Shown: piece by piece, positions 1-45,218 of the stretch
How the letters are laid out: each line of letters opens with the position of its first letter
How positions within the stretch are numbered: the stretch's first letter is position 1
Source: Candidatus Hodarchaeota archaeon
GTDB lineage: Archaea > Asgardarchaeota > Heimdallarchaeia > Hodarchaeales > Hodarchaeaceae
Assembly (NCBI GenBank): GCA_016839815.1
Contig: JAEOTM010000159.1
Location: 1 to 45,218, forward strand
DNA: 45,218 nt
Direction of reading: 5' to 3'
Translations under genes and position numbers: made by a program
The notes under the pieces: model-generated
Seen by the model: only the letters and a program-made list of their open reading frames with translations
Told to the model about the DNA's origin: nothing
The model's database searches: none

Positions 1-147
1 ACACCTTTAGGATATGGAAGAGATATTACTTACTTTCTCAGATTGGAAGTTCTATGGATTCCGATTGTGCTATATGGTTTAACAATTTTCTTTGCTGGTG
101 TTGTTTTCTCATACTTACGTATTTTTAAAAAATACAAAACAAAATGA
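1..147 (+). CDS. 3' end of a membrane protein (partial, runs off window start)
   Basis: Frame 1 is open from base 1 to TGA at 145-147: TPLGYGRDITYFLRLEVLWIPIVLYGLTIFFAGVVFSYLRIFKKYKTK, a TM helix plus basic tail; ends 7 bp before the rnhA ATG. Confidence 0.6.
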   Translation, partial: TPLGYGRDITYFLRLEVLWIPIVLYGLTIFFAGVVFSYLRIFKKYKTK

Positions 148-154
148 ATCAGTG

Positions 155-586
155 ATGACTAGTTTAAGTGGATTTACAATCTATACTGATGGAGCCGCAC
201 GGGGTAATCCAGGACCCGCAGCTGCAGCCTTTCTTGTCTTAGAAAATGGGAAAATTGTACATAAGCATAGTTCTTTCCTCGGTACTCAGACAAACAATCA
301 AGCAGAGTACCAAGCAATTATTAGTGCACTAAAAAATACTAAACAATTCACAAAAAAGCATATCCAGATATACTCTGATAGTGAACTTATAGTCAAACAG
401 TTAAATGGAGAATTTCAAGTCAAAAGTCCACGATTAAGAGGTCTATATCAGGAAGTAATTACTAGAATTCGAGATTATTCATCAGTTGAATTTTTCCATG
501 TCCCACGGACTAATCCATGGATCAAGAAAGTAGATAAATTGTGTAATGAAGAACTTGATCGACGACGCATAATAAAGTCTTCTTAA
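155..586 (+). CDS. rnhA: Ribonuclease HI family protein (archaeal/Halobacterium type)
   Basis: YTDGAARGNPGP, TNNQAEY, YSDSELIVKQ, HVPR..N..VD motifs with the D-E-D-D catalytic set; ATG 155 preferred over TTG 92, which overlaps the upstream CDS. Confidence 0.93.
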   Translation: MTSLSGFTIYTDGAARGNPGPAAAAFLVLENGKIVHKHSSFLGTQTNNQAEYQAIISALKNTKQFTKKHIQIYSDSELIVKQLNGEFQVKSPRLRGLYQEVITRIRDYSSVEFFHVPRTNPWIKKVDKLCNEELDRRRIIKSS

Positions 587-590
587 ACTG

Positions 591-1757
591 TTATAGATTA
601 TCCCAGTACGTTTTTCTTTCTCTATCAGGCATTAACGCATTCCGACGGTATTTGAATCCGGGATATCCAGTCGATAGGGGGTCAATCTTTTCAATCAACC
701 TCAAAACTCGTTTTATTTCTTCAGAAGGACGTTTTTCTGAACTCAAAACGTCGATGACTTTAACATCTGACTCCAATTCTAGAAGGAGAGCATAAGAACT
801 TATATAAGCCTTGATGAACGAATCTGAGATCATTAATATAATCACGATGCATATACACAGAATTAATGAGGACTCTTGGATGATATAATTTTCAGAGGTT
901 GCAGAATACATAACCAATCCAAAAAGTGCAAGATATAATGTGAATAAAGTATTGTGTATAAGATAATAAACATTATATAGGAAACGTTTTTCTAATGAGA
1001 GCCAGCAAAGTTCTCGAACACAATAAATTATACTGTCCTCTCGCTCTGTCTGAAAATGAGCAATTTTTGAATAAGCTAGATATACTACCTTATCAACTGC
1101 TGCTCCTATTGCTAATTTCCCATAATAATTAGGAGGTAAATCCGCAAGTCTAATTTTAACATTCCCAAATCCTAATTTTTTTCCCCACTCTTTCAGCTCA
1201 ATCCTCATCTCTTCATCAGGTGTACGATCATCTAATGCCATTACTCTCTGATTATAGCTATCTATATGATTTAAAAACGAATTTAAGATTAATAGCACAC
1301 TTATAAATACTACGACTAGTCCTACAATCTGTAAAATACCAGTTATAGGCAGCTCGGACCCTTCTTCTGCATTACTACTAAAGAGAGAGAATATCAGGAG
1401 AAGAAAGAAGAGTGGGAAAAGTGCGGATTGAATACGAAGACCAAAAACTTCAAGGATTCTAATAAAATCTTGGACAATTGACCCTGTCACACGAAATTTT
1501 CTCATTCTACCATAGATTCTTTGGGTTGAGACCACTCCTATGAATAAGAAAAAGATACTAATTAGAGCTATAATTGATAAGCCAATATCTTGATCAAAGA
1601 ATACTACTAGAAGCACAGTTAGGCTAGTAAGTATTATCGGTATTATAATTAACTGAATGAAGAGAAGAAATTTATTCTTTCCTAATATCATAAAAGGATC
1701 TAGTTCTGGATCGTGAGCTTTCTTATGCATTCCCAATGAGACTTCATATTCTTTCAT
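591..1757 (-). CDS. Multi-pass membrane protein, M48 (Ste24/HtpX)-like, predicted catalytically inactive
   Basis: About 6 TM helices; Ste24-like order LGFGNVKIRLAD...KVVYL...RELCW (HExxH position), two TMs, ELESD (ExxAD), YP...RRNAL (HP...RI position). Confidence 0.55.
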   Translation of the reverse strand: MKEYEVSLGMHKKAHDPELDPFMILGKNKFLLFIQLIIIPIILTSLTVLLVVFFDQDIGLSIIALISIFFLFIGVVSTQRIYGRMRKFRVTGSIVQDFIRILEVFGLRIQSALFPLFFLLLIFSLFSSNAEEGSELPITGILQIVGLVVVFISVLLILNSFLNHIDSYNQRVMALDDRTPDEEMRIELKEWGKKLGFGNVKIRLADLPPNYYGKLAIGAAVDKVVYLAYSKIAHFQTEREDSIIYCVRELCWLSLEKRFLYNVYYLIHNTLFTLYLALFGLVMYSATSENYIIQESSLILCICIVIILMISDSFIKAYISSYALLLELESDVKVIDVLSSEKRPSEEIKRVLRLIEKIDPLSTGYPGFKYRRNALMPDRERKTYWDNL

Positions 1758-2001
1758 TATTCAGTAACCCTCAATTTATCTATCTAAAACGGTAGTAAAC
1801 TACTTTAGAGAGTTTACAACACTATCTTTCTATTTACCGGGTGATAATCCCAAAAAAACTGGCTATTCCCCCTCTCACTCTAGTATTTTTAAAAGGAATT
1901 TCTTTTTGACATTTGCAGAATAACTTTCTAAATTATAATGACTGAATGCTATTATACTCAATTTCTCGTATTATAAAGAGTTAGAAAATGAGTGATACAA
2001 G

Positions 2002-3006
2002 ATGAACACTCCAAAACTTAAATTCTTCTTAGTTGTTCTACTATTTTTGGCACAAATTCCGTTAATACAGGATCTCAAGGCAGTAAATGATACAAATGAT
2101 ACCCTTCAGGAAATTTATGACCGTGGTTATCTTCTCATTGGATCAGATGCAACATATCCACCATTCGAACAGATAAATAGGAGCACAAATCTAGTAGAGG
2201 GATTTGATATCGATCTTGCTCATCAAGTGGCAATTGCTTTAGGAGTCGGATTAAAAGTAAAGACTTCAGCATGGGATCCTATTATTCCCAATCTCCAAGC
2301 AAACCAGTTTGATGTAATAATTTCTGCTATGCCTATTACAGAAGAACGTGAAGAGCATATCGATTTTACTCGCTGGTATTATAAATTCCATCAAGCAATC
2401 TTAGTCGAAGCTGGGAATCCACTAGGTATCTGGGCCGAAACTGATCTAAATGCAACGATTACGATAGGTGTCGAATCGGGTACTATTTCTGATAACTGGG
2501 CACAGGAATATTTGAATGATAGTGTCACTCTCTATACTTTTGATAACATTTTCCTTGCTATTGCTGCACTTAAACAAGGATCTGTGGATGTCGTATTGGG
2601 TGATTACCCGATTTTAGCTAGGGATGAACAAGAAAGTGGACAAACAAAAGTAGTGGATATCTTCGCTTCTAAAGATTTAGGATTTGCATGCCGAACAGGT
2701 GATGATAATCTCCGAAATGCATTGAATGATGTTCTCGATACTCTTCTTGGGTCTGATGAATCGAACCCCAATCCCACAGATCTCTATAATACAATTTATT
2801 ATAAATGGTTTGGCGTTTCTGCATGGGACATAGGATATTTTGGAAGTGTTACTGATGCTGAAATTTCCTATGTATGGTTTGAAGATCCCACAACTACTAG
2901 AAAGTCTACAACAATCCCCAAAATATCTCCTGCATTCTCCCTATTCCCCTTTCTATATCTTATTCCAATTGCTGTAAATTATAGAAAGAATTTGAAGAGA
3001 AATTAA
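2002..3006 (+). CDS. Polar amino-acid ABC transporter substrate-binding protein (family 3) with Thr linker and PAF C-terminal anchor
   Basis: Signal peptide; GSDATYPPFE, GFDIDLA, WDPIIPNL, FDVIISAMPITEERE..IDF motifs. Confidence 0.9.
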   Translation: MNTPKLKFFLVVLLFLAQIPLIQDLKAVNDTNDTLQEIYDRGYLLIGSDATYPPFEQINRSTNLVEGFDIDLAHQVAIALGVGLKVKTSAWDPIIPNLQANQFDVIISAMPITEEREEHIDFTRWYYKFHQAILVEAGNPLGIWAETDLNATITIGVESGTISDNWAQEYLNDSVTLYTFDNIFLAIAALKQGSVDVVLGDYPILARDEQESGQTKVVDIFASKDLGFACRTGDDNLRNALNDVLDTLLGSDESNPNPTDLYNTIYYKWFGVSAWDIGYFGSVTDAEISYVWFEDPTTTRKSTTIPKISPAFSLFPFLYLIPIAVNYRKNLKRN

Positions 3007-3027
3007 CGATGAATTCTTGAAATTTCG

Positions 3028-4098
3028 TTAAACAGAGACGATCCATCCGTACGAATCATCAATCATTCCATATTGAATCCCGATTAGTTGATCATAAATC
3101 TTTTGTGTCATCTCACCAATTTGAAAATTATTGATGATATGTTCCTGACCTTGATAACGAAGACACCCGACAGGCGCGATACTAGCGGCTGTTCCAGCAC
3201 CGAAACATTCTTGTAAAGAACCATCTTTGGTTCCTGCCACAATATCATCCATTGAAAGAGCTTCTTCTTTAATAGAATATCCAAAGTCTTTAGCCATCTG
3301 AATAACACTTTCACGAGTCAATCCAGGTAATATTGTCCCACTATCCAGAGGAGCTGTGTATAAAGTATCCTGGTAAACAAAGAAGATATTCATGGCCCCT
3401 ACTTCTTCAACATACTTTCTATGAATTGCATCTAACCATAGGACTTGGCTATATCCTTGTTCTAACGCTTTCTGGCCAATTAGTAAGCTGGCCGCATAAT
3501 TACCCCCTGTTTTTGCATATCCTGTTCCTCCAGGTGCTGCTCTGATGTAATTTTCACTTACCCAGATCTTAATGGGTTTAAATCCTTCTGGAAAATACGG
3601 ACCAACTGGGGAAAGGATGATGTAGAATAGATAATCATCGGAAGGAATAACTCCTAGTCTTCCTTGAGTTCCTATCATCGTAGGACGAATATAAAGTGAT
3701 GACCCAATTTTCTTAGGAGCCCAATCTCTTTCTAAATCTAAAAGCATTTTTAATGAATCCAGATATATCTCTGGGGTAATTTCTGGCATTGCCATGCGTT
3801 TTGCGGAGTTATTAAACCGTTTCACATTCAATTCGGGTCGAAAAAGATTTAGTTTTCCCTCCTTGGTGCGATATGCTTTTTGACCTTCAAAAATTGTCTG
3901 ACCATATTGAAGAGCAATAGCTGAAGGTTCTAACATAAGAGGACCATATTTGGTTATTCTAGGATCCTTCCATTCCCCAGCTCGATAATTAATCTTAAAC
4001 ATTCTATCAGTAAAATATTTTCCGAATTCCAGTACATTCTCCTGTTCGTATTTCCTCTTAAACTCATTTTCTGGAATCTGTTCTTGTCTTATCTTCAA
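3028..4098 (-). CDS. ilvE: Branched-chain amino acid aminotransferase (class IV PLP)
   Basis: YGQTIFEGQKAY, LYIRP, AKTGGNYAASL (PLP lysine), EVGAMNIF, ILPGLTR, GAGTAA; TTG start. Confidence 0.95.
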   Translation of the reverse strand: MKIRQEQIPENEFKRKYEQENVLEFGKYFTDRMFKINYRAGEWKDPRITKYGPLMLEPSAIALQYGQTIFEGQKAYRTKEGKLNLFRPELNVKRFNNSAKRMAMPEITPEIYLDSLKMLLDLERDWAPKKIGSSLYIRPTMIGTQGRLGVIPSDDYLFYIILSPVGPYFPEGFKPIKIWVSENYIRAAPGGTGYAKTGGNYAASLLIGQKALEQGYSQVLWLDAIHRKYVEEVGAMNIFFVYQDTLYTAPLDSGTILPGLTRESVIQMAKDFGYSIKEEALSMDDIVAGTKDGSLQECFGAGTAASIAPVGCLRYQGQEHIINNFQIGEMTQKIYDQLIGIQYGMIDDSYGWIVSV

Positions 4099-4210
4099 TA
4101 TTTTACCTTCCTCTGTTCTATAAAGAAATATCAGTAGAGAATTGATATATATTATTCTTCGAATGTTTGGGTATCAACAAACCTACAAATTGAATCTAGG
4201 AAGTGTAGAC

Positions 4211-5392
4211 ATGGTTGATCTAGATGAGAGTTTACCTGAAGCAGAGGTCTTACGCGAGCTCAAGGGACAACTAGGAATTTCTCTGAGAATAGGGAGAGAA
4301 ATCATGATTCAAAACAACCATATTGTAGGTATGAACTTAAGTGGACTGAATTTAACAAAATTACCTGACTCAATCGGAGATTTACAACATCTAATGGGGC
4401 TTAAGGCAATATCCAATCAAATAACCTCTGTACCTGATTCATTAGGTCAACTCATCCACTTACATACTTTAGATTTGAGACGAAATAGAATCAAATCTAT
4501 TCCAAATTCTTTGGGTAAACTTAGAAGTCTACATACGTTATCCTTATCCCATAATAAGTTAAACACACTCCCTGATGAGCTGGGTAACTTAAAAGAACTG
4601 AAAGCACTCGAGATTGATGCTAATCAATTTAAAGAGCTTCCTGAAGTCCTAATCCACCTCTCTTCCCTAGAATCTCTTGACTATTCAAGAAACAATTCCG
4701 AAAATTTCCCCGAAATTATCTACCAACTGACTAACCTACATTCATTAAAGGCTGAAATGAATCATTTCCGTACGCTTCCTGACACCATTTGTAACCTCAA
4801 ACAGCTCATCACGCTTGATTTATCCTCTAACTCTTTTACAGAATTTCCAGAAGCAGTATGTCAACTCGCTAGCTTACGACTATTAAAAATTTCCGGTTGT
4901 AGGCTTAAAACTATACCGAAATCTCTTGGTAGATTATCAAATCTCAGATCATTAGACCTTGGAGGGAATCTATTATCTGAACTCCCTGACGAATTGAGAT
5001 TACTAACCAAATTAACTCACTTGAATCTTAGGGGGAACTCCTTAACGAAACTTCCTGATGTTTTCCAAGATTTCCAAAACCTAAGAGTCCTTCAAATTGG
5101 TGATAATGAACTTAAAACAGTACCTGAATCTTTAGGCACCCTTGACAATCTCCGTCAGCTTGATTTGAAGAAAAATCTAATTTCCAATCTCCCTGAATCA
5201 TTCTCAAATCTCAAAAAACTTGAGTTCTTAGACTTGTCCAAAAATCACACGTTTTCAGCGTTCTTTTTAACTCATTGGGTAATAGATAGTCCATTTGAGA
5301 TGGATCCAATGATTGAAAATGGTCCTGTGTATCAGATTCAACAATGGCTGACAAAACTCAAGCAAATGGGTTGCACAATAATTCTGAAATAA
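4211..5392 (+). CDS. Leucine-rich repeat protein (about 13-14 repeats of 23 aa)
   Basis: Repeated LPxxLGxLxxLxxLxLxxNxL units; C-terminal cap WLTKLKQMGCTI; ATG 4211 preferred over TTG 4142. Confidence 0.93.
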   Translation: MVDLDESLPEAEVLRELKGQLGISLRIGREIMIQNNHIVGMNLSGLNLTKLPDSIGDLQHLMGLKAISNQITSVPDSLGQLIHLHTLDLRRNRIKSIPNSLGKLRSLHTLSLSHNKLNTLPDELGNLKELKALEIDANQFKELPEVLIHLSSLESLDYSRNNSENFPEIIYQLTNLHSLKAEMNHFRTLPDTICNLKQLITLDLSSNSFTEFPEAVCQLASLRLLKISGCRLKTIPKSLGRLSNLRSLDLGGNLLSELPDELRLLTKLTHLNLRGNSLTKLPDVFQDFQNLRVLQIGDNELKTVPESLGTLDNLRQLDLKKNLISNLPESFSNLKKLEFLDLSKNHTFSAFFLTHWVIDSPFEMDPMIENGPVYQIQQWLTKLKQMGCTIILK

Positions 5393-5410
5393 TTCTTGAA
5401 TCTTCGTCAA

Positions 5411-5451
5411 CTTTCCCTATTTTAGTTGATAAACAACTATAATAGAGAAAG
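5411..5451. repeat. Long imperfect inverted repeat between convergent genes (possible bidirectional terminator)
   Basis: ctttccctattttagttg (5411-5428) / caactataatagagaaag (5434-5451): 16 of 18 positions complementary, 5-nt loop. Confidence 0.7.
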
Positions 5452-5528
5452 ATTAGTCGAGGTAGGACGAAATACAGTGGATATAAAAAGTAATAAAGCT
5501 ATATAATCTGTGTCAACTTATTCGAATA

Positions 5529-6017
5529 TTATCCATCCAACAAGCCTAGTGTTTCCAACAGTAGGGGGAGCATTTCTCCTTGTCCTGCTATTAACTCGGG
5601 CATATCTTTTTCTAAGTGTATCCATCGATATTGAAGTATTATTATGTGTCCAGGATCGAGACTGGGAGTGCGTTCGACAATTTTCCAAGTTGAACGGGTC
5701 TCTTCTTCACATTGAAAGTGGAAGAAATACCGTTCGTGAGTCATTGTTTTATCATAAACCGATGGATCGAATGTGTACCTTGTCTTACCCAAAAAGGATA
5801 ATAGAATCGCATTCTCCAGTCCAGTTTCTTCCAATACTTCCCGAATTACTGCTGTCTTAATATTTTCTTCCTTTTCAACAGTTCCTCCTGGAACTTGAAT
5901 ACCTGCTTCAGATAAAGGCACACCGGTTTGGGGATCTGGTTGTTCAAAGACAAGAAGCTTATCACCCTTGGTTATGTAGGCATATACTTTCTTCTTAATG
6001 ATTAAATTATCAGTCAT
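5529..6017 (-). CDS. NUDIX hydrolase
   Basis: Complete Nudix box GGTVEKEENIKTAVIREVLEETGL. Confidence 0.92.
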   Translation of the reverse strand: MTDNLIIKKKVYAYITKGDKLLVFEQPDPQTGVPLSEAGIQVPGGTVEKEENIKTAVIREVLEETGLENAILLSFLGKTRYTFDPSVYDKTMTHERYFFHFQCEEETRSTWKIVERTPSLDPGHIIILQYRWIHLEKDMPELIAGQGEMLPLLLETLGLLDG

Positions 6018-6023
6018 TCCTCA

Positions 6024-6866
6024 TTAGTCCAAAGGTGTGACTTTTGGTGGAGAACGAAACCACTCATGAGCTACACTACTAGTATGTTTGACTGTTACTT
6101 GATAATCTGCTAGGGCTGGATTAAATTCTTCAACCTTTAAGATAACATAATTCTTCTTGTAAAAACCAATATTGTTCATTGCTAAATCTACTGGTACCCA
6201 AAATACTTTAGGAGAAAAAATTTCAGCCCATGCATGTCCTTCTACTGAATTACCATTTTCAGAGATGTAATATCCTGTTAATCTCCGAGACGGAATACCT
6301 CTCAAGCGTGCAAGAGTAATAAATAAGTCAGTAAACTCATCACAGTCACCAATTCCATAAAGTAATACTTTTTGAGCTCCCAACCGTTTCTCTTGATTTT
6401 CTCGAACTTTAATTTTATCTAGCACGTGTAAACTTGCATTATTAACCCAAGTATTCATATGTTCTTTGTTAAACCACTCCTCATTAACGATTTCATCCAT
6501 TAATGAGCTTTGAATAGGCCAGTACTGTGAACTTTCGGTGTAACGTTGCCTTTCTTCTGCAGATATATCAGAAATTTCCCCCCAATTGTCACTCATGGAG
6601 ATTTGCTGCACAATAGGTTCGATTTGAACCGTTCGATTAAAAGATATGGATCCACGTTGATGGACTTTTTTATTAAAGATAAAAAACGAATTCAGCTTTT
6701 TATGTTGAAGTTTACAATCTTTCGGTCCTTGGAGTAGTGTCACTTTCTGACGATAGGGAGGATAATGAAAAAATTTTATTCTTAGGATAGGAGAACCAGT
6801 TGTTCGATATCTTAATTGTTCTTGGTGGTGAAAGTTCCAAGAATTCACATTATCTAAATTATTCAT
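6024..6866 (-). CDS. Transglutaminase-like cysteine protease domain protein
   Basis: GDCDEF...ARLRGIPSR...GHAWAE...WVPVD gives a Cys-His-Asp triad; start uncertain (6866, 6902 or 6962). Confidence 0.85.
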   Translation of the reverse strand: MNNLDNVNSWNFHHQEQLRYRTTGSPILRIKFFHYPPYRQKVTLLQGPKDCKLQHKKLNSFFIFNKKVHQRGSISFNRTVQIEPIVQQISMSDNWGEISDISAEERQRYTESSQYWPIQSSLMDEIVNEEWFNKEHMNTWVNNASLHVLDKIKVRENQEKRLGAQKVLLYGIGDCDEFTDLFITLARLRGIPSRRLTGYYISENGNSVEGHAWAEIFSPKVFWVPVDLAMNNIGFYKKNYVILKVEEFNPALADYQVTVKHTSSVAHEWFRSPPKVTPLD

Positions 6867-6954
6867 CCCTACTACATCGAAGTTATTATATTCTGACCAC
6901 ATAATAGATCTTGCTATAAACTTGCAGCTAATACTTCTCATCAGGAGATTCGAT

Positions 6955-7428
6955 TTGATCAAACTAGACCAGATTCCAGATAAGCCAGGAACCTATATTC
7001 TCGTTCTTCAAGTTTGTGAAAACGTTCTAATTCAGGTCAAGACGTTACAATGGACTTTGAACCCAGGGATCTATCTGTATTTTGGTTCAGCTAAAGGAAG
7101 AGGTTCTTCTTCGCTAAAAAATAGAATTAAACGTCACTTTAACTCGGAAAAGACAGTATTCTGGCATATTGATTATCTTACAACGCACCCTTCAATTACT
7201 CTCCAGTGTGCATATCTTAACATAAATATCCAAAGCACTGAGTGTCAAAATCTGAAAGAAATGTCAAAAACTACAGAAATGGAAATTCTTTCTAGATTCG
7301 GAAGTTCAGATTGTAAACAAAAATGTGGTGGGCACTTAGGATACTTAACTGAAGGGAATTTTACTCTTAAGCGACTTGATTACCTACTTAAAAAATGGAA
7401 ATGGAAGGGAATTGTAGATAAAACTTAA
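6955..7428 (+). CDS. GIY-YIG (Uri superfamily, DUF123-type) endonuclease
   Basis: GTYIL, GIYLYFGSA, RIKRH, WHIDYL, FGSSDC..C..HL; TTG 6955 follows AGGAG (ORF track start 6922). Confidence 0.88.
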   Translation: MIKLDQIPDKPGTYILVLQVCENVLIQVKTLQWTLNPGIYLYFGSAKGRGSSSLKNRIKRHFNSEKTVFWHIDYLTTHPSITLQCAYLNINIQSTECQNLKEMSKTTEMEILSRFGSSDCKQKCGGHLGYLTEGNFTLKRLDYLLKKWKWKGIVDKT

Positions 7429-7451
7429 AATGATCAGTTATTTCCCAACAA

Positions 7452-7499
7452 TTCTCGATGAATATAAATCATTATAAATCCCGAATCTTCTATCTAATT
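7452..7499 (+). repeat. Direct repeat, left copy (pairs with 14207-14254)
   Basis: 23-bp identical core gatgaatataaatcattataaat (7457-7479); 36/39 and 42/48 identity with the copy 6755 bp downstream. Confidence 0.85.
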
Positions 7500-7592
7500 T
7501 TGTAATCTACGACGAGTAAAGTTACATTTTTGTTTGTAATAATTACCATCAGTCACTGGTGAGGTATAAAATTGCCATTAGGATTCAGAGGG

Positions 7593-7627
7593 AAAAAAAG
7601 AAAAGGGGCAAGGATGTTCTTCCTTGC
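7593..7627 (-). terminator. Hairpin plus U-rich tract downstream of the 7695..8228 gene
   Basis: Inverted repeat gcaagga / tccttgc followed on the minus strand by ccccttttcttttttt. Confidence 0.55.
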
Positions 7628-7694
7628 TAATACTAGCGATGATTATTTGACTGTTGACGATTGATTTCACACTGTCTTTGGTTTGTGGATTGGA

Positions 7695-8228
7695 TTATGC
7701 CACTACCTCAAAGGGAAGGTTGTAAAAAAACCTACTCTCAAGATGTCTATGAACCACTTCATAGCCGTTATAATAGAATCCATAACCCTCATACCAATAC
7801 CATTCGATACTAAGCGTATGCCAGTCTGGTTCAAAGTACCCTGGTTCAAAGATATGATAGAAGAACTTCCATTTAATTGGTACTCCACCAGGATAGTAAG
7901 GCATAACAAATTCACCATCTTTGTCATTCCATGCAAAACGCAACATTTTGACTTCTTCACCGTCAAAAAGGACACGTACTTTAAAGGGTTGACAGAATAA
8001 CTCAAGATCTTTTTGATCTTCAGTCTGTCCTCGTGCTAAGATCAGTATACTTTCCTTTGAGGCTGAAATGGGGGGGAAGCCCATAAATGCTGGCCTTATT
8101 CGTTGTTCATCTGGAAAATTAATCACTTGATGACGTTGGCCTGCTTGAACTACTACTATCAATCCCAAAGCTAATATTAGAAAAGTTATAGATAGTATCT
8201 GTTTAGTCTTTTTCTTTGTTTGATCCAT
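7695..8228 (-). CDS. Secreted hypothetical protein
   Basis: Basic N-terminus plus hydrophobic signal peptide ending VQA; aromatic-rich, beta-like body; terminator-like element downstream. Confidence 0.75.
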   Translation of the reverse strand: MDQTKKKTKQILSITFLILALGLIVVVQAGQRHQVINFPDEQRIRPAFMGFPPISASKESILILARGQTEDQKDLELFCQPFKVRVLFDGEEVKMLRFAWNDKDGEFVMPYYPGGVPIKWKFFYHIFEPGYFEPDWHTLSIEWYWYEGYGFYYNGYEVVHRHLESRFFYNLPFEVVA

Positions 8229-8756
8229 TTTAATGTCACTTCCACTTATTTGTAAGGAGATAGAGTCATTTCCTCTCCTTGTTAATGGAATAGATGTAAT
8301 TATAATTTGAAAATTATAATCACAAACTCCTCCATGTTAGAAACAGCATAAGAAGAAATGGTATCAGAAAAGTGTAACAACTCTGTATACACTGATTTTA
8401 TTGGACAGACAATGAGTATAATTCAGTTTCACAAAATTGAAACCCAATCTATATGTGCTGTTTCAATGTCCAATCAGGCCATCCTCTATTACATTATTAT
8501 TCGTTACCATGGGATTGTTGACAATATTCTAATAAGAAAATGTTGGAAAAATTATAATAGATAATAAAAGGAGGTTTAAATGCGATTATTATGAATTTGG
8601 AAGATTTATCACAAGGATTTTTGTGCAAACAGATTAATTCACACTATAAGTAGAAATCAATGCATTAAATAAGTCTATCATTATTTTTCTTCCTCTTTCT
8701 ATCTATAAGTCAATAACGATATAAAGGATAATCTACCCGTCATTACACTAAAATCT

Positions 8757-10034
8757 ATGTTGGTAAAAATGATGTTAATAACTTGTCTATCCTTTAGAAA
8801 GATCGTTAAAAATCAACTCTTAATATCTTTACTAATAATGATTGTACTAATCGTAGCAGTTGAAACAAAATTTGGTAATAGCACTATCTTATCCCTACAA
8901 AAAGGAAATACGTGGATAAACATGTCACCAACAACCAACCCACAACCTCGTTCCGATTTCAAGGCAGTTTATGATGTAAAAGCTGATAAAATTATCATAT
9001 TTAGTGGACTTCAGATTTTTGTAGGAAAGTATCAAGATACTTGGTCTTATGATTTTAATACTAATCTATGGACAAATATGTCATCAGATAACATGCCGTT
9101 GGCACGGGAAGCCTATTCAATGGCTTATGATGAAGAATCAGATCGGACAGTTCTCTTTAGTGGAGTAAAGATAGGACCATGGGAATGGATATGTTGGAAT
9201 GAAACCTGGTCATTTGATTATGAGAGTAATTCATGGACATTTATGGATCTTCCGATACAACCCTCCGGACGTCTTTGGGCTGATATGGTATATGATAAAG
9301 GCTCAGATAGGATAATCCTTTTCGGAGGATTTAGTAAGGATACGATGTATGCAGATACATGGGCTTATAATTTCAACACCAACGAATGGATCAATATGAC
9401 TCCTTCCATCCAACCCTCACCTCGTTGGGGGCATAGAATGACATATGATGAAGAATCAGACCTAGTTATCCTATTTGGAGGATCAATAGCACTCCCTTCA
9501 CCCCCAGTAACAGTTAGGGATACCTGGACGTACGATTATGATACAAATACATGGGTAAATGTGACATCTTCCACATCTCCTCAAGGTTCAGTTAATCATG
9601 ATTTAACATATGATACAAAGTCAGATCGAGTCATTTTTTACGGAGGAGGTGATGATAACCTAATAAACAAAGGAGAAACTTGGATTTATGATGTTAACAC
9701 CAATCGCTGGTCAAATAAGACACCAATCACATCACCAGAACCAAGAAGAAGATCTGGAATGGCATATGATGAAGAGTCGGATCGGACAATACTTTTTGGA
9801 GGATGTTTTGACGACTTTTCACTTATAGACGAAACCTGGGCCTATGACTATCAAACAAGTGAAGGACCAGAATCATCAACATCGAGTACAACAAGTAAAG
9901 AACCTGAATCCTCAACATCGAAACCAACCCGAATACCTTCATTAACTTTGGAACTTGCTATTATTTCCTTCTCCATATTCGGTAAACAATTAAAAAGGAA
10001 ATCGAAAAATAAGTCAAAATTTCGGTTCGAGTAG
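8757..10034 (+). CDS. Secreted Kelch-repeat beta-propeller with Ser/Thr linker and C-terminal anchor
   Basis: Six repeats of P..R....MxYDxxSDRxILFGG...DTWxYDxxTNxW; tail PSL + hydrophobic + KRK. Confidence 0.9.
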   Translation: MLVKMMLITCLSFRKIVKNQLLISLLIMIVLIVAVETKFGNSTILSLQKGNTWINMSPTTNPQPRSDFKAVYDVKADKIIIFSGLQIFVGKYQDTWSYDFNTNLWTNMSSDNMPLAREAYSMAYDEESDRTVLFSGVKIGPWEWICWNETWSFDYESNSWTFMDLPIQPSGRLWADMVYDKGSDRIILFGGFSKDTMYADTWAYNFNTNEWINMTPSIQPSPRWGHRMTYDEESDLVILFGGSIALPSPPVTVRDTWTYDYDTNTWVNVTSSTSPQGSVNHDLTYDTKSDRVIFYGGGDDNLINKGETWIYDVNTNRWSNKTPITSPEPRRRSGMAYDEESDRTILFGGCFDDFSLIDETWAYDYQTSEGPESSTSSTTSKEPESSTSKPTRIPSLTLELAIISFSIFGKQLKRKSKNKSKFRFE

Positions 10035-10120
10035 AATTAAATCTGAGAAGATTAATATTGGGCTTTGTAGTGTTCTAAATTGGACAATTAACAGAAAATA
10101 TAGCATTTAGTTAAGAAAAG

Positions 10121-12634
10121 ATGATGAAAATACTAATTAGAAAATTCAGCAAACATTTTGCTTCAATATTCTTATCTATCCTTTTAGTCTCTTCAATTTC
10201 AATTTTTACTGTTAATTCTCAAGGTGAAGTTGTAGATCTATGGAACCAATTAGATTCTAAAGGTAAGTTCATAAAACTGAAGATATCAAATGATAGTAGA
10301 CATTCTCAAATTCAAATTGATGGAAACAGTGATTTTCATTCTAAAGCTTTGGAAGAAGGATGGACTGGGGACGGAAGTGAGGAGGATCCTTATATCATAA
10401 GCAATTTCCTTTTTGATAACATCAAAGACCCGCCTTATCCTTATTCTGGAATCAAGATTTCAAATTGCGATATATACTTCCAGATCACAAATTGCACCTT
10501 CATTGGATCAGAAGAAGGGCAAAACGGAATATTTCTGGATAAAGTGTCCAATGGAGAAATTTCAAATAATCTAATTACCAATATGAGTCGCGTGGGGACA
10601 TATTTGGAGGGCGTTGGAATATATTTAGAGGATTCCCAAGATATTTTTATAAGTATGAATACAATCTCAAATAATGAATTTTATGGCATTTATATTAGTA
10701 ATTCTGAGAATATATCTATAATTGGAAATAACATTACAAACAATGATGCATGGACTAGGGAAGGAATCAAGCTTTTACATTCTCCAAATAATAGAATAAA
10801 TGATAACTTACTAATTAATAATTCCCTTGGAGTATATGGAGATAATCTAGAATCTTATAAGCAAACGCAACTAATCAACAATTCATTAAATGGAAAACCA
10901 ATAATCTACTGGCAGGATATATCTGGTGGAACCATTCCTCCTGAAGTAGGTCAAGTAATACTCGTAAATTGTAATTCATTAAATCTAACAAACCAAAATT
11001 TCAACACACCTAACAGTATAATGATCGTCTATAGTTCTAATCTCCTTATCCATAATAATACTGTTAATTACCCCAATGCTAAGAGTATTTGTCTAATAGA
11101 TTCAAATAATAATTCTCTTTACCAAAATTCATTCAATAATTGCTATTTTACTAATTCATCGCAAAATCGTATTTCTGAAAATAGTCTTTTGTGTGACGAG
11201 ATTTCTATTATAATTTCTGATAAATCAAACATGAATATTATTTCCAATAATATCATGAGTTCTTCTATTGCTGGTATTAAAATCGATCATTCGACTCAGA
11301 ACAAAATCATCCAGAATATTATTACTAGTGATTATGGTATTCTTCTATATTTTTCCACTGAAAATTTTATTACAGATAATGAACTAATTAAAGGTGGTAT
11401 TACTATTGAGGGAAATCAATATGAGCATTATAAACATTCTGAAATTGCAAATAATACTGTAAATGGAAAGTCAATACTTTATTGGCAAGATAAAAATGGA
11501 ATGATTGTACCGACGAGTGCTGGTCAAATCATTCTATTGAATTGTAACGATATTAAAATAATTAATCAAGATTTGTCAAACGTTTCAAGAGGAATTTTAA
11601 TTGCATTCAGCACCAATATCCTGATAAGTGGAAATAGCATATGGAACGAAAATTTGATTGGGATTTATATCTACGGTTCTCAAAACTGTAATATTTCAAA
11701 TAATTTAATTTTTAATAATAAACGGCATGGTATACTTATTTTAGGGAGTGAAAATCTAGGCATCCACAATAATAACATATCTTCTAACTACTTAGAAGGA
11801 ATATTAATAGAAAATTCTAATGATATAAACATCTCTTACAATTTCATCTCTACTAATGGAAACTTAGGAATATATTTCTATAGTGTTAAAGATGGAATAA
11901 TTTTTAACAATACTTTGCTCAGTAATAGAGGAGCAGGAGTTTATCTTGACAATTCTAAGGACTTTATTATTTCTTGGAATACCTTCTTTGAAAATAACAT
12001 GAATCCAAGGCATAGACCATTTTGGGATACCCAAGCTGTTGAAGAAATTAGCTCCGACACGAAAGAAAATATCTTTGTGTTCAATTATTGGAGTGACTGG
12101 ATCAGTCCTGATATTAATAGCGATGGTTTTATTGATGAACCATATACCTTATTTTTAAACAATCAAGATCCCTATCCATTAACGAAGCCTGTCTATGAAA
12201 ATCTCCCTCAAAGTCATTTGTTACATAATCCAAAAATCATATTTCCTAATGGAGGAGAAACAATCAGTGGTTCCATTGTGATTATCTGGATGGCAGCATT
12301 AGATTCACATATGCATCAAGTTACATACGAATTACTTGTTTCTTCTAATGATGACTGGTTATTACTAGCTTCTAACTTAACCTCCAATACTTTGGTCTGG
12401 AATAGTAGTACAATACCTTCTGGAAGTAATTATGTAATTAAGGTAATAGCTCACTGTAGTGATGGTATAACTTCGGAAGATGTCTCTGATGGGTCATTCA
12501 GGATTATTGGTGGTGATAACCCGACATCTACAAAGTCTCCGCATGGATTTAATGCAATTATGATTGTAGCAGCTCTCACAGTCGTAGTATATCGTATAAG
12601 AAAACGAAAAAGGTTCTTACTTAAAAGAAACTAA
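10121..12634 (+). CDS. Secreted NosD/right-handed parallel beta-helix protein with C-terminal Ig/FN3-like domain and PHGF anchor
   Basis: GDGSEEDPYII cap; many GIxLxxSxxxxIxxNxIxxN repeats; NYWSDW..PD..DG..DEPY; FPNGGETISG domain. Confidence 0.9.
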   Translation: MMKILIRKFSKHFASIFLSILLVSSISIFTVNSQGEVVDLWNQLDSKGKFIKLKISNDSRHSQIQIDGNSDFHSKALEEGWTGDGSEEDPYIISNFLFDNIKDPPYPYSGIKISNCDIYFQITNCTFIGSEEGQNGIFLDKVSNGEISNNLITNMSRVGTYLEGVGIYLEDSQDIFISMNTISNNEFYGIYISNSENISIIGNNITNNDAWTREGIKLLHSPNNRINDNLLINNSLGVYGDNLESYKQTQLINNSLNGKPIIYWQDISGGTIPPEVGQVILVNCNSLNLTNQNFNTPNSIMIVYSSNLLIHNNTVNYPNAKSICLIDSNNNSLYQNSFNNCYFTNSSQNRISENSLLCDEISIIISDKSNMNIISNNIMSSSIAGIKIDHSTQNKIIQNIITSDYGILLYFSTENFITDNELIKGGITIEGNQYEHYKHSEIANNTVNGKSILYWQDKNGMIVPTSAGQIILLNCNDIKIINQDLSNVSRGILIAFSTNILISGNSIWNENLIGIYIYGSQNCNISNNLIFNNKRHGILILGSENLGIHNNNISSNYLEGILIENSNDINISYNFISTNGNLGIYFYSVKDGIIFNNTLLSNRGAGVYLDNSKDFIISWNTFFENNMNPRHRPFWDTQAVEEISSDTKENIFVFNYWSDWISPDINSDGFIDEPYTLFLNNQDPYPLTKPVYENLPQSHLLHNPKIIFPNGGETISGSIVIIWMAALDSHMHQVTYELLVSSNDDWLLLASNLTSNTLVWNSSTIPSGSNYVIKVIAHCSDGITSEDVSDGSFRIIGGDNPTSTKSPHGFNAIMIVAALTVVVYRIRKRKRFLLKRN

Positions 12635-12675
12635 TCTATCTTTGATCTAAGCGAATTAAAGGAATTGAAATTTAT

Positions 12676-14073
12676 TTGGGGAAATATATTAGAAAAATCT
12701 CTCTTCTATTTCTTCTCATAACAATCAATTTCCATTTCTTGAAGGTCGGATCAAATATAAACTCGACCTCTAGCGATTACGAAGGATTAAATCGTACAAA
12801 TCTGACAATCGATATTGCGAAAGTATCTTTCACAATTTTAGAGGAAAGTCGTTATCGGTGCACGTTTAAATTGATAGTATCTGGTAATGAATATACCTCC
12901 CATGGAGAAGCACAAGGTAATTTTAGTTTTCCAACTAATTCTATCAACATGACTTATTTAGATTTCCAGGAAACAGAGATTATTCCTTCGCTAACGTACA
13001 ACAACAATCGAACGTATTGTTATTTTCAGAGTGATTTGATACTACCTGTTGGAGTATCAGAACAATTAAGCGGTAGTTTTGTTGGAAAATGTTATTCTAA
13101 TACTTCAGTTCTATACACATACCATCTAGGAATTGATTGGGGAAGAACTGTTGGAAATCAACTTACTAGTATTGTTTTAGACGGCAGTAAAATGGATCTG
13201 GTTGACTTTAGTGTACCTGAAGGTCAAGAACCACGAACACCTTATACTGAAGGTAATATAGTAATATATAACTGGGAGGATTGGGTGTGTCTTGGATTTA
13301 ACGGCACTTTTATTGTATATAACAAAGTTTCTAACCCAAATCTGTTAAAAATAAGCAAAAATGATTGGAATGTAAGTTTTGATCAGAATGTTATACTTAA
13401 AATACAAAATATTGGCTTGTTTGATGTCGATATAAAGATAAGCACACCAACTTGGATAGATTGTAATGCAACCGAATTTCAACTTGATATTGATGAAACT
13501 CGTACAATTCTATTTACAATTAATTCCAAAGCGACTTTTGGTTTAGTTGATACGATACTTATAATTATCTTAGGTTCCCATTATATATATCCAATCGATG
13601 CTATTGAGATCGAAGTCACTACTGGCAGTGATAAGAACCAAATTGGGGGCCTCCTCTTACTTCTTTTTTCGATTTCTATCATTTTTATTATGATTCCAGC
13701 AATTCTTTATTACCAGAGACCAAAAATCTATCAAATTATAAATCAAATCAAAAAGCAAGTGCCGAGTCAGCATATTGGGGAAAATAAATCAATAATTTCA
13801 GAGATATCTGATGATAAATTTAGTAAAAGTCGTGAGGTAACTTGGGAATCCATACAGCATCGCTGGGAGCCTATTCTTCCCAGTAATGAACTGAAAGTCC
13901 TCAAAATTCTCAATAATTACGGTAGTATGAACCAACAAAGATTGGCGAATCATCTAGGAGTTTCAAAAGTTACAATGTCTAGGTTGATATCACGACTTGA
14001 ATCAAAACGTCTAATTTATCGTGAACGGTTGGGAATGAGTAACATTATTAATCTCAATGAAGAAGTTTTGTGA
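12676..14073 (+). CDS. Single-pass membrane protein with extracellular domain and C-terminal winged HTH (COG2512-like)
   Basis: Signal peptide, about 300-aa ectodomain, TM GGLLLLLFSISIIFIMIPAILYY, then ELKVLKIL...QQRLANHLGVSKVTMSRLISRLESKRLIYRERLGMSN. Confidence 0.85.
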   Translation: MGKYIRKISLLFLLITINFHFLKVGSNINSTSSDYEGLNRTNLTIDIAKVSFTILEESRYRCTFKLIVSGNEYTSHGEAQGNFSFPTNSINMTYLDFQETEIIPSLTYNNNRTYCYFQSDLILPVGVSEQLSGSFVGKCYSNTSVLYTYHLGIDWGRTVGNQLTSIVLDGSKMDLVDFSVPEGQEPRTPYTEGNIVIYNWEDWVCLGFNGTFIVYNKVSNPNLLKISKNDWNVSFDQNVILKIQNIGLFDVDIKISTPTWIDCNATEFQLDIDETRTILFTINSKATFGLVDTILIIILGSHYIYPIDAIEIEVTTGSDKNQIGGLLLLLFSISIIFIMIPAILYYQRPKIYQIINQIKKQVPSQHIGENKSIISEISDDKFSKSREVTWESIQHRWEPILPSNELKVLKILNNYGSMNQQRLANHLGVSKVTMSRLISRLESKRLIYRERLGMSNIINLNEEVL

Positions 14074-14206
14074 AGAGATGGAGATAAGAACGACCTGTAG
14101 AAGGGGTCGAAACCAATCATGAGCTACATTGCTTGTGCGCTTAATATTGATTTGAAAATCAGGAAAAGACGGATAAATCCTCTGTGTTTAGAATAACTTC
14201 AAAATC

Positions 14207-14254
14207 TTCTTGATGAATATAAATCATTATAAATGCTGAATCTTCCTTCTTATT
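14207..14254 (+). repeat. Direct repeat, right copy (pairs with 7452-7499)
   Basis: Identical 23-bp core at 14212-14234. Confidence 0.85.
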
Positions 14255-14324
14255 AAGAATTCTTCAATAAGCAAAATATTTTATGGCTCCTAGAATTTAC
14301 ATAATTTACAGGTGAAAACTACCA

Positions 14325-15149
14325 TTGCCTTTAGGTTTCAGAAAGAAGAAAAAAAAGAAAAAAGACTTACCTACACCCCCTGATTTATCTCGTAAAGTAG
14401 ATAAGAGCTTTCAAAAGGTACTGGGAGAACTTTATGAAACAGTACCAACAAAAAGTTCAGGAATGTCAGGTCCACCGAAAACACCGAAAAAAGTACATCG
14501 ACCGTCTCTTCCAGAACTCCCAGGAGCCCCCAACGAATTTTCACCTCCTCCTTTTGACCAATCTCCCCCCTCAGTGCTTCCTCCTCCTCCATTTCAAGAT
14601 TCCAGAAGACCTTCTAACCAATCAGCAGAATCTGAGGAACCACCCTCACAAATTTTTGGAAATGAAGCAATAACCGACGAAATCCAAGCTGAACTACGTA
14701 GTCGAAGCTTCGGTTCTAGTATCCTTGAAAAAGCTCCTACTACACCCCCTGCACCACGAAAGACAACAGAAGATCTCACACGAATCCATTTTCAAGAATC
14801 CAGACGAGATTACATAGAAGCAGGAAATAAGAATCTTGAGTTGAACTTTCTTGAATATGCAGCAACTAATTATTCCTGTGCCATTCTCTGCGACCTTATT
14901 TCCGTTGGAGTTGACAAAGCGAAGCAAACTTTTTCACAATTAAGCTCGGGAAAACCTTCTGGAGTAGTGGATAATGTAATATTTGAAAATGTTAGATTAT
15001 TAGTTGAAGCTACTCGCTCGAAGAATTTTACTTTCTTAACAAGAGCAGAAAAAGTGATCAGAGCAAATCTCACACAGCTCTACCCCGAAGATGTAGCCAT
15101 AATTGAAAGGGGAATAAAGAGTGCTAAAGCGTATTTCGGACTAGAGTAG
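14325..15149 (+). CDS. Polybasic, proline-rich protein with C-terminal alpha-SNAP-like helical domain
   Basis: TTG start after GGTGA; RKKKKKKK, about 130 aa Pro-rich region, then LNFLEYAATNYSCAILCDL...LTQLYPEDVAIIER resembling the alpha-SNAP C-terminus (from memory of the family). Confidence 0.6.
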   Translation: MPLGFRKKKKKKKDLPTPPDLSRKVDKSFQKVLGELYETVPTKSSGMSGPPKTPKKVHRPSLPELPGAPNEFSPPPFDQSPPSVLPPPPFQDSRRPSNQSAESEEPPSQIFGNEAITDEIQAELRSRSFGSSILEKAPTTPPAPRKTTEDLTRIHFQESRRDYIEAGNKNLELNFLEYAATNYSCAILCDLISVGVDKAKQTFSQLSSGKPSGVVDNVIFENVRLLVEATRSKNFTFLTRAEKVIRANLTQLYPEDVAIIERGIKSAKAYFGLE

Positions 15150-15165
15150 TCAATGGGGAACGGAT

Positions 15166-15537
15166 TCAGAAGTCAAGTTTACTTCCACAATCATGACAAA
15201 AAATCGTATCACCAGAGATTAATGCTCCACAAGTAGAACATACATCATTAGATACTGTTGTTGAACGAATTCGAGTGGTATCAGAAGTAGGAGATCTACG
15301 TTGAGAGATACGCTTGGATAAGAAGCGGCCAGAGTTATTAATATTGCGTCTTCCCATTTGATCTGCATACAATTCTGTATAACCACAAGTAACACAAGTA
15401 AATGCGTGTAAGGTTGCGGTGGATAATCCTGGAAGATCAATTTTTGAATGACTTGCGTCAGCATGAACACGATGGGGACCAGCAATTCTCGTATTCTTAC
15501 ATTTTGGACAAGTTAACGAATTAATCATATTCCTCAC
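15166..15537 (-). CDS. Double zinc-ribbon protein
   Basis: CPKC...CVTCGYTELY plus C-terminal CSTC...FCHDCGSKL. Confidence 0.85.
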   Translation of the reverse strand: MRNMINSLTCPKCKNTRIAGPHRVHADASHSKIDLPGLSTATLHAFTCVTCGYTELYADQMGRRNINNSGRFLSKRISQRRSPTSDTTRIRSTTVSNDVCSTCGALISGDTIFCHDCGSKLDF

Positions 15538-15674
15538 TCAGGTATACTTGTACAGTGGGGGGATTAAAAGTTTCAGCTTAGTAGAAGACTTCTTAACGGT
15601 CATAGTAATAATACTGAAAATTTATAGGACAGAAAAAAAGAATACTTTGGTAGAAAAAAGAAAAGAGGGAAAGG

Positions 15675-16727
15675 TTAGTAACCAGCCATAGTTAGGGCCA
15701 TAATGGCTTTTTGAACATGTAAACGATTTTCAGCCACGTCGTAAATACACGAACGAGGGCCAGATGCGACTTCATCCGAAACTTCATGACCTCGATCAAT
15801 TGGCATTGGATGAGTATATATCCCATTATTGCTTAATGCCATTTTCTTACTATCACAGATCCATTCAGGATATTTTAAGGCTTTTTCAACCTCTTTTTGT
15901 TTCAAAAATTCCCCATCATGATAAGCATCTGGAGACATCCAATGACGAGAATAGACTACGTGAGCTCCTTTATATCCATTTGTAACATGATTAGTTGTTT
16001 CAAATTGTGCCTCACTCTTATTACAATTTTGTTCGGTCCACTTAAGAACTTCTGGATCAAGATCAAATCCTTCAGGATTCGCAACAGTAACATCCATGCC
16101 ATAACGTGATCCGATAAGCATTGCTTCCTGCACAGAACACCAAGATCGTGCAAGTGCTCCATGTCCCCATGTAACCAACAACTTCTTCCCTTTTAGCTTC
16201 TTCCAGTCGGGAGGATACTGAGGTCCCCGGTGAAGCCATTCAGACCAACCCATAACATCAGCCAATCCTTGGCATGGATGATATTTATCATGGGCCATTG
16301 AGATAATAGGAATAGAGGACCATTTCGCATATTCTCGAAGTAATTTTTCCCCTTCTCCATATGCTCCTACTTTATCCTCAAGAATTCGAATCCCTAATCC
16401 ATGAGCATATCTTGACATTACTTGAGCTGCATCTTCAACTGTTTCTCCAGCCGTTTTTTCCGTTTTTAGACGCATGGCCTTAGGTTCCAAAAATTGGGCA
16501 TGCCCACCAAGTTCTGTAGCTGCAACCTCAAAACTCTGTCTTGTTCGAACACTTGGATTATAGAAAAACATGAAGAAAGTTTTATTTTCCAATAGGCTTG
16601 AATAGGAAAAACGATCCCGTTTCATTCTTCCTGCAAGATCTAATACGAGATCTAACTCATGTTTTGTCCAATCTTGTGTACATATCAAATGTTTTCCAAA
16701 TAAATCAGATTGTTCTATCTTCTTCAC
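15675..16727 (-). CDS. Carbamoyltransferase of the knotted AOTCase/YgeW group, divergent paralogue B
   Basis: FYNPSVRTRQSF, HPCQGLAD, LLVTW, HPMPIDRG, AENRLHVQKA. Confidence 0.88.
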   Translation of the reverse strand: MKKIEQSDLFGKHLICTQDWTKHELDLVLDLAGRMKRDRFSYSSLLENKTFFMFFYNPSVRTRQSFEVAATELGGHAQFLEPKAMRLKTEKTAGETVEDAAQVMSRYAHGLGIRILEDKVGAYGEGEKLLREYAKWSSIPIISMAHDKYHPCQGLADVMGWSEWLHRGPQYPPDWKKLKGKKLLVTWGHGALARSWCSVQEAMLIGSRYGMDVTVANPEGFDLDPEVLKWTEQNCNKSEAQFETTNHVTNGYKGAHVVYSRHWMSPDAYHDGEFLKQKEVEKALKYPEWICDSKKMALSNNGIYTHPMPIDRGHEVSDEVASGPRSCIYDVAENRLHVQKAIMALTMAGY

Positions 16728-16738
16728 CTTCTAAATAA

Positions 16739-17722
16739 TTATGGAGTTATAGTTGTTCCTGCTTTGCCCTCCAATGCTTCAGCAGCAAGATCTGGACTAG
16801 TTATAATAACTTTTTTTCCTCCGTCTTTTAAGAATCTCAGTGCTGCTTTTAATTTAGGGCCCATACTGCCTTTCAAGCTGGTTCCAAAAGTACCATCCTT
16901 TAGATAGCTCTCTACTTCACTTGACGTTATGGAATCAATGCCCTTAGCCTCTGGAGTATTAAAATTTAGATAAACTCTATCTGTATCTGTTAAAATTGCA
17001 AATATTTCGGCATTGACATCAACAGCTAATCTTTCACCAGCATAATCTTTGTCAATGACTGCTTCAACCCCTTGAACGATACCATCTTCATTCTTAACAA
17101 TGGGAATACCACCCCCACCACTTGCTACGACAATAAACCCTGCCTCAAGTAAAGTGTTTACTTGATCTTTCTCATAAATCTCGATAGGATTAGGGGATGG
17201 AACAACTCTTCGATATCCACGACCTGCATCTTCGATTATGGTAAAATCTGGGTGTTCAGATTGAATTGAGTCAGCTTGCTCCTTTGAATAGAATGGTCCG
17301 ACAGGTTTTGTTGGGTTCTGAAAAGCAGGATCATCTTTAGAGACAACAACTTGTGTTACTATTGTTGACACTTTTATTTTCTCTTCCGGATTAGTTCTAC
17401 TAGGAGGGCCTTCTAATAATAAATTGCCAAGAATATTTTGGATCATATACCCAATTTGTCCTTGAGTCATTGCTCCACAAACATCCATAGGTAACACAGG
17501 ACGATTAATAGGAGGATGACTTCCAGCTTCCATTTGAAGCATTATGTTACCTACTTGCGGACCGTTCCCATGAGTAATTACAACACGATATTTTGGAATT
17601 ACTTTCATGATCTGAATTGCAGTTTCAGTAATATTCTCGATTTGTTCTTCTACCGTTCCTCTTTGTTTCCCCTTAATCATGGCATTACCGCCAAGTGCGA
17701 TTACTACTAGTGGTTTGAGCAT
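16739..17722 (-). CDS. arcC: Carbamate kinase
   Basis: VIALGGNA, THGNGPQVG, DPAFQNPTKPVGPFY, GRGYRRVVPSP, SGGGGIP, EAVIDKD, GSMGPK. Confidence 0.96.
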   Translation of the reverse strand: MLKPLVVIALGGNAMIKGKQRGTVEEQIENITETAIQIMKVIPKYRVVITHGNGPQVGNIMLQMEAGSHPPINRPVLPMDVCGAMTQGQIGYMIQNILGNLLLEGPPSRTNPEEKIKVSTIVTQVVVSKDDPAFQNPTKPVGPFYSKEQADSIQSEHPDFTIIEDAGRGYRRVVPSPNPIEIYEKDQVNTLLEAGFIVVASGGGGIPIVKNEDGIVQGVEAVIDKDYAGERLAVDVNAEIFAILTDTDRVYLNFNTPEAKGIDSITSSEVESYLKDGTFGTSLKGSMGPKLKAALRFLKDGGKKVIITSPDLAAEALEGKAGTTITP

Positions 17723-17883
17723 AAGGTCACCCGTTTTTCGTAAAATGATGGTCTAATAAAGGCACAAATGATTCACACAAAAATTTGTTTCACTAAGGTT
17801 TGACTACTCTGACTAAAAAATATTACCACATTAACAATTCTTTAAGAACCAATCAAAATTAGGCTCTAAATGCGGTATTTCGA

Positions 17884-19122
17884 TTGTCAAATCTCCTTCT
17901 TACTAAAATTCAAAGGATCCTTCCATCTTCATTAAACAGGGAGATTTCTTTAATTTTGGTGATCAATATGGTATTTACAATACCTTGGGGTTTGATTCAA
18001 CCTTTCATTAGTCCTTATTTCTTCGAACTGACAAAAGAAGATTTTTTTTTGACAGGTTTACTTAATGGCCTCCCACTTCTCACCATGGTGGCTTCTGTTT
18101 TCATTTTCGGGTGGATTGTTGATAAAATTGGATCTAAGGTTGTGATGCTTTCAGGTTTTATAATCTTCATCACTCTCTTCATCACATTATTATTTATTAC
18201 TGATCCGCTTCTTTTCTTCCTTGATTACATTATCCTTTACAGTTTATTATCATGTTTCAATCCTGCTGTGTTAAAATATACCAGTTTAATTGAGAGTAAA
18301 ATGAATTTGTTTGGTGCACTTGCTGCATCAACATCTTTTGGGTACTTTCTTGGATCTTATGTTGGAGGAAATTTATTAGATGCGTTTGGCATGGAACTAT
18401 TGTATTTTCTTGGACTAGTGATCTGTATCATAGGATTCTTTCTGGTTATGTTCATAAAGGAGGTAGAAAATGGCGATTCTACCCCTCTTTCGAATCCATC
18501 AAGTCAGAACAATAAAAATTCTCATTCAATTATCTCAATTCTAGTCAATTCAAGAGTTTTACAAATTTTATTCATAATCAGCCTGATTCAATCACTACAA
18601 GGTTCATTTGGTGGAATGCTTTTTTCTGTTTATTTTATATCAGAACTCGGTGCTAAAGCTTCCTTATTAGGACTAGTATTTGGAATTGCGACGTTATTAG
18701 GTACAGGAACCTCATATATCGCTGGTATTATTGGTGAAAAAAGAGGGTATAAACCGATATTACTTAGTTGCTTTATTGGGTACTTCCTTATATGGGTTAC
18801 TATCTTTTTTTCAGTTGATGACTATAACCTTCCCGCGTTAGCTTATACTTTACCGATTTACATTGGTTTAATGGTTACAGGGCCAGTTTTGATATCAGAT
18901 AATGTACCAGAAAAGAAAAGGGGAACGTTTATGGGAATATTCAGTAGTAGTCAAAATCTAGGCTTTGGTATTGGAACTATTCTAGGAGGAGCATTTTCAA
19001 GTATTAATCAGACCATTAGGTATAATTTCGGGATTTCTGCAATAATCTCTGTATTTCTTATTATATTCGTATTAGTTGCATTTAAAGAAGACAAAAATAG
19101 TGACTCCTCTCTCCCTTCATGA
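17884..19122 (+). CDS. MFS transporter
   Basis: About 12 TMs; GWIVDKIGSK and GIIGEKRGYK (motif A), PEKKRGTFMG. Confidence 0.9.
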   Translation: MSNLLLTKIQRILPSSLNREISLILVINMVFTIPWGLIQPFISPYFFELTKEDFFLTGLLNGLPLLTMVASVFIFGWIVDKIGSKVVMLSGFIIFITLFITLLFITDPLLFFLDYIILYSLLSCFNPAVLKYTSLIESKMNLFGALAASTSFGYFLGSYVGGNLLDAFGMELLYFLGLVICIIGFFLVMFIKEVENGDSTPLSNPSSQNNKNSHSIISILVNSRVLQILFIISLIQSLQGSFGGMLFSVYFISELGAKASLLGLVFGIATLLGTGTSYIAGIIGEKRGYKPILLSCFIGYFLIWVTIFFSVDDYNLPALAYTLPIYIGLMVTGPVLISDNVPEKKRGTFMGIFSSSQNLGFGIGTILGGAFSSINQTIRYNFGISAIISVFLIIFVLVAFKEDKNSDSSLPS

Positions 19123-19155
19123 GAAAAAATCTGAGAAAGTATGATTAAGCAAAAA

Positions 19156-20229
19156 TCAGTGCATAATACAGGCCATTACCCCTTTCTGGGCATGTAGCCT
19201 ATTTTCTGCCTGATCAAAGATAATAGATCTAGGACCATCTGCTACTTCATCATCTACTTCCATTCCTCTATCTTGAGGTAAGCAATGCATATAGTAACCT
19301 CGTCCGTTCTTTGTTACATCCATCAATTCTACAGTTGTTTTCCAGTCCTTGTACGTATTCATAATATCTGGCATGATCTCAGGTTTAGCTGGTCGGACTC
19401 CTTCGACACCATGAGCTTCTAGAACACCCCAGCTCTTGGGATAAACAAAATCTGCACCTTCAAATGCCGTTTTCATATCACGTTCAATTTGGAATGAACC
19501 GCCATGGATATCAGAATATTCCTCTACCTTTTTGATAATATCCGGATGTAAATCAAATTCAGGGGGACAGGCTAAAGTGACATCCATTCCAAACATAGAG
19601 GGTGCTAGAACTCCTGTTTGTGGAACAGCCATTGGTTTTTGTCCTGCAGAGTAAGCCCAACTCATGACATACTTTTTTCCTTTCAAATTATTGAAGCTAT
19701 GTCCACTTTTCTCATACATAGTCATAACATCAGCCATTCCCTGGCAGGGATGGTAGACATCGGATTCCATATTGATAATCGGTTTTTTACTCCAATACGC
19801 GAAATTTTCTTGAATTTGTTGCCCCTTACCATACATCCATCCACATTTGCCTCCGTAAATACGAATAGCAATGGCGTCACCCATGCGTGAGAGGACACGC
19901 GCTACATCAGAAACTCGCTCTGTCTCATAAGCTATTTCATCACCGGGTAGAGCTGGAGTATAAATTGCTCCTGGTTCTAAAAAATGAGCATGACCTCCTA
20001 ATTGTGTCATTCCAGCCTCAAACGAATTTCTCGTACGTAGACTGTCATTATAAAAAACCATAAATAGTGTTTGTGCGGGTAAGATCTGTCGATGATCTTC
20101 ACGCATAGTAAAACGACGTTTTAGATCTATTCCTACGCTCAAAAATGTTTCAATTTCTTCTCGTGTAAAGTCGGTCATGGTGAGAAAATCTCGCCCTTTC
20201 AAATCTTCTGTGACTACCATACTAATCAA
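19156..20229 (-). CDS. Knotted carbamoyltransferase, YgeW/N-acetylornithine carbamoyltransferase-like, paralogue A
   Basis: SLRTRNSF, HPCQGMAD, MSWAYS..KPMAVPQ, FGMDVTLA, ADFVYPKSW, MHCLP, FDQAENR; start TTG 20229 or ATG 20220. Confidence 0.9.
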   Translation of the reverse strand: MISMVVTEDLKGRDFLTMTDFTREEIETFLSVGIDLKRRFTMREDHRQILPAQTLFMVFYNDSLRTRNSFEAGMTQLGGHAHFLEPGAIYTPALPGDEIAYETERVSDVARVLSRMGDAIAIRIYGGKCGWMYGKGQQIQENFAYWSKKPIINMESDVYHPCQGMADVMTMYEKSGHSFNNLKGKKYVMSWAYSAGQKPMAVPQTGVLAPSMFGMDVTLACPPEFDLHPDIIKKVEEYSDIHGGSFQIERDMKTAFEGADFVYPKSWGVLEAHGVEGVRPAKPEIMPDIMNTYKDWKTTVELMDVTKNGRGYYMHCLPQDRGMEVDDEVADGPRSIIFDQAENRLHAQKGVMACIMH

Positions 20230-20354
20230 TCCTTTTATTAGAATAAGCGAAATAAATATGGGTGATGCAAATCATGCAAATAACCCACTCTTCGGTGATT
20301 TCTCCTCCTCCAAACGAACTTCAAATTTGTTATTGAGAGGGTCAATCTCTATAA

Positions 20355-20942
20355 TTAATCTCTTTTGTTGTCTCTCTTCATATAGGAGAGCATGATTAGA
20401 CAAATGAGTATCATAATCAACGAGAAATTTGTACCAAAGCTGGAGTTTGCTGTTGTTGAATTAAAATCTTTGGTGGTAACAGCATCAGTAGTACTAGACG
20501 GAGGAAAGGATTTTATAGTAAAAAATACTGTTTCAGAGGCTCCCATATTACCAGAAGTATCATTCGCATAAACAGTTACATAATGTTTACTTACCGCTGT
20601 ATCAACCGTGGTATTTTCTTGTATTGTAATATTTTCTTCCCCATCTAAGGAATAACCAATCCATACTACTGGTTTATTAATCTTAAAACTCAGTTCAAAT
20701 GTATCTAATCCACAATACCACACTGTTGCAGGATAAGTTCGATTATTTGGACTTAGAATTATAATTTCTGGAGGGAGTGTGTCCTGTTGCGAGTATTCGC
20801 TTGAACCCTGAGATTTTGAGTTGTAAAATACGTCAGAATTTGACAATATACCTTTTGAAGTTCGGAAAAACCCTATTATGCTAAAAACTAATAGTAGAGA
20901 TACTAAACCCAAGGCACTATATTTTGAATAGATTTTGTTCAT
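20355..20942 (-). CDS. Small secreted Ig-like domain protein with Thr linker and C-terminal TM anchor
   Basis: DTLPPEIIILSPNNRTY...WIGYSLDG...TVYANDTSGN.G...FFTI. Confidence 0.8.
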   Translation of the reverse strand: MNKIYSKYSALGLVSLLLVFSIIGFFRTSKGILSNSDVFYNSKSQGSSEYSQQDTLPPEIIILSPNNRTYPATVWYCGLDTFELSFKINKPVVWIGYSLDGEENITIQENTTVDTAVSKHYVTVYANDTSGNMGASETVFFTIKSFPPSSTTDAVTTKDFNSTTANSSFGTNFSLIMILICLIMLSYMKRDNKRD

Positions 20943-21140
20943 TTTGGCTCGAGACTCTATGGATATGAGAAAATCATCCTATAATAACTTTCAGAGCCGA
21001 TCCCATTAGTTCTTCATCAGATCTTACTTGTAAAAGTTTTCTCCGAGGAGACTATCTAGGTATACACAAAAAGATGGAGGTCTTTCAGGTACCCTCATGA
21101 TAACACAATAAGATATTATTGGAGTTTTTTAGGTGAATAA

Positions 21141-23282
21141 TTGTTGCAGAAAAAGTTAATTTTTCAAATATTTACCATCATTCTTCTATTGGGTGTTATA
21201 AATGGACTTTCCTCTGTTTCATCTAGTTTCGAGAGTGAACATGCAACCTTCAAATTTAATACTGGTTCTTACAGTTATACTTATGAAGGTAATTACTCTT
21301 ATACGGATAGCTGGGATTTAACAGATTCAGATGAATATATATCCGCATATCCTGAATCAACTGCCGTATATTTTCCTGATTCCTTGAGCGTTTCTGTTTA
21401 TTATTACGTTGATTGGACAGAATATGATTATGATTTGTGGGAATTTGTAGATTACTATGGCTATGCTTTCTTAGATTCTGAAGATCCTATTTACGGATCT
21501 AATGAATCTAATCTAGATTATTGGAACTATGTGGATTTTTATCCACTTGAGGATGTCAATAACTCAATTTACGAGTTTTATGAACCCGAACTTATAGAGG
21601 AGTTCATTTATTGGTGGGAATATGATTTATACGATCCTTTAACTGATGATTGGATTGGTACACGCTGGGCTTTCGATTGGGAAATCTTGGTTTACGATAG
21701 TCTCGAGAATGTTGGTGATTTAGACTACCTTGATTATTGGATCTATTATGAAGTCATAGATCTGGAAGTACAGACTACTGGTGAGTGGTTTGATGTTAAT
21801 ATTCACTATAATGATTCTTGGAAATACGAATCAGTAGGGACATCAGAATTTTATTATGAGTATACTGCTGATATCGACGGATATTTGGTAAATCTGAGTT
21901 CTAACACCTTGGATTTTGAGTATTTAGCCACGGTAGATAGTGAAGTTACTTTCACCGAACTAGAGACTTATGCAGATACTTATACCTGGGAATTTAATTG
22001 GAACCCAATTGTTTACGCCTCTACCCAGATGGAATGGCAAAATGAGACCATTGATCCTGGTGAAGAGCTTCCGTTTGAAATGATTCCTGCCTGGCTTCAA
22101 CCTCAAACCGAGTATGAGGAGACCTATTTCTCTGATCGAGCTTACAGCGAAGGTACTTTTGACTCCATATCAACCTTTCAATCGCACTTTCATGCTTTTC
22201 AAACAAATTCAACCCCTGAATCATATGTCATTTGGGGTAACCGTGAAGAAAGTGTTTTTCTAGCATACTCAGAACATAGTTCTCCCCATACAGGCTTTAA
22301 TTTTAAATATGATGCGAAAGACCATACGTTTACATATATTGACGATGTACAATACTGGGGATACCCTGAAGTATATAGTGAATCATCCACATATGAATAT
22401 TCATATATTGAAGATTCTCACGGTTATATTCACTCAACTGTTCTGAATACCGATTGGGAATATACCTCTGAAGCAGTGGGTGAGTGGGATATTGAATGGG
22501 AAGATGTAGTTCCCGATTATTCAGTTGATTTTAGTTCAGAAGAACCTATTTATAGTGAAAATACCATTACACTTAATTGGGTGATAACTTATTCTGATTT
22601 TCCAATATGGTGGGTAGACAACGATTGGACTGAATCTTTTTGGACTTATTCTGATCTAATTTACGACTATTCTATGGTAGTCTATCCTAGTACTGGTATC
22701 TCGGAATTGAGTACTACTACTTCCATAGGTGCTCAAACAGGGGCCTCTGATACATTTTCTGGACTGGGTTTAGGGGTGGTTCAAACTTCTGAGACAGTCA
22801 CAACCTCTCAACTTGAGATGCAGAATTCATATGTTAATTCCAAATCCACAGATATGCTCAACTTTCAACTTAACGCTGGATCAGTGGCTTCGATTGATTT
22901 TAGTGGAGATAAAAGTAATTATGTTTTATCTTCTTCTGGAACTGACGAAACAAACACGATAGCAGTGAATTATATGAATTTGATGCATCTAAAAGGAGAT
23001 ACCAATAAGACACTTTTTTCTGAAACTTCAGATAGAATTGGAGTCTTTTTAGCAGATAGCTACCAAAATGAGAGTTATAGTTACATCTACGATAAATATC
23101 TAGTAATAACATCTTACCCCAAATGGGATGGTGATGCAATTACTCACGATCCTACTTTTAGCGCGGTTGCAGCAGTTACTTCAGAAGATTCAACAGATAA
23201 ATCAGCTCCAATCCCTGGTTTTGAATTTTCAAGTCTGTTTATTGGAACTCTAGTAATGGTATTCCTTCAGAGAAAGAAATAA
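21141..23282 (+). CDS. Highly acidic, aromatic-rich surface protein with PGF-CTERM-like anchor
   Basis: TTG after AGGTGA; signal peptide; D/E/Y/W-rich body; YPKWDGDAITHDPTF; IPGF + TM + RKK. Confidence 0.85.
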   Translation: MLQKKLIFQIFTIILLLGVINGLSSVSSSFESEHATFKFNTGSYSYTYEGNYSYTDSWDLTDSDEYISAYPESTAVYFPDSLSVSVYYYVDWTEYDYDLWEFVDYYGYAFLDSEDPIYGSNESNLDYWNYVDFYPLEDVNNSIYEFYEPELIEEFIYWWEYDLYDPLTDDWIGTRWAFDWEILVYDSLENVGDLDYLDYWIYYEVIDLEVQTTGEWFDVNIHYNDSWKYESVGTSEFYYEYTADIDGYLVNLSSNTLDFEYLATVDSEVTFTELETYADTYTWEFNWNPIVYASTQMEWQNETIDPGEELPFEMIPAWLQPQTEYEETYFSDRAYSEGTFDSISTFQSHFHAFQTNSTPESYVIWGNREESVFLAYSEHSSPHTGFNFKYDAKDHTFTYIDDVQYWGYPEVYSESSTYEYSYIEDSHGYIHSTVLNTDWEYTSEAVGEWDIEWEDVVPDYSVDFSSEEPIYSENTITLNWVITYSDFPIWWVDNDWTESFWTYSDLIYDYSMVVYPSTGISELSTTTSIGAQTGASDTFSGLGLGVVQTSETVTTSQLEMQNSYVNSKSTDMLNFQLNAGSVASIDFSGDKSNYVLSSSGTDETNTIAVNYMNLMHLKGDTNKTLFSETSDRIGVFLADSYQNESYSYIYDKYLVITSYPKWDGDAITHDPTFSAVAAVTSEDSTDKSAPIPGFEFSSLFIGTLVMVFLQRKK

Positions 23283-23407
23283 CTCCTTTCTCCCTCTTCT
23301 TTTTTCCTAATCCTCATTGTAAAGTATTGAACTATTTTGGAAATCTGTAGAGGAAGGCTTAAGAGGGAGTTTCACAATAGTTAATTTGCACTTTATGGTG
23401 GTTAGAT

Positions 23408-23905
23408 ATGCCTGAAAAAGTCATTCAAGGAGATAGTAAACTTAAAGTGGGAGATGAAGCTCCAGATTTTGCTCTTCCTGCACAGGATGGAAAGAAAATT
23501 CGTCTGTCAGATTATCGCGGGAAAAAAAATGTAATGTTAGCATTTTATCCTCAGGATTTTACTCCAGTTTGTTCACACCAACTGCCGAGCTATAGTAACC
23601 AGGTCAATAAGTTTGAAGAACTGAATACTCAAGTATTAGCAATTGGTATTGCTTCAATACCAGTCCACATCGCTTGGATTGATTCTTTAGGTGGATTAAA
23701 TTATCCATTATTAGCCGATTGGGTTCCATTCGGGGAAGTTAGCAAAAAATATGATGCTTTTATACCACGGATTGGATTTGGAAAAAGAGCAATCTTCATT
23801 GTGGATAAAGAGGGAATTATCCAATATATCGATATTCCCCATGAACTAAATGAAGGTCCTCCAGATGAAGCGAAAATCTTCGCTGCATTAGAGAAACTTC
23901 AATAA
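23408..23905 (+). CDS. Peroxiredoxin (AhpE/BCP-like, single Cys)
   Basis: [20 protein letters not shown] (PxxxTxxC), [10 protein letters not shown]. Confidence 0.92.
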
Positions 23906-23930
23906 TCCTTAGCTTTCCTATTTAATTAGT

Positions 23931-25283
23931 TTAAAGAGGAACAACTCTGGGAGTTAAATCCAACCTATCCCAGAGTTTTATAGCAGAATCTTTCGATTGT
24001 TGACTCACTTCGCTAGCGTCAAGAGAAGTATGAATACCGTTTTTCACAATCGTTCTTCCGTTTACAATAACCCGTTTGATATCTCGGCGCGAGAATGACC
24101 CATACACCATATGACCATATACATTACCTTCATGTATGGGTGTAGGAAGAGCAGAAGTATCTAGAATTACAAAATCACCTTTTTTACCTACTTCCAGTGA
24201 TCCAATTTGATCCTTCAATCCAATTGCTTGTGCAGCATTAATCGTGATCATTTGAATGACTTGTAACGGAGTAGGAACCTGACTAGGGTTTCGATGTTTT
24301 AATTTATGCATCAGATATGCCGTACGCATATTCTCAATCGCATCGTAAATAAATCCATCATTTCCTACACCAATATTTATCCCTTTAGCTAACATCTCAG
24401 GTAATTGAGCAACACCAACTGCATTTAACTCATTACTTTTCGGATTATGAGCAATATTCGTCTTTGTTTCCGCAATTAAGTCTATTTCTCGTTGATTGAT
24501 GTGCACGGCATGAGCTAGGGCAGTTCTAGGTCCAAGGAAACCCTCATCGTATAAGCGTTCCACAGTACGTTTTCCATATCTTTCAAGATTATGTTGAAGG
24601 TCAACCAATCCTTCAGAGGTGTGAATTGTTCTAAAAGAATTCGTTTTCTCAGCATATTCAACAGTATTATGAATTAACTCATCGGAGACTGTGAATGATG
24701 CATGTAAACAATAAATTCCATGTACAAGAGTCTTTTCAGGATCATTTTGGGAAATAAATCTTCGATTTTCTTCTAAACCTCGTTTTCCCTCCTCGGGAGA
24801 GCGACGTTCAGTCGCCTCAAAACAAATAGCACCTCTAGTACCCACATCTTGTGTTGCTTTACTGATCCGATCAAGAGAACCTTCAATAGAATTTGGGCCA
24901 GAATATGTATCTAAATAAGCTGTAACACCATTCAGGGCAAGTTCATAGACAGCATAGAGTGTAGAAGTATATGCATCTTCTAAAGTAAGAGCTTCGTCCA
25001 TGGGCCACCAAATTCGTTGTAGATTTTGAGTAAAGTCGGTTGGGGGGCCAATATCCATTGGAGCTCCTCGAAGAAGTGCTGAATACAAGTGAGTATGGGC
25101 ACAGATGAACCCTGGAAAAATAACCTGATCTTCACAGTTTATTATGTCATCAGCTTTTTCTTTAATTTCTTTATCAATTTTAGTTATCTTTCCTCCCTCA
25201 ACCAGTATATCCATGGGTGATTTAACTTCATTTTTATTATTCATGGTTACGACTAAACCATTTTTCAGTAATAACGTATTCAT
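23931..25283 (-). CDS. SsnA-like metal-dependent amidohydrolase
   Basis: PGFICAHTHLYS..RG, DF..NLQRIWWPMDEAL (SsnA-like), LHASFTVSD, IHTSEG, AHAVH, HNPKSNELNAVG, GNDG. Confidence 0.88.
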   Translation of the reverse strand: MNTLLLKNGLVVTMNNKNEVKSPMDILVEGGKITKIDKEIKEKADDIINCEDQVIFPGFICAHTHLYSALLRGAPMDIGPPTDFTQNLQRIWWPMDEALTLEDAYTSTLYAVYELALNGVTAYLDTYSGPNSIEGSLDRISKATQDVGTRGAICFEATERRSPEEGKRGLEENRRFISQNDPEKTLVHGIYCLHASFTVSDELIHNTVEYAEKTNSFRTIHTSEGLVDLQHNLERYGKRTVERLYDEGFLGPRTALAHAVHINQREIDLIAETKTNIAHNPKSNELNAVGVAQLPEMLAKGINIGVGNDGFIYDAIENMRTAYLMHKLKHRNPSQVPTPLQVIQMITINAAQAIGLKDQIGSLEVGKKGDFVILDTSALPTPIHEGNVYGHMVYGSFSRRDIKRVIVNGRTIVKNGIHTSLDASEVSQQSKDSAIKLWDRLDLTPRVVPL

Positions 25284-25604
25284 CTCTATATCTCCATAGA
25301 ATATTCAATTAATGCTATTTATGTCAAGATTCTAACTATATTTGGGTATATTAGAACTAAACGAATTAAATATTGCGGACAATGGAATTAGTGAAAAATC
25401 AAAGAAACTTACTTATAGACGATAATCTATTATCATTAATGATTACAAGAATACTCATTGAATGATTTTTAACAATGCTTTTTCAAACTAGTTCCCGTGT
25501 TCTTTTGAAGAATAGGAGATATAAATGTAGATTCATAATCAATTATTCATTGTTTAACAAAAAATACAATTCAAAAAAATGTTGTACAGTTATGAGGACT
25601 TAAT

Positions 25605-27071
25605 ATGATGAAGATGAGACAAGTCGCTTTGCTAATATCAATTATAATTACCTTATCTTTTCTCTTTCTAGTAATTGAGGGAAAAGAAAATACTGATGAA
25701 TTGAAAATCGTATTTTCCAGTGAATTTTCAGCCAAAAACAATTTTAACCAAGTAAATCATATTTATTCAAGTTACCCTAGTCATACTAATATTCCTAGAA
25801 CAAATTTCACTGGAACCTATAACGTTTCTCTATTTACCAATCCCGATAATGCAGAAGAAGTGATTTTCCGCTATCTAACAGCCGCTGAATCATCCATTTT
25901 TGTTTCGATGTATACTATTAGTAGAGCGGATTTTAATGCAACACTTATTGACTTGAAAAATTCGAATCCCGCAATTAACATTAGTGTTTTAATTTCAGAT
26001 AGGAGAGTAGGGAGTTCAGAGAATGAAGACACTGCAGCGGCCGCTCAATCTCTTGTTGACGCTGGAATTCCTGTTTATTCTTCAACTAAAGATGATGATA
26101 AAGTAGATGGGTTTTATCATGCAAAATACTGGATTATTGATGATAAATATGTTTTCATTTATTCAGGAAATTGGAGTCCACGAAGTGTTACAACGTATGA
26201 GGATGGCTCTTTTTCCTCCTCAAAAGGTAATCGAGATATGGGGATTGCAGTTCATGATGCTCCAGATATTGCTACCTTCTTCAAAAATGAGGTTTGGGAG
26301 AAAGACGTTGCAGTCGCAGATGTTTGGACTCCAACTAGTATTGAATCATCATTCAAGTATAACAGCTCTTCGTTTATTACGCCTAGGATTAGTACTCCAA
26401 ATTTATACCATCCTACATTCAATTCAGTAAATCTCAAAGAATCTATGACTCTGAGTCCAATGTTTACTCCTGATAATGCATTAGATATCCATAAAGCATG
26501 GATAGATAGTGCAAGTTCTACTATTGAGATCCAAAACCAATACATTACCCAATTTGATGATAATATTGATTGGGATGACGATCCTTCTCCTCTAGTTCGT
26601 GCTTTGATTGATGCAAAGAATAGGGGAGTTACCATTCGTGTCCAGGTGAATGAAGACAGTGATTCTGATGATGTCACGGAATATTTCATCAATAATGGGA
26701 TCGAAGTGAGATGGATGGGAAATTCGTCAAGTAGTACAGAAGGTTGGTTATCTGACACTCATAATAAGCTTCTCATAATCGATGGAGAAATTACATTGCT
26801 TTCATCAATCAATTTTGGAGAGAATGCCTTCACTAACAATCGGGAGGCAGGAATGGTGATTCAAAACTCAAATGTTGCAGATTATTACTTATCCATCTTT
26901 GAATCTGATTGGTTAGATGGAGAAATACCTCCTTTTTCATTCGTTCCACAATCTACAACTACTACTACAACACAAAAAACTACAACAACAACAGAAACCA
27001 CTCCATATTCTTGGATCCCCATTATTCTCTCTAGTATGTCGATTTTAATCATCAGGAGGTCAAGGAAATAG
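25605..27071 (+). CDS. Secreted phospholipase D superfamily protein (two HKD motifs) with Thr linker and C-terminal anchor
   Basis: HAKYWIID...SGNWS and HNKLLIID...SSINFG...NREAG; poly-Thr, PYSW, TM, RRSRK. Confidence 0.92.
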   Translation: MMKMRQVALLISIIITLSFLFLVIEGKENTDELKIVFSSEFSAKNNFNQVNHIYSSYPSHTNIPRTNFTGTYNVSLFTNPDNAEEVIFRYLTAAESSIFVSMYTISRADFNATLIDLKNSNPAINISVLISDRRVGSSENEDTAAAAQSLVDAGIPVYSSTKDDDKVDGFYHAKYWIIDDKYVFIYSGNWSPRSVTTYEDGSFSSSKGNRDMGIAVHDAPDIATFFKNEVWEKDVAVADVWTPTSIESSFKYNSSSFITPRISTPNLYHPTFNSVNLKESMTLSPMFTPDNALDIHKAWIDSASSTIEIQNQYITQFDDNIDWDDDPSPLVRALIDAKNRGVTIRVQVNEDSDSDDVTEYFINNGIEVRWMGNSSSSTEGWLSDTHNKLLIIDGEITLLSSINFGENAFTNNREAGMVIQNSNVADYYLSIFESDWLDGEIPPFSFVPQSTTTTTTQKTTTTTETTPYSWIPIILSSMSILIIRRSRK

Positions 27072-27118
27072 TTAAACATAAGTTTAAATTACCTTCATGG
27101 GAAGAAGGAGAGCAATTT

Positions 27119-27313
27119 ATGCGATCTTTGTCTGTTGTTTTAGAAAGAGAAATCGAAACTCGAGATGCAAAGCAGGTTATAGTGTTATCAGATGGAAAAA
27201 TAACTTTTCATCCTGATGATCGTGGATTTGCCTTAATAACCGCGAAAAATGTTACTTTGCAAACTGAAGAAATAGTGAAAAAACTCCAGAGGAAGTTCTC
27301 ACAAGAAGAATGA
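27119..27313 (+). CDS. Small hypothetical protein
   Basis: 64-aa ORF with AGGAG upstream, fills the gap between PLD and histone; no family recognised. Confidence 0.6.
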   Translation: MRSLSVVLEREIETRDAKQVIVLSDGKITFHPDDRGFALITAKNVTLQTEEIVKKLQRKFSQEE

Positions 27314-27379
27314 CCTTTCAAGAAGGTTGGGAAAAAGAAAAAAAGAAAGAGATTAAGGAAAACTGTTAAGATTAGATGC

Positions 27380-27583
27380 TTATTTGGCAGCAGCTAATTT
27401 TACGTCGTTTTCTTTAACGGTTTTTCGGCCAGAGTGTCGAGCAACTTCGACGGCGTATTTGGCCAAATCCATACTGTAATCAGTAAGGACTTCATTTAGT
27501 CTGCTGATAGCTCCCGCGGAAACACGATGAGCACCGGCGGTACGGATTAATTTTTCAATTCTTGCGCTAGCAAATCCTGCCAT
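27380..27583 (-). CDS. Archaeal histone (HMf-type, tailless, 67 aa)
   Basis: ARIEKLIRTAGAHRVS...A.HSGRKTVKENDVKLA; AGA L1 motif retained; ATG 27583 follows AGGTGA. Confidence 0.96.
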   Translation of the reverse strand: MAGFASARIEKLIRTAGAHRVSAGAISRLNEVLTDYSMDLAKYAVEVARHSGRKTVKENDVKLAAAK

Positions 27584-27614
27584 TTTTATTTCACCTTTTC
27601 TCAATAAAAAGTTC

Positions 27615-27671
27615 TTGTTCTACCAGAGTAGAACAATTAAGCTTTCAAAATCTTACTGTTAAATATCTTTC
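27615..27671 (-). promoter_or_regulatory. Histone promoter (BRE/TATA-like) and 5' leader hairpin
   Basis: Minus strand gaaagatatttaac (27671-27658); perfect 9-bp inverted repeat ttgttctac-caga-gtagaacaa (27615-27636). Confidence 0.6.
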
Positions 27672-28166
27672 TCTTTCATTGCTCAGATACCACATGATTT
27701 TATTCCCACTCTAGATTCTATCATAACCACAATGCAAGCTTCAACATTCAAGTTTGTCATAAGTACCACTTGAAATATGCTATCAATCCTAGGTCATCAC
27801 TTTGAATTGATGACCAACCTAGGTATCTCTTGGCAATAGAGCCTAATTATTCGAGAAGAGCCCTTAAACATATACATTCTTTGATTATCAGCAAGAAATC
27901 TAAGTAATTAATATGATAAGTAAGTCTAATCAATTAATATTACCAACATTAAAATTAAAATATCTCTTTCCGGATTTTTTCTGCAAATATTCCATAAAAA
28001 TCAATTTAATTAATATTTAGAAGGTTATGACTTCCTAAATAACTAAAGAATATAATTTGATTGAATTCATGCAGAAATCTTCACTTTTGAAACCTTCGGA
28101 TATAATGACTCTTATTAAGAGGAGAGTTAGACCTTCAAACAGCTTATTGCTTTGGTGGGTTAAGAA

Positions 28167-30659
28167 ATGAAGTATTTTAAATTATTCTTACTAGCTGCTG
28201 TTATTCTAGTTTCTAATGTAATATTATTAGAAACTTCAAATACACTAAAAAATTCAACAATAGAGCAGAACGCTAGTTTATCAATTCAAACTGATAGTTA
28301 TTTTGATTTATTATCGTCTAATGATTCATGGATTGAATATACTGTTGACAGTGATTCAGATATCTTAATAGACTATTTAAACATTAAATTGGGAATAACC
28401 GCCCCAGACTGGCTTCAAATCTATGGAATCCTAAAGGATCCAGCTGGGAATTGGATTGGGTACACTGTGAATGAAACTGTGGAGTCTCCGACAGAACAGG
28501 AAATCACACTTTCTTTTCCTGGTGATACTATCTATGCTTCTGGATACAGCGGAGTATACCTCTTATATATTATGATTACTGGACCTGAAAGTTCTCCTTA
28601 TGCGGAGAGCACTCGTTTAATGTATCAAACGAATAATTATAATTATGTTCAATTTGAGCATCCAACAGGGATTATCTTAGGATTTGACGATTATGGTGTG
28701 GATACTGATAACGATTCTCTTTATAATGAGATCCACGTCGATTTTTATGTCGATATCAGTGAAGCAGGGATGTATGCTGTTGGAGTAATGCTAAATGGCC
28801 ACGACCCCTTCAATGAGTCGGAAGTACAACACGTAGGAATGGGAATGGCAGATTTACCCAGTGGAGATAATCAAACGATTATCGCAATAATTCCTACTCA
28901 GTCTTTGTATATTGACAGAATGAGTGGCCCCTATTCTCTTGGTTTTGTGTATATGATGAAGTTAACCATTGATTATGAATCGAAATTTCAACATTTTATA
29001 TATGATTACGGATTTACACAGGCGTATAATTACCAGCAGTTTGATCCTGCATCCGCATTCTTTACAGGGGCAATTTTTGATTCCCCTCTAGATACAGAAG
29101 GGGATTCCAAATTTGAGGGAGTAGAAATTCTTGTAGAATTGAATATTTCCGAACCAGGTAACTATAGAGTGGAAATGAATTACCAAATTGTGGATAAAAC
29201 TTTTTATATCGATAAAGAGATCAATTACTCATCTGGATTGTATAATGTCTCCTTTTTCATCTCTGACACAAGAATTTACGCACAGAAATTAAATGGATCT
29301 ATAGAAGTCATTCAATTATATCTAATAAACTCAGACTACGAAACTATGCACCGTTTGAATCCGAATTATAAGACAAGGAATTATCTATATACTGACTTCA
29401 ATTCACCTGGCCTTTTATTGACAGATCGCTTTTTCGATACAGGTGTAAATACGGATAACGATTCATTCTTTGATCAATTGAAAATATCAGTAGAAGTCAA
29501 CGTTACTATTAATGACACCTTTATGTTTGATATTTCACTAGGTGAGCCTGTAGGAAAGTGGACATACAACACCACTTACTTAGAGGTTGGAATTCATAAT
29601 GTATCCTTTTATTTTAGCATGAATGATCATTATCAAAAAGAACTTAATACCTCGTTCGTAGTGGAACATTTGTCAATCTCAGTGGAGGATATGGGCATGC
29701 ATGAAGAAATTTATTACGCTTGGGATGTATATACGACCAGAATCTATTACTTCACGGAATTTGATCGTCCTTCTATAGTTTTTACTCAGAATTTTTGGGA
29801 TTATGGACTCGATCTCAATAATAATAGTCTATTCGATGTTTTGGTCATTGATGCAGAAGTAGAAGTCTTTGAGGCCGATAATTTCCTTTTCTATGGTGAT
29901 ATTAAGACAAATAGCGTCCCGATTAGCTATTTTTATTACACGAATCTTCAAGAATATTTCGAACCAGGCATCCATACTATATCTTTTATTTTTTCCAATG
30001 TCGCCCAAGAACGACTGAACTGTTCCTACCACTTGAATGCAGTTTCAGCACGAAATAGTGAATTCGACCTTATGGCTGAGGTCAGTGACCCCTATGATAC
30101 CGCATTTTATTACTATACTGAATTTGAACACGCAACTGTTTCTGTAGGAAACTTCGAGGATTTTGGATATTCTAGTTTTAATACGAGTACGTTCGATGCG
30201 ATAATTGTAGCCTTTGATATAACCTTTAGTCAATCGGTAGAGGATTATACCGTTGAAGTATTTGCGGACACCACATCATTAAGTTATGGTTTTGGCCAGT
30301 CTCTTCACGGTTATTTCCCTGCAGGAACAACACGAATAGATTTTGGATTTGATCCTAGAACAATGGACGTATCTTCATGGGAAACATCATTTGAGATATC
30401 AGTTAGAGTATTAGATTCGAATGAAAACACTATTTATGAAGAATGGAACCTTTATACAACGAGAACATATTCTTACACAGAGTTTTTAGAATTTTCTACG
30501 ACAACGACGACCACACATTCTCCTGAAGATACTACTACAACTACGACAACCACAGATGAGGAAACCACTCCAAAACCAGGCTTGACACCCGGATATACAT
30601 TCTGGTTTGCCCTTTTTGCCATTTTCACCATCCCCTTTATTAAGAAAAGAGGTAGCTAA
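28167..30659 (+). CDS. Large surface protein with about six 120-aa Ig-like repeats, poly-Thr stalk and PGY anchor
   Basis: Repeats begin DxGxDxDxDxxFxxL and end YxTxxYxYxxFxxP; TPGYTFW + TM + KKR. Confidence 0.85.
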   Translation: MKYFKLFLLAAVILVSNVILLETSNTLKNSTIEQNASLSIQTDSYFDLLSSNDSWIEYTVDSDSDILIDYLNIKLGITAPDWLQIYGILKDPAGNWIGYTVNETVESPTEQEITLSFPGDTIYASGYSGVYLLYIMITGPESSPYAESTRLMYQTNNYNYVQFEHPTGIILGFDDYGVDTDNDSLYNEIHVDFYVDISEAGMYAVGVMLNGHDPFNESEVQHVGMGMADLPSGDNQTIIAIIPTQSLYIDRMSGPYSLGFVYMMKLTIDYESKFQHFIYDYGFTQAYNYQQFDPASAFFTGAIFDSPLDTEGDSKFEGVEILVELNISEPGNYRVEMNYQIVDKTFYIDKEINYSSGLYNVSFFISDTRIYAQKLNGSIEVIQLYLINSDYETMHRLNPNYKTRNYLYTDFNSPGLLLTDRFFDTGVNTDNDSFFDQLKISVEVNVTINDTFMFDISLGEPVGKWTYNTTYLEVGIHNVSFYFSMNDHYQKELNTSFVVEHLSISVEDMGMHEEIYYAWDVYTTRIYYFTEFDRPSIVFTQNFWDYGLDLNNNSLFDVLVIDAEVEVFEADNFLFYGDIKTNSVPISYFYYTNLQEYFEPGIHTISFIFSNVAQERLNCSYHLNAVSARNSEFDLMAEVSDPYDTAFYYYTEFEHATVSVGNFEDFGYSSFNTSTFDAIIVAFDITFSQSVEDYTVEVFADTTSLSYGFGQSLHGYFPAGTTRIDFGFDPRTMDVSSWETSFEISVRVLDSNENTIYEEWNLYTTRTYSYTEFLEFSTTTTTTHSPEDTTTTTTTTDEETTPKPGLTPGYTFWFALFAIFTIPFIKKRGS

Positions 30660-30708
30660 GTCTATCTCTTTTTTTAAATGATCCTAGTATCTCTGCAATA
30701 AGACTTCC

Positions 30709-31332
30709 TCAATAACGCCCTGTAAATCCTCCTAATGTTACACCCAAAATCGTATTACACTTCTGACAGAGTAGGAAATCATAACCCGTGTACCCGATTT
30801 CTTGCTTGCCAATATTCCTGTCAGAAGCAGATCTACGGCTTATAGGAACATCAATTCTCAAAGCTAAGATGTCCTTGGTCCAAGCTGTATCTCGAGAATA
30901 GTCCAAAGTAAGTGATTCACGACAATGAGGACAAAATAAATGATCTGGGTAAGAAATTCGTTGTCCATCAGTCGTTCTCGTTGTTCTTGGAGGATCACGC
31001 ACTCCTAAAATTCGATGCAATTGATTTCTAGCCTGTTTGACAATTCCAACACTTCTCCAAGCAGGGGGAATACCTCGTGTACTAGAGACGGGATACTTTT
31101 CGCTCAAAGTTAAACATGCTAAGTCTTTTTGTATTCTTTGGCCCAATACAGTTTCTTGTTGATAGTATTGACTGGTGATTCCTTCATCTCCAATGACACA
31201 CAACATAACTGAACATGGTTGAATTAAATCTCTGAGATACTCCTCAATATCTTCCATCTCTGAATCCGCGTGTTTTTTTGGGTCATATTGAACAAGAAAC
31301 CACCATGCATTCTTAATTTCATCGAATAACAA
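30709..31332 (-). CDS. TIR-like (ThsB/MTH538-type) domain fused to a C-terminal C4 zinc domain
   Basis: IEEYLRDLIQPCSVMLCVIG...SQYYQQE matches the TIR alphaB-betaC-alphaC pattern with the catalytic-position Glu; CPHC...LLCQKCNTILG; frame stays open upstream as IHPISFSDYF. Confidence 0.55.
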   Translation of the reverse strand: MLFDEIKNAWWFLVQYDPKKHADSEMEDIEEYLRDLIQPCSVMLCVIGDEGITSQYYQQETVLGQRIQKDLACLTLSEKYPVSSTRGIPPAWRSVGIVKQARNQLHRILGVRDPPRTTRTTDGQRISYPDHLFCPHCRESLTLDYSRDTAWTKDILALRIDVPISRRSASDRNIGKQEIGYTGYDFLLCQKCNTILGVTLGGFTGRY

Positions 31333-31391
31333 AAAGTAATCAGAGAATGAAATAGGATGAATTTAAATTGAACCTACTAAAAAAAGCAGAT

Positions 31392-31679
31392 ATGAAAAAA
31401 TCAAAGTTAAATGAGTATAAAATGACAATTGAAAGGCTTGAAAAGGATATATGGATGCGAGGGCAATCATTTTGGATTATCTTCATGATTGAGATTGCAA
31501 TATACTTTCTTTCAATATTATCTACTAATTCTGCTATCTCAAGATTTCTAGCGTTTCTCTTTGTACTTCTAGGAGGAGCTATGTTTTACTTATTTTATAC
31601 AACTCTCTTTACTTTAATCCCCAAACGAATTCATCTGAGTGAAGAAACTATATTGACTTTGGTCAATGAATTACAGTAG
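31392..31679 (+). CDS. Small 2-TM membrane protein
   Basis: Charged N-terminal helix, two hydrophobic segments, C-terminal helix; ATG 31392 or TTG 31368. Confidence 0.7.
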   Translation: MKKSKLNEYKMTIERLEKDIWMRGQSFWIIFMIEIAIYFLSILSTNSAISRFLAFLFVLLGGAMFYLFYTTLFTLIPKRIHLSEETILTLVNELQ

Positions 31680-31732
31680 AAGTTCATGATTAGGTTTATC
31701 CGACAAAGAGAGGTAATGAGAGTCAACGTAAA

Positions 31733-32887
31733 ATGAAACGTAAATTAGAAGAAGAGATTGAGAAGTGTAGACGAGCTATTGACTTGGATGCTTCTGATAT
31801 CGACGCTTACATCAAGTGGGGAAATGCTTTAGATGATTTGGGGAGATTCGAGGAAGCGATGGAAAAATATCAACATGTAATTGATCTGGATGCTTCAAAT
31901 GTCACCGCTTATACCAACTGGGGAATTACATTATTTGAATTGGAAAGATTAGAGGAAGCACTTGAAAAATTTCACAAGGTGACTGCCATGGATGCTTCCT
32001 ATACCTCCGCTAATATCAATTGGGGAACAACCTTAATTAGATTGGGGAGATTAGCCGAAGTTGTTGAAGAATTTCAAAAACTGATTGATCTGGATGCTTC
32101 TAATGCTGACTTATATTTAATCTGGGGTGAAATGTTAGAAAAATTAGGACGACCAAAAGACGCAATAGGGAAATATGAACAAGCAATTAACTGTGATGCT
32201 TTACATCCTAGGGCTTATGTGAGTTGGGGCCTATCCTTAGTTAGAATGGGTAATTCAGAAGCGGCAATTGAGAAATTTCAACTAGCGACTGACCTAGATC
32301 CTTCTCAAGCTCTCGCCTATTCTGGCTGGGGAGTTGCCTTAACTAAATTGAACAGATCAAAAGAAGCAATTGAAAAATTTCAACTAGCGACTGACCTAGA
32401 TCCTTCTCATGCCCTCACCTATGTTAACTGGGGGATTGCATTAGATAACTTGGACAAACCACAAGAAGCAAATGAACAATATCAGAAAGTTATTGCTCTG
32501 GATCCTTCTTATAGCAACACTGCTATTGACTGGGGAAGTATTCTACCACGAGTGGGGAGACATGAGGGAGCGATTAAAAAATCTCAGCAAATTCTGGATG
32601 GCAATCCCTCAGTTATGACGGCTGCAAAAGCTTATTTTACCATGGCTTGTAGCTACGCGCTGTTAGATGATTCTTTGAATAGTCTCCGATGTTTAACCCT
32701 CGCAATCGAGAAGCAGACATCGTTAATTCTGAATTTTCAACGCTCTACACACCGAGGGGTTAACTTCAAGTCTCTTCGTCACATACCCGATTATAGACAG
32801 TTAGCAAAACAGGCATCAAGTTTTGATTCTATTCGTGACTTACCCGAATTTCAAAAGCTCGTCGAAAGCCCAAACTGGACCAGATGA
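31733..32887 (+). CDS. Tetratricopeptide repeat protein (about 9 TPRs)
   Basis: 34-aa AYxxWGxxLxxLGRxEEAIEKFQxAxDLDPS repeats; C-terminal AYFTMACSYAL...F..IRDLPEFQKLV cap. Confidence 0.93.
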   Translation: MKRKLEEEIEKCRRAIDLDASDIDAYIKWGNALDDLGRFEEAMEKYQHVIDLDASNVTAYTNWGITLFELERLEEALEKFHKVTAMDASYTSANINWGTTLIRLGRLAEVVEEFQKLIDLDASNADLYLIWGEMLEKLGRPKDAIGKYEQAINCDALHPRAYVSWGLSLVRMGNSEAAIEKFQLATDLDPSQALAYSGWGVALTKLNRSKEAIEKFQLATDLDPSHALTYVNWGIALDNLDKPQEANEQYQKVIALDPSYSNTAIDWGSILPRVGRHEGAIKKSQQILDGNPSVMTAAKAYFTMACSYALLDDSLNSLRCLTLAIEKQTSLILNFQRSTHRGVNFKSLRHIPDYRQLAKQASSFDSIRDLPEFQKLVESPNWTR

Positions 32888-32970
32888 TCAATCGAAAGTT
32901 AAAAAGACTTCTTCGATTATCTTTTCTTTTTGTGGATGATTATGGGATAAATAGCGATAAATGCGATAGT

Positions 32971-34320
32971 TTATCTCTTGATAACTCCTTTTTTCCTCCG
33001 AGCGCATATTAAGACTGGTAGTGCAGCAAGAAGTGGAAGTATATTCAATCCTACAGAACCCCTAGAAAAGGTGATAGGCCCTGTATTTATCAACCATATG
33101 TCAGACTGACCCGCACCATATGAAAATGTCGAACCTATTAATAAAAATGTATTGTTAGAGATCTGAAGAAATCCCCCTAAACTTTCATCTTTAGAGCCAC
33201 CATACAGTTTACTCCCTAGATGATACCCAGTTGGGTCGGTTTTTACCAAATATATATCATAATTGTTATTAGTATATGATCTTCCGCCTAGGATAAATTC
33301 ACCACCGACAGTTTGCAAAAGAGCCCGCGCATCATCATCCCTCGGACTTCCATAGGTCTGACTCCACTGAAAGACACCATTTTCATCTGTTTTCACGAGC
33401 CACATATCATAATCCCCAGAAGAATTCGTTGTTCCAGCCAGGGCAAATCCACCATCAATTGTTTGAATGCAATCTTCAGCACCTTCACTTTCTCTCCCTC
33501 CATACGTTTGATTCCATTGTAACGTGCCATTTGCATCCGTTTTCATAAGGTACATATCTGGTAGATCCTCTTTATTGAAATTAATCCATCCTGCCAACAC
33601 GAAACCCTCGTCTAGAGTTTGAAGAAGATCACAGGCGCCTATATTATGTCCTTCTTCTTCATATATTTGATACCAGATGACAGAACCATTTATATCTGCT
33701 TTAATCAACAATATTCCTGCGGAAAAACCAGGCCCCCCATCAACAGGCAGAATAGCAGAGCTATATAGGACAATTTCTCCAGTTGAGGTTTGAACAATTG
33801 AAAAACCGAAGATGGGCGGGAAAAAATACCAGTCAAAATCATAATAGAATTGATTCCATTCGAGTGATCCATTCATGTCGGTTTTAATCAACCATATTCC
33901 AGTATTACACGAACAATTTGAAGTAGACTCGGTGTATCCCCCGAATAGAAATCCACCATCCTTTGTTTGAACGATGTCGGTACAATAATCCACCCTATCT
34001 CCCCCATACGACTGATTCCATTCGACATGTCCATTGATATCAGTTTTGATAACCCACATATCCTGTGTCCCAGTTCCATACGAAGAGGTACTCCCAGCTA
34101 GAGCATATCCACCATCTGTGGTCTGGATTATTGCAGAACCAAATTCATAACTTTCTCCTCCGAACGTGGTACTCCACGCCTCTTCATTCACGATTTCGAC
34201 GGTATTGCGTATTTCTCCTCCAACTTTTTCAGTAATAACTGCACCAATACCATACAAAATCATTGAAATGAGCAAGAAAACAATAATCCATCCAAAGAAT
34301 CCTTTAATTCCTCTAGCCAT
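32971..34320 (-). CDS. Secreted beta-propeller repeat protein with C-terminal TM anchor
   Basis: About seven repeats of WxQTYGG...IQTxDGGFxLAG...DMWLxKTDxNG. Confidence 0.88.
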   Translation of the reverse strand: MARGIKGFFGWIIVFLLISMILYGIGAVITEKVGGEIRNTVEIVNEEAWSTTFGGESYEFGSAIIQTTDGGYALAGSTSSYGTGTQDMWVIKTDINGHVEWNQSYGGDRVDYCTDIVQTKDGGFLFGGYTESTSNCSCNTGIWLIKTDMNGSLEWNQFYYDFDWYFFPPIFGFSIVQTSTGEIVLYSSAILPVDGGPGFSAGILLIKADINGSVIWYQIYEEEGHNIGACDLLQTLDEGFVLAGWINFNKEDLPDMYLMKTDANGTLQWNQTYGGRESEGAEDCIQTIDGGFALAGTTNSSGDYDMWLVKTDENGVFQWSQTYGSPRDDDARALLQTVGGEFILGGRSYTNNNYDIYLVKTDPTGYHLGSKLYGGSKDESLGGFLQISNNTFLLIGSTFSYGAGQSDIWLINTGPITFSRGSVGLNILPLLAALPVLICARRKKGVIKR

Positions 34321-34450
34321 GGTTTACACCTAACTTTACACAAATCAATTTTGGAGGGAGTACAGTTTCCATTGTCTCCACTCCTGTATCTCTCATCTCT
34401 TGTGTCCTCCTTTCCAAGTATAAAAAGGTTTATTCCTGTAGAAGCTTTAG
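34119..34450 (-). repeat. Duplicated promoter + leader + signal-peptide cassette, copy 1
   Basis: Colinear with 36676-36995; 130 bp of upstream DNA align without gaps; one 12-bp indel in the coding part. Confidence 0.9.
34419..34435 (-). promoter_or_regulatory. Archaeal BRE + TATA promoter
   Basis: Minus strand gaataaacctttttata, identical at 36964-36980. Confidence 0.75.
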
Positions 34451-34727
34451 CAGTCCTCTAAAGACTTAGAATTTTCGAGAAAAATGATCTACGGAAAATA
34501 CAAAAACGTTCTAAGACTAAGTTAAAAAGAATTTAGTTTCCATTTCTGATTTATACCAAAACAGTATGAGAGAAAGCAATTTACTCGGGAGAAGTAGATA
34601 GTTAGGAGATAGCGGATAAAGTTCTGCAATCGTTGGCCTCATAAATAAGGAAACTCCTTTTAACACAGATGCCTCATAAATCTATAGTTTTGATAAAAGG
34701 AGGACCCCTCAAATTCAAGATAGCCAA

Positions 34728-35288
34728 ATGATACTGAAAGAACAATTGGGGAGTTATGATAACATCAAGTGGATTGGGAGTACAAATCCTGAAGATTCAG
34801 TCAAAATATGTGCCATTTGTCGAGGAAAAGTGTACGAAGAGAGTAATCTAATTATTTGCCCTTTCTGTACTTCAGCTTATCATGGTCATCATCTTGCAGA
34901 GTGGTTATCAATAAACAACCATTGTCCGATGTGTCGAAGAGGATTCAAAGATTTCATTTTGGATCTCGAATTCCATGCAAGCCAAGAACGCTCTCCTCAA
35001 ATATCTCGGGTCTCCCCAATTCGTAATTCTCATGCATATCGGAAATATAACCCCAGATCGACTGCTGTAATTACACGAGGGAAGTACAACAACGAGTTCC
35101 AGAGAATTAATGCAGAGGATCATACACCAGAAAGAAAATTACGATTAATTAGTGCTTTAGTGGTATTCTGGATCTTTCTGGTTAGTGAGAATACTCTTCT
35201 TGCACTTTTTGCCTCAATTTTTTTTGTACCTCTTATTATCTATGTTTTCCTTGAATGTCTTCGTCAAAAAATGTATTATAGATCTTAA
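34728..35288 (+). CDS. RING-finger protein (C4H2C2-like) with C-terminal TM hairpin; putative E3 ligase
   Basis: CAIC-x12-CPFC-x4-HGHHLAEWL-x5-CPMCR followed by two hydrophobic segments. Confidence 0.82.
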   Translation: MILKEQLGSYDNIKWIGSTNPEDSVKICAICRGKVYEESNLIICPFCTSAYHGHHLAEWLSINNHCPMCRRGFKDFILDLEFHASQERSPQISRVSPIRNSHAYRKYNPRSTAVITRGKYNNEFQRINAEDHTPERKLRLISALVVFWIFLVSENTLLALFASIFFVPLIIYVFLECLRQKMYYRS

Positions 35289-35350
35289 ATGCTTAGGATA
35301 TACCAATTATTTTGTTTTAGTAAAAAGAAACTCTATATTATGGAAGTGAT

Positions 35351-36865
35351 CTACTTTTTTTGTTTTACTTTACTGGGAATAAGAGAAAAGGTAATTAGCG
35401 TTACTAGACATAGAAATGTAAATCCTGGAGTTGATTTATCCGTACTGGTGATTGACGTTGTGGTAACTGTTGAAGTTTCTTTGACATCGTTGTTGATGGT
35501 AAACTTTTCGCCTATCACACTCTCTGTAATTAGTCCTCCAGAACAGGAAGCAACAACTTTGACTAAGTATTCCCCATTTGTTAGCGTTGTTGTGTCCCAT
35601 TGATAATTTGTGTCTGTTACCCCCGAATCAATCAGAATCCAGGATGTGCCGCTATCCCCAGAATAAAAAATTGAATACTCCACTGTATGACTCCTGAAAG
35701 AATCATAAGCAATCCAACTGATGGTTATTGTTCCTGAAAGGTTCTCATCACCAAGAGGAACTATTAATGGTTGGGAAAGAGTATGAAGGTCAGAGTTATA
35801 CGGGATGGTCACTGGGTAAGGATCAGTATTTGCAACTGATCCAATAATGATGTATGCTTGATCTACAATACCACTCGGTGCTATATCATCTGGAGATGTC
35901 CACTCATCCCAGAAATTATATTCAATTAAATTACAAACGATGGGATTTGGAACAGAGTAAATTCCATTGTCATAGGCTTGCGGCCCGTACCTCTCATTAT
36001 TTCGGACGAAATCATTTCTTGTAACTGTATTAAACCTCCCTGATAAAGAAAAAGCTATTCCATAACCTGAATTCTCACAAAACATGTTTTCTGTTATTAC
36101 ATTATCCAGACCACTAGGCACCTCAATACCAGCACCATTCATGTAAATATAATTCCTTGACAGTGTATTGTTATGAGAATACAGATAAATTCCATACCAC
36201 CTATTATTGACAACTGTATTATTGATGATAACATTAAAGTTTGAATCAGGTGTCATTCTAACACCCACATGAGAATTATTGGAGATAATATTGTTTGAGA
36301 TGACATTTTCTACAGAATAACTCAAAGAAATACCGTCCAAATTGTAGGAAATAACATTAGATGAGATATTAGCGTTTGTGACATTAATTAGGCTAATTCC
36401 TTGTTGTAAACTATCGACGTTTTTTTCTCCCTTCAAGAAACAGTTTCTAATTTGAAAAAATACAGTGGTATTCTGGATTTGTATCTGATGATTAAGAGGA
36501 TCGGTAATATTTAATCCTTCAATGATATATGGATGGGTAACATTGCCGCTGTGTAATCCCTGAACGTCCCAGCATCCTTCTGCTTGAGCGTGAAAATCAT
36601 CATCGCTTATAATTGTGATATTGTCGTGTACAGTATATGAAGAAGTGAGTTTCGATTTCATTAACGCTCTTTCCATGGTCTGGATCACTGCAGAACCATA
36701 ATCATATTTTATTCCTCCGAATGGGGTACTCCACACCCCTTCGGTAGTATTTGGTACTTTTCCTCCAACTTTTTCAGGACTACCTGCTCCTATACCTAAA
36801 AAAATCATTGGAATGAGCAAGAAAACGAGAATCCATCCAACTGATCGCTTAATCATTCTATCCAT
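35351..36865 (-). CDS. Secreted NosD beta-helix + Ig/FN3-like protein with PGF anchor; chimeric N-terminus
   Basis: Paralogue of 10121..12634 (HPYIIEG, NFWDEWTSPD, KVVASCSGG); first 63 aa are homologous to the 32971..34320 protein. Confidence 0.9.
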   Translation of the reverse strand: MDRMIKRSVGWILVFLLIPMIFLGIGAGSPEKVGGKVPNTTEGVWSTPFGGIKYDYGSAVIQTMERALMKSKLTSSYTVHDNITIISDDDFHAQAEGCWDVQGLHSGNVTHPYIIEGLNITDPLNHQIQIQNTTVFFQIRNCFLKGEKNVDSLQQGISLINVTNANISSNVISYNLDGISLSYSVENVISNNIISNNSHVGVRMTPDSNFNVIINNTVVNNRWYGIYLYSHNNTLSRNYIYMNGAGIEVPSGLDNVITENMFCENSGYGIAFSLSGRFNTVTRNDFVRNNERYGPQAYDNGIYSVPNPIVCNLIEYNFWDEWTSPDDIAPSGIVDQAYIIIGSVANTDPYPVTIPYNSDLHTLSQPLIVPLGDENLSGTITISWIAYDSFRSHTVEYSIFYSGDSGTSWILIDSGVTDTNYQWDTTTLTNGEYLVKVVASCSGGLITESVIGEKFTINNDVKETSTVTTTSITSTDKSTPGFTFLCLVTLITFSLIPSKVKQKK

Positions 36866-36995
36866 GGTTTACACCTTACTTTGAGATATTTGATTTATAT
36901 GGGAACATTGGTTACACTGTCTCCCCGACAATGTCTCTAATCCTGTCTGTCCTCATTTCCAAGTATAAAAAGGTTTATTCCCTTAGAAGCTTTAG
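36676..36995 (-). repeat. Duplicated promoter + leader + signal-peptide cassette, copy 2
   Basis: See 34119-34450. Confidence 0.9.
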
Positions 36996-37246
36996 AATTG
37001 ATCCCTCAATGAGAACAGGCCAATGTCAGGAAAATTTTTGCATATTTTAGTTGATCTATATCTAAGTTCTAGTAAAATAGAACCTAAAAGTTATATACAG
37101 GTTTAATTCTCTATTATCTCAAGATATTGAATTAATTTACTAGAGTAGATGAAAGCCCAGAGCTCTGTGATTTAATATTTGAATTAGATGCTAAAAAAAA
37201 TGGATTGAATGTATATCGCTTAATAAGAACAGAAAAGTGTTTGAAG

Positions 37247-38254
37247 ATGAGGAAGAAAAACGTTATTGTATTTTCAGCAATTATAATTTTGTCAATATCG
37301 ACAGTAGTAGGATGCTCAATTCCTAATGCAGATGATTCGATAGGTTTTACAGTAAGTTGGATAGATTACGACGACAATGAAGACGGAAACAAAGACAGAA
37401 TAGACATGACTTTAATGACAAGGTATTATGATGACGTTTATGTTATTGTAGACGCATTTATTGATATAAAAGTATGGGATAATGAAGAACAAGGATACAC
37501 CTCAGCTGATTTTATTACTCACCATCATGAGTCGTTTAATACGGCTGGAAACGGTGAAGGATATGTTTACGACTTTAGACCCGAATATGATGGTCAATTT
37601 CAAATAACAATTAGGATTTTTATGAATAATACTCTTAAACTGACTGAAGTGATTGATTGGCAAGGATGGAAGTCTGATATTACTGAAGGAGCCCAAGAAA
37701 GTACCTGGACAGATTATGATAAAGATAACGATGGCTTCAAAGATACTATTTCAATAAATTTCCTTCTTAAGCCAAACACCACAGGAATGATAGATGTTGA
37801 GGTCAATACTACGGCCTATTTACTAGATGAGGAAGCAACAAACCTAACTAATGTAGTTGTGGCATTTTCTGATACATCCCAAGTAAACTCCACTCTTGGA
37901 GCTACAATCTCGGTAAATATCACCTTAAACTCCCCACTAACAGGAGATTTAATCCTAGATAATAAAATCTTAATAACATACCTAAATTTCGAATTTGAAC
38001 TAGGATTAAACACAATATTATGGGAAAATGCTCACAGATATGCTGATGGTCCACTTCTCTCAGTGAAGGCAATTAATTTGGATTTAACACCAGATCCCAC
38101 AACAACTATACCATCTGATACAACAACTTCATCTTCAGAAAAAACATTTATACTAGGATTGAAACCATTGGATGGATCTGCTCTGTTAATTGTTACCTTT
38201 ATTGCTAGCATTATGGCAATATTGTTGATTACAGGTTTTGAACGGCGAAAGTAA
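37247..38254 (+). CDS. Secreted two-domain surface protein with DxDxDG loops and C-terminal TM
   Basis: MRKK signal peptide; WIDYDDNEDGNKDRI and WTDYDKDNDGFKDTI; Thr/Ser linker, TM, RRK. Confidence 0.8.
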   Translation: MRKKNVIVFSAIIILSISTVVGCSIPNADDSIGFTVSWIDYDDNEDGNKDRIDMTLMTRYYDDVYVIVDAFIDIKVWDNEEQGYTSADFITHHHESFNTAGNGEGYVYDFRPEYDGQFQITIRIFMNNTLKLTEVIDWQGWKSDITEGAQESTWTDYDKDNDGFKDTISINFLLKPNTTGMIDVEVNTTAYLLDEEATNLTNVVVAFSDTSQVNSTLGATISVNITLNSPLTGDLILDNKILITYLNFEFELGLNTILWENAHRYADGPLLSVKAINLDLTPDPTTTIPSDTTTSSSEKTFILGLKPLDGSALLIVTFIASIMAILLITGFERRK

Positions 38255-38276
38255 AGCTAAATGCTATTGAACTACA

Positions 38277-39119
38277 ATGATCGTTCCCTCATCTCTCTAT
38301 TCAGTACTTACTCATCCGCACAGGAGAACGATCATTAAAGAAATCTATTTGGAGAGAGAAGGATCAATTAAGCATTTCAAAGAAAGCCTGCAATTCAAAA
38401 CGGGAACACTTTACCATCACCTAAAGATTCTAATCAATGCAAATCTGATTATACAGAACGAGGATAGAAAGTACCTTCTAACACCTTTAGGTGAAAAATT
38501 AGTTATAGAATTATTAGAAGAGAGGGATTTACCTATTGAATCATCCACTACAGAAATTCACGCTGAAACAGTCAATCCTATAGTGATCAAAAAACTAACT
38601 ATCTTCGAAAAGATAATAAATCAGGTATTTGATAGAATCTACCTTAATTCAAATATATTACTACCAATTAATGTAATAGCAATCGTTTTTCTTGTCTTAA
38701 ACCTAGTTGAACTAAGATTAGGAATTCTAGGATGTTTTATGTTTCAGACCAGTGAACCGTTCGGATCATCAATATCTTTACTATTCTCCCTATTTGCTAT
38801 ATCACTTTTAATCTGGTTAATACCAAGATTGTTTGAAAAATCAGAACCATTCTCTTTAGAGTTTATGATATTGACAACCTCACTCTATTTACCGATTTCT
38901 ATTGTAACTGGTATACTTAGGATAGGGAAAATGGTACCTTTAGTCACTGATATACAGACACCACTACTAGCAGCATTTCAATTAGTAACACAACTTTTTT
39001 GGATAATATGGATATATCTAGTTATCAGAAACATCTTTCTTGTTGAAAAGAAATCAGCTCTCATTGTTTCCTTTTTATTGAACTACTTCTTACTCTCCCT
39101 AACTCTAATAGTTCTTTAA
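38277..39119 (+). CDS. ArsR-like winged-HTH protein fused to a multi-TM domain
   Basis: LTHPHRRTII...GTLYHHLKIL...YLLTPLGEK followed by about 5 TMs; 22 bp after the upstream CDS. Confidence 0.85.
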   Translation: MIVPSSLYSVLTHPHRRTIIKEIYLEREGSIKHFKESLQFKTGTLYHHLKILINANLIIQNEDRKYLLTPLGEKLVIELLEERDLPIESSTTEIHAETVNPIVIKKLTIFEKIINQVFDRIYLNSNILLPINVIAIVFLVLNLVELRLGILGCFMFQTSEPFGSSISLLFSLFAISLLIWLIPRLFEKSEPFSLEFMILTTSLYLPISIVTGILRIGKMVPLVTDIQTPLLAAFQLVTQLFWIIWIYLVIRNIFLVEKKSALIVSFLLNYFLLSLTLIVL

Positions 39120-39435
39120 GAGCGTTGATCCATGTCAGATTGAGGGAAATAATTAACGATTACAAGGATTATTTTGTGCTTTTTTTCTTTCTAACAATAC
39201 ACACTGCTATTAGACTTAGGATTAAAACCTTTGAGAAATATGGTGATTTTTCAGAAGAGGTGGATTGACTATCTTCGCTAGTATGACTAGTATAGGATTC
39301 ATTGAAATTGGTTTCCCACTGGATATCTCCTACTTCATCAATTTTTTAGCTTTTTATATCGAATTTATTTACACTAGTTGTTAGTTTATTGACTCCAATT
39401 TTGAATTTATTTCACTGTTCCAACAAGGGCCACTG

Positions 39436-39891
39436 TTATATTCGTAACAAACTAGAAAAACCATAAAAAAATAAAAAAGCCAAGAAAAAGATCACAACCC
39501 CAATCAATTTTTCGATTATTTCAGAATGATCTGTTTTTATCCTTTGAAAATCACTAGTAGGTTGCCCTTGTCTAATCCTCTTTGTCGAATTAGAGCTAGA
39601 TCTTCTCATTACAGGAAAATTCTGGATAAGGAGATGTTTTTGTGGATTTTGAGATATTGGAAGGGTGAGTTTTGAATAGGTGATTCCTAATTCATAATTT
39701 TTGAGTTCTTCTTGACAGACTGGACAATATCCTTTCTTTACTAACCACTGAGCAAGATGAAAGATGTGATAGGTTGAAGTACAAAACGGGCAAACAAAAA
39801 GGTGATTTTCCTCCTCCACTATTCCTCGACAAATCGCACACCTTTGAATAACTCGAACATTTTTCGTCGTTCCTGTTTGTTTCCTTTGCAT
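39436..39891 (-). CDS. RING-finger protein with C-terminal TM (paralogue of 34728..35288)
   Basis: CAICRG-x-CPFCTSTYHIFHLAQWL-x-CPVCQ; FQRI..H linker; C-terminal TM. Confidence 0.82.
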   Translation of the reverse strand: MQRKQTGTTKNVRVIQRCAICRGIVEEENHLFVCPFCTSTYHIFHLAQWLVKKGYCPVCQEELKNYELGITYSKLTLPISQNPQKHLLIQNFPVMRRSSSNSTKRIRQGQPTSDFQRIKTDHSEIIEKLIGVVIFFLAFLFFYGFSSLLRI

Positions 39892-40220
39892 TTTCTACTC
39901 TATCTTATTCCGCTTTATTCATACACCCGTATGTGTATGCTTCTACATTCTTATCAAAGGCTGTTTTAGTTAGAGTGTCATCCTATAAGGGCTCAGGGAT
40001 ATCGGAACTATGATGACATTCTAGAGGAAAAGTGACGATTAGAAAAACTAACGCGATGGAGAAGAATTAACAAAAAAATATGTAATATATTTCATGATTC
40101 TTAAGAAATAGTAAGAGAATCGACTACAAATTCTTTCTTGGTATAGAAGAAAATCTTAAAAGTAATTAAAGACTATAAATATCGATCTTTGAAATTTTGA
40201 AGATGAGAGGAAAGAGATCT

Positions 40221-42272
40221 ATGAATTTTACTAAAAAAAGTCACATACTCTTGTTTATTTTAGGATTAACCGTTTTAGTCATTTCACCTAAACATTTAGT
40301 ATTAACTATCCAGTTTAAGCAATTTACGCCAGATGCTTCATTCATTGGAGAAGCTGCAAGCGATAGAGCAGGTGAAAAGGTAGCTGGAGCTGGAGATGTC
40401 AATAATGATGGATATGCTGACATTTTAATCGGCGCAGATAGTAATGATGAAGGAGGAAGCAATGCGGGGAAAGTGTACTTGATTCTTGGACGTGCAGATG
40501 TCACTCAATGGAATGGGAGTTCCCCCCTGGATCTCAACTATGCGAATGCCTCGTTTATTGGTGAGGAAGCAGGGGATAATGCTGGTTATGCCCTAGCTGG
40601 AGTCGGGGATGTCAATAATGATGGATATGCTGACATTTTGATTGGCGCAAGTGGTAATGATGAAGGAGGAAGCAGTGCGGGGAAAGTGTACTTGATTCTT
40701 GGGCGTGCAGATGTGAACAGCTGGGGTGACAGCTCTCCCCTAGATCTCAGCTATGCGAATGCCTCGTTTATTGGCGAGGAAGCAGGGGATGGAGTTGGTT
40801 GGACTCTAGATAGAATTGGAGATGTTAATAATGATGGATTTGCTGACATTTTGATCGGCGCAGATGGGAATGATGAAGGAGGAAGCAATGCAGGGAAGGC
40901 TTATCTGATTCTTGGACGTGCAGATGTCACTCAATGGAATGGGAGTTCTCCCCTAGATCTCAGTTATGCGAATGCCTCATTTATTGGCGAGGAAGCTGAT
41001 GATGGAGCTGGCATTGGACTTGCGGGAGTTGGAGATGTTAATAATGACGGGTTTGCTGACATTTTGATCGGTGCAGCTGGGAATGATGAAGGAGGAAGCT
41101 ATGCAGGGAAGGCTTATCTGATTCTTGGGCGTGTAGATGTCACTCAATGGAATGGGAGTTCCCCCCTGGATCTCAATTCTGCGAATGCCTCATTTATTGG
41201 TGAGGAAGCAGGGGATAGAGCTGGTGATTATGGAGTTGATGGTGCAGGAGATGTCAATAAAGACGGGTTTGATGATATTTTGATCGGTGCTTATGATAAT
41301 GATGAGGGAGGTAGTAATGCAGGGCAGACCTATCTGATTTTTGGCCGAGCAGATGTCACTCACTGGAATGGCAGTTTCCCCCTCGATCTTAGTTACGCGA
41401 ATGCTTCGTTTATTGGGTCAGAAATCGGTACTCGGAGCGGTTACTCTCTTGCAGGAGCGGGGGATATTAACAAAGACGGGTATGATGATATATTGAATGG
41501 TGTGTTCTTTTTTGATAATGAACTCGGTGCAACTTACCTTAATTTAGGAAAACCTACAGGCCAGTGGATGAAAGATGTAAATTTAATCGCCTCAGATGCT
41601 TTTTTCTTTGGTGAAGAGGAGTATGATTCTTTAGGTACTTCTGTAGCTAGCGCTGGAGATGTGAACAATGATGAGTATGATGATTTTTTAACAAGTGCAG
41701 ATGGGAATGATGAAGGAAGTAGCAATGCTGGGAAAACTTATCTGATTCTAGGAGCAGCAATAACTGGACGGTTGATCATTAGAATACAACAGATTTCTGT
41801 TGATTACCGTACAATTGAGATCACTTTTAATGTTAGGAATCCCCAGGGGAATGCAATTCCTAATGCCCAGATGGAGGTCTCCAATCAGACACAGGTCTGG
41901 ACAGGGTTGACAAATGCAACTGGACATTTTAAAGTGTCAATGGCGTTTACTCCGCTTGAATTTATTCTCGAGGTCCAGGCTAGCGGCATACACCCTTATA
42001 CTCCTAGCACAGAAAATTTCATTATTCAGATTGATCTCACGGGCGAAGAACTGACAACTGAAATTGATAACACCACAGAATCGACAACATCGACAACTAC
42101 TACCAAAGCGACAACCACGGATGGAGAAAATTCAATGTTAAGTACAACTACGACTACTACCACTACTACGACAACGGAAACAGGTCCTGGAGGCTTATTT
42201 TATGAAGCTTTGATCATTTTAGGACTCTTTCTGGGTAGACGACGATATAGCCAAAGGAGAAGCCAAAAATAA
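40221..42272 (+). CDS. FG-GAP (integrin-alpha-like) seven-bladed propeller surface protein with poly-Thr stalk and C-terminal anchor
   Basis: Seven GDVNNDGxxDILIGA...AGKxYLILG repeats; start 40197, 40203 or 40221. Confidence 0.92.
   Translation: MNFTKKSHILLFILGLTVLVISPKHLVLTIQFKQFTPDASFIGEAASDRAGEKVAGAGDVNNDGYADILIGADSNDEGGSNAGKVYLILGRADVTQWNGSSPLDLNYANASFIGEEAGDNAGYALAGVGDVNNDGYADILIGASGNDEGGSSAGKVYLILGRADVNSWGDSSPLDLSYANASFIGEEAGDGVGWTLDRIGDVNNDGFADILIGADGNDEGGSNAGKAYLILGRADVTQWNGSSPLDLSYANASFIGEEADDGAGIGLAGVGDVNNDGFADILIGAAGNDEGGSYAGKAYLILGRVDVTQWNGSSPLDLNSANASFIGEEAGDRAGDYGVDGAGDVNKDGFDDILIGAYDNDEGGSNAGQTYLIFGRADVTHWNGSFPLDLSYANASFIGSEIGTRSGYSLAGAGDINKDGYDDILNGVFFFDNELGATYLNLGKPTGQWMKDVNLIASDAFFFGEEEYDSLGTSVASAGDVNNDEYDDFLTSADGNDEGSSNAGKTYLILGAAITGRLIIRIQQISVDYRTIEITFNVRNPQGNAIPNAQMEVSNQTQVWTGLTNATGHFKVSMAFTPLEFILEVQASGIHPYTPSTENFIIQIDLTGEELTTEIDNTTESTTSTTTTKATTTDGENSMLSTTTTTTTTTTTETGPGGLFYEALIILGLFLGRRRYSQRRSQK
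40330..41500 (+). repeat. Intragenic tandem repeat, about 213-bp period
   Basis: ggagatgt(c/t)aataatga motif recurs near 40392, 40605, 40818, 41031, 41247, 41460. Confidence 0.85.
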
Positions 42273-42503
42273 GGGCGCTTGGATTGATGTTTGATAAAAT
42301 AGCCTGCTATATGTTGAACATTGAATTCGTTTTATTTGGTCATGATGGCTTGTCTCGTATAATTGACAATAGTACTTGCCCAATTTCCCTTTCACCAGAA
42401 TGTTTTGTTTTAATTTCTGATTAATAGATTTTCCTAAAGACCTTTTGGATGTTTTATCTCTTTGAAGGGGGGAGAGTAAACCATCTAGAGGTAAATTTCC
42501 AAG

Positions 42504-43520
42504 TTATGATGTAGTAAAGAGCTTTATCCATTCTTCGTGAGTAAAATAGGCCTTTGATTCACCTGACAGACACCTTTTCCTTATAATCTCCAACATACTT
42601 GGATAATCTTCGGTTGTGTTTCCAGCATTAATTGTTTCAGAAATTGCAGTATAAAGAAAAAAATCATGAAAATAGAGAAAATCAGGCATTAAAATAATCC
42701 ATTTATCGTCCAAGGTAAAATATTTTGAATAACCCCTGTAAAATGAAGGAATAAACTCCTGTAAAACCTTAATTGCGGATTTGACAGGTTTTTCCCAGAT
42801 TAAACTCCAAATTAATATTACCATATCATAAATAAACCAATTGTAACAACATGAATCAAAATCAAATAATGTAAACCTGGTTTTATTATAAATATAGTAG
42901 TTTCCCCAGTTCAAATCTCCATGAACTATTCCATAGGCGTTTTTAGGTTTAGATAGGGTTGAGATCCAATTTATCAGAGAGGAATATAGTTCGATAATGT
43001 CTTTGTCTTTTTCGTGGTCTAAAATGATGTCATATTTTAGAAAAATGTCTTCTTCAAATTCTATTCTTTTATAATTCATATGAGGTACAAAATCTGCTGA
43101 TAAACTATGCATTTTGCCCAATATTTCTCCCATTTTTTCCCATAGAGTATCATTCCATTCATCTGGATCTCGAAAATTAATGTAATTTCCTAGTGCTTTG
43201 CTGAAAGATATGACTATATAGGATTTGTTATCAATCCTTATCTCTTCTACATACTTATTATTACATGAGAGCTGAGGTTTTGAGACAGGAATGTCATTTT
43301 GAGCAAGATAATTTATCCAATCAACCTCTGCTTTTATTTGAATAAATGATTTCTTATCAAGATTCATATCTGTTTTTATTCGAATTAAAAACTCTTTCCC
43401 CTTTATTGAATATCCATAAAAAAGATGATCAAAGCCCCCTTCAAATTTTAATCCCCGAGAATCTATATTATATAGGCGTGCAACCTGTTTAAGGAGGGAA
43501 TGACTGATTTCGAAGGACAT
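42504..43520 (-). CDS. APH/homoserine-kinase-type phosphotransferase (YerI/AmiN-like)
   Basis: AEVDWINYL, GEILGKMH, GIVHGDLNWGN, FDFD..CYNWFIYD. Confidence 0.88.
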   Translation of the reverse strand: MSFEISHSLLKQVARLYNIDSRGLKFEGGFDHLFYGYSIKGKEFLIRIKTDMNLDKKSFIQIKAEVDWINYLAQNDIPVSKPQLSCNNKYVEEIRIDNKSYIVISFSKALGNYINFRDPDEWNDTLWEKMGEILGKMHSLSADFVPHMNYKRIEFEEDIFLKYDIILDHEKDKDIIELYSSLINWISTLSKPKNAYGIVHGDLNWGNYYIYNKTRFTLFDFDSCCYNWFIYDMVILIWSLIWEKPVKSAIKVLQEFIPSFYRGYSKYFTLDDKWIILMPDFLYFHDFFLYTAISETINAGNTTEDYPSMLEIIRKRCLSGESKAYFTHEEWIKLFTTS

Positions 43521-43986
43521 TTCAATGAAGGATCATAACTGAAGAGAAATTTTAAAGATTCCTTATTATTTCGTCTCGGTCAAGAGGAATGTGAACCGCT
43601 ATATACCGAATATCTCCCCCGAGTATCAACCAAAAAAGGGAAATCTAAGGGAGAAAACATAGGAAAAAGAAATATGAGGGGTACCAACTGAGGAGAGGGA
43701 AAAGAAACAAAATGTATGTAATTGTTAACTCAAAAAAGAAATAATAAACTTTAGGACGCTATAGTGGATATGGGCTACAGTCAATATGGGCTTTTGATTA
43801 TAAAACGAAATCTTGGACTAATTTAAATCCATCAAAAACTTGGAAATTGATTTAATTGCAGTAATTCTGGTTATAATTATCAGAAGAAAGATTAAATAAA
43901 GTTCGTAGGTATAGAGAATGAACTATGTCTACAGAAATTATGGTATTCCCAGTTATGATCGAAGGAATGCTATCTATTCTTTTGCT

Positions 43987-44640
43987 TTAGTTCTTAGTCC
44001 ATTGACAATTTTTCACAAAGATTTGACAGATGAGTGTAAAAAACTCGTTACTTCCAAAAGGAAACCATTCAGGTTTCTCGTGGTTGAAAATAAATGACCC
44101 AATTAACTTTGAAATTGGATAATTCAGGACATGGTCAAACCGTAGATAGTTTTCGCTTCGTCCAGATAATATTTTTTCCATTGTCTCTCGGATTGTAGGA
44201 TAATGAGATTTTAAGGTGATAAACTCTTCAATAAGCGGCTTAAATCCTCGTAAGGCTACTGCATTCTTGAATGCAAAGCCCTCTCCCAATTCTGTCCCAT
44301 CAAGTACTGGATGAGGTTTTAACTGATCTATAGGAACAGTCTCGCTAAATAAAAAGGATTGAGAGAGATAGGGATAAAAATTCACTAATATTCCTTGTGG
44401 TATTAACACTCGTTTGACTTCATCTAATCCTTCAATCATTTTATCAACCGAGGGAAGACAACACAGAGAATAATTGAAGAAGACAATTTGTGTAGTTTCG
44501 GTACCGAGAGGAATTCGTTTCCCCATGGCACATCCTCCAAGAAAACCATACTTCAGCTTTATCACACCCCTATGGTATTGATTGTTCCGTGTAATAGATG
44601 AACAAGCCTTAATAAGGTGAACTAAAGAAATCCTCCTTAT
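43987..44640 (-). pseudogene. Probable degraded class I SAM-dependent methyltransferase
   Basis: Retains IPL...IVFFNYSLCC...LDEVKRVLIPQG but has no GxGxG motif I; upstream fragment ...GTINTIGV lies in another frame with stops. Confidence 0.45.
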
Positions 44641-45218
44641 TGTCGGATTTTTTCATCATTATACACGAGGAATGGGATTATCAAACCCCTTACCTTCCAA
44701 AATGAGATTTAACTGACAACAAATGAGAAGAAATTCGGGCGCTAGATAACCTTCAAAATATTCAATTCTTTAAAATGTGAAACACTCGTTCTCAAAAGAA
44801 AACGATTTTTAAGAAGGCTTTGATAATGACTATAGAGAAAAAAAGATTTTACCACCAAAAGCCACAATTAAACTTAAGTACATACATGACCATGTACGGA
44901 CATGTACTGGAATTCGTTTCCCCACATTTTATATATTTTTTGAAATTTGTAACAAATGTGGGGCCAAACAAGGATCTAGTTGTTATTAATGAAAAGCTTG
45001 AGTGTGGAAAGCGTAAATAAGAATAACCAGACTTAAGACCCGAACTACTCATACACACTGTTTACGACTCCTGTAGACTAACTGACGAGAGGACTGACCA
45101 TTTCCACATTATTTAACAGAATTGGAGAATTTTACTTAAGAAAATTATCATATACATCTCCAGTGTCTATAGATATTGTTTTCAAAGCTGTCTGCCAGGT
45201 CTACGAAGAAGATACCCA

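What the first reader, a model, noticed from the sequence alone, without database searches (positions are those of the whole stretch)
14325..15149. Polybasic + polyproline + alpha-SNAP-like protein: candidate eukaryotic-signature membrane adaptor
Seen: RKKKKKKK at the N-terminus, Pro tracts (LPTPP, FSPPPF, LPPPPF, PTTPPAP), then about 115 helical residues. By eye Y..AG.KNLELNFLEYAATNYSCAILCDL...P...LVEA...LTQLYPEDVAIIER follows the alpha-SNAP/Sec17 C-terminal pattern (NLLKYSAKDY..KA.LC.L...DP.F...L..A...+RLD.W...+L.R, recalled from memory). Known: the SNAP C-terminus recruits the NSF AAA ATPase, SNAP-like and SNARE-like proteins are reported in Asgard archaea, and Pro tracts bind profilin/EVH1/SH3/WW domains. 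Inference: a truncated SNAP whose N-terminal half is replaced by a lipid-binding basic patch and a Pro-rich scaffold, possibly linking membrane, cytoskeleton and an AAA ATPase.
Basis: partly seen in the sequence, partly recalled or inferred. Interest (0 to 1): 0.72.

Follow-up and report, generated by a model that had tools for sequence, protein, structure and literature searches.

The report
Proline-rich Asgard protein with SNAP-fold tail
This Hodarchaeales (Asgard archaeon) gene encodes a conserved, unnamed protein whose folded tail is built like the NSF-binding end of the eukaryotic vesicle-fusion adaptor SNAP/Sec17, while its front half is a lysine-tipped, proline-rich floppy arm; what it does is untested.

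Summary
ORF 14325-15149 (+) is a real gene of 274 aa with a TTG start. It has 43 close homologues, all unnamed, with no Pfam match. Their labels are Hodarchaeales, Hodarchaeota, Heimdallarchaeota or Promethearchaeota.

- An AF2 model of residues 149-274 (pLDDT about 98) has Sec17 as best hit of 48,161 PDB chains: Z 13.5, rmsd 2.8 Å over 115 aa, on Sec17 172-287.
- gamma-SNAP follows at Z 11.6 and Get4 at 10.3. The next row is 8.6.
- Language-model features give SNAP clusters for 21 of 30 nearest named hits.
- Sequence methods (Pfam PF14938, PDB profiles) do not detect it.

The domain belongs to an Asgard-wide family. Thorarchaeota relatives of about 312 aa carry a Cys4 knuckle and TPR-like helices in front of it, and they match SNAP collinearly over their whole length. 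The Hodarchaeales clade replaced that front half with a polybasic tip and a Pro-rich arm. It kept one linear motif, a WH2-like helix.

Function is inferred: a multivalent adaptor. AAA-ATPase, actin and membrane links are all untested, because the one complex job was not folded.

The scan had already flagged the Thorarchaeota form and Hodarchaeales relatives in other genomes. I found no published report in the papers searched.

The parts
14311..14315 (+). Shine-Dalgarno-like GGTGA, 9 nt before the TTG start. It overlaps the in-frame upstream stop TGA at 14313-14315.
   Evidence: Read from the sequence. That it acts as a ribosome-binding site is inferred.
14325..15149 (+). The whole gene: 274 codons plus stop, TTG start. 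It is paralogue A of a family specific to a Hodarchaeales genus.
14325..14390 (+). Conserved N-terminal module, residues 1-22: M-P-x-G-F, then the polybasic run R6-K13 (14340-14363), then LPTPP (14367-14381) and D-L-S.
   Evidence: P2, K9-K11, P18 and P19 are invariant in 29 homologues. The module is kept in paralogue B and in distant members. Membrane binding is inferred only.
14391..14669 (+). Proline-rich disordered arm, residues 23-115, 21.5 % Pro. It includes PPKTPKK, FSPPPF (14538-14555) and the conserved LPPPPF (14577-14594).
   Evidence: Composition is. Length is variable and GPPR/K repeats occur in homologues, while L85, P88 and P89 are conserved. Disorder is inferred from composition and variable length. 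Only residues 105-115 were modelled, and they have low pLDDT.
14670..14735 (+). Conserved amphipathic helix motif, residues 116-137: (D/E)-I-x-A-E-L-R-x-x-x-F-G-S-x-h-x-K. It is WH2-like and homologous to the Thorarchaeota M-Q-A-E-L-K-A-x-x-L-G-G-x-x-L-K-K motif.
   Evidence: I120, E123, L124 and F129 are invariant. E-L is the only invariant pair across both clades. It is a helix of pLDDT about 55-60 that is not docked. Pfam WH2 is sub-threshold in 4 of 58 members.
14736..14768 (+). Short linker, residues 138-148, containing PTTPPAP (14736-14756).
   Evidence: pLDDT is low to moderate.
14769..15146 (+). SNAP/Sec17 C-terminal-bundle-like helical domain, residues 149-274. Conserved motifs are Y-I-E-A-G-N-K-x-L-E-L-N-F, C-A-I-L-C, R-A-E-K and L-Y-P-E-D.
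   Evidence: AF2 pLDDT is about 98. VIA gives Sec17 Z 13.5, rmsd 2.8 Å over 115 aa. Foldseek is and Atlas features.

Best explanation
The gene encodes a soluble adaptor protein of an unnamed family found across Asgard archaea.

The family's defining part is a domain of about 125 aa with seven helices (one of them four residues long). It has the fold of the C-terminal globular bundle of eukaryotic SNAP/Sec17 and is most likely a very distant relative of it. In alpha-SNAP that part binds NSF and stimulates its ATPase.

In Thorarchaeota and some other Asgard lineages this domain follows a Cys4 knuckle and TPR-like hairpins, so the whole protein is collinear with SNAP. In the Hodarchaeales genus of this window the front half was lost. 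In its place are a conserved Lys-rich tip with an LPxPP motif and a variable proline-rich disordered arm. A short amphipathic helix motif just before the domain was kept. The gene then duplicated, and this copy is paralogue A.

Proposed mechanism (inferred, not shown): a multivalent scaffold.
- The basic tip holds it on acidic membrane or another polyanionic surface.
- The proline motifs and the WH2-like helix recruit partners. Profilin and actin are the obvious candidates.
- The folded SNAP-like domain docks on a further protein. The N-domain of a Cdc48-type AAA ATPase is one candidate.

It cannot act as a classical SNAP, because the SNARE-binding half is absent.
For: Shown here:
- The gene is real and conserved. 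There are 43 homologues and only 19 representatives at 50 % identity among 1.8 billion proteins.
- It is present in 21 of 21 other genomes of the genus. Fifteen of the 22 genomes, counting this one, show two copies.
- The fold is SNAP-like. The AF2 model has pLDDT about 98 over residues 149-274. The best of 48,161 PDB chains is Sec17 9cru_G, Z 13.5, rmsd 2.8 Å over 115 aa, model 48-170 on Sec17 172-287. gamma-SNAP scores 11.6, Get4 10.3, and the next row 8.6.
- In Foldseek, only alpha-SNAP and Sec17 rows have probability 0.9-1.0 and TM 0.45-0.54, on a query with 45 disordered residues.
- Independent feature search: 21 of the 30 nearest named Atlas clusters carry PF14938. The best scores 0.93 with 206 of 256 shared features.
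- The family is wider than this clade. The C-domain profile hits 54 of 400 Asgard genomes.
- Thorarchaeota relatives of about 312 aa (at least 224 proteins) share the domain and the helix motif.
- The Thorarchaeota AF2 model gives Sec17, alpha-SNAP and gamma-SNAP as the top 24 Foldseek rows: E 3e-3 to 2e-2, probability 0.99-1.00, 258-318 aligned columns. VIA gives Z 13.7 on Sec17 16-289.
- The front half was lost rather than split off. The Thorarchaeota N-half profile finds no gene in this genome.
- Paralogue B keeps the RsmB-F neighbour that also flanks the Thorarchaeota gene.
- The tree nests clade A inside a Hodarchaeales clade with support 97/96.

From the literature: alpha-SNAP 160-295 binds NSF, and alpha-SNAP lacking up to 160 N-terminal residues still stimulates the NSF ATPase (PMC2139964). 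Profilin of Heimdallarchaeota LC3 binds polyproline weakly, and no natural ligand was established there (PMC8410842).
Against: - No sequence method links the protein to SNAP. Pfam PF14938 does not hit it or 44 relatives at E up to 1. The whole-genome PF14938 scan misses it. Only 3 of 58 family members get a SNAP hit, and those are sub-threshold with best E 0.11. PDB profile searches find no SNAP.
- Helical bundles can reach Z of about 13 by common arrangement alone, according to the tool's own note. Get4 and HAP40 also score.
- The domain's net charge is about 0. By my recollection, not tested here, the NSF-binding surface of SNAP is acidic.
- The hydrophobic end (F-G-L-E, or F-G-Y) is conserved only within clade A.
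- In this protein the LKK(V) part of the WH2-like motif reads I-L-E-K-A.
- There is no operon partner. Neighbours differ between genomes apart from background synteny.
- No binding of any kind was tested.
Confidence: 0.5

Rival explanations
1. Working SNAP analogue. The C-terminal domain docks on the N-domain of one of the genome's Cdc48/NSF-type AAA ATPases and stimulates it. The basic tip brings the ATPase to membranes, for example to act on the genome's tail-anchored SNARE-like protein.
For: - The match is to exactly the part of SNAP that binds NSF and stimulates its ATPase (PMC2139964).
- The genome has four Cdc48-type genes with CDC48_N domains, plus a fifth weak one.
- It also has a 239-aa tail-anchored coiled-coil protein with weak SNARE and synaptobrevin matches, E 0.05 and 0.017. 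This resembles the Heimdallarchaeota prototypic SNAREs (10.1101/810531).
- This protein ends G-L-E, so it has a penultimate Leu like alpha-SNAP L294.
Against: - The SNARE-binding half is missing.
- The domain is neutral rather than acidic.
- The Leu-containing end is not conserved in paralogue B or in the Thorarchaeota form.
- No Cdc48 gene lies nearby.
- None of the ATPases was shown to be NSF-like.
- Earlier follow-ups in this scan on other SNAP-like Asgard proteins found no tie to Cdc48 (unchecked notes).
Confidence: 0.12
2. Actin-assembly adaptor. The proline-rich arm recruits profilin-actin and the helix motif binds an actin monomer like a WH2 motif. The basic tip places this at the membrane, and the SNAP-fold domain serves for localisation or oligomerisation. 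The layout is WASP/VASP-like.
For: - Basic region, then Pro-rich region, then a WH2-like helix is the order found in eukaryotic nucleation and elongation factors (established knowledge).
- The helix motif is the only linear motif kept between the Hodarchaeales and Thorarchaeota forms.
- In the Thorarchaeota form it fits h-x-x-x-h-x-x-G-x-x-L-K-K-(A/V) with WH2 spacing (read).
- Pfam WH2 gives weak hits in 4 of 58 members, best E 0.046.
- The genome encodes an actin about 60 % identical to eukaryotic actins, two ARP-like genes and a profilin-like gene.
- Profilins of Heimdallarchaeota LC3 and of a Thorarchaeota isolate bind polyproline (PMC8410842).
Against: - The WH2 hits are below threshold.
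- In this protein and in many Hodarchaeales members the LKKV part is degenerate (I-L-E-K-A, V-L-K-G-A, Y-L-Q-D-T).
- The invariant Glu-Leu pair is not a WH2 hallmark.
- The profilin-like gene matches Pfam only at E 0.045.
- There is no gene linkage to actin genes.
Confidence: 0.15
3. Fold convergence. The C-terminal domain is a generic TPR-like helical bundle with no common ancestry with SNAP, and the protein has a lineage-specific role unrelated to SNAP biology.
For: - All sequence-based tests fail.
- Identity in the structural alignments is only 13-18 %.
- Helical repeat folds recur, and the tool warns that Z under about 13 can be a common arrangement.
- Weak Pfam noise goes to Vps35, Rif1_N, TPR and MIT as well.
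Against: - SNAP proteins stand 3-5 Z units above the first row that is neither SNAP nor Get4, and they cover the whole domain at rmsd 2.8 Å.
- A sequence-feature search that does not use the structure also points to SNAP.
- The full-length Thorarchaeota relatives match SNAP collinearly in both halves.
Confidence: 0.2
4. Get4-like adaptor. The domain corresponds to the C-terminal half of Get4 and works in tail-anchored protein targeting with an archaeal Get3/ArsA.
For: - For this protein's domain, Get4 chains score Z 10.3 and 8.5.
- For the Thorarchaeota form they score Z 12.4, 11.0 and 10.8.
Against: - Get4 scores below Sec17 in both searches.
- The feature search gives SNAP, not Get4.
- There is no Pfam hit to Get4.
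- By my recollection (not tested here), the Get3-binding part of Get4 is its N-terminal half, which would correspond to the half that is missing here.
Confidence: 0.04

Closest known systems
alpha/beta/gamma-SNAP and yeast Sec17 (Pfam PF14938; PDB 9cru, 1qqe, 2ifu, 9pff)
   Same: - The C-terminal 125 aa superpose on the C-terminal globular bundle, Sec17 172-287, at rmsd 2.8 Å and Z 13.5.
- The nearest language-model clusters are SNAP.
- Thorarchaeota relatives match SNAP collinearly over their whole length.
   Different: - It is not detectable by the SNAP HMM.
- The SNARE-binding twisted sheet of TPR-like hairpins is absent in this protein.
- The domain is neutral rather than acidic.
- A polybasic, Pro-rich disordered arm stands in place of the front half.
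- Family relatives add a Cys4 knuckle and a flexible linker with a WH2-like motif. I know of neither feature in SNAPs (not compared here).
Thorarchaeota 'Cys4 + TPR + SNAP-fold' family
   Same: - The C-terminal domain is homologous, with profile E 1e-5 to 1e-8 per genome.
- The helix motif before it is homologous.
- Paralogue B shares the RsmB-F neighbourhood.
   Different: The Thorarchaeota form has a folded N-terminal half, a 4-Cys beta knuckle plus TPR-like helices. The Hodarchaeales form has a Lys-rich tip, LPxPP and a Pro-rich disordered arm instead.
Get4 (GET pathway pre-targeting complex; PDB 7ru9_C, 3lpz, 9ns5_B) and HAP40
   Same: They share the SNAP-like helical architecture. Z is 10.3 and 8.5 for Get4 and 7.6 for HAP40 on the same residues.
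   Different: Scores are lower than for SNAP. Neither sequence nor feature searches support them.
WASP/WAVE, WIP and Ena/VASP-type actin regulators (basic region, proline-rich region, WH2 or G-actin-binding motif)
   Same: The order of a polybasic stretch, profilin/EVH1-type proline motifs (LPPPPF, FSPPPF) and an amphipathic helix followed by a basic or hydrophobic tail. This is a resemblance of layout only.
   Different: - There is no detectable homology.
- The WH2 match is sub-threshold.
- The LKKV element is degenerate in this protein.
- No Arp2/3-binding CA region or EVH1 domain was noted in the sequence, and Pfam finds no domain at all.

Membership tests
SNAP (PF14938; alpha/beta/gamma-SNAP, Sec17) | Sequence match to the family HMM above its gathering score | tested here: not met
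   - There is no PF14938 hit at E up to 1 for the protein, its C-terminal part or 44 relatives.
- The whole-genome PF14938 scan does not list this locus.
- 3 of 58 wider-family members reach only E 0.11 or worse.
- PDB profile searches find no SNAP.
SNAP (PF14938; alpha/beta/gamma-SNAP, Sec17) | C-terminal globular helical bundle (the part that binds NSF and stimulates its ATPase) | tested here: met
   - The AF2 model has pLDDT about 98.
- Sec17 is the best of 48,161 chains: Z 13.5, rmsd 2.8 Å, 115 aa, on Sec17 172-287. gamma-SNAP scores Z 11.6.
- SNAP rows are the only Foldseek rows with probability above 0.9.
- This is fold-level agreement, on a predicted model.
SNAP (PF14938; alpha/beta/gamma-SNAP, Sec17) | N-terminal twisted sheet of TPR-like helical hairpins that grips the SNARE bundle | tested here: not met
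   - Residues 1-148 are a basic tip, a Pro-rich low-complexity arm and one short helix.
- A TPR-like front half exists only in Thorarchaeota-type relatives.
- No separate gene for it was found in this genome.
SNAP (PF14938; alpha/beta/gamma-SNAP, Sec17) | NSF-stimulating C-terminal end (conserved penultimate Leu, acidic tail and patches) | tested here: inconclusive
   - The protein ends F-G-L-E, with a penultimate Leu.
- Clade A members end F-G-L-x or F-G-Y, while paralogue B and the Thorarchaeota forms end differently.
- The domain's net charge is about 0.
SNAP (PF14938; alpha/beta/gamma-SNAP, Sec17) | Acts together with NSF and SNAREs encoded in the same organism | tested here: inconclusive
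   - The genome has four Cdc48-type ATPases.
- It has one tail-anchored SNARE-like candidate, below Pfam thresholds.
- No NSF orthologue was identified, and there is neither gene linkage nor a binding test.
WH2 motif (PF02205) | Amphipathic helix followed after a short linker by L-K-K-(T/V), binding the barbed-face cleft of actin | tested here: inconclusive
   - PF02205 gives sub-threshold hits in 4 of 58 family members, best E 0.046, and none in this protein.
- The Thorarchaeota motif fits the spacing.
- This protein reads F-G-S-S-I-L-E-K-A.
- Actin binding was not tested.
MIT domain (PF04212) | Three-helix TPR-like bundle matching the MIT HMM | tested here: not met
   - There is no PF04212 hit on the protein. 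The genome scan finds only the Vps4-like gene on another contig.
- The structural match to the Sulfolobus Vps4 MIT domain is Z 6.1 over 67 aa, far below SNAP.
- The domain has seven helices (one of four residues), not three.
Get4 (GET pathway) | SNAP-like alpha-solenoid whose N-terminal half binds Get3 and whose C-terminal half binds Get5 | tested here: inconclusive
   - Get4 chains score Z 10.3 and 8.5 on the same residues, below Sec17.
- Pfam shows no Get4 family among the hits.
- The feature search gives SNAP.

The most novel reading that the evidence does not exclude
The Asgard family defined by this domain is the archaeal sister or ancestor of eukaryotic SNAP. On this reading its C-terminal bundle already docked on the N-domain of a Cdc48/NSF-type AAA ATPase before eukaryotes arose. 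The Hodarchaeales lineage, often placed closest to eukaryotes, then rewired the adaptor. It exchanged the TPR half for a membrane-binding basic tip and a profilin/actin-recruiting arm, physically coupling an AAA ATPase, the membrane and the actin cytoskeleton.
Probability: 0.1. Interest if true: 0.9.

Novelty: new variant of a known kind. Interest (0 to 1): 0.6.

Why it matters
To my knowledge the origin of the NSF-SNAP-SNARE fusion machinery is unresolved. In the papers I searched, SNARE-like proteins have been reported in Heimdallarchaeota (10.1101/810531), but I found no SNAP counterpart.

This family is conserved across several Asgard lineages and invisible to Pfam. Its C-terminal domain reproduces the NSF-activating bundle of SNAP, and its Thorarchaeota members are collinear with SNAP end to end. 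That makes it a concrete and cheap candidate for testing whether a SNAP-like AAA adaptor predates eukaryotes.

The Hodarchaeales variant adds a second question. It is a natural Asgard protein that combines a polybasic tip, profilin/EVH1-type proline motifs and a WH2-like helix. These are the kind of ligands that the polyproline-binding Asgard profilins would need, and that paper named candidate polyproline proteins without establishing a ligand (PMC8410842).

If neither link holds, it remains an ordinary lineage-specific scaffold with a recycled helical fold.

Tried and rejected
1. MIT-domain idea. I raised it from G-N-x-x-x-A and R-A-E-K patterns and rejected it. There is no PF04212 hit, and the structural match to Vps4 MIT is Z 6.1 against 13.5 for Sec17.
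2. Complex prediction of the genome's actin (alignment A6) with the WH2-like fragment, residues 100-152 (alignment A5). It gives no verdict and no evidence either way. It used the only job, so the Cdc48 N-domain and profilin tests could not be run.
4. Sequence and profile searches of the PDB with the protein and with alignments A2, A3 and A4 found only designed proteins and noise.
5. The ESM Atlas structure search gave nothing useful; TM was at most 0.44.
6. I looked for a bridging sequence with PF14938 in 151 Asgard genomes. Many TPR-type proteins hit, but only over HMM positions up to about 250, and never at this family's loci. The own-genome hits are long TPR proteins.
7. Operon context. 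In two other genomes the gene keeps the convergent carbamoyltransferase and carbamate kinase pair, with a different gene in between each time: a zinc ribbon here, a deaminase, and a PAS kinase. I read this as background synteny. The Thorarchaeota loci are uninformative.
8. Split-gene idea. The Thorarchaeota N-terminal half profile finds no separate gene in this genome. The only hit is E 0.016 inside a 1323-aa frame, and the genome is 89.5 % complete.
9. MIM1- and MIM2-type readings of the helix and of LPxPP were compared by eye with recalled consensus patterns. The spacing does not fit MIM1. MIM2 was not testable.
Full report
**The observation**

The window has about 35 % G+C. ORF 14325..15149 (+) is the only long frame at this place, and the ORFs overlapping it in other frames and on the other strand are at most 79 aa. 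It starts with TTG, the first possible start after an in-frame TGA, and GGTGA lies 9 nt upstream.

A search of 5.8 billion proteins found 43 homologues. All are 'hypothetical' and none has a Pfam domain. The named ones are labelled Hodarchaeales, Hodarchaeota, Heimdallarchaeota or Promethearchaeota, and the closest are 76-85 % identical. Their alignment begins M-P-x-G-x-F-K(n)-x-L-P-x-P-P, which confirms the TTG start.

Four blocks are conserved:
- the N-terminal 22 residues;
- an L-P-P-P-P core within a proline-rich stretch of variable length;
- a short helix motif, (D/E)-I-x-A-E-L-R-x-x-x-F-G-S;
- the last 125 residues or so.

An exhaustive phmmer scan of 1.8 billion representatives with the C-terminal part found only 19 clusters. 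The more distant ones keep the same layout: M-S-P-L-x-R-x-K-K, then D-L-P-x-P-P-S-L, then R-P-P-F-P-E, then D-I-L-x-E-L-R-x-x-G-F-G-S, then the domain. The features are real and are under selection.

**The C-terminal domain**

Pfam finds nothing in the protein, in its C-terminal part or in 44 relatives. PDB sequence and profile searches find nothing relevant.

An AF2 model of residues 105-274, built on a 44-sequence alignment, is very confident over residues 149-274. pLDDT is about 98, and there are seven helices, one of them four residues long.

An exhaustive structural comparison with 48,161 PDB chains gives these top rows:

| Chain | Protein | Z | Notes |
|---|---|---|---|
| 9cru_G | Sec17 | 13.5 | rmsd 2.8 Å, 115 of 123 residues, model 48-170 on Sec17 172-287 |
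| 2ifu_A | gamma-SNAP | 11.6 | |
| 7ru9_C | Get4 | 10.3 | |
| 8amz_P | chain of the spinach 19S proteasome entry | 8.6 | rmsd 6.6 Å |

Rows lower down include a second Get4 chain (8.5), chains from TREX-2 complex entries (8.4 and below) and HAP40 (7.6).

Foldseek E-values are weak, 0.3 to 1. However, the only rows with probability above 0.9 and TM 0.45-0.54 are alpha-SNAP and Sec17.

A search that does not use the structure agrees. With ESM features for residues 148-274, 21 of the 30 nearest named clusters are SNAP (PF14938). The best scores 0.93 with 206 of 256 shared features.

The preference is there, and it falls on the C-terminal bundle as proposed.

Barnard et al. showed that alpha-SNAP 160-295 binds NSF. 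They also showed that deleting up to 160 N-terminal residues leaves ATPase stimulation largely intact, and that the last 10 residues and Leu294 are needed for stimulation (PMC2139964).

My own alternative, an MIT domain, was rejected. The match to Vps4 MIT is only Z 6.1, and there is no PF04212 hit.

**The wider family**

A profile of the domain (A3) was searched in 400 Asgard genomes and hit 54.
- It hit all 21 other genomes of the window's genus. Fifteen of the 22 genomes, counting this one, show two copies.
- It also hit more distant proteins in other families, with E from 1e-14 to 1e-4.

I fetched twelve of these loci. The Thorarchaeota type is about 312 aa, with at least 224 proteins, all 'hypothetical' and without Pfam domains. 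Its layout is:
- an N-terminal module with four invariant Cys;
- TPR-like helices;
- the motif M-Q-A-E-L-K-A-x-x-L-G-G-x-x-L-K-K;
- a disordered linker;
- the same C-terminal domain.

Other forms exist as well:
- Intermediates carry the Cys module plus a proline tract (P0063, P0064).
- Short forms of 165-190 aa occur in MAGs labelled Baldrarchaeia, Odinarchaeota and Heimdallarchaeota.

The AF2 model of a Thorarchaeota member has pLDDT 82.8 and pTM 0.55, with a flexible hinge. Its top 24 Foldseek rows are all Sec17, alpha-SNAP or gamma-SNAP, with E 2.7e-3 to 2e-2, probability 0.99-1.00 and 258-318 aligned columns. VIA gives Sec17 Z 13.7 over model 8-313 on chain 16-289. The rmsd is high because the hinge angle differs. 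The nearest named feature clusters are again SNAP-type, at 0.87-0.88, which counts as a lead only.

So the family as a whole is collinear with SNAP. The Hodarchaeales proteins are a derived form in which the front half was exchanged.

Three results support exchange rather than a gene split:
- The Thorarchaeota N-half profile finds no gene in this genome.
- A tree of the domain puts clade A, which includes this protein, as one branch (97/96). It sits inside a Hodarchaeales clade (96/96) together with a grade of B-type sequences. The Thorarchaeota and other forms lie on the other side (99/98).
- Paralogue B (P0061, contig 47) lies two genes from an RsmB-F methyltransferase gene. The same family flanks the Thorarchaeota gene, which suggests that B holds the ancestral locus.

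**What is not SNAP-like**

- No HMM-based method links the family to PF14938. Only 3 of 58 members reach E 0.11 or worse.
- PF14938 does hit many other Asgard TPR proteins, but only over its N-terminal two thirds or so, and never at these loci.
- This protein lacks the SNARE-binding half altogether.
- Its domain has net charge about 0.
- Its hydrophobic end (F-G-L-E here) is conserved only in clade A.
- The VIA tool itself warns that helical bundles can reach Z of about 13 without homology.

I therefore call it a SNAP-fold domain that is probably a remote relative, not a member of the SNAP family.

**How it may work**

Nothing was shown beyond sequence and predicted structure. The conserved parts suggest a multivalent adaptor:
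- a Lys-rich tip with flanking hydrophobic residues, for acidic membrane or another polyanion;
- proline motifs of the profilin/EVH1/SH3 ligand type;
- an undocked amphipathic helix;
- a folded protein-docking domain.

The helix motif is the only linear element shared by the Hodarchaeales and Thorarchaeota forms. In the Thorarchaeota form it fits the WH2 spacing, and Pfam WH2 gives weak hits in 4 of 58 members. In this protein the L-K-K-V part is degenerate.

The genome encodes the following candidate partners:
- an actin about 60 % identical to eukaryotic actins, two ARP-like genes and a weak profilin-like gene;
- four Cdc48-type ATPases;
- a tail-anchored SNARE-like candidate below Pfam thresholds.

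Profilins of Heimdallarchaeota LC3 and of a Thorarchaeota isolate bind polyproline weakly. That paper names candidate polyproline proteins but does not establish a natural ligand (PMC8410842).

My single complex-prediction job paired actin with the WH2-like fragment. It was not folded for policy reasons and gives no verdict.

Gene context gives no operon partner for this copy.

**Novelty and verdict**

I found no SNAP homologue reported for Asgard archaea in any of these:
- the SNARE paper (10.1101/810531);
- the main text of the 2026 structure-based survey (PMC12962969);
- the main text of the 2026 structural-clustering preprint.

The supplements of the structure-based survey were not held.

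This scan had already noted the Thorarchaeota form as a 'SNAP-fold protein with WH2-like motif'. It also holds first-reader notes on Hodarchaeales relatives in two other genomes. Those are unchecked AI notes, and I reproduced the fold result independently here.

I rate this a new variant of a known kind: a SNAP-fold domain in a new architecture. Interest is moderate to high because of its bearing on the origin of the SNAP/NSF module and of proline-motif and actin regulation. It is tempered by the complete lack of functional evidence.

Noticed in passing
G000 contig 47, locus L045:5419-6720: Paralogue B of this family (L045:6007-6720, minus strand, 237 aa) abuts an Arf-family small GTPase gene tail-to-tail with no gap (L045:5419-6006, PF00025 E 3e-48). 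The same convergent pair is present in all five other genomes of the genus that I checked. The genomes are kin, so this may be plain synteny, but it is a lead for a membrane-traffic link.
   Followed up: partly
G000 contig 100, locus L040:1492-2211 (-): A 239-aa tail-anchored coiled-coil protein has weak matches to both the SNARE model (E 0.05, covering 3-53 of 53 positions) and the synaptobrevin model (E 0.017). It resembles the 'prototypic SNAREs' described for Heimdallarchaeota.
   Followed up: partly
window 14340-14363: The lysine run is encoded by an A-rich tract, AGA AAG AAG AAA AAA AAG AAA AAA, which contains a run of eight A. Homologues vary in the number of Lys. Such tracts are prone to slippage in replication, sequencing and possibly translation.
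   Followed up: no
window 15166-15537 (-): The convergent downstream gene encodes a 123-aa protein with two zinc-ribbon units (DZR, Zn_ribbon_13). In two other genomes this slot holds a cytidine deaminase or a PAS histidine kinase instead, so it is a variable position between conserved flanks.
   Followed up: partly
window 12676-14073 (+): The upstream gene encodes a 465-aa protein that ends in a MarR/DUF7343 winged-helix domain (residues 402-460). By eye it also has an N-terminal hydrophobic segment and a membrane-spanning stretch. That would be an unusual membrane-tethered transcription-regulator layout.
   Followed up: no
Thorarchaeota relatives, e.g. L031:1093-2031 (-), residues 1-45 of P0060: The N-terminal module has four invariant Cys (C7, C19, C35, C44) and is predicted as a small beta knuckle in front of the TPR-like helices. 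It is probably a zinc-binding cap, and no family matched it.
   Followed up: partly
G000 contigs 149, 6, 33, 147 (loci L016-L019) and contig 101 (L020): The genome carries four full-length Cdc48-type ATPase genes, in open frames of 739-768 aa, plus a gene in a 438-aa open frame with a weak CDC48_N match. That seems a large set for an archaeon. I did not examine which of them, if any, is NSF-like.
   Followed up: no
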